DNA of 63,175 nt, the filler included, from Lenisia limosa (Eukaryota; Protista; Breviatea), in the NCBI GenBank assembly GCA_001655205.1. It is 13 parts of 13 records of this genome, joined end to end, with 100 filler letters (N's around TTAATTAATTAA, not from the genome) between each part and the next. Parts side by side here need not be neighbours in the genome. Positions count along the whole stretch, not along the records: positions 27,741 to 46,924 come from LPNZ01006270.1; 12 more parts are not named here. One strand, given 5' to 3'. The position numbers and the translations under genes are program-made. The stretch's first letter is position 1, and each line of letters begins with the position of its first letter. Below are positions 1 to 63,175 of the stretch, piece after piece. The notes under the pieces are model-generated. The model was not told where the DNA came from, made no database searches, and saw only the letters and a program-made list of their open reading frames with translations.

Positions 1-66
1 GACAATATATGATAGACTTGGATATCTCCCATTCCATGTTCTTCTTCACATTGAATTTTCCTAAAG

Positions 67-3000
67 TGCCGCTATTTCCTTCACCCTGTCCGCAGCCCCC
101 CTCCATGTCGCACAACGACTCAATGACGTTGGAACTAGTGGCGTCACAGGCGCTCGACATCAATGAAATGGACTCCTCTACTCAGCCCCTCACACAAGAA
201 ATGCCTTCCGAGTGGGGGGGGGGGTCTGTGCAATTTTGTGTGGGTTGATTGTACCATCTAGTTAGTAATGGGATGCGGTGCTGCAGAAGCGACTGGCCTT
301 GTTTTGTTGTTNNNNNNNNNNNNNNNNNNNNNNNNNNNNNNNNNNNNNNNNNNNNNNNNNNNNNNNNNNNNNNNNNNNNNNNNNNNNNNNNNNNNNNNNN
401 NNNNNNNNNNNNNNNNNNNNNNNNNNNNNNNNNNNNNNNNNNNNNNNNNNNNNGTCGGTGGCGGCTTTGAGGCTTCCGATTCCGATTCCGACGATGACGT
501 GGTTACGCGGTCGGGCCGGGCCTTCGAACTTCAGGATGACGGCGCAGCGGATGATGAAAGCAGCGATGCGGAGGACGGCAATGAGAAGGATGAGGCTTCC
601 GACGTGAGCTGGGATGGAACACACTTTTGCTTGTGTTAATATATCGTATCTATTTCATGATACAATCCTTTACGATCAAATCCGCCACTGTCATCAAATA
701 ACGCCCTAGAACGAGGCCGAAGCCGGACCTCTTCGACGTGTCATTATCCAAGACGATGACGATGAAGGTGGCTGGGTAGACCTAAAATATTTCAAGTTTT
801 GTTCTTGAAAGAAGCACTATTTTGATCACCCTTTTGAGGTAAATTGTATTAAATACCGACTTTACCGTTTTCTGAAGCGTTTATTAAACTGCCAATTGAA
901 ATGATATACAACAACCCCGTTTCACAGCCTCACGCTGTGTAGCCCCCAAGCAGACACAGGAGGACGAAGTGGACACGTCTGGACCGGCGGCAAACATGAC
1001 GGAAGAACAGAAACAAAAGTATATCATGGACGAAATCAATCGGATCGTGGCGGAGGAAAGGGGTGAGGGGATGTGATTTAAATATGTGATTTGTGTGTTT
1101 ACTGCCCTGCTTGCTAGTTTGTTTTTTAAGACTCATTTTTAGTTCCCAAGTTTTGTTTTTGTTGTTGTTGTTTTGTTTTTCCTTTAGTTTCCACTATTCA
1201 CACCCACTATCAGTCCGACTCCGTAAAGAGGCGCAAAGGAAGAGAATGGACCTTCTCGAAGATGAAGCCGAACTCTCCGATGAAGATAAGGTCCGGGGGG
1301 GGGCTATACTCTTTGCTTGTACATTTGTGATGGATAAAATTGTGGATATTTTCTTGGGGGTTAAGGATCTTGAAGAGGGGGGGGGGGGGCANNNNNNNNN
1401 NNNNNNNNNNNNNNNNNNNNNNNNNNNNNNNNNNNNNNNNNNNNNNNNNNNNNNNNNNNNNNNNNNNNNNNNNNNNNNNNNNNNNNNNNNNNNNNNNNNN
1501 CTTCTCTGGGTCTCGTCACAATATATTCATATCATATGATATGATATATGATATTTAATTATACGCGTAATCTTCAATCAGCATGTACCATGTTTCTCAC
1601 CATTCTTAGCCCGAGGGAGAGGAAGATGACGACCCTGCGGATCAACTTAAAGCTGAGGATATCCAGGCGATAAAGGAAATGGTTGAAGGTGGGGATCTTT
1701 ACATCCATTATTCATCATCTATTTTTCAAGCATGACTTTTGCTGATTCTCACCCCCACCTTGGTTGTATATATTTTCCATGTCTGGAAATTGAAATGCCC
1801 ATTATAACGTTGTCAGATATATATGAGCATAACATAATATTACAAATTTAATCTCCCACTCTCCCCTCGCCAGCCTGAGCTGATATGTGATATCTGCTAA
1901 CCCCCCCCCCCCCNNNNNNNNNNNNNNNNNNNNNNNNNNNNNNNNNNNNNNNNNNNNNNNNNNNNNNNNNNNNNNNNNNNNNNNNNNNNNNNNNTTTTGG
2001 CCAAAGCCCATCTGCAGTTTGAAGAGCGCAAAGAAAACAAAGTTCTTGCCAAAATCAAGGTATGCTCAGATGTCTGACATTCATGCTAATGGATATTTAG
2101 ATGAAATACTTCTGAAATGCGATGTTTTGACAAGTATTTATAGTATAATATAGGATATTCAAACCAATTGTAATTGTAATTTGGTTCCTACGTCCACACC
2201 TTTGTTTCTGTGTGTTTTATTTACCATACCTTTCAGGACATGGTACAAGGAAAATGGAGGAAGAATCACAACGATAGCGATGATAGCGACTCTCAGGTAA
2301 GCGAATATAATGAGAGTTTCATTCCGAATCGAAAAGGGCAGGTAAACAGCGAGAGTTGTCGAATTTTCATCTAGACTATTAATACATGATAGTTTGGTTT
2401 CAATCTGTGAAGGTAGTGGCTTTGTTATAAAACTGGGCCTCTTGTGTATTGTATTCCTCATCTTCATGAGTCATTTACACAATTGGCTGATCTTTTAGAT
2501 GGGAATCAGGAGGCGCTTCAAAAGACTAAACTCCAAATATGCGTCTGGCTTTACTGGTAAGCTTCCCGTTTGTTAACAATACCCACTTCACTCCGGGGTC
2601 GCATAATTGGAATGGACTATCACTCATTCAATGTTTGGTAATGTAAATTTGACACTAACCCCCCCTTTTTTTCAGAATTGTGTGGTTCATACCTCTTCCT
2701 GCCCTCATAGTACATTCCCAATTAACCTTAAGCCAAAGGAATTGTTTCTTTTTGTGTTTACATTCACTCCACCCCCCCCACACACACACCCTAGTTGGTT
2801 CATTGTTTAGTTTCATTGATATTTCATTTTACCGCCATCCCCAGGTAACCTATCCGGCAATGCCAACGACTACGATGAGGATGAGGATGAGGCTGCCTTC
2901 CTGGAAAAGTCCCGGTCAAAACTTCAAAGGTCCATGTTTTTGGAGAGAACGGTGAGGGGTATGGAAGTGGTCAATGCAGATATTGTGACTTTTAGAAGCT

Positions 3001-4598
3001 TATAATATGATATTGATTTTACAAGTGTGTGGAGTGTATTATCTTACCATACAATATTCTATGATGGCATAATGAATGAGATGGTCAGAAGGTCTCAAAG
3101 GTGTATCTGTCGCTCTGTATCATTTCCTGATCCTTAATACAACATCCCTGATACATTAGAGTACCGGATTGAAGGGCTTGGAGGAAACGCTGAATAGCCA
3201 ACCCTCTGCTGTACCTTGTGAGGGGACGTTGGATAGCTAATATCGTGTGAAACAAATAATATGAGTCTGGAGGGGGGAGGTGTGTAATTATACTCTTCCC
3301 GCCAGAGGGTTTCGGCCAAATAATAACCTATCTCAGATACTATGCTCAAAAATCGACCCAGCGTATCGTCTGACACTACTATCACAAATCATCTCGTTCT
3401 TTCGCGATTATATATCGTGTTTTATCCTGACCTCATCTCCACCAGCCCCAACACCCACGCCCCCATTGCCTTCAGGCCGCGTCACCCCTACATCCGGCCG
3501 ATCAACCCGTTGGGGGGTGGGTAAACCAAGGATATTTCGATGAAGAATATTGTCGTACAAGTACCAATCACGAACCGAATAATTTGTTGAGTTTCTCTAT
3601 TGGCTAACCCCCCTGCAGAAGCGACTGGCCTGGGCTTGTTATTAACCCTTGTGTGTTGTCAGCGAACAGAGTTGATTCTGGGATATTATTATTATTATTA
3701 TTATTAATTTTTCAACTCACACCNNNNNNNNNNNNNNNNNNNNNNNNNNNNNNNNNNNNNNNNNNNNNNNNNNNNNNNNNNNNNNNNNNNNNNNNNNNNN
3801 NNNNNNNNNNNNNNNNNNNNNNNNNNNNNNNNNNNNNNNNNNNNNNNNNNNNNNNNNNNNNNNTAGCCCCGGTAGCTGTCTCAAATTCTGTGGAGGTATG
3901 AAAGTCCTTATAATGCGCCATCCTATCATCAGTTGATAGTGCGCCATCCTACCATCAGTTGCTGGTTTTCTCATAAAATGACATCTTACACCTCTCTCTC
4001 TCTCTCTCTCGTTTACCCCCCCCCCCCNNNNNNNNNNNNNNNNNNNNNNNNNNNNNNNNNNNNNNNNNNNNNNNNNNNNNNNNNNNNNNNNNNNNNNNNN
4101 NNNNNNNNNNNNNNNNNNNNNNNNNNNNNNNNNNNNNNNNNNNNNNNNNNNNNNNNNNNNNTAGTTTTAGCGTTGGTTGCTTGTGTTTGTTATTGCATTT
4201 TTTTTATTTTTTGTTTGGAGTTTCAGATTATACGTTGGTGATTAGTACCTTTACGCCAATATTTTTCATCGAAATTCCTTCGTCACTCTCCCCACCCCCA
4301 GTCAGTCGGCCGGCGTAGTGACCAAAGTGTCAAGACGTCCATGGCGTTCCAAACCGTGGAGACTCAGAAGGATGCTGCTGAGCCTTCAGGTGCGTTGCTG
4401 CCTTGTTAGCCCCTTCTTCACTACCATTGCTTTCATTAACCAAATGCGTGTCAGCCAAATTTCACTAACTACATCTATTAACCAACATCAGATAACCCAC
4501 TCCCTATGACCATCGCGCCCTCAGCTCAGCCTTTGAAGCGCCGAAGTTCAGTTCTTCTCAGTGCGCTCAGCTCCTTCCCCACCCGACAGAAGAAGTAG
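67..4598 (+). CDS. Mrc1/claspin-like acidic protein, multi-exon, 5' incomplete
   Basis: Joined GT-AG exons read ...RKRMDLLEDEAELSDEDK / EEDDDPADQLKAEDIQAIKEMVE / LAKAHLQFEERKENKVLAKIK / DMVQGKWRKNHNDSDDSDSQ ... PLKRRSSVLLSALSSFPTRQKK*(4596-4598). This resembles the MRC1-like domain (EAEESEDE..KEMIDD..KLFKDI..G.LRRK) from memory of the family. Confidence 0.55.
267..311 (+). repeat. Family B intron module, 5' part
   Basis: atgggatgcggtgctgcagaagcgactggccttgttttgttgtt, then an N gap. Confidence 0.8.
3614..3723 (+). repeat. Family B intron module
   Basis: ctgcagaagcgactggcctgggc...gtgtgttgtcagcgaacagagttgattctggg. Confidence 0.8.
4215..4301 (+). repeat. Family D module ending at the acceptor AG
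   Basis: ttggagtttcagattatacgttggtgattagtacctttacgccaatatttttcatcgaaatt...cccccAG. Other copies: 3533-3590 (-), 14738-14800, 20524-20570, 53301-53345. Confidence 0.75.
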
Positions 4599-6534
4599 CT
4601 GAACAGGTGTCTACGTGTCTATTGGATCATCATGTTTAATGTAAGATGTAAATTAGTCCGTTGGATTAACCACTCTTTTTATTCTGACGAAATAAAAAAA
4701 AATTGCATTACAAATTGATGCATTTTGGATTAACTGCTCTCCTCATTTACTCATTAATAGACTTGTAGTTCTGGTCAAACCGTACTATGTATCTCCCCAA
4801 GATTACCATCACAAAAACCATCAACATTCGTCGTCATCATATTCCTCTTCCTCCCATTGTGCTGGATCATAGTCCTGTGGTGTTACTACTGAAAAAAGTG
4901 CAACTAATCAGCTCATGCTGTACAGTATTATCCATCAAGCAAACACAGGAGTCATACCTTAATCCAGTCAGTACCTTTGTTCTCAGTGAGAAACATATTA
5001 AAACCCCCTCGTAACACGCACCTACAGTGTTAAAGCCGTAACAAGGGTTTGATGTGACTTTAAATTGCCACTCTGTAGTATCTTCATAAACATTCATAAA
5101 GATAAATATTATCAAGGTTCCATAGCATTGCATTGGGCAAGCCACATTAAAGCAAAGCTATCATCAGGATTCTCAATACGTCCATCACTTTGAGAGGCAA
5201 AATGGAAAACACCGCATATAAGGCACCCACCTACACTTTGGTTTGACTTTCCGGGTGTTTGCGCGTCAATTCTGATGCAAATGAGCGCGCAGCACTCGGG
5301 CCTCTCTGCTGGCTGAACATATAAATCGGTATGAAGTTCACTTCACTGACAAGTTCAACATACAGTATCAACATAATATTAGCGACTTTTTTGTATTTCA
5401 TCTATTTCACCAAACAAATCCTTCTTTTAAACAAGAAAGGTACAGCTCACCTCAACATGCAGTGGAAAATGACAGCATGGAAAGTGCTGTATCTATTCAC
5501 AAGTTGCTCCACCTTCAGGTGTGAACAGACGCATTACAAAGCAACATAGTGAGGAAAACGATATGGAAAATCTGGGGTTAGGTGTTCTGATATGAGTCAG
5601 CCTGTTGGTGCCTGTCGGTACGAACCCGTGTTAAAATACTATATGTAAATGACTCATCAGGAATACATTCGATTAAACTAAAAACACACTTAGAAATTAT
5701 TATGTATCCCAAGATGTTATTGTATTGAATGTAATTTTTCTAAAAACTCAAACAAACGTTGTTTGAAAACTCGTAGGCGGGTACGTTGAGGGCACCACGG
5801 ATATGGCCTCCTTGAATGTGAAGGAAGGATTATGAAGCACTATGTTGCTCTTGGGTGTGAAGGATTATGAAATAGTGTGCTGCTTTATCAAAACTATTGT
5901 AAAAATTAGATGTAACATTTGAGCAGTGTTAACACCTTGCACCGGCGAACAAAACTACAATCCTTACCCGCGAAATCGCTCTCTCTGACGTCAATAACCT
6001 GCACAGTGAGATGCCACAATATCTTATGATATCATATTATTAAACAAAAAGAAGAAGAAATAAGATGGCAAATTTGTTATTGGGGTGTATTAAACAAGTT
6101 ATTCTCCCTTGATTGCTGTCATTATGAGTCAATGGAAGTTGATGTGGAGTCCAAGAACTCAAGGCTGATTATTTTGTTTCGCTCCAGCCCTTCTTTAATC
6201 GATTTTTTAAGCAGGTATATGATTAGTGCAAACCTGAGTAGGACGTTTAGAGCTGATCAGCTCCTTGGCCTGAGCACCATTGATGCGCTGAACTCTCATT
6301 GAGGCTAACATCGGTTTTGACAGAGTTGAAAACGCCCGAAGCAACACTTTGTAACGTGAAAACATGATAAAACACACGACATAACAAAAATATGGCAACT
6401 ATCCGTTAGACCACCCTTGTTTCTGTGTTAAAAGCTCAATTCAAAATTTATAAATTAAATACAACAATACAAGTATTATATCAAGAGAGACGCATTGAAA
6501 ATAATCTTGCTTTTGCCGGAAGAAGCACTTGAAC

Positions 6535-6800
6535 ATGCCCCTACTGCTCCTTCTGCTGCTGGTGGTGGCTAGTGTACTTGCTGATCCTTCCGTGAGGTGA
6601 GAAGGGTGGAATTTTTTAGTCTGCTATTTCGTTTGTTTTTGTTTTTCATGCACAACTTTTTTTTTGGAAAGATTATTATATTTTAAAGTAAGAGATGGAA
6701 CATATATTTTTACCTGAATAGAATTATTTGTCAAGTGCATTCCCAATCTACATGTCTTGGACTGACTACCAAATACTCAGCGTTCTGAGATATGAATGAA
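6535..6800 (+). CDS. Probable secreted protein, 5' exons only
   Basis: ATG 6535: MPLLLLLLLVVASVLADPS (signal-peptide-like), then a GTGAG donor; the contig ends at about 6907. Confidence 0.3.
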
Positions 6801-6951
6801 TAGAGGACAATCCTCAACAGCGAGAATAACAGCTTTAGAACAACATAATACACAAATACGTATGATATTATTATATAATTATATAATTATATATAATTAT
6901 GCATATANNNNNNNNNNNNNNNNNNNNNNNNNNNNNNNNNNNNNNNNNNNN

Positions 6952-6963
6952 TTAATTAATTAA
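6952..6963. other. Artificial contig linker TTAATTAATTAA (stops in all six frames) flanked by N runs
   Basis: The identical 12-mer inside N blocks occurs at 6952, 9133, 15749, 22731, 26316, 27685, 46969, 53425, 54778, 57476, 60402 and 61622. Adjacency across these points is not biological. Confidence 0.97.
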
Positions 6964-7090
6964 NNNNNNNNNNNNNNNNNNNNNNNNNNNNNNNNNNNNN
7001 NNNNNNNTAGGGGAAAACTCAAGCTGTCCGGGAGTTTTGATGTGTCCGGGAATTTTGAATGATGTCCAGAGCTTTCACTATACATTTAGT

Positions 7091-7695
7091 CAAAGCTCCG
7101 GACATCATTCAAAATCTCCGGACACATCAAAACTCCCGGACAGCTACGCATTTCGGTCAGCAGAATTTTCGGAAGTAATTTCAGTCATAATCACAGGATG
7201 CGGTTTTTACATATTCTTGGCTCAAACCCAAATTAAGTCATTTGGCTACCCGTTTGCGGCCCTTAAACTGCCAAAAATAACCAAAACCGTTATAATCGGC
7301 CACATTCAAGGAATAAATGGCAACTATCCGGGAAAGTTTGACCTTGTAGAAAGCACTATTTTGAACATTTTTCTCTCAAAATTCACCATTACATAGCCAA
7401 AGCAAGGGGGAATCCATAACCAATTACTCCGAGGGGTACAATATTTTGTTTCTTAACACTAAAAGAGGGATAGATTTAGAAAATAATCCCGTGAAAAGGC
7501 AAAAGGGGCCACCCCCGGGAGACCAAATTCTCGGATTTTTGACACTTGCTCACAATTGAAAAAAACAAGTTGGGGAACATTAAGAGGTCATTTTCTCTGT
7601 ATATCTGTCGAAAGTTTCGTATTAAACACTACTGTTCAAGCTGTCCGGGAGTTTTGATGTGTCTGGTGAATTTTGAATGCTGTCCGGAGCTTTGA
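7091..7695. mobile_element. Non-autonomous ~600-bp element with ~55-bp terminal inverted repeats
   Basis: 7091-7146 caaagctccggacatcattcaaaatctccggacacatcaaaactcccggacagct is the near reverse complement of 7640-7695. A further right-end copy lies at 7021-7075. Confidence 0.7.
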
Positions 7696-7726
7696 GGACC
7701 CACATACTACTACTAAATATATCATA

Positions 7727-8350
7727 CCAAACATAAACAATCTCCCGAATAAATAATGGGAAAACGTTTTCATTTGATTAGGAGCCTCTATTTTATGATT
7801 TTAAGGGTTATTGTGTAACTGATATACCTCGTTTTTATTTAACTATCAGTGAAAATATTCCATTTTGTATTTTCTGTGTTTAATTTGGGCACTAAAAAAC
7901 CTATTTTCACTCTTAAAAAAAACATAATATTGAAGATTATTCGGATAATATACTGTGTTGGGCCGGCCTCCTCTTGACTTGCAGACCAGGCTTTCCTCAT
8001 ACAATTCATCATTGCCTGTTTAGAGGTTGGGTACTCGGTTCTCCTCAAGCTTTCTATCCAAAAGTCCCCAGTAAAGTTCAATCGGGTTGAGATCCGGCGA
8101 CTACCACTCCAAAACTTAGTATTCAACGTTTTCAAAATACTCCACAGTTCAATATTTGCGATTTAGTAGTAGACCTTGGCCGACTTTTTGCCTAAAAAAA
8201 GGGGAATATTTTCACTGATAGTGAAACCAAAAAACGAGGTAATATATATATATCAGCTACACAATGACTTTAAAATAAAAAAAGGTTGTAAAAGGCTCTC
8301 TCATCAAATGAAAACTTTGTCCCATAATTTTTTCGGGAGACTATGTTGAG
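7727..8350. mobile_element. Internally deleted Tc1/mariner-type element with ~125-bp imperfect inverted repeats
   Basis: 7741-7860 and 8205-8340 are inverted repeats (tctcccga...tatcagtgaaaatattc / gaatattttcactgata...tcgggaga) bracketing a transposase relic. Confidence 0.65.
7965..8135 (-). pseudogene. Tc1-family DD(34)E transposase C-terminal relic
   Basis: Minus strand reads VLEW*SPDLNPIELYWGLLDRKL (SPDLNPIE at 8100-8077), then after a frameshift YPTSKQAMMNCMRKAW. This matches the Tc1 WPxxSPDLNPIExxW signature and contains in-frame stops. Confidence 0.8.
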
Positions 8351-9243
8351 TTGCCAAAACCGTATCGTTTTTGGGATATCGTGTCGGTTTTGATTTTTGA
8401 CCATCACAGGCCTTCTAAGTTATTTCTTACTTTTGACTGCAAATATGAGAAAATCCAGAAAAAAATAAGAATTATTTTTTCAAATAGCTCAGTTCATTCC
8501 CTTTCACCATTTTTTTAAAAAAATTTACTCAACACCCCTCTTTGAATTTTTACCGTATTATATTTTTTTCTATTCTTGAAGATAAAGTTACCCTATTACT
8601 CATCATATCATCGGTTTGAAAAGAAGTGCAATTCTTGGCTCTCAAAAATGTACCATTAATTGAGCCGCCACTGGACAAAGGGTGGTTGTGTGGTTGCGTT
8701 TTTGATCAGATTTATCACCATAAAATGTTAATTCTTACCTCTATTTTTCATAAAATCCAAAGGAACTTTATTATTATATCACAATTTGAGATTTTTGTTG
8801 ATTACATACATACATATCTGCTTTTTTAGCATTGTATTCAATTCATCAATTAAGCACAATAGACGGCTGAAATTTACGCTCTGGTCGTATTGTCTTCATT
8901 ATGGGGATTAAAAGAATGTTTAATGAAACAATATTTGATTTGCTCAAGAATATTGGGTTCTTGGATGTCTATATGAACTTTATTTCCCCGCACCCTCTTG
9001 AATAACGCCCTTTGAGTTATTACTAGACGTAAAACATTCATTGCCCCAGCATTGCTATTGTGTCATATTATATCCACTTTTGTAATAANNNNNNNNNNNN
9101 NNNNNNNNNNNNNNNNNNNNNNNNNNNNNNNNTTAATTAATTAANNNNNNNNNNNNNNNNNNNNNNNNNNNNNNNNNNNNNNNNNNNNAAACCCTTCTTC
9201 AATCTATTCGATTTCTGGCTTTTGTGTGGTTTTTAACACCAAC

Positions 9244-11900
9244 ATGGCATACCTTGTTTCTATCATGCAAAGTTTGATTTGTAGCATAGTTTTAGCATTA
9301 ACAATCCAGAATGTCGTTGCAAACTGTACTGAGAAAGTGCTTTCCGTGCGGGGATCCTCTGCAACACTGGAGAACGTTCAGGTGGGGGGGTCAAGGGGTC
9401 GTAATGAGCAAGCATTTCACCTTTCCAGAGGATGGTATTATATCTTGCCCAATCCTACTTTTCTATTTTTAAATATTGTTAACATTTAAAAGAGATTTAG
9501 TCTTTTCTAGGATCTTTTAGGAAGCCCTAATGTGGATCATCTATAAATAGTGTGCTAATTGTTATCCTCACCCAATAGCTCAACGGCAGCTATCTGTTTG
9601 AGGTCCAGTCTTCATCAGTCGTTATAGTGGTAGGTCAAGTGCTTTTGTCTTATAGTGGTATTCTAGTACGATAAGGATAATCCTTCTTTTCTACTTTCAC
9701 TTTTTTATATACCTTGAGAATAGTGTTAAGACACTTTAGAACTTTATTTTTTGGTACCTGAATAACATTATCTTTTTTTACCCATAAAACGTTGTATTTA
9801 CAGCCCTTTAGACCGATATCTTTAGAAGTTATCTTTGTCTTGCCTTTAGAAGTTATCTTTGTCACGCCTTTAGAATGTTTTCGGCGAGTCTTCTATGGTG
9901 GCATCGACATCATACCCGGTTACCTTCATTGACGCCAATATTCACCTTAACGAACTTGAAATCACGCGTATCGCAGGAAATGGAATCCTGTAAGCTTCTG
10001 TGCTACTAAATATAGTTCGGTAGTTGGGGTTGTTTTGACCCTGCTTTCAGCTACACATCGGACTCGACCATCACCTCTGGCGGTCCTCTGACCCTCACTA
10101 ACCTTGCCCCTGCCACTGCTGACGCCCAGGCCCTGACTATTCACCATGTAAGCCCTTCCTTTCCGCGACCATATTTCTGCTGGGCTATTGCTTGGGTGTT
10201 TCTAATTTCTGCTGGAGTGTTACTTATGTTTTCTTGGGTGTTTCTTATGTTTTCTTGGGTGTTGCTTATTTCTTGGACCCGTTGAGGGTGTGCTGGAGCC
10301 TTTTTCTCATATGTCACTTTTTAGTCACACATTAGCCTTCAGAAGTTGACTCTGTCTGAAGGGAGAATGAGCTTGCTGAAAATGTATGTTGCGGCGGTGG
10401 CACGTAGTGTGCACTACAAAGGATTGCGTGGTTTTCATTATCGATGATATCTTGGGCTTCCCTACGGTACCAAAAAGAACTGAATTTCTCGATTCCTCGA
10501 TAAATATCGATATTTTGACGGTCTTCTTTGGACCATAGGGAAGCCCTAATGAAAACCTTGATGGTGTGGACGGGATCGACTAACTCTGTCTTTCTGGTGT
10601 TACAACATCCAATTTCATATATTTCTTGTTGGATCTGTTAACAACCACTATCGTTTTCCTGGTTTGATCTCATGAAAAAAGGTCGCAATTTGACAGCTGG
10701 GATTGCACCATCACCAGCACCAATCAACAATGTGGGTGAGATTGACCGATATATGTTCAGAGGATGTGAAACACAAGGTTCAAGAGTGTCTAAATCATGG
10801 ATAAATTTTGTTAGTTGTTTGAGGTGATGGTGGGGGAGGATGAGTTGGAAGGGATTCTTTCGAAATTTTTCGTCTTTTCGCAACTGGGAGCTGTGTACTT
10901 TTTTGTGTGCTTTTTTTTTTTTTTTTTTTTTTNNNNNNNNNNNNNNNNNNNNNNNNNNNNNNNNNNNNNNNNNNNNNNNNNNNNNNNNNNNNNNNNNNNN
11001 NNNNNNNNNNNNNNNNNNNNNNNNNNNNNNTATTTATACGAAAATGACCCTGAACAAGGCAATTTCAAGTAAAGGGGGGTATGAAGGTGTACTTTATGAC
11101 AAAGAGCTCAATATCATAATGTCACTTTTTGGGGCATTTTCAGACAGCAACTTCATCGTTTTTTCCTCTAACAGACCAGGCTCCCTCCTTGTTGAAAAAA
11201 AATCTTGTGTAAGGGGGGTGCATAAGGGAAATGCTGACTGTTAATGATATCTTTAAAACAGAAACGGACAACCTTTTCCAATCACTATCCAGGTTGTGTT
11301 CCACTCCTTAGGCACGTTCAGCTTCTCCAACAGTCCAACTGCGTGAGTTTCTTGTGTTCTACCCAGAAATTAGCATGCCTCCCTGTTACCAATGTTATTT
11401 GTTTTCCCTTTTTATCATGGGTAAGGGATGTCAGGTGCCGGCATTCTTATTATCAATACACCCACCAAAAAAACACTTTATTGCACTAAAGTTTGAAAAT
11501 AATTAAAGAAAAAGCGAATACACCCAGGCCAGTCTCTTCACCCCGCAGCTGCACTAATCATAGTATCTTTGAATACCCTCTAATTATCCAGGTTAAAAGC
11601 TAACCGAATGTCTCTCATCTCCTTTGAATCGGTTAGGGGGGGGGGGGTGATCACTTTCGGTTTGTTTTTTTGCCAGACAGATCATAACGTCCCATTTGAC
11701 TTGACCTGATCCACCCAGACTCCCATTTTCAACACTATTACCTCGGAAACTGAGGCTTCTCAAGGCTCTAATGTTTTCATGTAGACGAGGCTCCTTTCAC
11801 TTAGTTCTGTGTCCATTGATTATATATGTATGTATGTATCATCCAAATGGTGGTGGCTTTGGAAGTGAAGAATCTAATACTTATCCCACATTGAGCATCA
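9244..11900 (+). CDS. Secreted/surface protein of unknown function, multi-exon
   Basis: MAYLVSIMQSLICSIVLALTIQNVVANC (signal-like), then exons LNGSYLFEVQSSSVVIV, NVFGESSMVASTSYPVTFIDANIHLNELEIT and YTSDSTITSGGPLTLTNL with GT-AG borders; the 3' end is uncertain. Confidence 0.4.
10454..10546. mobile_element. Family A MITE
   Basis: gggcttccctacggtacc...ggaccatagggaagccc-TA terminal inverted repeats. Confidence 0.75.
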
Positions 11901-12005
11901 TGACATACAACAAGGTTAGAAATTTCGCATATAAAAAAAAAGTTCGCGCTGAAAAACAAACCACCAAAAAAAATGAAATCAGCGCCTCTATCCAAACCGA
12001 AAGAC

Positions 12006-13583
12006 CTAAGTTGACTTCTTCTTCTTGTTCTTCTTCTGGTTCTTTGTTGTTCCCTTAAGGATCTCGCTAGTTGACTTGCCCGAACCTGGCGTCATGTGCT
12101 TGAAGTGACTTCCTCTCTTTTCCATTGCCTATGTGCATTAGTAACAGAACGGGCTTCCCTTTGGTCTGGAAAATAAAATGAAAAATCTATATCAAAAAAT
12201 ATATATAATTGAAAATTTATCAACAGGCAAGGCAACGACCACCGTGAACAACTCCGGATAAATTCTCGTGCTATCTCTCATCATCACAACGACTCGAATA
12301 TGTATATGTATATGTATCTAAAAATGACCTGATGATTCTGGGTTATCCAGAACTTCACAAATGAGAAGGCTGTGTATAAGTTCATATAATGTTGATTACC
12401 AGCATTTTACCCGGGGGGAGCCTTCAAAAAGTGCCATTTTACCCCCTTCTCCCTCTGTTTTATAACTATCAATACCCCCACTTCTGTGACAATATAAATT
12501 TCCATTGTTGCTCTCTCTCTTTCCCCATATACTCCAGTTCGATTACCATTTTACCCTCCAAACACACATACACGCCTACAACCCCCCCCCCCCNNNNNNN
12601 NNNNNNNNNNNNNNNNNNNNNNNNNNNNNNNNNNNNNNNNNNNNNNNNNNNNNNNNNNNNNNNNNNNNNNNNNNNNNNNNNNNNNNNNNNNNNNNNNNNN
12701 NNNNNNNNNNNNNNNNNNNNNNNNNNAGAGAAATTCAGTCTTTTTTCGAACCAAAGTGAAGCCCATCTAGCAACCCACTGTTTTTGAGAGCTGGGCCTCA
12801 ATTGAGCGGGTAATGGAACCAGTCAGTTTCTAATAAGGTGAAAGAGGGTGCGGGATAGGGGTATAGCATCTGGGGTTTCTTTAAATAGGATGAGGGTAAT
12901 CTGAGGTCATATAGTTCATATCACTAATGGGTATGGGAGAAAGTAGATAGCGAACAGCTTCAACTAAACCAATCAGTTTCTGAAGCGCTGTTGTTAAAGC
13001 GCGTGTCGGATTGGGGGGGGGGGGCAAAATTGGAAAATTTATGAAAAAAATATACCCAAATCAACTCTGTTGGCTGACAACACACGAGGGTTGATAACAA
13101 CAAAACAAATAAAGCTCAGGCTAGTCGCTTCTGCAGCACCACATCCCATCACTCCATCACTCCAGCGTGACAATCAATAGATTGTATCAAGTATCTTAGC
13201 GTCCAACAAGCAATGAAACCCCAAAACCACACCTACCTTTTGGATTTGTTGGTCTAAAGAGAGCTTTGATGACTTGATCTGAACTGGAGGGTGAGAGAAA
13301 GGGGTAGAACAGGATGGTTATCCTGAGCTTATCAAAGTTCATTTGTGCTTCAAAATGCTGGTAAAATATTGATGCCATGAATACATCAAGAATTCAGTTT
13401 TTTTGTTGGAAACCGAAATTGCATGGCCCTTCCCTTCAGCAATACAAAAAGACAAGAGAAATGGTCAGAAAGAGCGATTTTAAATAAGTACCCACGTTGT
13501 CCTTTCTTGAGCTGTTGCCTCTTAACTGGCTTCTTTTTCTTCTGTGGAGCGACAGGAGCCTTCCTTTGTTTGCCTTGTGCCAT
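12006..13583 (-). CDS. UPF0390 / C19orf53-like small basic protein
   Basis: MAQGKQRKAPVAPQKKKKPVKRQQLKKGQR ... KLTGSITRSIEAQLSKT ... KGTTKNQKKNKKKKST*. The MAQG start and KL..I...E motif are typical of this family. Confidence 0.65.
13014..13171 (-). repeat. Family B intron module (full length, sense to the UPF0390 gene)
   Basis: Minus strand gtcacgctggagtgatgg...gtgctgcagaagcgactagcctgagc...gtcagccaacagagttgatttggg...ttcataaattttccaattttg-C(n). Confidence 0.9.
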
Positions 13584-13852
13584 GATCTATTGCTCAATGA
13601 GAATATGCACTTTTCGAAAATTTGCCAATTAAATAAAGAGAACAAAATCAGTGAATGTTACTAAGAGGCTAAAGAGGATGAAAACGACATTTACCATTCA
13701 CTTACATGGGATTGGTTTTGATTAGAATTTTCTTTAAAAGCAGCAGAAATTATTACGCTGTTTCTTTTTTTGAGCCGTTCTTAACGCCCATAGTGTATCT
13801 GTTTACTTAGGATTTATTGATAAGAATTGTTGAAGAAAAGCGCTGACTCAAG

Positions 13853-15565
13853 ATGAAGTTGTTTCTCCTCTTTGCCCTTCTCTGGGCATTGGTGACCGGT
13901 GGGTTTGGAAAGAAAATTGAAAAATAATCATTATAGCAGCCAAGAAGTGTGAGTCTATTCCCTCCGTTGACTTTGGTGATATCAAGTGCGATACTGAGAG
14001 CCCTACCTCCGACGTCTCTTGTACTCTTTCGTGCGAAGGAGATTTCAAGGCACCCTCTGACCTTGGCAAGTTCTCTTGTGACGCAGCTACTGGAAAGTTC
14101 GATACCGACAAGATTGAGTGTAAACGTAGGCTATTCTGCTGAATGGCCTTCTCAATTATCTGTTCTCATGAATGCTTGAATTCTGAATTCGGTTTTACTT
14201 TTTTTTGTAAAGAGCTTTCTCCTGATCATATCTTTCCGAATCTGCATTTTTCATCCGGATTATCTTTGGGACATAAAATGGAGAATAACATACATCTTAG
14301 AGATATTAAAGAAAATCAATATATATCATATTCTGATATTATTTTTTGGTAAATACATTGCAAATGCTCCACCAACAGAGCTGACAATATTACCATTGCT
14401 TAAATCATACATTCCAATTTACCCATCATCCTAAACCCCCCCATCCCCTACAAATGATAAGATACGTACGATGCTGCATAAAAGACAAGCCTGGTTTGTT
14501 TGTTTTCTACCCTCGTGTGGTTTCGCCAACAGAGTTGATGGTGTGGTTTTATTAATTTTCAATTTCACCCTTCTCTGGTTAGTAACTGATACTTTTTATT
14601 TTCTCGGGGTTTTGTTTATCTCTTTTGTCTCCTAATTTTTTACCCCCCCCCCCACATACACGGTCGTGGGACTCTTCAAAAACTGGCTTGAACAAATGTG
14701 TTTGTGTTTGTGTGCTGCTCATATTATCTGTTTTGACTGGAGTTTCAGATTATTTTTTGTTGTTGTGGTTGTGGTTGTTGGTTCATGATTAGTACCTTTA
14801 TACCAAAAAAACACTCTTCTTCCAATTCCTTACCCCCCCCCCTCCCCTGCGCAGTTGAAGAGGAGGAGCTCAGTGATGCGCAGTTCTTCTTCCTGATGGG
14901 CTCGGCAGCCTTCGGGTTCATGGGCGTCATTTTCATGCGCTGCCTCAATAAGCGTTGTGATGTGGGGGGGGGGGGGNNNNNNNNNNNNNNNNNNNNNNNN
15001 NNNNNNNNNNNNNNNNNNNNNNNNNNNNNNNNNNNNNNNNNNNNNNNNNNNNNNNNNNNNNNNNNNNNNTTTTGTTAGTACACGTTTACATGAATTTTCC
15101 TGATAATGAAAATATACTATCATATGTATTATAAAACATACATATGATACTACGCTACATAATATTCTCCAAGTGGATTCAAGGGGATGATAAATTAACT
15201 CAACCATGAATCCTAATCACCTTTCAAATAGCCTGGAGCCCCAAGAGGATTTAATATGATCCGATATCTCATATCTTGTTGGCGGCTTTGGTCAGTTACA
15301 AACAATTTTTATTTCTTATCTCTACATACATTGATAATATACAAAGATCCTCACTTTGGATGCTTGTTGAACATTTAACCGCCGGATATTTATGAGCCTA
15401 GTTTCATTAAAGTGTAAAAAAAATGAAACACTGACGTTATAGCGTTTGGAGGCGGCTGAGGAAGCCAAGAAGAAGGGTGGTAACGTGGGAAACGTAAACG
15501 GCGGGCTCAAGGCTCAGGACAGCAAAGCCAGCTTGTTGCCCGCCAAAGAGAACAAACCCAAGGAG
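13853..15565 (+). CDS. Type I membrane protein with a Sushi/CCP-like Cys domain, 3' incomplete
   Basis: MKLFLLFALLWALVT signal; exon KCESIPSVDFGDIKCDTESPTSDVSCTLSCEGDFKAP..FSCDAATGKFDTDKIEC; TM segment AQFFFLMGSAAFGFMGVIFMRCL; basic cytoplasmic tail. Confidence 0.6.
14490..14570 (+). repeat. Family B intron module, diverged
   Basis: ccctcgtgtggtttcgccaacagagttgat...ttttcaatttcaccc. Confidence 0.65.
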
Positions 15566-16084
15566 GTAAGGCTTGGCATTATGTGGTAGCTGGGCGGCTT
15601 GTTGTGCAATTGTCAATGATGAGATAAGAGGTTGCATTTTCACCGAGTTCTTTGTTTACTTTAAATAATAATCCAAGATCTCTTGTGATGGTGTGGACGG
15701 CTTCNNNNNNNNNNNNNNNNNNNNNNNNNNNNNNNNNNNNNNNNNNNNTTAATTAATTAANNNNNNNNNNNNNNNNNNNNNNNNNNNNNNNNNNNNNNNN
15801 NNNNTTTTCAAAAAGCGTTCGCGGTTATGTGAGTGTTCGCGGTTGTGTTAAGTGACCTATATATGTGTGTGTGTGTGTGTGTACTATGACCATATGATAT
15901 CCAGGAAATAAGACCGTATAGGATACCAACCCTTATTCAGGTACATAACGATTCAGAAGCTAATAAAACATAAAACAAAATTGTACAGCATTAGGTATTA
16001 ACCCCTATTAAGGGGAGGAGACACTACATATAATTACATACTCCTATATGATATATCGATATACGTTACTAACCTATATTCAGG

Positions 16085-16805
16085 TGAAGACCGCACGACA
16101 GCAGTTAATCAGCTTGTGAGAGCAGCTTCTGGTGGGGGGGACTTTTGGCTGGGAATATGGGCAGAGGATCACGATGATATACAAGATGGTGGACAAAGGA
16201 GCGAGGAAGGGAGCTCTGAAGTGAGAAAAATGGAAAATCAAACCAACTCTCATTTTTGTCTGGTTCTTGCACTGAATGTTTACATCCTGTCTTGAATATT
16301 CATGCTATCTGAACATCTATCTGGGATATTTTGCCCGTGTGATAATGACCCAAAAGTTACATTATACTGGACACATCTATGGCCGAAGGAAATCTACTGC
16401 ATGATCCAAAACAAAATCCATGGAATAACCAATTATAAATTAATATCTGGGTGATGTTATTATGAGCAACTCAATTTATTTCACATTGCTTGCCTCATTT
16501 TATCTTCGTTTGAGTTTTATGTTTATAACATATAACAATACAAGGAAAAGGAACTCTTTTTTGTAACATTATCTGACTCTAACCCATATTCAGTCTACTA
16601 TGTTTCAGCAGAAAAAAACGATCAATCAGAGGAGGTACTAAAACTGATGCCCCTCGAGTGTGCTTCTCAAAACAACAGCCCCCCTTCACCATGCGGCCAA
16701 ATTCCCCCTACAAACCAGGAGGAAACTAGTCATGACGCTACCAGCCAGGACCAAACTGACCTAGATGCAACCTATGGCAGTGATGTAGATATGCAGAAGC
16801 TGTAA
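16085..16805 (+). CDS. 3' exons of an unidentified gene
   Basis: Last exon AEKNDQSEEVLKLMPLEC...TYGSDVDMQKL* follows an AG acceptor; no recognisable domain. Confidence 0.3.
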
Positions 16806-18727
16806 GCTGGTAGAATGAAGGATTTATACTGTCGGTCGGTTTTATTGTGAATATCTTGCTTTCTGAATAAATGTCAACACCTTTGCTTTTAGAGTTGTTA
16901 ATTCCGTTTGAAATGACATAACTGAGCAGGGGGCTCTATTCCCGATACCTTATATTGCTGATTCTGCCACAATCTCTTAACCCTTTTTGATTTTTCATAA
17001 TAGTCCTGATGGTGATTCAAGATAGTGATTTATTCAAGATTATGATTAATTCATGATAGTGAATAAATCATGACAGTTATTTTTTCATTATAGTAATTAA
17101 TTCATATTAAGATATTATTCATTCCTGATAGTAATTAATTCTCTTTTCAGAATTGGCAAATGGAATATCGTGGTTTCCGCGATTGGAAGCGTTCAGCCCG
17201 AAAATAACGCAATTGAGCTTCATGGGGTGGGGAGGAGTGAAAGATTTGGTTCATTGGGGAGGTAAGGGGGGAGATTGTGTTGCTCCATTTTCGACAAAAT
17301 CAACCTCGTGCTTGAGACAGTGGCTTTCTAAACTCCTTGATAAACAAATATCTTCCTATTAATCATCAACTCCTCCCTTCACCAGTCACATCTTCCTCCA
17401 TAAGAGCCTCCCAACTCTCATCGTCCCCTATCCTTACCATCTCTCTGAACAAACACCCTGTAGAATAGATTTATAATAATAATACACTATTGTTTGCCGC
17501 AGTAGCAATACCCCACACTTTACCATTTCACATTTTCCTTTCACGACCTTCATCTACCCTTCATCTTTCACGACCTTCATCTTTCATTACCTAATCTTCC
17601 ATTATTATTCATATTTCATCTTTCATTACCTTCTTCTTCCATTAGCTGCATCTTTTATTTCACCATTCCACAGCTTGTTTCCCTGGTTTCCTTTGCTGCC
17701 AATATTAAGAAGCTTCGACTGGTTTTATATGGTTTGCCACGTGGTCCTTCCCAAATTAAGTATCGATATGTAATATCATTTTTAAAACTTAATATTCAGC
17801 TGTTGTCTTATTTGNNNNNNNNNNNNNNNNNNNNNNNNNNNNNNNNNNNNNNNNNNNNNNNNNNNNNNNNNNNNNNNNNNNNNNNNNNNNNNNNNNNNNN
17901 NNNNNNNNNNNNNNNNNNNNNNNNNNNNNNNCATTCCTATTGCAGTATTTTGCTACTTTTTCCACTCTTACCCTAATACCAGGGTTATCATGTACCTATT
18001 CCAAATATTTCATTATTCATTCCTATTTTCATCGCTATGGTACAATTGTCGTGCTATGAATTCAAACTCACACCGAATTCATTCCACCAGCACGATGGAC
18101 TGTTATTTATTCCACATTCACCATCCAGATAGTGGAATCCTTGAGGTACTTGAGGAAGTTGTCAGAGGGTCGTCGTTCATACCTGCAACAGCCGTGAATT
18201 TAATCGCAACTCTCTCTTGCTTGTCGCTTTTCACCAAAGCTAAACAGGTAAATAGCTGGTACTTTGCCTCACATTTGTCGCACTCGTATTGTTGCTTCGT
18301 ATTTGCCTCATTTTTGCAGACTATTACTTTTTTTGAAGCAAGTTGTCTGTTATTCCCTATTTTCTGTTTTCAATTTACTGTTAGTTATATAACTGCATAA
18401 CCTTCTAAGGTTTGTGTGTTACAAAACTAAAACGTAAGTATGTATACATACAGTACATATTATACACAAACACTTTTACCTGGGTGTGAATTGAGTTGAC
18501 GTAGTCAACTCAATTCAGGAAGAGCTTGGTGTTGACCCATTGTGACAACAAATTATGGTTCTATGGTCAAGCAAAAAAAAAATGTCAATTATTGACCAGA
18601 TGTTGCAATATTCTCCTGACTGCTCTGTAGCGTATTGCTGGTTCCCCAGCGTTTCTTTCCTTCCTCATCGCCATCATCTCATTTGGAGTATGGGGGATAT
18701 TTGGTTGTATGCAAGGTGGGAAGGTAT

Positions 18728-18821
18728 GAGCTTCACTTTCGGTTCCAAAAGACTGATAAAATATCGATATTTATCGAAGATTTATCGAGGATTCAGTTTT
18801 TTGGAACCGAAAGTGCAGCTC
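18728..18821. mobile_element. Family A MITE
   Basis: gagcttcactttcggttccaaaa...ttggaaccgaaagtgcagctc-TA. Confidence 0.8.
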
Positions 18822-18985
18822 TAGTGTAGATAATATTGTACTAGTTGGTATGATTAGGACTTCCCTATGGTCTGAAAAAGACCGTTTAAATACCACGGGA
18901 ACCCCTAGAATAATATACATGTATGATATTGCATGAATTAACGGTAAATAGGGAGGGTGGTATTTGGATTATGGGAGGGGGGAAA

Positions 18986-19043
18986 GGCTTCACTTTGGTT
19001 CAGAAAAATATCGATAGTTTTCGAAGATTTACCGAAGTGAAAC
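18986..19043. mobile_element. Family A MITE, deleted copy
   Basis: ggcttcactttggttc...tcgatagttttcgaagatttaccgaagtgaaac. Confidence 0.65.
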
Positions 19044-19085
19044 GGTAATGGGGAGTTATCGATTTTTTTGCAACCATAACATACA

Positions 19086-19222
19086 CTGGAGTGATGGGAT
19101 GCGGTGCTGTAGAAGCGACTGGCCTGGACTTTGTTTGTTTTGTTGTTCCTCGTGTGTTGTTGTCAGCCAACAGAGTTGATTTTGGGCTTTATCATAAATT
19201 TTCCAATTTTACTCTACCACAG
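19086..19222 (+). repeat. Family B intron module ending at the acceptor AG
   Basis: ctggagtgatgggatgcggtgctgtagaagcgactggcc...ataaattttccaattttactctaccacAG|attgcc. Confidence 0.9.
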
Positions 19223-21284
19223 ATTGCCACCAGCATTACGAACTTGGTTGCTGATTCAGTGCGCGAAGCAGCGTTCCTGCTTTCGGATTACGCGGTTCAA
19301 TTCCCCACTACTGCCACTGCTCTTCGATCCGTTGATTTACCCAGGTCTGTGCAATACCCTTTGTATTATTCAGGAGATGATGTACCTTCCCTTGCTGTTT
19401 TTATTAATATTAATAATTTTAGAATTATTAGAATTATTAGAATTATAAAATTTTCTTATGTTGTTGCTTTAACAACCATGTTTTCCGAAACATGCAAATA
19501 TATCTTGCCAAACCCATGAATGGATACAGTCTCAAAATAGCTTTTTATTTCATTGTCACAAGGTCCTTTATTCCAAAAGATCCTGAATCTCTAGATTAAT
19601 CCTTGATAAATCCCCGATAAATCCTCGATAATGGATAAGTGTCGATAGTTTGCCCCTCTTTTTCGGACCATTACCTTATTATCACTGGAGGAAGCGTTCC
19701 AATACAAAGGAGAAAGGCTCTATTCACTCTCCAGGTCGACTCTTGCTGCAATGGCATCCTGTTTCGACCGGGATGGTAGGGGGGTTTTCATATGACGTTA
19801 CACTGTCAAGGTACATATCATACTATTTTCCAATGTCTCTTCTAAGCATGATGGTGTGGACGGTTTCGGCCAGATACAACCTTATTTTTTTGACTTTTCA
19901 TTGCTACATTTCCTAAAACCCAACCCCNNNNNNNNNNNNNNNNNNNNNNNNNNNAACCCCATCTAGTACATGAAAATCCCCATAACTGGCCATTTTAGAT
20001 GTCTTGCAGCCATGCGCACGGCTTTTATCCATTTTACTTCGAGACGCTTCCCTTGTCCTTGAATTCTGTTGGAGGGGAGAGGTTATATTAGTGAATTGTT
20101 GGACGCTTGTCAATTTAATTCTCCCAAATCGCATTTAGTACATTATTTCACCCCTTTACCTTCTCACTCCTGTAGGCCAGGAAGGCGGAGCCTCAGTGAT
20201 CGCTGACTTATGCGCTAATCCCAAGGGGCATTTAAGGCCAGTGGGATGGGGCATTTAAGGCCAGTGGGCTGGGGCATTTAAGGCCAGTGGGCTGGGGAAG
20301 GGCTTCACTTCAGGTTGAAAAGAGTGGGGGAGTAAAATGTGTTCTCTAATCAACGTTATAATTTGGGCTACTTGCAATTAATTGAAAATATCATTGCCAA
20401 GTTTGAAGTGCGACATGTAATGTCAATTTGACACTAATATCAATTAATTTCTTCAAAATAATTATTTGCACAGAGCCCTAGTTATAATCCCTTTAAACCA
20501 TCGCATTTTCATCCACCCTTCAAGATCGGTACCCTTACGCCAATATTATTCATCGAAATTTCTTTGACCCCCCTCCTCCAAGATCCTTTATAACCTCCAT
20601 TACCAACTTTTTGATGGGTGGGCGGTGCTGNNNNNNNNNNNNNNNNNNNNNNNNNNNNNNNNNNNNNNNNNNNNNNNNNNNNNNNNNNNNNNNNNNNNNN
20701 NNNNCATCTCCTGGGCCAGCTGCTGCCAACTATGACCGAAGAAGCCGACGTAGAGGCGGCTAGGTAGTGAGGGTAATAGCTAGGGCTTCACTTTAGGTTC
20801 CATAAGACTGGTAATTTATTGAAGTTATCGAGGATTAATCGAGATTTTGGTCTTTTTTGGACCGAAACTGAAGCTCTAGTAATAGTATTTGGGTTGAGGA
20901 AGGGGATATCGCGGAGAGGTGTGCTAGATATGTAGTATTTGGAGGATGGCATCTACAAAATATGTTGCATTTGGAACGAGGGATGGCATTTACCAAATAT
21001 CTAGCATTTGGAGCGAGGGTAAGGCAAATGATTGAGTGAATTAATGTACTATAATTCAATATCTCTTATAATCATGGTGGTGTGCTTCGGCCAGATACAA
21101 TCTTGTTTTTTTATTTCTCATACACTATATCATATACTGTAGGTGCCAAACATTTCAGACTATTACCTAATTTCTTTTTTTATAGCTCTTTTTTCACTCC
21201 CCTTTTAGGAAAGTTTGTGACCAAATTATCGTCGAAATTGATGAGCGCTCGCACCGGTATGCAAGCCATTTGTTATCCTTCCTC

Positions 21285-21333
<49 letters not shown>

Positions 21334-22530
21334 CTCTCGTTCTTCGCTCTCTCATTCGCACACAGACGTTGATAGTTTACCGGTCTTTTTCGGACCATGG
21401 GAAGCCCCAATCATATCACCACATTATCAGGGTCAAAACTTTTCCCGGTCACTGTATATCATATAACAAATCGGTCAAGACTTTACCCGGTCAAAGTGTC
21501 AATTGAGGTCTTTACTGGAGCGGAGAACCGCACTCACTTTCAACCCCCTTACCGCTTCCCCCTCAGACCTGAGACCCAACTTTCTTATTTGAGTTTCCTT
21601 GTCAATGCACCCGGCAATCCATTGTTCTTCCAAAAATTCAATGTGAGGGGTTTGAAAATTTATATTGTTCATTTATTTCACACACACACCCACCCTTCCA
21701 ATGTACTATGTGGTACTACGGCGCATGGACTTGGGATTCCCTTATATTATTATATGGGAAGCCTGTTCGTTCAATCATTCAATGAAAGAGGATGTATAAT
21801 GCCAATCATATATTCACACACATTTGTTGTACCCCCCCCCCCTTTGTTTCNNNNNNNNNNNNNNNNNNNNNNNNNNNNNNNNNNNNNNNNNNNNNNNNNN
21901 NNNNNNNNNNNNNNNNNNNNNNNNNNNNNNNNNNNNNNNNNNNNNNNNNNNNNNNNNNNNNNNNNNNNNNNNNNCAATTTTATCCCCCCTTCCCCCCGTT
22001 CTATTTTCACTTATTCCCCAGGTCGAATCAATATCTGAAGCTATCTCCAACTTCCTCTCAAATGAAAAACAGTTCTTAAGAAATTCCGCTTTTTTGGTGG
22101 GCGCCTGTTGAACTAATATTCTAGCACTGCGGGTAAAATCGATTATGGCTTTTTTTTGTTTCAATAATTGTATTTTACCTCCCCCACCATACTTCTAGGG
22201 CTTCACTTTTGTTCGAATTAAGACTGAGTTTCTCGATAATCCTCGAAAACTATCGATATTTTACCAGTTTTTTTCGAACCGAAGTGAAGCCCTGCATTGT
22301 TTTTCAATTTTACTCTCACAGGCCATCCACATCATTGTCTATTGTAACCTCCCCCACCCCCAATCTCTGTATTTTTGCATTACTGTCCCAGGCCTTACAC
22401 AACATCGTGGTCAGTTCAGCGGAAACGTCCGCGAATGACGGGGGACAGGCCCTAGCTATGACCATCACCATGGCTGCCGCGAGGGAGCTAGCTACACTAC
22501 AGGGGGCTGAGCAGGATATTGTAACGGTGA
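19223..22530 (+). CDS. Unidentified multi-exon, helical-looking protein (fragmentary)
   Basis: Exons IATSITNLVADSVREAAFLLSDYAVQFP, LSILLRDASLVLEFCWRGE, HLLGQLLPTMTEEADVEAAR and ALHNIVVSSAETSAND..AARELATL with GT-AG borders; may extend upstream to about 17.9 kb. Confidence 0.4.
20222..20298 (+). repeat. Tandem repeat, ~23-bp unit x3
   Basis: (ggggcatttaaggccagtggg(a/c)t) x3. Confidence 0.9.
20783..20876. mobile_element. Family A MITE
   Basis: TA-gggcttcacttt...gaaactgaagctc-TA. Confidence 0.8.
21012..21120 (+). repeat. Family C module (shorter copies at 15676-15706, 19838-19895, 25858-25918)
   Basis: aaatgattgagtgaattaat...atctcttataa...cttcggccagatacaatcttgttttttatttctca. Confidence 0.8.
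22198..22292. mobile_element. Family A MITE
   Basis: TA-gggcttcacttttgttcgaa...ttcgaaccgaagtgaagccc. Confidence 0.85.
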
Positions 22531-22787
22531 GAGGGGGCGATATATTGAGAAGGTGCTGTATTGGGGTAATATGTTTGTTTTTTTTTTACCATTCCTTCAA
22601 GCTAATTATATTCATAGGATATATATATATATCTGTAGAGTCCAGAAATGTGATATTTTTTGGAAATGTGATATTTTTTCGAAAAANNNNNNNNNNNNNN
22701 NNNNNNNNNNNNNNNNNNNNNNNNNNNNNNTTAATTAATTAANNNNNNNNNNNNNNNNNNNNNNNNNNNNNNNNNNNNNNNNNNNNT

Positions 22788-24831
22788 TGGTGCGCAATCG
22801 CCACGTTACTGCCCACACTACTGATAAAAACTTGACCCTTCTGTATAAGGTATGCTGTGTGCACAGAGTTGTAAGGGAAATGATTGGGTGAATTAATATT
22901 ATACTATAATTCAGTACCTCTTGTAAGCGTGATGGTGTGGACGGCTTCAGTCAGCAAGTTCTTATTATTTCTAATTCAATTCTCATCACTATAAACCCTT
23001 TTTGCAATAGCTGGGGGAAGGTGAAAATCACCCCTTACAAAATGTACAATTCTCCAATTCTTATATATTTCGTATGCAATTCTTATATAATTCGTATGCA
23101 ATTCTTATATAATTCGTATGCAATTCTTATGTAATTCTTATGAACTAGGTGGAGGACGGACGTTGTGACCGTTCATTTGGAATACATGTTGCCGAGCTGG
23201 CTGAATTCCCCCCCTCAGTGGTGGTGGCAGCCAAACGCAAAGCGGCTGTTTTGGAGGTGTGGAATCGGCGAGTCTTTATCAGGGCTCCGTGCAATTTATT
23301 GAAAATTAATGTCACCATTTGAAGTGAACTATATTGTTACTGGAACCCCATTTTAGACACATTAATTTTAAATTCTGTCAATTGTGTTCTTCAAAAATTG
23401 ATTGCACGCAGGCGTAATTTTTATGATCTTGGTTTCAATGCATACTTTACTCTAAAAATATATACAGTGGTTCTTGGTCGCAGAGGGTTGGAAACTACCA
23501 TAGCAAACAAGTTTGACGAATGAAAATTGGGAATATCTTTAGGCCAATATTCTTCATTAAAACTGCCTTCATTTTACCCCCCCCCCCCNNNNNNNNNNNN
23601 NNNNNNNNNNNNNNNNNNNNNNNNNNNNNNNNNNNNNNNNNNNNNNNNNNNNNNNNNNNNNNNNNNNNNNNNNNNNNNNNNNNNNNNNNNNNNNNNNTGA
23701 CAGAGGAGGAGGAAAAAGGTTGGCCAGGGCTGTATGGTGCTTTATTGGTAAGAAAAAGAAAGATACAATATTGATAGTTTTCGAGGATTTATCGAGAAAT
23801 TCACTCTTTTTTCGAACTGTTGAAGCCCCAGCTGTATGTGCAGGGGTGGGGAGGCACGCAGAAAGCTGTGTGCACAGAGTCGTAAGGCAGATGATTGGGT
23901 GAATTAATATATTACTATAATCCAATCAATATCTCTTCTAAGCGTGAGTGTGGACGGCTTCGGCCAGATACATCTTTATTTTTTATTTCCCATTGCTATA
24001 TATTTTTATTATTAGTATTAGTATTAGTATTTGCTCATGATTGCCTGGGCTAAGTGAGAGAGCGTGAGAGAGCGGGGGTAACATATGTACATGTTGCAAA
24101 TGTAATATATTTCGAATCCCGCAATCCCATCTCTATCACCCCTATCACTTCCTTCACCCTGTCACCCTTATGATACAGAGAACTCAGAAAATGTTTTTTT
24201 TTTTCTTCTTGTTTATTTCCCCCCTGTCCCTAGACAGCTAAAAGCGTAGGACGTCGAATTGCAGACGAGTTTGTGACACAGGTGCTCGGCTTGGTTCACG
24301 ATAACGTGGACGCTACTACTGCCCAGGAGAAGGTGGGCTCAATACTTGTATTTGAAAGAAGAAATTCTTTTGTGTTGATGAGATAGTTGACCCATTTTGC
24401 TCACAAGTTGTGTATGTTTAAGCCAGGGGTATTATTTTTCAATTTGGTGCAATGAAATACTTGTAGTTGAAAGAAGAAACTTTTTTGTGCTCAAAAGAGG
24501 GGTGTGGGTTCTGCACATTTCGAGCAACCATGCTCCCCTCCCCTCCATGTTTTATAATGTCATATTTCCGATTTATAATGTCTCTCAAATTTGTTTTTTT
24601 TTTATCAATGTTTCATTATCTTCAACCCCTCTGTTGCGTCAACNNNNNNNNNNNNNNNNNNNNNNNNNNNNNNNNNNNNNNNNNNNNNNNNNNNNNNNNN
24701 NNNNNNNNNNNNNNNNNNNNNNNNNNNNNNNNNNNNNNNNNNNNNNNNNNNNNNNNNNNNNNNNNNNNNNNNNNNNNNNNNNNNNNNNNNNNNNNNNNNN
24801 NNNNNNNNNNNNNNNTTTGCTAGAGGAGTAA
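22788..24831 (+). CDS. MSH2: DNA mismatch repair protein MSH2, C-terminal part
   Basis: [21 protein letters not shown] / [36 protein letters not shown] / [12 protein letters not shown] matches the MSH2 motif NLHVTA...[24 protein letters not shown]. Confidence 0.88.
22850..22950 (+). repeat. Family C module starting at the donor GT of an MSH2 intron
   Basis: aag|GTatgctgtgtgcacagagttgtaagggaaatgattgggtgaattaat...ctcttgtaagcgtgatggtgtggacggcttc. Confidence 0.88.
23055..23140 (+). repeat. Tandem repeat, ~22-bp unit
   Basis: (tcgtatgcaattcttatataat) x3-4 in an MSH2 intron. Confidence 0.85.
23833..23998 (+). repeat. Family C module (full length) in an MSH2 intron
   Basis: ggggaggcacgcagaaagctgtgtgcacagag...gtggacggcttcggccagatac...tttatttcccattgcta. 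Confidence 0.9.
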
Positions 24832-25303
24832 GGTGTCAATTGTTAAGGTCTATCATGTAACAAATGTAACTACTACCGTTTTCTCTGGTGTTTTGCTCTT
24901 TCTTGAGGTTGGATTCTCCAAAGAATATCATCTTACCCCATCACTAGAGATTCCCAACAAAGACTAAATTTCTCGATAAATCCTCGATAAATATCGATAT
25001 TTTACCAGTCTTTTACCACAGTAAAGCCCTACCCATCACCCATCGGACAGACCAAAAGTTCAATGAATTGTGAAGGAACCGTTGAATTAGATGTGAAATC
25101 TTCATACATAACTAATATACAATAAAGGACTACTTAGATGGTTCTACAATGATGAGCAAAGGTGGAGTGGGGGCAAAAAATAAGACTATAAAGAAGAAAC
25201 AAATACGATCAAATAATTCAAACAGGTAAGCAATTGACGAACGAAGCAGCTTTTGAGATCAGAAACTTATGTAATGTTATAATTCAGTTTAACACCTCAT
25301 CTA

Positions 25304-25374
25304 AGGCTCCACTTCAGTTCGAAAAACGAAAACTATCGATATGTTCCGGTCTTTTTCGAACCGAAGTGAAGCCC
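25304..25374. mobile_element. Family A MITE, deleted copy
   Basis: aggctccacttcagttcgaa...ttcgaaccgaagtgaagccc. Confidence 0.75.
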
Positions 25375-25589
25375 TCATCATAATATTCTTCAGTATAACA
25401 CCACATATCCTCCATTATGAGACCACACATCAGCTCACCTGGGCGTTTGAGTGGGGAAGAAGGCTTTTGCGGCTAAATGGTCACAAGGATGTAGTGAAGG
25501 TGAATGGGCAAAAACGAAGTAAGGAACAAAAAAAGGGGACTTTGTTAATTCGCTTCCAGCTTTCACCCCCCTTTTTTTAACACCGATTT

Positions 25590-25683
25590 GGGCTTTTTTT
25601 TTGTTTCATAAATTTACCAATTTTACACCCTTGTGTGTTGTCAGCCAACAGATTTGATTGTCCAATTTTACTCCCTCCCCCCA
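25590..25683 (+). repeat. Family B module, rearranged (tail-middle-tail)
   Basis: tttcataaatttaccaattttacaccc-ttgtgtgttgtcagccaacag...ccaattttactccctcccccc. Confidence 0.7.
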
Positions 25684-26454
25684 CCAATTGCGGAGTGGCC
25701 GGGGTCGGTTGTGGCGGCTGGACCGGCTGAGAGGTTAGTGAGGTAAAAGGAAGTTTGTTTAAGGCGTAATGATAGCGATAGAGGAAGTTTGTTTAAGACA
25801 GGTTATGGGAAGTTTGTTCAAAGGTGTAGTTTATTTAAGAACAAGAAAGCGGTTCAAAGCGTGATGGTGTGGACGGCTTCGGCCACACACACAACTTTTA
25901 TTTTATTTCTCATTGCTATATATTTGTGGAGAGAAAGAGATCAACTTGCTTCGTAACGGAACACCTACCAGTTGGGGCAATACATCAACGGGTTTTGGTG
26001 GGGAAACAATGGGCTGAGGCAGGGACGGTGCATTCTGGATTATTAGGATTGGGATGACAGGGATGAGTAGTGATATGATCATATGATCGACTTTCAAGTC
26101 TAAATGATGAACGAAAATATCAAGTGGGTTCATCCCGGGCGGATCAGAAAATGACCCAAAAATTATAAGATTCTCGAAATTATGAACATACTTTTGTTTT
26201 GAGAGCGGAGAAAATGGATGGTTGGTTCTAAGGATAAGTTAGTAATATATTGCAATGAGAAATAAAAAAATNNNNNNNNNNNNNNNNNNNNNNNNNNNNN
26301 NNNNNNNNNNNNNNNTTAATTAATTAANNNNNNNNNNNNNNNNNNNNNNNNNNNNNNNNNNNNNNNNNNNNCCCACAAACACATACACATCTTAGCACTT
26401 TCCACCCCCCGGGCCACATAGCTATATATAATTATATATCATATGATATGATAT

Positions 26455-27620
26455 ATCTGAGCTTAACCCTCACCATATCTTGTGAGTCGCTGAGCTTGGG
26501 CTGGAACACGATTTTCAGCTGCGACTGCGATGCTAATACATCCTTTGTAGCCTGGGGGGGGGGGGGTAAATTGGGAAATTTATGAAANNNNNNNNNNNNN
26601 NNNNNNNNNNNNNNNNNNNNNNNNNNNNNNNNNNNNNNNNNNNNNNNNNNNNNNNNNNNNNNNNNNNNNNNNNNNNNNNNNNNNNNNNNNNNNNNNNNNN
26701 NNNNNNNNNNNNNNNNNNNNNNNNNNNNNNNNNNNNNNNNNNNNNNNNNNNNNNNNNNNNNNNTGAAACAAAACATAATCAAACCATGTAGTGGTTCCTT
26801 TAGTTTCTCTAGATCTTTCTACAGTTTTTCTTGGTTTTTCTTGCTTCAAGAAGCCTTCCCCCACCTTCTCGCCTGGTCTCAGGGCGGACTCCACGGCGTT
26901 GTCTCCTCGATCCAGGGCTTCGAACGGTAGTTCAAAGGATGCCAGCTCCCTTTCTGGGGGGGGGGGTAAAAGTGGAAATATATATGAAAAAAAATAAAAA
27001 TAATAAGCCCAGGGGAGGAGGGAGAGGAATAGTGGTACAGGATTCTGTTAAAGGGAGAAAGGGCAAAACTCAGGGCTGAGGAAGCTGAAACGACTTTATT
27101 GAACAATATAGAGACTTGGATAAGTCTTGACTGACAAGGAAAATCGGTCAAGACTTATCCCGGTCAGTGTATGGCTGAATACAATGGTATACTTTACTAA
27201 GAAAACATAAACTGGTGGTGGTTGGTGGAATAATACGGACATTGTAGTTCAGATATCAAGTGATGACAGCCCTTCAAACCCCTATTGGGAAGCACGCAGA
27301 AAAGGCCCCATTTCGTGCAGTCTATTCCCTTCATCTTATGGACAATCTAGACGGTAAGCTGCATCAATAGGAAGACGAAATGAAAGACAGTTGTTATTGG
27401 CCAAAGCCGTCCAACCATCACGTTTCATATAATATTGCGAATTTCTCGATGAATATTGATATTTTACCGGACTTTTTCGGACAGAAGGGAAGCCCTGGAT
27501 ATAGTATCAGGCTGAAGCACCACTCATACCATATTGGAGATATCGGATGCGTCAGACCAGGGGTACACAGACAGGCTCTTGAAGGTGCCGTCTGGCGTGT
27601 AGACCTTCAGGATCTTCTAC
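26455..27620 (-). CDS. Ras-association (RA/ubiquitin-like) domain protein, partial
   Basis: Exons KILKVYTPDGTFKSLSVYPWSDASDISNM / IVHKMKGIDCTKWGLFCVLPNRG resemble an RA domain; downstream exon ...VGEGFLKQEKPRKT...W. Confidence 0.45.
26552..26587 (-). repeat. Family B 3' tail forming the acceptor
   Basis: Minus strand tttcataaatttcccaattta-C(n)-AG|gctac. Confidence 0.75.
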
Positions 27621-28559
27621 AACGAGTGAGCAAATGCAAANNNNNNNNNNNNNNNNNNNNNNNNNNNNNNNNNNNNNNNNNNNNTTAATTAATTAANNNN
27701 NNNNNNNNNNNNNNNNNNNNNNNNNNNNNNNNNNNNNNNNATTGCAAAGGACGCAGTGGCAAGCCAGGTGGGGAGGATGATGGATGACTGCATCTTGGTC
27801 ATTCATGGAATCTGGTACATTCACAGGGATGGTTTTGAAATGAAGGAAAAATTTGGACGAAGCCGTCCACACTCATATTTATTAGGGGTATTGATTAATG
27901 CGGCATTGAAAGATTAGTAGTATGTCGCCTTTCAAAAGCATTATCATCAATAATACACCAAGCCTTTACGTTGTAGGTGAACAAGATACTCTCAAGGTAC
28001 CAGCAGTCCAAAAATAATGTCCCTGACGTAAGGGGTTTGAAGAACAACCTGTCCCAATATTATATTTCAATAATACCCAGTTTTCAATCTAAGAAGTTGA
28101 ATATTCGAATATTTTCAATTGGGTATACTTTCCTACCAGCTTGAATCAAGAAAATATGGTTCTCCCCGAACCATTAGTATTTTTGGCAGCTTTTTTTTTT
28201 TGCACTCACCTCAGCCACTATCTTTTACCCCCAAGCTCTGTTTTTTTTTGTTTTCAACCCTTGTNNNNNNNNNNNNNNNNNNNNNNNNNNNNNNNNNNNN
28301 NNNNNNNNNNNNNNNNNNNNNNNNNNAGCCAACAAAGCTTATTTTGGGCTTGTTTTTATTTCAAAAATTTCCAATTTCACTCCCCCCCGCACTCTATCCT
28401 GAGTGTTAGTTTTGATGCCGCTTCTGCCACATCACCGGATTCTATTCACCTTGCTGCATTTTTCACACTTATTAACAAATGAAACTGTGCGTTTTATATA
28501 TATATAGTTACATTTCACTCTTATTGTTCATGATATGTTATATATTACCCCCGCCGGTT

Positions 28560-28992
28560 TAATTTTGTTGCTCCGATAGCGGCCTTCTTTCACTGTGGTA
28601 CAAAACGGTGATTGAAGTATACCTACTTTGGTTATTGTGCCCAGATAGATTTTATCTAACCTCTGCAGGTACGCTGGATAGATGGGATGCGGTGCTCTAG
28701 CCTGGGCTTTGTTTGTTTTGTTGTCACCAACCCTTGTGTGTAATCAGCCAACAGAGTTGATTTGGGTATTTTATATTTCATAAATTTTCCAATTTTACTC
28801 CCCCTCCCCCCCACACTCACGCTCTTTGTAACCCTCCAGAGCTCAGCCCGGGATTCGNNNNNNNNNNNNNNNNNNNNNNNNNNNNNNNNNNNNNACAAAG
28901 TAGAGGTTGGTTTCAGAGTTGAAAGGCAAAAGAGTGGTAATGAAAACAGTAACATTGCATTTGCTACAATACCTGATAAGTGGGAGTGTTAG
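28560..28992 (+). CDS. Unidentified gene, internal exons flanking the B-element intron
   Basis: Exon GLLSLWYKTVIEVYLLWLLCPDRFYLTSA, intron 28669-28839, then ELSPGF...KVEVGFRVERQKSGNENSNIAFATIPD. Confidence 0.35.
28669..28839 (+). mobile_element. Family B element constituting an entire GT-AG intron (introner-like)
   Basis: cag|GTacgctggatagatgggatgcggtgct...cagccaacagagttgatttggg...ttcataaattttccaattttactcccc...ctccAG|agc. Another B tail lies at 28327-28390. Confidence 0.75.
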
Positions 28993-29037
28993 TACGGTAG
29001 GCTAATGTCAGCTTGTTATACTATTTTACTATTATTG

Positions 29038-29190
29038 GTATGCTGGGGAGGCACGTTGAAAGCTGTGTGCACAGAGTTGTAAGTTAAACGATTGGGTGAA
29101 TTAATATAATACTATAAATTCAATATCTCTTATAAGTGATGGTGTGGACGGCTTCTGCCAGATATAACCTTGTTTTTTATTTCTCAATTC
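29038..29190 (+). repeat. Family C module (full length)
   Basis: gtatgctggggaggcacgttgaaagctgtgtgcacagagttgtaag...gtggacggcttctgccagatataaccttgttttttatttctc. Confidence 0.9.
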
Positions 29191-29390
29191 TATTTATATA
29201 TTTATATGTAGCATAAAATCTATTTTTAATCTGTTTAATCTGAAGACCTAGCGTAATAGTTTACATCCTCTTGTAATTAATAATATGCTCACTTGGATAA
29301 TTATTAATAAATAACAGAGTTGATATCCTTGTTTTTAGCTGCAAGCATTCCCTTTTTTTTCCTCACCACATCTGATTCAAGTAGCTTATC

Positions 29391-32300
29391 CTAGATTTTG
29401 AAGATGAATTCAAAGTGTCGATATCGGACCGACAAATGACAAAGATGGAGTCCAAGAATGATGCAGTCAACATCATCACTGATTGCCTCAAGGACCAGTC
29501 CGGTTTGCCGGTATATGTTTAATATTGGGAAGGGGGAAATAAAAAAACGAGCGGTCTTGTTCCAATATCAGTTCAAACAGTCGAGAAAAGACCGCTTTTT
29601 TGACAAGCTCACATGCCTCTTTTTGGATATGCAACCTTCACTGTTTAGGCCTGGATGTCACCGAAACAGACCAAAGTGAAGAGGTGGGTAATTGGTTTTG
29701 GGTTTTTGCTTACAAATACAGGATTTCGGGTAGCGTGATTCTGACAGTTATGGTAAGGAATTTCAGTTGAAAGTGGCCAAGAGAAAAAGATCTAAGAGTA
29801 CATTAATCAACCTTAAAATAGTGTAGCATTTGTAACAATACATGATAGTTTCCGTTATAATGAGAGGTAAACTTTGTTGGGGTGTGAACGTTTGAGGCGA
29901 CAATGGATACCATGAAGACAAAAGCGGAACTGTGGTACCTGAATCGTGAGAATGGGCGGTTTGTATCTTTTCAAGGGACTAAAGAGGCTGTATAGCTCAA
30001 TATAAAAAAACGTTGAGGATTATGATTATTTGAAAAAATCCTTGATCCGAAAAAAGGGTAACATGACCAACCGCGGGGATGGAATGAAGATGGACAAATC
30101 CCGAGTACACTGGAATTGGTGATGTGGAGTGAGGCGGCTACAGGGTGAGGAAGGGTGAGGAACAGGATTTACATGTACATACACATACATAGAACAAGGA
30201 ACACGCAGTATAAAAAAGGCGAATTATGCGTTTGAACAGAAGCCAACTTTGTACTTGGTAATAAGGGCATCAAGATCAACTCCAGCACTTTGAAGCTCGG
30301 TTACAATTTTGACTCCGGTCCACGCATCAAGAGCTGAAAACCATGATGAGATAGCCTCTTGAAAATATTGTATTATATGCCCCATTTCACTCATCAATTT
30401 ATTGTTTTTTTTTATATCTAAATGGTTCCAAAAAGACTAAATTCCTGATAAATCTGATAAATTTTGATATTTTACTCGTCTTTTGTACAGGAATGTCTAT
30501 TGAGCCCCTCCCTCATCAGGCCCGTTCTCACCAGCATAAACAAGCTGCCCTTCTGAAAGAGGCCGTTTCTCCCAATTGCTGCATTGATACACCTTATTCA
30601 AAGGCTTGCCACATGATGCATTTGTCTGCAGTATTAGTAGGTTGAAATAAATGAACAATGAAACATAGTAAATCCGAGCGGCGACATCATCATATTTAAA
30701 GAGACTCTTGATGTTACATCTAAATATTGATAAAGTGCTACTACCTGGTATCCAGTAAACCGCCATTAGCAGCATGTTTGAAAGTGGCAAAGAATAAACA
30801 CCCAGTCACCCAATTTGCGAGAGAGCACGTGGCAAATTCAACTGGAGGCTCCCCATTTTTTTTCTTGAGGAGGTTGATGTACTGAGCTGGTGAATATGGA
30901 AGGGGGTGGCGAGTACATACAGTGACTGTGATAAGGCCTGACACGAATACTGAGCTTTATCTTAGTCAATCGTGTCAGGACTTATCGCGGTCACTGTAAA
31001 TTGTTTGATTCTGAAGTCAAACAGCGCACCTCAGTACTAAGCTCCTTTGAAAGGTTTTGTAAGTCAATCACGTTAAAATCTCCAAGGGAAATAAAGTCAG
31101 TAGGCTCCACTAAATCATCAGGACAGACCACGCAGAGTATCAACGAGAAAAGAATAGTAATCCTGAGTTCTGCAGTTCAGCCACAAACCAGATTCTTCTG
31201 AGTGGAACACAGACGAGGGCCATGTCACATTACTCACTAACTGTTTGATAGTCTGAGGGTCAGCAGGGGTTTAACATAAAATATGATTAGAACTTCACTC
31301 AGACCAAAAGTACTCGAGGAACATTTCCCATTTAAGGAGGATATTGAAGAATATGTATACTACTATATGTGGGCCGAGTTTACAACCCCCAGCCGACTGT
31401 ATGCAAGTCAGTTCGGATGCCGACACCGCAAAACACCGCGCCAGTTGAAGAAAGGGATGACAGGAAACGGAGAATTTGCTGCTTTTGTCAGATTTTCACT
31501 GGAATAAAACCCAAATGCGAGATTAAAGCACATCCCTCAAACAGCGGGCTTCAGAGTCCGGCAGTCAAGAATGTAGGTTGTGGACAGAATGGACAACTGA
31601 ACATGAAAACACAGAGGACAGCCAAACTTGAATGATAGAGACCGGGTTGGGGTCCGGAAGCAGGTTCATGAACCACTCTGTGTCAACTCCAATATACTGA
31701 TGGTTTTCGGCGCTTCTTGAAAGTTCCTTGGAGATTAGAGCAATTATGGCTGAGATCAAATTTCATGAACCCATTATGTTGACCCTTGCAACCATGAGAG
31801 TTTGCTTCAGAAGGTCTAGGGTATCCACATAGATGATTTTCACATGAGCAGGGAAAGCCATGTATTTGCCATAGTCCAGACGCATGCCACTTTGGAACCC
31901 TGAAATGATAAGTCCACTGAGAAAACTGTCTGGAGACTCAGCACTATGATGATCAAAAGCAACAAACGTCATCTCATTGAAAACGCTACCTGCCATCCTT
32001 GGTTTGCAGATCCGAGGCAAGTTCAATTGTGAAGGCAAATATCCCCCAAACCAGGAAGGGGTGTCCCATATTCAATTTGAGGAATGCCAGTGCACTGGAA
32101 AAGAGACTCAGAACCAACCTAAATAAGCTAAGATATCGCGGCTTCAATTCTATCTTAAAATGCCATAAAAATAAAAACTATGCTTTGATTCCTGGTGAAT
32201 AACGAAAGAGATCAATTTGAAGCTCACCCCATGCATTGGTTTAAAAATACTAGCCACTCACAACAGTGCGGATAAAACTCTTGAGGGAGGAGTACATGGG

Positions 32301-35300
32301 ATCCAAAAGGGACGTTGTGTGTACAATACTGCAGATTTCAATACACGTCTGCAGTGTTAGCCTCGTGCTTCAACAACAGTTGGGCACGAAAGAAGTTGGG
32401 AAAATTCCAAATTCAAATTCTCTCAGAAGTGATTTATAAAATGAAATATCGTATTCTATAAATATATATCATAATATATACACATACGCATCACATTGAT
32501 AGAATGACCTATGAAGAGCGTGGCTAGAACCAAGGTCAACCCTCACCTGAGCAGCCTCAAAAATGGTCATTTTAGCTTCGTTACCTGATTAGATAAATTC
32601 AGGCTTCAATTCTCCCTCTTTTATGGAGGTTAAGACGTAATTTTAACACTAGCTCTTATTGCTACATTCAAACTAACCCTTATACCAGATTGCATAGTAT
32701 TGAAGGCAGGTTTCAGGTACTTGTGCTGAAGAAAACGGGACGCCTCATCAAGTTTGAACTTGATCGCCTGGGTTGTCAAACAGAAGGATGTTCATGTGGG
32801 GATATAATATAGAGAATGCAAGCCAAAAGTTATGTTGACCAAGTTGAGTCACAAAAAGTGAAACAAATACACAAAATTCAATGCAAACTGGATAGATGAT
32901 CAATTCTCAGCAGTAAATAAACATTTACAACCTTCATACAGTGACAATGAGATAATGAGGAAACAAGTACTGCTGATCCACAATTAACTTGTGATGATGT
33001 TTGTTGAGCTAAACGTATATAAATACTGGACAACTTTTCACCTCTTTCATACCGTTCCAGCATTGGAATTCTAAAAAGTGAAAACAATTCAAGAATTGAC
33101 CAATAGTTAGGGCTTTACTTAGGTTCGAAAAAAGACTGAATTTTTTGATAAATCCTCGAAAATTATCGATATTTTACTGGTATTTTTCGAACCGAAGTGA
33201 AGCCCTACCCATAGTCCAGAAGACCCACTCGAATAATTTCATCAGTAATCATTTTGCGGGTTGTTTCGTTACCGAATCCTGATTGGACGGCTTTCCTGAT
33301 GGCGGGGACAATACCTTTCTCAAACGCACAGCGTAAGGCAACCTTAACAAATGAGTCTCTGATTGAACCATGATGGTAAAGCCGTAATTACGCAGTTGTA
33401 GCAGATCACAGATTATGATAATGATCAAAGATAAAAAAACTTGTAAAAAAAATCTTAATAGAATGAACAGTATGCAACATCTTTCTAAGGAAAGTAGAAA
33501 ATGTTACTTTAAGTTGCTCAGAAAAGGTTAAAACTTGGAGGGAACTAACTTCAAAGTGTGTTGGTGACCCTTCTTTCAACAATTCAGGAAGAAGATGAAG
33601 AGCCTCCATGATAGCTGAATGTGAGTGAGTGGCATTCAACGTACCAAGGGGGGCCGGGTTAGCAGGGTTCCTTGCTTCTTCAATAATCTCCCTTCCAATT
33701 GAGAGTATGTCTATTTGGTTCTCAGATTCCCTATTCGGTCAGTTGAAGGTGTATCAAAAATTAGATGAAGCAAAATGAGAAAAGTGAATATGTATCTGTA
33801 TATGTTATAAAAAGTCAAGTCATTAGTTGCCTTCATCAAGTACAATTTACAAAAAATAGTTCTTTTGTTTAACAAAAGTGAGACAACCCAGAAAATAACA
33901 AACTTTTTCAGAAGGTAGAGCTTCGACAACAAACCTGGAATGGTAAAGAAAGATTATTCGAAGCAAAGCCGAATGTTTGACTAATACATACATATCATTG
34001 AGTATATAACATAAAAGCAAGGCGAGGATCCCTCAAACTTGAAGAAACTTCGAGCGGAACAAATGTGACGCTCTCAATAAGTGCAGCGTCCACATCTGAG
34101 TTATGATGCCGGTGTTAATTTGTGTTACTCTTTCAAAATACTTGGGGTAATTTACTGTCAATACTATGGCAATTCATCCAAAAGGACAAGTAAAATATAG
34201 ATTATATCAATAATTCACCCTGTTTTCGAAGCATTAATAAACTATGAAATCGCAGGAGTGACCCAAATAATTGCATTGGGCAACGTATCTTGTACAAAGT
34301 ATCTTTTTATGCTGCAATAAATAAGACCCAAAACTGAATTCCAATTTTCCTTCTTACAAAACCACTTCCACAAGTAATCTTCCTCAATTCCCATAGAACA
34401 CAGGAAGAAACTTGCGTTAACAAAGATCTGATGTTTATACTGCTGTCAAGTACCTTTTGGAAAATCACACTCGTTTCAATTTGATTCGGTAAATTGACGC
34501 TAACTACTTGACAGGAATATTGAAAAATAAAATAAGAACCCAAGCGAAAATTGTGATGATTACAGAACACACAGGGGCGAATGCATACCTTTAGACCTTG
34601 ATGTGATAAGGGACTTATGGGACAGGGCAGAGAACTGGGTAGCGAGAGTCTTTTCAATTGACCCAACTTCATATGTTTGCGTACTTGGGGCATAGCTTGC
34701 AACAAATGACTGGTATAAGGCCCTGGAGATATGACTTAAGTGCTGCGGATCTAATGATTAAGATGGTCAATAGAATTGAAAACCCAAAGAGCGTTTTATT
34801 TGAAGTAAGAGATAATTTGATCGTGACCTTCATTCCCTTAGTCCAACCTGACTGATGTGTAGACAAGATAAAGAATATCTTCATGAGTTGTGTCATTCAT
34901 CAGATAGCGGAATACCTAGAGATAAGATCCCACAAAGCAGGATTTTTATAAATGCTGCTTATGCCATTAGTACTTCTTTGTCATCATTCCTCCTAGTAAC
35001 ACGATAAATGTCGTCATTACTTTTATTGTTAAGAAATTACCCACCTTTAAAATAAAAGGAAAATAGGATGATTCGAGGGGATAAGTCTTGAGAAGCAGGC
35101 TCGACAATGCGGTCATCAGTTGTGGACGATTGACGATCCTGGCACTTTTTGGGTTGGGGCAGAACGGTGGTGACGGGCCCATTAATGGCTGGTTGGAAGA
35201 GGGATCCTGACAAGTGAGATTTGAAATAATTCCCCAAATGACCTGCCGTGACAAACCGCATCTTCGTCTTTAGGCAGGAAGGCATTGCAGTAAGCATTGA

Positions 35301-35421
35301 AGGACGAGATGAAGAGACTTGCAGAGGAAAGGTTGAGCGACGACTGTAGGCCTCCAAGACTGAAACCACTGGTTGTGTTGGAAGTGGGCACGATCTTGCT
35401 GGTCTTCTTCCTGGGAGGCAT
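29391..35421 (-). CDS. EXD3/mut-7-like DEDDy 3'-5' exonuclease with long N-terminal region
   Basis: ExoI YIGVDTEW..VSIIQ (about 31700), VFCGVGIRTDL (about 31410), NVIDLQNL, and SCGKPLNKVYQCSNWEKRPLSEGQLVYA + ALDAWTGVKIVTEL (ExoIII, about 30560/30330). Start MPPRKK at 35421 and the 3' end are inferred, so the span could hide two genes. Confidence 0.7.
33110..33205. mobile_element. Family A MITE (full length)
   Basis: TA-gggctttacttaggttcgaaaaaagactgaa...tttttcgaaccgaagtgaagccc-TA. Confidence 0.9.
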
Positions 35422-35863
35422 GGTCTTTAGAGAGGGGGGCTATGCAAGGTCAGTCAGGGGGAGCACTTGACAGTTTCAATCTTTTGATAAAATCATTCAC
35501 CACACGGCTTCTATGTACTAGATGATACTATGATGATGATACAAGATACAACACAACAAAAAATAAAATAAAAAACAAGGAGGGGGGGTTTGAAATTGTT
35601 TTTGAGAGGCGAGGGGTAGTTTTGAGTATTTTTTCCATGTGGAATAAGGGATTTTTAGGAATTAAGGAATACTGTGAAAGTTCATTTTATCTTTTTCACT
35701 CCCCACCCCCCTCCGTCAAAGCAACAAAACACATGACACTTGCCAAGAATAGAGATGTAGATTCCATATAAGATACCTGATAAAACTTCACTCAAGATAA
35801 CAATGCGTAAACAAAGAAACATAAAACTGGATGATAAACTAAGAAAGGGTGCAGAGTAAGTGT

Positions 35864-37241
35864 TTACTTCTTCTTGCTGGCATGAAGCAGCGCGGCCATC
35901 GCACGCACCTCTTCAAGGAAGACTGAAATAAAGTCCACTGAGTGAACAAGTGTGTCGGCCTGGAGGGGGGTGGGGGTGAACAACGAATATTGCTAGGTCA
36001 GAGTAACATAAACACGTCGAAAGAGTCTGGGTGGACAGGACGAAGCAATAATGGAGATGGCCTACCTTGGAGGTTTCACGTGAACAGGCCGGCACGAGGG
36101 TGCGAAGTTCATCAATACAGTCATTCATGATGATTCGTCGTTTTTGCTCAACCTGTACACGTCACTACTGCAACACCGAGAGCAAAGTGATAACACGAGC
36201 TATGTTTGCCCAACTCACTTCATTGTGCTTGAGCTTACGGATTTGGTCTCTTTCGTTTCCATCCCCAACTCTATTTAGGTGATAAGAGAAAAAAACAAAG
36301 AATTAAGGGAATCATGTAAGAGCACAGTAACAACATTCTAAAACAAGCAGCTGTATCATCATACCGTTTACGAGCAGGCATGGATTTGGAAGAGGCCGCA
36401 CGGTCGACATGGGGGGACGTGTAGCATGGAATGCCTTCAACCAGGCTGTTGACCGGCGACGAGGACTGCGACATGGTTCGTGAGATCTTCTGGCGTCGGG
36501 TTGGCTTGATGAAATCGTCGTCTTCGTCATCGCTAACAATGACGCGTGCTGTGCGGCTACGTGTCACAGGGACTTGTGAACGGATGGGGAGAGGTTCGTC
36601 TTCATCCCGTTCAGGAGTGCGGCGCTTCAGGGTTGGGGCGACGGGCTCGAATTTCTCATCATCGGCAAGGGGCGGGAGAAGAGTGGCGGTCTCGGGAACT
36701 ATTTCAAATTCGTCAATGTACTTACTTGGTTCAGTAGAAGTGGCAGAGGTGATAGAAGCGACTTCATCTTTGTCGTCAGTATGGAGATCGTCGTCAAATG
36801 CGGTGAAAGTTGGCTGGAACTCAGTGAAAGTCTCAACCCAGTGTCTGGATTCAGCAATCTCATCATCTTCACGAATTCGGCGGAGTTCAGCGACTCGCTG
36901 GGCCGCCCTGGTAGGATCGAGATAGGGGTAGGCGAGCTCAATTGCAGTGTAAGGATCGTCTAAAAAGTCACTATATTGAGCCCACAAAAAATTCAATGAA
37001 CCGGAAAAAGAAAAAGGGAAAGGTCACTCCTAAAAGGTTTCCCCCCTTTGCTACCTTTGAATATATACTAAAACAACACCAGCTAACCTATTTCTCCAAG
37101 ATAAGAGTCATCCCAAGCAGCTCTATTCACTTCAGGATGTTCAAAACGGTAAATAGGGTGATCCTCTGTTGGAGCCCTAATTGAAAGGACTGAGCTTCGA
37201 TCAAATAAGAACGGAGTGGATGTTTTGTGGAAAGAAGCCAT
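35864..37241 (-). CDS. bHLH transcription factor
   Basis: C-terminal RKLKHNE/VEQKRRIIMNDCIDELRTLVPACSRETSK/VFLEEVRAM bHLH motif after a long acidic/Ser-rich exon (ORF 36271-36996). Confidence 0.85.
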
Positions 37242-37719
37242 TTTGGAAGAACTTGTGAAAATACCTAAAAAAAACTAGCTGAAGGACTAGATTAAAGTAT
37301 AGCAAAATGGAATTAGGGGTTTGGAAAGGCTAGAAAGACCGGCAAGGTCAATAATCGGAGAGGGATAAGGGAGAGAGGGAGATGGAAGTTGCGGCAAGCA
37401 ATATCTATCCCAAATACACCCGCTTAAGTTCTAGTTGAGAGCGAAAAGGATTACATTATGGAAAATAGACTACTCAATAACAGTTCAGTTCGTCCAGTTC
37501 ATCAGAATTTTTCACTTTTCCGCAGCCGTACTTTTGTTTGTTTTCGGTGGCTTTTTCTTATCTGCCTTCTTCTGCAACTCTTCGCTGCATTAAATTGTCA
37601 CAGTGATTTTATAAAGGAGCAGCACGAACCGCCAAGGATTTGACTTTTCAAATGTGAGTTGAATTGAGATGTGTCAATCTACTTGTAGAACGTGACTGAC
37701 ACCACTTTAGCTCTGCACG

Positions 37720-40700
37720 ATGATGACCTGGAGAGGTTCTATTATTTTAACTATTTTGGCTTTGGCTGTTTCTCTTGTATCGGCTTCGGGAAGAACACCA
37801 GAAGAATGGAAAGACCGGATTATTTACCAGGTTCGGGGTGAGACTGCTTATTCTTCAATGCCATATGCCATCTGATAACCCATTTATCCCTTTTGGCTTC
37901 ATCTTTCTCATTGACTAGGTTTTAACCGATCGGTTCTCGAAAACACCCGGTGAAGATATGTCCAAGATTTGCAAGGGACAGGTGAGCTTGCGTGTCAGTG
38001 TTTCTCTTATCACATTGCAGGGGTATTGTGGAGGAACTTTCATGGGGCTTGTGTCCAAGCTTGACTACATTGAAGCTCTTGGTGCCAATGCGGTGAGGGG
38101 AGAGGGTAAAATAGGAATTTTATGGCGTATGTCATATAGTATATATCACACCGTCCATATATCTAGCAACAAGAGTTTTATGACAATTCTCTTAGTTATA
38201 TGCCATATTTTTAGCAAAATATTTCGAATATTTCAAAAAAGTTCACAGATAGAGGAAAATTCACAGATATATGGACGGTGTGATATATGTGTGGGGGGGG
38301 GGCATTTCTTCTCAATGCAAACTGAAGTATCCGAACATCCGAGGTCTAGAACACTAATAGTTGGAAATTTGGAAGAAGCAGTAAAACGGCTGATATTAGA
38401 AATAAATATGATCAGGCTAAGTAAATGCAAGATTTGTCAATGACACAACTCTGACACTCTAGATCTGGATTTCACCGGTGTTTGATAACTTTGAAGAAGG
38501 GTTCCATGGTACGTCTGTTTCTTAAAGATCTGACATGCAGGTTATTGGCCTCGTGACTTCTTTGCTGTCAATGCCCACTTTGGAACTGAGGATGAGCTTA
38601 GGACCCTGGTTAAGGAGTGCCATAAACGTGATGTGAGCTAAGATTGCTTTTTCACAGTAAAGCTCATTTTATTGGAATTGGTTATAATATATTATGTATT
38701 ATGTATGATATGATATATTGTACATAGCTACGCCAAGAGCACATGCTCCGAAAAGACCTGTAAAATGGCTATTAATCGTTTGGAACAGTTTGAATACCCT
38801 AGATGCCATTTCCACATCGTCATTGTTTTAGATCTGGGTGATGATCGATACTGTTGCAAACCATGCTGGAAGAGACGAAATCGACTCAATCAAGCCTTTT
38901 AACAACCCGGCTCATTATCATTCCTATTGCCTGGTTTGTTTGGGGCGCTCTCAGAGACACTATGAGCAATAGAATATTGTGTATTATCTCGATATAGTAT
39001 TATGTGCAACTTGATACAACTTTTCAGTTCTTGCTTGACACTTGCTTTGATTGGTTTCTTACGTTTACTTTCTAGATTAAAGACTGGAGCAACCAATGGG
39101 AGGTTGAAAATTGCCGCCTTGGTAAGTTCACTTCAGTCTATAAACCCACTGGTAAAATATCAATATCAGTCGAGGACAAGGTGCATCTAGTTTATAAAAC
39201 AGTGCAGGTTTCTTAATTCACCGTCTCTCAACTGATCAATACAGCTGGCCTTCCCGACCTCAAGCAGGAAGTTGACTGGGTGCGTGACAAGCTCATTGAG
39301 TCCGGACAGTGGCTGTTTGACTTCGGAATCGACGGACTGCGTGTCGACACCGTCCCCGAAGTTCCGTCTTGGTTCTGGGATAGATGGTCACAGGTGCGCT
39401 TCTTTGCCTCATAGCTAAACAGTCACTCCCCTGTATAATTCTTGATCAATTTCGATAATAGTTGACCAGAGTATGCTCTTCTCATTTGCCTTGTTTTGGC
39501 CTGATTTGACATTGTAAGGCTATGAACAACACCTACATGATTGGAGAAGTCTATAATGGAGATCCCTCTTACGTTGCTTCTTACCAGGTATGAGTGTAAT
39601 TAATGCTCCGTGTTATTAATTTTCTGAGGAAATTAACTGTAAAAATGAGAAATAAAAGTATCTGAAATGGTGTTATCGTTACAATATAATACCTCACTTC
39701 ACTTTTTGAATTATTTTTTATTTTTCAATTAATTGCACGGAGTACTAGGGGTAATGTATTTCAGGCTAATTGAACTTAAGCGGCTGAGGCTGATTCTTTA
39801 GGGACCCCTCACTTCCGTCCTCTCGTACCCTGCATTCTTCAAGGAACGCAATGCTTTCATTAACGGGTTAGCTGGGATTTTCGGGTCAACAAGGCTTGGA
39901 AATTATCAATATTGTAACATTTGTCAAGAAAAATGTATGAGAACCTCAAGTGTGTAATGTCTCTGAATGGAAAATTCTGCCATTTTATTTTTCACTTGGA
40001 GATTATTTGTTTTCATAATGTTAGTCAGATGCAATCGTTTCACATCGCATATTTTCACGCTCGTAGTGCAAGCATGAAAGAACTGCAGGAGTCAGCAAGT
40101 GATATTCTGGCGCATTTCAAAGACCCGTATCTCATCGGATCATTCGCCGATAATCACGACCAAACAATGTTCCTCAACCTGCAACCGGACTACACCCTTT
40201 ATAAGAACCAGCTTATGACAACTCTCACCTTCATTGGTGTCCCCATCATTTACCAGGGAACTGAGCAAGGTGGGATGATTCTCATAATTAGACTTAAGGG
40301 CAAATAAACCCAGTATTGGTTTGGTCTTTACAAAGTAGTAAAACCTCCTCACAGTATAGGTTATAATGGACCCAATGACCCATGGAACAGAGACTCTATT
40401 TGGCCTAACTACAACACTGAGCATGAAATCTTCCAATTCCTCAGGTTTGTTCGGATTGCAGCCTTTACTGATTTCGTAGCAACACAATAAGTGTTTTGAA
40501 GGAAACCGGGCTTTTGAGAGAGGAGTTCAAGGAAGTCTGGGCTGACAACGACTGTTATGTATGCAAAATGACTTCATTTTATAAATGATTTCTTCTTTCA
40601 TGATTGATATTTATTTCGTTGACTCAGAGTTGTACATCTACCCTCTTTGGGCAATCTACTAACCTTTTAGGTTTACCTCAGAGGTGGTGTGGCTGTTGTG

Positions 40701-40926
40701 GGTGTGAGCAACAGGTCCAAGGGATTCAATGACAAGCGAACTGTTCTGGCAAAGGCCCCTAATGGAACTCAATACTGCGAGAGGTTCGTTGAAAGACTTT
40801 TCTCATGTTCGAATTCCTTTGTATTAACTGTCCAGAATCTCCCACGGCAAAACCACTACAGTCAAAAACGGCTACATGAATGTTTCGTTTGCTGACGGAA
40901 TGCCCATTCTGTACACCCTTTGCTAG
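37720..40926 (+). CDS. Secreted alpha-amylase, GH13 (Taka-amylase-like)
   Basis: Signal peptide; EEWKDRIIYQ/VLTDRF; GGTFMGLVSKLDYIEALG; DTVANH; catalytic regions DGLRVDTVPEV, IGEV and DNHD; GVPIIYQGTEQ; ends DGMPILYTLC*. Confidence 0.95.
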
Positions 40927-41121
40927 ATTGGATCTTGTGAAGCAATACATAACTACAGAAGCGTGATGGTGTACAGCTTCTACCTTTGTATTTCACATTT
41001 CTACATCAGAAAATTCCACACGTCGTCAAATGCTCTCAAACTATTCTTTGTCCAGAGTCATGTGAAATCAGCAAAACATGTATTGAGCATAAGATGACAT
41101 ATTACCATTAGATTTGGCGAA

Positions 41122-44100
41122 TTAGAAGAACTCGGAGACCTTGCGTTGCGACTTTCTGCTGAGGTTGCCGAGGGAGGGCCCTTCGTTAGCTAAAGGGTGA
41201 GGCAAAAGTCTAGAAATGGATAATGAGTTAGGTAATCTCACAAGCTGTCCACAAAACCAGCAATTCCTAAATATCAGTTCCAAAAACGAGAATTTATTGT
41301 TTACAGCCTGTAGTAGGCTCAGTTTCCTGCCCACTTTTGACACTGTTGAGCCTTCTTGGAACGTTCCTATCACGAGCTTGTACCCCAGGCCTTTTCTTAT
41401 CCTGAAAGGTTACAATGTATATTGTTGTAAATCGTGAACTTGGTGTTGTGCTAAAGAAACAGCTTGAGATGAATTAAGCAGCATACAGAGAATTTACCCG
41501 TGGATTTCGAGTTACTTCCTCTGATTTTTCTGAGAACAGCAGAAATCTAATTTGTGAGTACTTGAAGGCGCATCTATTCCATTAAGGAATCCATGATAAG
41601 GCAAAGGCTCAAAAAGGAGACGATAAAGCCTACTTCCTGGGGAGTCTTGGTGATGCCAAGGCTTTTAGCCACGTGTCCAAGATGCAAGGCCTTTTTGTCG
41701 AAAATCGGTTTCAAAGCGACTGGGTACGCTGAATAAGCGCCAAGATAGGCTTGGTAGGCCTGGGGAAGGTAAGACATTGTGCGGACATAAATAGTATATG
41801 ATATCATATGATAGCATTTTTATCAAAAAAAAAAAAAAAACACAGTTAAATATCCTAGGGCAAACCTGGCACNNNNNNNNNNNNNNNNNNNNNNNNNNNN
41901 NNNNNNNNNNNNNNNNGTGGCCTCCTCAGTTGATACGACGTCCTCAAATCGGCGATGCAGGCGCGCAACTACGTTTATGAGCAAGGACTTCACAATAAAT
42001 ATGCTGCTTCATTGGGCACCTTTTAATAATCTCAACAGAAGGGGGGTAGGGGACCACCCGCTTACGCGCCATTTCAGGGTCAGCACTTTCGTCAATGGTC
42101 AACGCACGACGAGCAAGGTCCCCATCAAGGGTGCTAAGGGTAACCTTGAAACGTTAAATCAATTTTCAAAGCCCAAATTGTAACCCAAACGCACATGTAA
42201 ACAACGAAGTAAAAGCCACACGAGAAGAACACAGTTTTAACAACGCACCTTATGCTTGGCAAGAAGAGTCAGATATTCGATCTCAGTGGGTTGAAGGAAG
42301 AGAATTGACTCTCCAACTTCTCCCATTCTTGCTGTTCTTCCGACCTTACAGGTAAAGAACTTTTCACTCGGTTTAGTAAAAGAGAATACAACAAAAGACA
42401 CCTTCCAAGGGTAGATAAGAAGCTATCAAGAGCCTACTCTGTGAATGTATGATTCGGGGTCACCAGGGGGGTCGAATTGGATAATACACGTTACATTGGG
42501 AAGATCCAGACCACGGGCAGCTAAAAAAATGTCATATTATACTTACGTTAATTAGCCAAACAACTGACAGTGATTGTATACATGAAATAAAGACAATATG
42601 CTACCAGATACCCTAATAACCCCGAGAATCAACGGTGCCAAAGCATACCAACATCAGTAGCCAGAAGAATGCCACGATCAGCCTTCACGAAAGTTGTGTA
42701 TACTGCGGTTCTGTCGGACTGGGCCATGCTGCCGTGGAGTCGGAACAATGAGGCTCCGACAAGGCTCGCATTGGCTGAGTGTCAGGAAGGACGCATGAAT
42801 ATGAGTAGAAATGAGAAATATAATAAGGGCTGCGTATGACCAAAGTCATCGACACCAAAAGCATGACTCTTCATTCTTCCTCAATTCAAGTAGTATTTAG
42901 TTCTGTGGGTTTTGAAAAAAAAAAAAAAAAAGCCTNNNNNNNNNNNNNNNNNNNNNNNNNNNNNNNNNNNNNNNNNNNNNNNNNNNNNNNNNNNGTCGCA
43001 CATTTCATCGGGTGGCAACGTTGAAGCAAGGAGTTGATAGTGGAAGTCAACAGCATCACGAGAAGCCATAAAAACGAGAGCCTTGAATTTTGGACTGGTG
43101 GGTGTGAGAGATTTGGACTTGTGCAAGATTCGGCGATGCAAAAGGAGAATACCCACTTCTTCTTGGCCCGAATTCTGAGAATGGCCGTGAGAGTCAAGAG
43201 TCGAAGCTTGAGTGGAACTTCAACGTAGAATTGTTTCAAAGTCTTGGTGGTGAAAATCCATTTATCAATAATTGGATCCAATCAAAGGATCTATGGATCG
43301 AAAATTGAGAATTCAATTTGTATTACATGAAACATTAGTATTAAGTTGCAGATATTTGGTTAATCAAAAAACACAACCCCTCCGGACCTTAGGGGTTCTG
43401 TAGACCTCAGCGGCCATATCAGCAGTTTCGGCTTCCTCCTCCCCTTCTTCAACTGGGGCGCCACACTGCGATGCCGACTCCTTCATTCCTACTTGGTGAC
43501 AAAGGATCGACGTCCAAGGATGATATATAGAGATGAGAAATAAAAGGTTGTATCTGGCCGTCCCAGGAAATGGTTTAGGAATACGAGTGTTTTCAGAAGG
43601 AAACCAAAAGCAGGCAGACCAATGAGAGCGGGGTCGGACAAAGCCATGGCTGCGAGTTGTTGAACGCGGGTGTCGATTGTGGCTGAGCATAAGGCAACCT
43701 AGCATGGTTAAACACCACAAAGAAAGAACTAAAACAAAAATGAACGAATAGTATTATAGTAGTTTGATTATGGTATCCTCGATTATTTATTTGTATCCTA
43801 GGTTCATTACATATGATATATATTCTGAGATCAAGAAAGAAAAAAAATTTTGGAAGAGAAAGCGAGCCTACTTGTACGCCCGCAGTTTTGAGCACGGCAC
43901 CCTGAGCCTGCATGCGGTCTGCTGCGGAGGGCCTAATTCGTGACATCTTGGGGGTGGTTTTTTTGTTGTAAAACTCATGCATTGAACCAGAATTATATGT
44001 AAAGAAGACAAAACTGGACAGATCAAACACCGAACAATATAGTATAGGGGAGGTGCATAATGTAATAATGGTGATATGGAAACTATCTCCTTTTCCAGAA

Positions 44101-46298
44101 AGTATCTAATCATGCCTGTGGAAGTTTTGTCGATTAAGAGGGTTGAGCTAACATGTTTTTTTGCATGAGGGCCTTCTTTTTCTTCGTAATGAACTCAGGA
44201 GGTCTGCGATCCTACATAATAAGCTGAAAATCTTGAGAGAGAAATCAGAAAATAAAAGGACAGTGTAAAAAAACATCCCATATTTCAGGTACATAAGACA
44301 GTTTGAAAACAAAGCAATCAGCAGCCCCGCTATGTTACCTTCAGTTTCTCTTCAATTTCGAGGCCTTGCTTCTTGGTTGAGATGATCTTCAGAATCTCAG
44401 TCAAATCCTTCTCAAATCCTGGGGCATCAGGCTGATAATGAAAATTCATCTTTCAGAAGCCAATCCATGAACAAAAAGAAACGGGGAATACTCCGGTTTT
44501 AAAGTGCTTTGAGAAATATTCTGAGATCAAGTTTGCCCATACTTTCACCCATATTTTACCCTAGTACCCATATCAAGGAGTCGATCAGCCTCATCAAGTA
44601 CAAGTAGCTGCAGGCTTTTGACCGAAAGAGATTCAGTATGGCGAAGATGGTCCAATAAACGTCCGGGGGTTGCAACAAGAATAGTCACACCTGCAATGTC
44701 AATCCGTAAGTTTTCATCTAATGAAAAACAACGTGTCCATCAAGTAAAATGAAGTTATTTCTCTTTCTTACGGTTCCCAAACTTACCCTTGCGTAAACGG
44801 GCCTTTTCGCTCTTTTTCCGTTCACCACCCATGACCAAGCCAGGTACGATGAAGTTGAAGGGACGGCCGACGGACTGAAATGGATAAGAACTACTTCGGT
44901 TCGAAAAAAGACTGAATGTCTCCATAAATCCTCGAAAACTATCGATATTTTACCGGTCGTTTTCAAACCGAAGTGAAGCCCTTAAAGAACACAATCATAA
45001 TATCTGATGAAAATGAAAGCCATCTCCCTATCACACACATCAAAAGAAATAGTGAAGCCCTTAAAGAACACAATCATAATATCTGATGAAAATGAAAGCC
45101 ATCTCCCTATCACACACATCAAAAGAAATAGTGAACCAAAAAAAAACATAAAGTGCTCTTGATGGAAGCAAACCAACCTGAATTACTTCGAAAACTTGAA
45201 GGCCAAGCTCTCTTGTTGGCACAATGACAATACCCATGCACCCGGAGGAGCGATCAACACGTTTTGTACGTGCGGCAGACAGAATACCTTCAATCATGGG
45301 GACAGTGAACGAGAGAGTCTTTCCTGAGCCAGTAGCACTCTTAACAAGAACGTCTTTTCCTGGTTTTTGTAAGCAATGGTATGAAAAAAAAGCATCGCGG
45401 CAAACCTTTGAGAAGATGAGGAATTGCATTCTTTTGGCACCTTGTCATAGACTTAAAACCAAGGGAGTCTGAGTAATTTAGCACAATCTCACAAAAAGAC
45501 ACAAGTCGGAATGCAAAGGCCATTACAGACCTTTAATGTGCTTGGCAAGATTCTCTGATATATCCAGTTGCGCGAACTCAGTAGCAGCAATCACGACACC
45601 ATCACCCCTCGAGGTAGCCACGTGCGACGAGGCAGATGAAATAGCTGTGGCCGTCATGGGACTGATTTAAAAAACAGTATGGTTTTTAAAGACCCAGTCC
45701 ATCATTTTTTACAGCCCAGTTGCTCAATCCACTCAGAAGAAATCAAGAGCGAAAGAATTTATTGTGTACAATAATATATTAATATTATATAAATACTCCA
45801 GACAAAGACATATCCCAATCTTAGCCCCTCATACAAGACTTTGCTTTCTCAACAGTTGGCTCAAGGGCAGAGTCGCGATGTTGGGCTATCTGCCCCTTAA
45901 CACGAAGCCTTTTTCCTGATTTCTTGGGGGCTGCCTTCTTCCCATCATCTTTAGAGTCCTTCCCTTCCTTGATGTTATTGCTTGGTGTCTTCTCAGCCTT
46001 AGCTTCAGATGGGGCTGGTTCTATATAGTGAACAAAACAAAACAAACATCTTTCTGATCCCCTGGCACTCTACTGCCATTCTGACGCCCCTCCACCCACG
46101 TTTCTTCTTGATTGGTCGCTCAGGCTTGGCTTTGGTAAAATCAACAACATTAGACTTCTTCTTCACCTGGGCAACAAGAGGCGAAGAAATCTCGCTTTTC
46201 TCTACGCGGACCCCTTTCTTCTTTGCCGCCATTCTGTCTCTCTTTGCCTGCCTCTTGGCATTGAACCGCTCCTTTGAAGTGAGGCCATCGCCTTCCAT
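41122..46298 (-). CDS. DDX31: DEAD-box RNA helicase DBP7/DDX31
   Basis: Lys-rich N-terminus (MEGDGLT...), [84 protein letters not shown]-terminal KVSEFF*. Confidence 0.92.
43523..43563 (-). repeat. Family C 3' part in a DDX31 intron (sense to the gene)
   Basis: Minus strand gacggccagatacaaccttttatttctcatctcta. Confidence 0.7.
44889..44981. mobile_element. Family A MITE in a DDX31 intron
   Basis: acttcggttcgaaaaaagactgaa...ttcaaaccgaagtgaagccc. Confidence 0.85.
44973..45135 (+). repeat. 79-bp direct tandem duplication (intronic)
   Basis: gtgaagcccttaaagaacac...aaaagaaata starts at 44973 and 45052; gtgaa recurs at 45131. Confidence 0.92.
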
Positions 46299-46508
46299 TT
46301 TGAGGGCGTGGTGGCAAGAAGGGTAAGGTGGTTGCTCCGGTCTATGTCGCCTCTACGTATCACAAAATGCACCGCTGTACAGAAACACTTATCAGAGTTG
46401 CTAGAGAGAAAGAGAATGAAAAGAAGAAAATGGAATGATATATACTCGAAAAAAAAATATCGACAGATGCCCTTCCTCTTCGAAAAGATTTTTCAATTCG
46501 ACTTCAAG

Positions 46509-46924
46509 ATGAACTTAGAGGTATGTCTCAATCTGCTCTTGTGCTCTTGGATAGCAAAACTTACAATAAAGGTGAAGAAGACGATAACGGGGCTTAACAG
46601 CCCCGGAGAGTACACTTTTCCAACGGGCGAAAAGTATGTTGGAGGCTTCAAGGACGGAGCGTTTGATGGCAATGGTACCATGTTCTACCCTTCAGGAACC
46701 CAGTATTCTGCAGAATGGAAGGACGGCAAGGCAATAGAAGTAAGCCACTCGGGACCATAAAACGGCTCCAACTGACGGTCCAATCAGAGAAGGGGGCTGA
46801 TGGTTTAGGGCACAATTACCTTCCCTGACGGCCTTGAATATGCGCCTTCCGATTGGGACTTCTGTACAAAATCGGACCGAAGGTTCCAAGACGAACGTGT
46901 CCAGGGCTTTAAGCCGCTTTGTTG
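46509..46924 (+). CDS. MORN5: MORN repeat-containing protein 5, 3' truncated by a contig end
   Basis: GEYTFPTGEKYVGGFKDGAFDGNGTMFYPSGTQYSAEWKDGKAIE/GTITFPDGLEYAPSDWDFCTKSDRRFQDERVQGFKP matches the MORN5 pattern (..W.YC...DRRF..E...GLKP). Confidence 0.8.
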
Positions 46925-47034
46925 NNNNNNNNNNNNNNNNNNNNNNNNNNNNNNNNNNNNNNNNNNNNTTAATTAATTAANNNNNNNNNNNNNNNNNNNN
47001 NNNNNNNNNNNNNNNNNNNNNNNNCATTTTCCTG

Positions 47035-47110
47035 TGAAATGATTGGGTGATATCTCATATAAACGTGACGGCTTCGGCCAGATACCCCCTTGTTTTATTC
47101 CTCATCTCTA
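47035..47110 (+). repeat. Family C module
   Basis: aaatgattgggtga...gacggcttcggccagatacccccttgttttattcctcatctcta. Confidence 0.8.
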
Positions 47111-47139
47111 CAAATTCCCTATTAATTACCTAGGCATTG

Positions 47140-48000
47140 GAGACGTCAGCGCAGTCACCCATCCAACAAGAGGAGTACAGCAACTTCCTCAATAGAACCG
47201 AGGTATGTTTTGGTTCGATAGAGTTTCACTCAGATCCGAAAAAGACTGGAAAACTATTGATAGTTTTCGAGGATATATCGAGATATTCAGTCTTTTTCTG
47301 GATCGGAGTGTCCCCATATCTTAATTTCTCGATAAATCCTCGAAGACTATCAATATTCTGCAAGCTTTCATTAGTACCTTTGCGCCAATATTCTCTTATT
47401 CCTTCATTTTCTCCTCCTCTTCATTATCATCATCATTGGGCTTTTTTGTTCATGAATTTTCCAATTTTACTCCCCAGGATTTTGATAGGGTTCTGCTTCA
47501 TGGGTGGAGTGATCTGAGCGGAACCGGAACCGATGTGCTACCCCAGGTAAATGGGGTATAGTGTAGATAAATAGAGATAAATAGAGATAAATATAGATAA
47601 ATATAGATAAATATTGATAAATATTGATAAATATTGATAAATATAGAAGGAGTGTTATACCAGATAATTGGAGATAAATAGTGGTAACTGTGTATATACT
47701 CTGCCCCCACCCCCGCCCGCGCACTGNNNNNNNNNNNNNNNNNNNNNNNNNNNNNNNNNNNNNNNNNNNNNNNNNNNNNNNNNNNNNNNNNNNNNNNNNN
47801 NNNNNNNNNNNNNNNNNNNNNNNNNNNNNNNNNNNNNNNNNNNNNNNNNNNNNNNNNNNNNNNNNNNNNNNNNNNNNNNNNNNNNNNNNNNNNNNNNNNN
47901 NNNNNNNNNNNNNNNNNNNNNNNNNNNNNNNNNNNNNNNNNNNNNNNNNNNNNNNNNNNNNNNNNNNNNCTGGATCGAGGAAAAAGGTGGGCTGTTAGTA
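47140..48000 (+). CDS. Unidentified gene, internal exons
   Basis: TSAQSPIQQEEYSNFLNRTE|GT, AG|DFDRVLLHGWSDLSGTGTDVLPQ|GT, WIEEKGGLL|GT. Confidence 0.35.
47221..47315. mobile_element. Family A MITE, diverged
   Basis: gagtttcactcagatccgaaaaagac...gtctttttctggatcggagtg. Confidence 0.7.
47438..47477 (+). repeat. Family B 3' tail forming the acceptor
   Basis: gggcttttttgttcatgaattttccaattttactccccAG|gat. Confidence 0.75.
47563..47645 (+). repeat. 10-bp microsatellite-like array
   Basis: (gataaata(t/g)(a/t)) x8. Confidence 0.9.
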
Positions 48001-48695
48001 TGGGTGTTATTACGAGGTGGTAGGGAATTGTGGGATTTTGTTTCATAAATTCCATTTTTGCTCTCCCGCGATTCTTTTCCCCTCCTCTTCAGTGCATACT
48101 TCGGGTTCTTTCCCCCTCCTCTTCAGTGCATACTTCGGGTTCTTTTCCNNNNNNNNNNNNNNNNNNNNNNNNNNNNNNNNNNNNNNNNNNNNNNNNNNNN
48201 NNNNNNNNNNNNNNNNNNNNNNNNNNNNNNNNNNNNNNNNNNNNNNNNNNNNNNNNNNNNNNNNNNNNNNNNNNNNNNNNNNNNNNNNNNNNNNNNNNNN
48301 NNNNNNNNNNNNNNNNNNNNNNNNNNNNNNNNNNNNNNNNNNNNNNNNNNNNNNNNNNNNNNNNNNNNNNNNNNNNNNTCAATAAGGCCCAAATTTCTCT
48401 CATTTGAGTTTGTGTGTTTAGTTTATGTTGTATTATTATTGTGTTGTCTATTTAGTATTTAAATGTTTTCTGGTATAATTGAGAGTTCACCTTATCACCC
48501 CTATTTTTACATACACTGGCTATGTTTTTTTAAAGAGTAATATACTACATGTGATGTACGACATCGATATACATTAGAAATCAAGGGAAACAATAAATAC
48601 ATAGCGATTCCCTGAAGTTCTGATATGGATATTGATCTTTACTTTAGTCAATCATGACAGGACTTCTCGCAGCACTATTATCCTCCATTGGAGAA

Positions 48696-48789
48696 GGGCT
48701 TCACTTCTGTCCAAAAAAAGACCAGTGAAATAGTGATAGTTTTCGAGGATTATCGAGAGTTTCAGTCTATTGTTCGAACTGGTGAAGCT
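48696..48789. mobile_element. Family A MITE
   Basis: gggcttcacttctgtcc...ttcgaactggtgaagct. Confidence 0.75.
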
Positions 48790-49724
48790 ACCCTTATGGT
48801 TGNNNNNNNNNNNNNNNNNNNNNNNNNNNNNNNNNNNNNNNNNNNNNNNNNNNNNNNNNNNNNNNNNNNNNNNNNNNNNNNNNNNNNNNNNNNNNNNNNN
48901 NNNNNNNNNNNNNNNNNNNNNNNNNNGTTTTGATTTTAATTGCGTGGATTGCGTCCATCATTTCTCCTAGAGCTGCATACACTGCCTAGAGAGATGAGAA
49001 GATTGCATATATTGACATAAAAAAGATACCAAAGTACTGTTGTCCGCCAGCCTTCAATTTTTAGTTTCATAAATTTTCAGTTAACCCCCATCCCCACCTT
49101 CTGTCTGTCTATACGACTGAGTTCCTTAAATATCTCAGACCTAATGGATAATAAGTATGGTATCAGCTGGGAACATTTTTTTAAAGAGTAATATACTACA
49201 TGTGATTTACTACATCGATATACATTAGAAATCAAGGGAAACATATCACAAAGTTCGTCTTTTAAATTGGAAGTTAATTTGTAATAAAAATAAACTCACA
49301 CCCTTCCCCACTCTATTTTGATTTCCACATTCGAACCGCAGCCACTGCTGATATCCACAATTTCCTAAAAGGATGTTAATGTTAAATATTTCCCAAGATG
49401 ACAGAAATGAAACCATAAAAAATATTACTGATATATCTCTAACGTAGATATTATGTCAAACAGATCCCTCAAAAGGATAACGGAAAGTTGTCTTTCCCTG
49501 CGCCTACGAAGAGCGACCAGTTCCAAGATGTACGAAATGTCCCTCTATTACATCCCCACAATCATCTTGTTCACAGACCCCCTCTATTATACAAAAAACC
49601 TCGATTATCCCCGAAGAAAGCCCTAGATACAACCTTCTTGTTTTATTTATTGCTCCGCCCCCATACAATTTTTGCTCCCGGGAAAGCAGGCTCCAATTTG
49701 TCACGAACGCTTTGAATGAAATCC

Positions 49725-49830
49725 GTCATCTGCATCATCAATATGATATCTCTTCATCTGCATCATCAATATGATATATCTTCATTTGCATCATCATTAT
49801 GATATATCTTCATCTGCATCATCAATACAT
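49725..49830 (+). repeat. Tandem repeat, ~30-bp unit
   Basis: (catctgcatcatcaatatgatat(c/a)tctt) x3-4. Confidence 0.85.
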
Positions 49831-49928
49831 AGAGATGAGAAATAAAACAAGGGTATCTGACCGAAGCCGTTCACACCCTCAAAGGAGAGATATTGGATTA
49901 AGTTAAGAAATTCACCCAATCATTTGCC
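49828..49928 (-). repeat. Family C module
   Basis: Minus strand ggcaaatgattgggtgaat...gtgaacggcttcggtcagatacccttgttttatttctcatctcta. Confidence 0.85.
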
Positions 49929-50451
49929 TCACATCTACATGTATCTTCATCTGCATCAACACAAAAATGATATATATATTTGCATCTTCGTCAATCAAAA
50001 ATCATCAACACCAATACAAAGTATCTTTATCTTCATAATAATGAATATGACGAACAAAAAACAAGATATTGCTATAATCCTTAATTATGCCGCCTTGCTG
50101 CCGCCTTCTTTATATACTTACATACATTTTAAAAGGACTTAGTGGCAGAGGAAGAGATTGGGAAGAGAGAAAGAGAGAGAGAAAACAAAATGAAATAGGT
50201 AAATATCCTGGGGATGTGATGTTATCAGCAATCTTTTAAGCTGACTGGAGCAACGCTCACGCTTCTCAGCACACTATTATAATAGCAGGGGAGGGATATA
50301 CGTTGATATTAAGACCTACAGCCCACTAAACCCCAAACCCACCACTTCCCAATCCGACTCGCAGCTGCCCTTCACCATCCACACCCTCCCACAGCCCTGC
50401 ATTATCACGACACAACTCCTAATGATCTTATGAGCGGCTTCCCTTGCTAGA

Positions 50452-53234
50452 ATGACGGAGACACTCCGAGATCCGCGGAATGAACAGCAGTCCCCGTCAA
50501 AGGCTTTGAAGATCCCTGAAAGCCAACATCGATACTCAGGCCCTTTTCCTGCCCTTTCGCCGCTGTTAAGCCCGGGGTAAGCATGAGGGTTCTTGAAATA
50601 GTCTTTTATCATCATTTTCTGGGTTGGGATACAGGTTCATTTTCACGTTTGATCTTTAACTATTGGACCACTTTGTGTGTCATTTATTTCATGCGTGTGA
50701 GCTATCATTCCCACGCAGTGATATGATTCATATCCACTTGTGTAATAAATGACCGGCATGACTCAATTAATCATTGACATTCTTTTTCTATTTTTGGTAC
50801 TTTCAAAAAAGATATGTTCTATGTAAGCTGGGTGAATTATATTATAATCCAGTATCTCTTTTAAGCTTGATGCTGTGCTTGGCTTCTTCCTTTTTTTATC
50901 CAGTATCTCTTATAAGCTTGATACTGCTGCTTCTTCCTTGTTTTTTTCTCATTTCTTCTTGGGTTTCACTCCAGTACAATAAATAACAAAATATCGATAT
51001 TTATCGAGAAATTCAGACTTTTTTCAAACAAAGTGAAGACCTATTTATCGATATGGATTCCCAAGGTGCCAAAATGTATCTCGTGGTTGGAAAATAGAGA
51101 TGATGCGTATACTACTATTTAGTTAGGAAAATAGAGATGATGCATTTATTACTACATCGTAATTTCCTTCTGTTTACTCCCCTCCCCCCCCCCACTCCAG
51201 AACGCCTCGATGCTGTCCGGCGGCGCACAAGTTCGAAATTCTGCTGATTGGAGATGCTGGATGCGGCAAGACGGCCTTGATAGACAAGTGGGGGGGGGGG
51301 AGTGGTAGAACTTGATGTCAGAACCATTAGAAGTAGTTTTATTCTGACGACAGAAATGTTTGGGTGATATGACAGAACCATTTGATTGTTATGACAGAAA
51401 CATCCATCAAACTTACCTTCTAGAATTTTTGAGATCTTTGGCCAGCAGAATTCCACAGAGTTCTTATTCACTAACTGTGGTATGTCGGGGTGCTACTAGG
51501 ACTCATTTCTGTTAGAAAAAAGACTTCTCGATAAATCTTCGAAACCATCGCATAAACACTACCTTTTTATTGTGCAAGGGCATCATCACCACCACTATCA
51601 TCATCATAATCACCAGCATCACCATTATTATCATCACAATCAACAACATCATCAATCACCACCAGCATCGTGCGAAACTGGTCGACATCTAGTTCTCTCC
51701 AATCATTGGACAGAATCATTCTCAAGCCTACCCTCTGCCTCCAGTATGTCTTCTTTGGGAGGTGGGAAATTGGTGTTTTGTAGTAAATGTCTTTTGTTGG
51801 AGGTGCAGTTTCATTTTTTTTATCAGGATTCACATCAGTTTCAGTATTAATCAGGATGTACATTCATTATTTATCAGGATTTGCACCAGTTTTACCGTAT
51901 TTATCGATATTTCTTGATCTCCCTCCCAGCCTTTTTGAGGATACAGTAAAGTCTATTTAAACTAGGATCAAAAAGATAATCTCTATTGAAACTAGGATCA
52001 TAATGATAAATTCTTTATTAAAACTAGGATCAAGAAGATCCGAGATTCAACTGTACACAAAGAGTTGATCCGGATGTCCACGCATTTCATTAATTAAGAT
52101 TTATATTTCTTAGGATTTGCTTCAAGGGGAGACCTCGCAGATAATGATCCTGGGGATGAGACAATCCTGTCCATTCGCGAAGTCCAGTCGCTGGCTATGC
52201 ATAGTGTGGGCTGCCAGGATTGGATTTATCGGGATTTATCGAGGATTTATCGAGGATTTATTGAGGATTTATCGAGGATTTATCGAGGATTTATTGAGGA
52301 TTTATCGAGGATTCAGCCTTTTTTGGAGCTGAAAGTGAAGCTCTAAACAATGTGCTGATCTTCCAATGTTTCTCCTGACGCTTCTAGGAATGCAGCCTTC
52401 ATATTGACGATCATAAGTAGGTGGTTTCACAAGTGTATGTACCATTAGGGACCGTTCTGGGTTAAGAATTTTACGTAAATTTACGTGAAAATTTTAAGTT
52501 TAAGTCAATGTGCGTTAAAAAAATCTTATAAAAAATGCAAGTCTTTTAAGTAGCTTCTCAAGAGAGGTCCTTAAAATCGTAATTGGAACCCGAATGCGTT
52601 CAAAATTTTACCCCCCCTTATCCTCGGGTGTTTTCCAAATGGTTAGCCAACAGAGTTGTGGATTTTTCATTTCTATATTTTTTATTACGTTCGCTGGAGT
52701 GATGGGATGCGGTGCTGCAGAAATGATTGGCCTGGGCTTTGTTTGATTTGTTGTTATAAACCCTTGTTGTTGTCANNNNNNNNNNNNNNNNNNNNNNNNN
52801 NNNNNNNNNNNNNNNNNNNNNNNNNNNNNNNNNNNNNNNNNNNNNNNNNNNNNNNNNNNNNNNNNNNNNNNNNNNNNNNNNNNNNNNNNNNAATATACTA
52901 GTAGCTAAATAATATATCATATGTACATATATCATATATCATATATAATATATATTATACTATATATGTATGTGCATGAGTGTGAGTGAGGGGTAGGGCT
53001 TCACTTCTGTTCGAAAGAAGACTGAATTTCTCTAAACATCTTTGAAAACTGTCAATATTTTTCCGAACCGAAGTGAAACCATAGGGAGTGATGTTGCGTC
53101 GTAATTTACTGAAGTTCCTCAGTTTTCCAACGTGCGAGCATGGCAAGAGCAAGCTGCAATTCTCATACCCCGGAGTACCCCGTTTATCCTTGCCGCCAAC
53201 AAGGCTGACTCCCCGGACCGTGAAGTTCCACGCT
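50452..53234 (+). CDS. Rab-like small GTPase (divergent), 3' incomplete
   Basis: HKFEILLIGDAGCGKTALIDK (G1), FSPIIG (G2-like), SFSNVRAWQEQAAILIPGVPFILAANKADSPDREVP (G4 NKxD); start uncertain. Confidence 0.75.
50822..50930 (+). repeat. Family C module, diverged with internal duplication
   Basis: gggtgaattatattataatccagtatctcttttaagcttgatgctgtg, with the atctctt..aagcttgat segment present twice. Confidence 0.6.
52222..52343 (+). repeat. 11-bp tandem expansion inside a family A MITE
   Basis: (gaggatttatc) about x8, followed by the A right end gaaagtgaagctc-TA. Confidence 0.85.
52643..52775 (+). repeat. Family B module, head-to-tail permuted
   Basis: agccaacagagttg...-gttcgctggagtgatgggatgcggtgctgcagaaatgattggcctggg...gttgtca. 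Confidence 0.8.
52996..53080. mobile_element. Family A MITE
   Basis: TA-gggcttcacttctgttcgaa...ccgaaccgaagtgaaacc. Confidence 0.8.
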
Positions 53235-53480
53235 GTATGTCCCTGGTGTGTGGGGCCGGGGGTGAAGGTATTGATGTCTGGTTTTTATCTTGTTTTAACG
53301 TTGGAGTTTCAGATCATTCGGTTCGTGATTTTCTTTACGCAGCTATTCTTTTTCCTTCGTTTTATCCCCCCCCCCCCCAANNNNNNNNNNNNNNNNNNNN
53401 NNNNNNNNNNNNNNNNNNNNNNNNTTAATTAATTAANNNNNNNNNNNNNNNNNNNNNNNNNNNNNNNNNNNNNNNNNNNN

Positions 53481-54730
53481 GGGCCTCTTACAACATCCCC
53501 TTCAGCCCTGAAATCTACAAATACATGGGTTATGAGTGGGAGGGGGGGATGTAGTATGCTAAAAAGCTGTGTGCACAGAGTTGTAAGACAAATGACTGGG
53601 TGAATATTATTATATTTTATGTACTTCAATATCTCTACTGAGTGTGATGGTGTAAACGGCTTCGGCCAGATACAGCCTTGTTTTTTTTATTTCTCATTGC
53701 TCAATGTGGGCTATGAGTGGGGTGTAATGAGCGTGAATGGAGATAGGGTCCGAATAAGACCGCCAAAGTATCGATATTTATCGATATATCGGGTAATTCA
53801 GTCTTTTTTGGGACCGAAGGGAATCCCTAGTGAACGGAATAAGAAATACAAATTGCACTTGCAAAAAAATCCAGATCCACAAATGGTACCCATTTTCGTC
53901 ATTTTGTTTCTTTATCATATCATTAGACCTTCACTTCGGTTCGAAAAATTCCTTTAAAAAGAGAAATTCAGTTAGTTTTTGAACCGAAGTGAAGCCCTAC
54001 TTATCACATCGTATTATTGTAGTATATTAATACCCCAGAGAAAAGGCCAAGAAGGATCCTGAGGGCTTTTCTTACACTGATTGCCCCCGTGCTAAGATCT
54101 TCCGCCGTGATCACCATACAATCAAGTCCATGGTGGGGATTATTGTTTTATTATTATTTTATTATTATTCAATATAATTCAATATCATATCTCTTATAAG
54201 AGTGGATGGGAACAGCTTAGGCCAGATACTATAATTCAATATCATATCTCTTATTAGAGTGATGGTGTGAACGGCTTCGGCCAGATGCAACCTTTTTTTT
54301 CTTTCCCATATCTCTTGCCTACCCTGGTCACACCTCTTAGGAAGACATGAAGCGAATTATGCGCTACAATGAGTTTCAGACTGACCCTCTTTCCAAGAAC
54401 TCCTCCTACAATGCTATTGCCTCTCGGTACGTCGTGATGATGTGATCATATGATGGTGTACTGGGTGATATTCACCTAGCAAATAGGTCAAGACTATTCC
54501 CGGTAACTGTATGGACTATTTTCATGTACATATTTATACACATGATACGTACATGTACATATATTATATAATATTTCCTTATTTGGAATATTTAATACCT
54601 ATTCAGGTACCCCGTGATGATTGATGATTAGTGTTTTAAGTTACACATTTATATTCCTCACTCATATTCCTCACTCCTCTAGTGGAGACCTCAGCACCGA
54701 GAAGAAACGCGGCTTTGGAGCTATTGATGC
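53481..54730 (+). CDS. Phospholipase B-like protein (PLBD family), internal part
   Basis: ASYNIPFSPEIYKYMGY / FSYTDCPRAKIFRRDH / EDMKRIMRYNEFQTDPLSKNSSYNAIASR / GDL...GFGAIDA are PLBD C-terminal motifs. Confidence 0.9.
53554..53700 (+). repeat. Family C module in a PLBD intron
   Basis: gtatgctaaaaagctgtgtgcacagagttgtaag...acggcttcggccagatacagccttg...atttctcattgc. Confidence 0.9.
53926..53997. mobile_element. Family A MITE (a second partial copy at 53755-53827)
   Basis: TA-gaccttcacttcggttcgaa...gaaccgaagtgaagccc-TA. Confidence 0.8.
54165..54312 (+). repeat. Tandem pair of family C 3' halves in a PLBD intron
   Basis: (ataattcaatatcatatctctta..agagtg..gg..aac.gctt.ggccagat) x2. Confidence 0.85.
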
Positions 54731-55053
54731 GTTNNNNNNNNNNNNNNNNNNNNNNNNNNNNNNNNNNNNNNNNNNNNTTAATTAATTAANNNNNNNNNNN
54801 NNNNNNNNNNNNNNNNNNNNNNNNNNNNNNNNNCCCCCCCCCCCCAAAAAAAAAATAAAAATAATAATAATAATAAATAAGTAAATAAGAAAAGATAATA
54901 ATAATAAATAATAAAAACAGAAAGACATACCCCACCACCTTTCCGCTTTAAAGATATAATGCCATGCCAAGCCAAAAATCAACAAATAATGACCAGGATA
55001 AGCCTTGACCGATTTTCCATAGAGCAAACCATGTATATTCCACCTTCCCCACC

Positions 55054-57387
55054 CACCTGTCCGCTCAAAAGACGCAAGGTACTGCGCACAGACGCCAGCG
55101 TATCAACCATGGAAGCTCCGAATGAGTCTAGCCGGGACGTGAAATCGTTGAGGGAAGACCCTGTGTTGGCTGCTGCTAAACGGCCGCGCACTGGGGAGGG
55201 GGTAAATAAAATTGGAAAATTTATTTAACAAAAAACCCAAAATCAACTCAGTTGGCTGACAGCACACGAGGGTTGAGAGCAACAAAACNNNNNNNNNNNN
55301 NNNNNNNNNNNNNNNNNNNNNNNNNNNNNNNNNNNNNNNNNNNNNNNNNNNNNNNNNNNNNNNNNNNNNNNNNNNNNNNNNNNNNNNNNNNNNNNNNNNN
55401 NNNNNNNNNNNNNNNNNNNNNNNNNNNNNNNNNNNNNNNNAAGGTACTCACGGGAGAAAATTAGAAAATTTGTAAAACAAAAAAAAGGCCAATGATAAAC
55501 TCTTATTAGCTCAAATCATCTACAGACAGTTGGGGTGCAATTACATCGCAATATTAATCCATCCACCCGCCCCCTCAAAAATTATAAATAACAATAACAA
55601 ATAGCCAACCCCCCACCAGGTATGGTAATTGATTTATGGTATCCCTATGTATTTATTTGTTTCCCTAGATTTCTAATGAATGTATTATTTTTCTTGTTCA
55701 AAAAAAAAACCCCCCACCGTCCTGGGCACTCAGCTGCTTCACGGCCGCATCTTTAACAGTTACGCGCATTCCTTGCGCAGATGTGGGGCCTGTTGTTAAA
55801 CGAAGAAAATTTCAATGGCGTAAAGTACTAATCACGAACCGAATAATGTTGAATTGGCAAATTTATAAAACAAAAAACCCAGATCAACTCTGTTGGCTGA
55901 CAAACAACAAAACAGACAAAGCTCAAGCCAGTCGCTTCAGCAGCACCACATCCCATCACTCTGGATGTGTGTGGTGGGGTATGTTTTAATCTGACAGCAT
56001 AGTAGGATTGAGGGTAGAAATTGTCATCAGCTCATTTTGGGTGAAAAGGGTATTCTGGCTACAATACACTATTACTCATTCACCCAAACCAAATTTTGAG
56101 GGGTAAAGGCAAAAAGCGAAAAAAGAAAGCAAAAAGAGGTGCCCCTTACGAGCAGTTTTCTTCGCTTGGCCGGGGTTTTTCTTCAATTCGACTACTGGGA
56201 TTCCATTGAGATAAAGAAGGTCCTGCAGGGAGGAGAGGATGGGGCTGCGAGGGGGGGGGGNNNNNNNNNNNNNNNNNNNNNNNNNNNNNNNNNNNNNNNN
56301 NNNNNNNNNNNNNNNNNNNNNNNNNNNNNNNNNNNNNNNNNNNNNNNNNNNNNNNCTGGAAACAACAGCGAAACCTCATTCAAGCGTGAAGTGAAAAGAG
56401 TCAAAGCAATTTAAACAAACAAAGGAAATATCGACAACAGAAAAAAAAAAATGTTGACTGAAAGAACAAGTAATCAGTTTACACGCCATTTTCCAATTTT
56501 AATTAGGTTTCACCCGAAAAGGTTAGGCGCAGAGTAGAGTTTGTACCAGGTGGAAAGGTTTGTTCCATCACTACATTACCCTTATACAAATAAATGATCA
56601 AATCAGTTTCTTCTGCAGTATCACAATCCCGTCTGGTACAGGTGTGAAAGGCTTCACTTCGATTCGGGAAAATATCGATAGTTTTCGAGGATTTATCGAG
56701 AAATTCAGTCTTTTTTGAACTGAAGTGAAGCCCTAGTAGACACCCCCCCCCCGCCGCCGCCGGGGGAATACTGTAATAAATCCGTTTGTTGTCCTTGAGT
56801 TAGTGAATTATCTTGGAAAATCCGGCTCATAGATTAATTAATCACAAGGCTTTTAACCAATCCCAAGGTTTTTAATTAATCCCAAGGTTTATGCGGAGCA
56901 GCATATTATTTCTCTTGAAACTCTCAAAAAGGAAGAAAATAACCCGTTTATGGGTGTGAAAACTGAAACCCTCATACAACTTTGGAACAAAAGTTAAACA
57001 ATAGAAGCAGAGCTCATAATAGGCAGTTGAGTTTGATACTACGTATATGAAGTACATTACATAAATAATAATATAATAAAAGTCTCAAAAATGGCTTATG
57101 TTTATTATACTTCCATTAAAAGAAATACCTTTTTCACTTTTAATATCATAAAGAGCCCAAAATTTATATCCACGTACCTCAGAGATTCTGACATGGGATT
57201 CCCCTATGACATTAGAGCCAAACAGGCATACAAAATTGCAAGATTGTTACACGAACTGAATAACAAATCCAGTTTGGAAACCCGCATTAACCTGCAGCGA
57301 AAGGTCCTGTAACTTGGTCCATTTTGAAACCTCCTCAAGCGAGTCTGCACCAAGATCATTATCTCGCAGGTCAGCCTCTCCCACGTT
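55054..57387 (-). CDS. Leucine-rich-repeat protein, partial
   Basis: Exons NVGEADLRDNDLGADSLEEVSKWTKLQDLSLQ (LRR-like), DLLYLNGIPVVELKKN, GPTSAQGMRVTVKDAAVKQL and VRGRLAAANTG...LRLLSGQ. Confidence 0.45.
55191..55288 (-). repeat. Family B module ending at the acceptor AG
   Basis: Minus strand ...ctcgtgtgctgtcagccaactgagttgattttggg...aaattttccaattttatttacccctccccAG|tgc. Confidence 0.88.
55790..55850 (-). repeat. Family D module ending at the acceptor AG
   Basis: Minus strand attattcggttcgtgattagtactttacgccattgaaattttcttcgtttaacaacAG|gccc. Confidence 0.8.
55851..55965 (-). repeat. Family B module fused upstream of a D module
   Basis: Minus strand gagtgatgggatgtggtgctgctgaagcgactggcttgagc...gtcagccaacagagttgatctggg...ataaatttgccaattc. 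Confidence 0.85.
56650..56733. mobile_element. Family A MITE
   Basis: ggcttcacttcgattcgg...gaactgaagtgaagccc-TA. Confidence 0.8.
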
Positions 57388-57431
57388 CTAGGGGGGGGGA
57401 TAAATTTGGATATTTTATGAAATAAAAAAGC
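57388..57431 (-). repeat. Family B 3' tail forming the acceptor
   Basis: Minus strand ttcataaaatatccaaatttat-C(n)-tAG|aacgtg. Confidence 0.65.
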
Positions 57432-57613
57432 NNNNNNNNNNNNNNNNNNNNNNNNNNNNNNNNNNNNNNNNNNNNTTAATTAATTAANNNNNNNNNNNNN
57501 NNNNNNNNNNNNNNNNNNNNNNNNNNNNNNNCGTGTTTCCTACTCCTATGCAATATTGCCCATAATTAATACTCTTTTATGTACAGTGACTAGGTTAGTA
57601 TGTCTACCACATA

Positions 57614-57706
57614 GGGCTTCACTTTGGTTCAAAAAAGATTTAATTTTTGGATAAATCCTCGAAAACTGTGGATAATAACCGGTCTTTTTCGAACCGAAGT
57701 GAAGTC
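57614..57706. mobile_element. Family A MITE
   Basis: TA-gggcttcactttggttcaaaa...ttcgaaccgaagtgaagtc. Confidence 0.85.
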
Positions 57707-57739
57707 ATAACGATACATGGAGAACACCATATTTTCACA

Positions 57740-59395
57740 CTACCGTGACTGACCTTCAAAGCCGGCTGTAGAACCAGCAATTCCCTCCACCCTGGAACTT
57801 CCTTGTATTGTTGTCGAAGAAAACGTTCTTCCTTCCAATGTGAAGAATACTGTGAGTTATATGTGAAGAATTCTGTGAGTAATACTGTGAGTAATAAAAT
57901 TTTTGATTGTAAGCGCAATCATTGTAAAATGAAACAATGAATAACTTTGCAGATTAAGGAACTGGTCAATTCGGCCTGGACAAGAGACCTCTCGTGTGCA
58001 AGGTGGATCTATGAGGTAAGAAGGAGGCGGGCGCTTAGTGATATACCGATAAACTCGAGATCTTTATTCGTTTCATTTCTATTTCTTAGATGCGTCAGTA
58101 ATTATTGAATATTCCTCCAAGGTTTGATTGATAGTTGCCATATTCCAAAAAAGTTACAAATCGTACGTACATCTATCTATTTCGATATACTACATTTAAT
58201 ATTATTATATACTATCTAATTTTTGGACTGCTGAGCACGTCCGTTACTCAATAACAGGCTCATCAACTGTTTTCAACGTTGGAAGGAGGTGTCACTTCAG
58301 AGCAGTTCTTCGTGGGGATTGTCGGTTGGCTGGGGTTTTGAGTTGATTTTTCAAACATCTTTTAAGGTTCAAATCTATTCACAGATATTCGAACTAAGCT
58401 TACGGTGGTGTCATCTTTTTCCAGTTTAACAGGTTAAACGGAGACGTTGGGAGTAGCTTTTATTCTCTTCGTGCCAAAAATAATCACTTTTTTACACTAA
58501 ATCTAAATAAGTCAAGTCATGCTCGGTTAAGGTTTTCTTCCTTTGACCAACCTGTTTTCGATTTTATAACATGCTTTGTAACATTATGAGGGCCGTCATC
58601 CTAATATTGATCACCTACTATGAGACCATCTTTCGACATAATTTAGACAACCTGTTTGAAGAGGTGGTTTCAATTGGACACGTGTCGCCTTTTGCCCAAA
58701 GCGCTCTGCACTGGATGGTTATTAAAAAACTGGTGGGTGTGGATTCTACACACTTGCTGGAAATGTGTTGTTAATTTTCGATATTTATGTATTTAAAATG
58801 ACATGTAATTAACTCAAAAATATATTAAGTTTGACCTAATAACTAGTTAATATGAGATAGGATATCGCCAGTGTATAAAACTATTATATAGTTTTGTTGA
58901 TGCCTTATTTTGGTAACTAATTCATAACTATGATTTTTATGAGCTCGGTAGTGTGAACGGTTCGGCCAAATACTCTTATAAATTTTTCACATTTTGCTAC
59001 AGATGATATATAAGGAGTATATCATAAGTATGCAATCCCAGAAGTGGTACTTCTTTCTCCTTCGAAAACATCCTTCATCGTCCTCTGCTCCTTCCATTCT
59101 TCATACTCTTCCCTCCTTCCACGTCCGTAACATCGTACATACATGTACATCTCTCTCCTTCCACAGCCCCTACCCTTCAACCTCATTACATCATACTCTT
59201 CTCTCGTTCCACATGTTAGTTCTATCTCCTTCATCCTCAACGTCATACATCTCTCGCAATCAACATTAGTAACGCTGAAGGTGGCAGCGGTGGACGTGGT
59301 TGAACGTGTCATTGCAGTGCTTACACCAAATGAGCCGTGTTTGTTCCGTCTGATGTTCCGTTTTCTGCTCGACTTCCTCCCTTTATTGCGACTTG
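57740..59395 (+). CDS. Unidentified multi-exon gene
   Basis: Exons IKELVNSAWTRDLSCARWIYE, AHQLFSTLEGGVTSEQFFVGIV, NLFEEVVSIGHVSPFAQSALHWMVIKKL and TLKVAAVDVVERVIAVLTPNEPCLFRLMFRFLLDFLPLLRL. Confidence 0.4.
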
Positions 59396-59416
59396 GTGAA
59401 TGGGGGGTGGTGTCTA

Positions 59417-59506
59417 GTTCACTTCGGTCCACAACAGACGGAATTTCGATAAATCTTCGAAAACTATCGATAATTTACCGGTTTTTTTCTAGCCGAAGTG
59501 AAGCCC
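59417..59506. mobile_element. Family A MITE
   Basis: gttcacttcggtcc...agccgaagtgaagccc-TA. Confidence 0.8.
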
Positions 59507-60008
59507 TAGCGGCATCATGACTTCGTGTGTATACGGGTGTTTTGTTAGTTCAACTTGAAGGGGGAGGTGGTCAGAACCTAAAACTACTCATAATATCTCC
59601 ATAAATAACATTCTTCCTACTCATATCACATGAATTTGATTGACATTACATGACCATTGTTGATGACAGAGAGGTGCTACTTGTTTTTGATAATATTGGG
59701 AGTGTTTCCCAGTTGATATCTAATTGGACCAATATTTAGACTTCAACAATCGTCGGACATCCATGGCTGTTTTCCATTCTATTTTGGCTCTCCTATCTGC
59801 TTACATCGTGGTATTCGGGGAACTTGGGATCCCTCAATGGGCATTTGTGCAATGAATTATTCCTTTCAGTTTAACTCAATCATTATTATCAACACTATCA
59901 TTTTTATCATCATCATCGTAATGATCTTCATTGTCGTCATCCATAACCCCCACCTTCAGGCAGACTCAACCTTCACTGATCACCATGACATGTAAGCATG
60001 TCTATTCT

Positions 60009-60122
60009 GGGGAGACATAAAAAGCTGTGCACCGAGTTTTAAGATAAATGATTGGGTGAATTAAAGTTTTCAGATATCTCATAAGCGTGTTGGTGTGGCC
60101 TTCGCCAGGTACACCTTGTTTT
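60009..60122 (+). repeat. Family C module
   Basis: aaaagctgtgcaccgagttttaagataaatgattgggtgaatt...ctcataagcgtgttggtgtggccttcgccagg. Confidence 0.8.
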
Positions 60123-60132
60123 AGTATAAATA

Positions 60133-60210
60133 CAGTTACCGGGATCGGTTTTGACCAATTTGCTACAAGAATTCCCAAGGAAAATTGGTCAAGACTTATC
60201 CCTGTCACTG
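60133..60210. mobile_element. Family E MITE (full length)
   Basis: TA-cagttaccgggatcggttttgaccaattt ... aaattggtcaagacttatccctgtcactg-TA. Solo right ends lie at about 21445-21495, 27140-27175, 30961-30998 and 54480-54512. Confidence 0.8.
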
Positions 60211-60562
60211 TATATTTCTCAAATCTGGTATTAGATGCAGAGAGACACGCACGAAAAATATCGGTAAACTGTCGAAATATTTCGATAATTTATCGGGAAA
60301 TTCGGTCGTTTTCTGCATCGTGGGAATCCTAACGGTTGCTGCTATAGATGAAAACATNNNNNNNNNNNNNNNNNNNNNNNNNNNNNNNNNNNNNNNNNNN
60401 NTTAATTAATTAANNNNNNNNNNNNNNNNNNNNNNNNNNNNNNNNNNNNNNNNNNNNAGCCAACAGAGTTTGACCATAAAACAGCAAAAAATAGGCCGGA
60501 TTTGATTAACATGGCCTTATACTCTCTAAGCCACTTAACTGGACTTACTCCCCACCCCCCAG

Positions 60563-61506
60563 GTTCTCGTGGCCACTGAAACGTTTGCAATGGGCGTTAA
60601 CATGCCAACAAGAACGGTCCTCTTCGCTGCCACCCGCAAACATGATGGCACCCAGCACCGGGACTTGCTACCGGGTGGGTGGGGGCTTTCCTATCACTCA
60701 CACATAGGTATACATGGTATGCAGAACTATTGANNNNNNNNNNNNNNNNNNNNNNNNNNNNNNNNNNNNNNNNNNNNNNNNNNNNNNNNNNNNNNNNNNN
60801 NNNNNNNNNNNNNNNNNNNNNTATGTACAGTGAACGGGATAATACATCCATATTGTCTAATGCAGGTGTTACGTGTTCTGAAACTAGAGCGTTTACCTTA
60901 ACCGCTCTCACAATTTAGGAGAATACACGCAGATGGCTGGAAGGGCCGGCAGAAGAGGACTTGATAACAAAGGTAACAGGGGCTGATTTTTTATTTTCTT
61001 TTGACATGTCACCCTCATCTCTTCACATAATGTATACGTATTCTTCGCACAGCCAACAGAGTTGAGTGTGGGCTTTTTTTGTTCATAAATTTTACAATTT
61101 ACACCCCCCCCCTCCATTTTCTCACCCCAAAGGAACGGTTCTCATCAATGCCTGGACTGATAAGCCTGTGGTGCAGTCTGTGGTGCAAATGGTGACTGGC
61201 AAGGCTAACACTCTGCAGAGCAAGGTAGGATATATGACCATGAGTGAAACAGTTCTTAAGAAGCAACTCGTTTATATCCCTAAGAACCTTCGGATGGATA
61301 ATCAAGACCTTAAATCATAAATTCTATCATAAGTCCTAACACATGATATGCATACATAGAAGGAAATAAACCCGAATTGAGTCAATTTAACTGGCTGGAC
61401 AATGATGTATCTCGATAACCTTTCTTATTGTGTTGCAAATGACCTCTCAGTTCCGTCTTACGTTCCGCCTGGTAGTGCACCTCCTCCGAACTGAAGATCT
61501 TAGCGT
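60563..61506 (+). CDS. SKI2: Ski2-like exosome RNA helicase (SKI2/SKIV2L), internal part
   Basis: [60 protein letters not shown]...[27 protein letters not shown] and GRRGLD..G..I favour SKI2 over MTR4. Confidence 0.88.
61051..61132 (+). repeat. Family B 3' half forming the acceptor in a SKI2 intron
   Basis: agccaacagagttgagtgtgggc...ttcataaattttacaatttacacccccccc...ccccaaAG|gaacg. Confidence 0.85.
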
Positions 61507-61577
61507 TTGAGGGGTAGGGACTGAAGATCTAGCGTTTGAGGGGGAGGGAGGCTCATGGGCTGAAGATCTAGCGTTTG
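61490..61577 (+). repeat. Triplicated exon/intron-junction segment in SKI2
   Basis: ctgaagatct(t)agcgtttg at 61491, 61521 and 61560. Confidence 0.85.
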
Positions 61578-62148
61578 NNNNNNNNNNNNNNNNNNNNNNN
61601 NNNNNNNNNNNNNNNNNNNNNTTAATTAATTAANNNNNNNNNNNNNNNNNNNNNNNNNNNNNNNNNNNNNNNNNNNNGGGGGGGGGGGGATGTCGATGGC
61701 AAATTCAACTCTGTCATCATATAAAACTACTAAACAACCGAGGCTCAAAACCCCAATGCTGGATGTTGGATAAGCGTTTGAAAACAGCAGTGACCAGGGG
61801 ATACCATAATAACAAATTTAATAGCAGAACTCCCAAAATCAGGCAAATTAGCACAGACATGTTCATTCAAGTTTCAATGAACCCACAAATAATCAACTCA
61901 TAAAAAAAAATATGGAATTACATTTTGGCATGGTCATTATATTGAAAACAATTGATTCAAACACTATGATAGCATGATTAATTGTTCAACTTGAGGTAAC
62001 TATCGGTAGCACAGCGCACAGGATTAAAGCTATCAACAATATGATATCTTCATCGTCATCACTATGATCTCCATCAAAGACATCACAATTCCAAAGAAGA
62101 CAATCATCAATCATCCAGACAGCATAATTCCAGCACCATCATCCTCAC

Positions 62149-62435
62149 TTGTTAGCCTTGACTCCAGGGGGTCGTATGTAGACGTTGTAGGAGAGAACGG
62201 AAAGGTCGCCAGACACTCGGTGGAACTGCTCTGATTCGATGACAACTTCGCAAAGAGGCAACTTACCATCGCCTGCCGCTGCGATCTTAATTCCACCTTT
62301 AGATCTGCCTAAAAGGAGGATACAGAAGGCCCCAACTACGGTGTAGATAATCAGGACTGAGAGCGCCAGAAGAAGTGGGACCAATATAGGCACCGGAAGC
62401 TCCTCTAATGATGAAGATATAGCTAGCAGATTCAT
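62149..62435 (-). CDS. EEP-superfamily neutral sphingomyelinase-like protein, first exon
   Basis: N-terminal TM segment, then DLSVLSYNVYIRPPGVKAN, resembling the L(T/S)YN.F.RPP first strand of EEP sphingomyelinase-like proteins; GTGAG donor follows. Confidence 0.5.
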
Positions 62436-62661
62436 ATCTCCAATCCCAATTAAAGAAAGAGCGCTTCCAGAAAAATTCCGACTTGCACTTTTAAGTTCAC
62501 ATTAGTTACATTGTAAGTATTTTAAGTTGAAATTTTTGAAAATTTGAAGAAAAAACGCTCATAGACTATGTCAAATTAATACATTGCCTTATTGAATTAT
62601 TTAAATAGGAGCTACTGTGAAATAAAACTAGTCAATGGCTTTTTAGAACTGTTATCAGAGA

Positions 62662-62957
62662 ATGGATGGCCGCTTAGGTACTGTAGCCGGTGGCAGGTTG
62701 GCTAAAACAACGAAAATCAACACATATCTGACCGATTTCAATTTAGGTTGGGAACAGGGCTTCCAGTGTCCCATCTCCAGCAGCAAACGAGGGCTTCCCT
62801 TCAAAAGAAGTGCTCTGATGGCCAATACACTTCAACTATCTACACCCTAATCAAGGTTAGTTCGTGGCCTCCTCCCCCTCTTTACCGTTTCAAGGAGAAG
62901 AAGTTCGATGATGTGATCCACATCCTCCAAGCACAGCTCCAAGACAACCCTTCATCG
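62662..62957 (+). CDS. IFT70: Intraflagellar transport protein IFT70/TTC30, 5' exons
   Basis: DGQYTSTIYTLIK / EKKFDDVIHILQAQLQDNPSS matches the IFT70 N-terminus (EGQYTQTIYTLIKEQKF.EAI..LQ.QLQ..P.SR). Confidence 0.75.
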
Positions 62958-63175
62958 TAAGCGTTGAGTACACGGTTCTTTCTACTGGTAAATTAGGACC
63001 AATCTCCTTTGGTGTATTATGTTGCTTCCTCCATCTCCATTCCATCACGTATTCGCCTTTTCTCAAGCTGTTTTTTTGTAAGAAAGCGTTCAACGGGTTA
63101 ATTGATCTCAGCTTTGATATATTTGAATGTGCAAAATAATAGGTTAAAAAATCTCATTTTTGAGACAACGTATCA

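Follow-up and report, generated by a model that had tools for sequence, protein, structure and literature searches.

SINEs can give splice signals to their host genes, as is the case for Alu-derived 3′ splice sites. Introners, which are intron-generating transposons, are defined operationally by a similarity that reaches both splice boundaries (PMC9860276). In Micromonas, Aureococcus, dinoflagellates and others they are short, non-coding elements of high copy number in aquatic protists, which start with GT, end with an AG used as acceptor and lie in the sense of the host gene; some families lack TIRs and target-site duplications (TSDs), or contribute one splice site only (PMC9860276; PMC12130899). 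The introner-like elements of fungi similarly have GT…AG ends and a sense orientation with neither TIR nor TSD; each makes up an entire intron, for which a stable secondary structure is predicted (van der Burgt et al., 2012; PMC3609843). Their orientation prompted RNA-level models that involve reverse splicing (PMC3609843). A different arrangement is seen in recursive splice sites and stwintrons, where a 3′ splice site is juxtaposed to a 5′ splice site, as in the ratchet points of Drosophila and the spliceosomal twin introns of fungi (PMC8469720). Our search for literature on breviate introns, repeats or introners found none. Breviatea form a deep branch of Obazoa, and we know of no introners or nuclear repeats described there.

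The repeat analysed here, family B, lies in a gene of the breviate Lenisia limosa. The window, i.e. the whole stretch of DNA that was analysed, is 63,175 nucleotides long including filler; the locus falls in the piece taken from LPNZ01006270.1, which begins at 27741, and positions count along the window unless a contig is named. B resembles the introners of protists in being short, non-coding and of high copy number, in starting with GT, in having an AG at its end that serves as acceptor and in its sense orientation. It is unlike them in that the similarity coincides with the intron at the 3′ boundary alone, the donor being further upstream by 641 window positions, or 587 real bases, and in that two copies occupy one intron. 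With the fungal elements it shares the GT…AG ends, the sense orientation and the absence of TIR and TSD; however, at this locus it is neither a whole intron nor stably folded (−34.4 kcal/mol, whereas shuffled sequences average −34.9; z = 0.13, no better than shuffled). As at recursive sites, a junction of the exact form (Y)nCAG|GTAYGC is found inside a long intron (28654-28674). In contrast to recursive sites and stwintrons, no intermediate is present in the RNA contigs, and the junction belongs to a repeated unit and may never be used.

Splicing of the host gene

Poly(A) RNA contigs of run X2 were aligned to the locus, the absence of RNA being judged at an identity of at least 96%. A single 568-nt RNA contig (depth 51, zero mismatches) covers the host gene in six pieces, and the features that it defines are collected in Table 1. 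Positions 227 and 228 of this contig are adjacent, and the mRNA therefore joins 28027 to 28840. It follows that the intron is 28028-28839 and that B forms its last 171 nt. Once small alignment ambiguities are resolved, the host gene has five introns on the plus strand, each bounded by GT..AG. The reading frame is open at every junction, including 28027|28840 where it reads …NNVPD|SSARD…, and closes with the stop TAG at 29731-29733. A hypothetical exon that extended to 28668 would be interrupted by a TAA in frame; the spliced RNA contig holds no exon end at 28668, and the run X2 contigs contain no RNA within 28029-28820 at the identity threshold given above.

Table 1. Positions of the B copies, their surroundings and the host gene in the window, with the alignment of the RNA contig.
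Feature	Position	Strand	Remarks
Host exon end, cut by piece edge	27741-27767	+	reads IAKDAVASQ; RNA contig; GT..AG joint to 27977
Intron, 209 nt	27768-27976	+	joint 27765 to 27975 (cut +2), GT..AG; holds inverted partial R2 copy 27838-27894
Exon, 51 nt	27977-28027	+	RNA contig 175-227; frame open
B-bearing intron	28028-28839	+	812 window positions = 758 real nt; GTAAGG to CAG; holds both B copies
B copy 1	28235-28395	+	5′-truncated, spans N gap, intron-internal; own end unused as acceptor; local alignment to copy 2
Flank before B	28584-28668	+	ends with acceptor-like ATCTAACCTCTGCAG; repeated ~20-30 times joined to B head
B copy 2	28669-28839	+	GTACGCTGG head, core, T-rich stretch, C-run, then 21 nt to the CAG acceptor
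Last 21 nt before the exon	28819-28839	+	ACGCTCTTTGTAACCCTCCAG: branch-point-like GTAAC 9 nt before AG, pyrimidine stretch, acceptor; absent from copy 1
Next exon, 57 nt	28840-28905	+	reads SSARDSSDVIALDEIDKVE; RNA contig 228-282; length counted with 28 real nt for the 37-N gap
Intron with R2 mid-way	28906-29384	+	RNA contig, joint resolved
R2, second very high-copy repeat	29038-29190	+	starts GTATGCTGGGG; depth ~125,000-155,000; mid-intron 28906-29384
Last coding exons	29385-29502, 29649-29683, 29722-29733	+	introns 29503-29648 (146 nt) and 29684-29721 (38 nt); stop TAG 29731-29733
RNA contig positions 150-174	27741-27765
RNA contig positions 175-227	27975-28027
RNA contig positions 228-245	28840-28857
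RNA contig positions 246-282			37 letters filling N gap, ending ACAAAGTAG
RNA contig positions 283-401	29383-29501
RNA contig positions 402-435	29648-29681
RNA contig positions 436-568	29720-29852

In the preliminary description B had been taken for an entire intron, spanning GT to AG exactly, with CAG at both junctions. The letters are as described, the CAG ahead of the GT of B lying at 28666-68 and the second at 28837-39, but the RNA contradicts an exact intron, as its joint 28027|28840 makes B only the 3′-terminal part. Two related claims hold in a weak form at this locus: the last base of the second copy is an acceptor in use, and both copies, in this one intron, are in the sense of the host. 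Set beside the operational definition of an introner, only the 3′ boundary coincides (B starts at 28669, the intron at 28028). B did not make its own intron here, a statement that holds for the mature-RNA evidence at one locus. In poly(A) RNA the depth summed over B is ~88, while this single host gene alone has a depth of 51; in DNA, B reaches ~10,000 times the depth of unique sequence. Mature mRNA therefore seldom includes B, which shows a strong depletion in poly(A) RNA when compared with DNA.

The intron begins with ~200 nt of unique sequence, which are followed by the first copy of B, a spacer of 263 nt and the second copy; other repeated pieces are present in it as well. The product is a short acidic C-terminal tail that belongs to no family; an assignment of the peptide VIALDEIDKV to AAA-ATPases was dropped. 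The same gene contains introns of 146-758 nt and an RNA-supported intron of 38 nt (29684-29721).

An independent SPAdes contig that is free of gaps (ENA ERZ3820729, NODE_323; 29,074 nt; L008, L009 and L011) contains the locus with the same order and sequence. Comparison with it shows that the gaps of the scaffold are mis-sized: the true length is 8 nt where the scaffold has 62 N (28265-28326) and 28 nt, which are coding, where it has 37 N (28858-28894). A contig of run X1 skips 9 positions in the 37-N gap. Both gaps lie at or beside B copies. The product of a neighbouring ORF (P0001) falls into one 90%-identity cluster with a L. limosa protein from EukProt, and the organism is therefore this breviate or a very close relative, in agreement with the poly(A) library of 2016, which is labelled metatranscriptomic.

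Structure of the B element

The second copy, 171 nt on the plus strand, reads GTACGCTGG…CCCTCCAG, with GT at 28669-70 and AG at 28838-39. It opens with a donor-like GTAYGC, and its tail holds a branch-point-like TTTTAC and a C-run. The copy agrees with the family consensus proposed earlier except for a deletion of ~10 nt in its head; the loose-end consensus of contigs before 28700, …CTGCAGAAGCGACTG, places this deletion in the local B head. At 28725, 28742-43, 28768, 28773 and 28775, the letters that predominate among the contigs likewise match the version of the consensus given there. The reported absence of TIRs is borne out, the sole terminal complementarity being CTGGA/TCCAG, which is 5-6 nt long and offset by 5 nt from the 5′ end. 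That B has no ORF is loosely true: it has no supported frame or homologue, but a stop-to-stop frame of 107 codons runs across it on the minus strand. A homologue search with this frame returned none.

B has neither the TIRs nor the TSD of fixed length that define MITEs and TIR DNA transposons, and the CAG/CAG repeat around it is inseparable from splice signals. Nor does it have the hallmark of SINEs, a pol III head of tRNA, 5S or 7SL origin. A tRNA scan of B with ARAGORN found none, neither an A box nor a B box was seen in B when judged by eye, and an Rfam search of B at E ≤ 10 gave zero matches. Peptides derived from B (copy 1 sense, copy 2 antisense) were compared with proteins and matched only the window's own product. 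An exhaustive HMMER search with the B peptide yielded a single match, an unrelated tandem-repeat protein on a Tara contig, which was rejected. A scan of JGI metagenome contigs for exact 19-mers of B returned 7 loci, all of them chance matches of 19-21 nt, and a scan of viral contigs for B gave 0 matches.

Copy number and association with a second repeat

The Logan contigs of run X1, which is of DNA type, were aligned to 27741-32700 (4,960 bases) at an identity of at least 85%. This placed 7,188 contigs on the region, mostly over B and a second repeat, R2, which is about as abundant. Over the core of B (28725-28743) the contigs add up to a depth of 283,000-330,000, compared with ~34 on the unique flanks. 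As summed depth is not the same as copy number, the count of B is taken solely as an order of magnitude, and on that scale the depth suggests roughly 10^3 to 10^4 copies. B makes up ~2% of the DNA in L. limosa. That B is a repeat, as first described, is upheld both by this depth (~330,000 versus ~34) and by the nearby second copy in the same orientation.

Only two copies of B are found in the 29,074-nt contig, both in one intron and both sense to the plus-strand gene. Copy 1 is without the GTACGCTGG…GCCTGG head and aligns with copy 2 from GCTCTGTTT to CCCCCGCACTCT only, with 77% identity over ~100 nt. The likeness of the two copies ends after …CACTC, at ~28818. Other contigs of the B family in run X1 diverge from the local sequence at 28803-28813.

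A motif search showed that the first 11 nt, GTAYGCTGGRG, are common to the B consensus and to R2, an unrelated family. R2 occurs in both orientations in NODE_323, inverted partial copies being present at 27838-27894 (inverted repeat I1; 57 nt, 72% complementary), L011:4817-4972 and L011:10074-10130. Genomic contigs of run X1 link the tail of B to R2 and to B itself; the families thus form mosaics, often arranged head to tail, of a kind typical of repeat-rich DNA. Near 30950-31000 there is a third, smaller repeat.

Flanks and 3′ end of the element

Because the copies are alike only to ~28818, the GTAAC, the pyrimidine stretch and the CAG at 28819-28839 may be local rather than part of B. The spacing from GTAAC to AG in this segment matches that of the other four RNA-defined acceptors of the host gene, in which the branch point lies 9-10 nt from the AG. 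The last 21 nt before the exon would be either the original intron end of the host or a variable tail of B.

At its other end B is preceded by a segment that is itself repeated. In run X1 the depth of this flank is 650-1,030 at 28625-28658, as against 33 at 28573. A further genomic contig aligns unbroken over 28584-28724, across the CAG|GT at 28668/28669. This junction is thus within a repeated unit; it marks no unique end of an exon and is not a clean TSD. When the two flanks were tested for such a duplication, TAACCTCTGCAG and TAACC-CTCCAG gave a score of 7, unrelated acceptors in the host gene scoring 4-6 (shuffle p ~0.07). The earlier proposal that the CAG at both junctions is possibly a co-opted target duplication is therefore weakened, since the flank 28584-28668 is repeated and its likeness to the acceptor is not significant.

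Origin of the element and its relation to the intron

On balance B is probably an unclassified non-autonomous repeat that lies in, and lengthens, an existing intron, with the acceptor directly after the element. A short, non-coding interspersed repeat with thousands of nuclear copies in L. limosa, possibly accompanied by the repeated 85-nt piece upstream, would have inserted into an existing intron or at its 3′ end. The insertion would have lengthened the intron 28028-28839, and the mRNA would be left unchanged by B, since the C-run appears to be separated from the exon by a branch point that works, a pyrimidine tract and a CAG. Against this reading, the coincidence of the B end with a used acceptor, the donor-like start, the branch-point-like TTTTAC with the C-run in the tail and the sense orientation look more intron-like than would be expected of a random repeat, an observation made on two copies in one intron. 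If B does no more than occupy introns, it is a commonplace abundant repeat of a poorly studied protist and would matter mainly for genome annotation, where it causes assembly gaps.

It is possible, if somewhat unlikely, that B is instead an element of the introner type, with a working donor GTAYGC and a working 3′ end (branch point, C-run, AG), which inserted immediately downstream of an older acceptor, …ATCTAACCTCTGCAG|, and so created a 3′ss|5′ss junction resembling a recursive splice site. Splicing of the 758-nt intron would in that case take two steps, with removal of 28028-28668 first and then B (recursive), or B first and then the outer intron (nested, stwintron-like), and both orders would give the observed mRNA. 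The CAG|GTACGC at 28666-28674 agrees well with this, as a perfect CTAAC is placed 10 nt before the AG of the CAG, with the same spacing as at the other four acceptors. However, the CAG|GT junction and the preceding 85 nt are repeated, so that the ‘older acceptor’ may be the interior of a longer repeat and not the end of a host intron. The AG of B is in use, but the family similarity seems to end 21 nt before it, and the resemblance between the two acceptor regions (score and p value as above) is not significant. The depletion of B from poly(A) RNA counts in favour of this reading; neither splicing intermediate is present in the RNA contigs, although contigs drop rare forms. The 5′-terminal GTAYGCTGGRG common to B and R2 also argues for such an element, as do the one-splice-site families without TIRs or TSDs that have been described, mostly in aquatic protists (PMC9860276). 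Copy 1, on the other hand, is intron-internal with both of its ends unused.

A wider version of this idea, which we regard as distinctly doubtful, is that B, and perhaps R2, constitute a family that generates or extends introns, carrying a donor and a C-run 3′ end. Its insertion beside acceptors would create recursive sites, and introns would grow head-to-tail by the addition of sense units. If B does carry splice signals and builds or lengthens introns, Breviatea would join the short list of groups with active intron gain, and the family would provide a natural example in which recursive splice sites arise from transposon insertion.

It is improbable that B is a retroposed SINE-like element, in which case the flanking CAG or TAACC…CAG would be the duplicated 3′ end of a host intron and the acceptor would be derived from the host. 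B does resemble Alu-type SINEs in being abundant, non-autonomous and intronic, with a pyrimidine-rich part beside a used AG and with no ORF or TIR, and copy 1 is 5′-truncated with its 3′ part intact, as target-primed reverse transcription predicts. Unlike them, B acts in the sense orientation and adds no exon, has no A-rich or simple-repeat tail and no pol III-type head similar to tRNA, 5S or 7SL, and is found without a partner LINE in the 29 kb. TAACCTCTGCAG and TAACC-CTCCAG do flank B as a duplication would, but their similarity is not significant and the upstream flank is within the repeated unit. Finally, an assembly artefact, in which the GT…AG unit was mis-joined between the two wrongly sized N gaps that flank the region (28265-28326 and 28858-28894), is very improbable, as NODE_323 has the identical order with no N, Logan DNA contigs bridge both gaps and the RNA contig fits the exons exactly.

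Genomic surroundings

The neighbouring gene upstream, also on the plus strand, contains three tandem exon–intron modules that are 72-85% alike (L011:3574-3585, 4255-4280 and 5148-5170). The acceptors of these modules have the form CTAAC-C5-6-AG, with a further C-run ahead in two of them. When these C-run acceptors were considered as tails of B, the alignments proved no better than shuffles, and this candidate was rejected. C-rich intron ends may be common in the L. limosa genome.

A tRNA-His (GTG) gene is located ~360 nt upstream of the start of the piece (L008:19457-19528; L008 minus corresponds to the plus strand of the window), and the last exons of the host gene lie just downstream of it. 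Further along the piece, matches to Pfam identify a bHLH domain (35916-36161, minus strand), a GH13 alpha-amylase of fungal type (CGGTF…KLDYI; 37919-40304, plus strand), a DEAD-box helicase (45064-45444, minus strand) and a MORN-repeat protein (46278-46757, plus strand). The region of the alpha-amylase gene contains a perfect 24-nt inverted repeat, 38141-38164 and 38265-38288, with its arms 100 nt apart. Public gene calls on L008, L009 and L011 read TGA as Trp (P0002), as in the bacterial code 4; most of the resulting ‘proteins’ are artefacts spanning introns and repeats. A MITE-like unit of ~110 nt at 33103-33212, with 30-nt TIRs that are 87% complementary, has a second copy 11.8 kb away at 44892-44982 (89% alike). 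This second copy adjoins a perfect 79-nt tandem duplication at 44972-45129.
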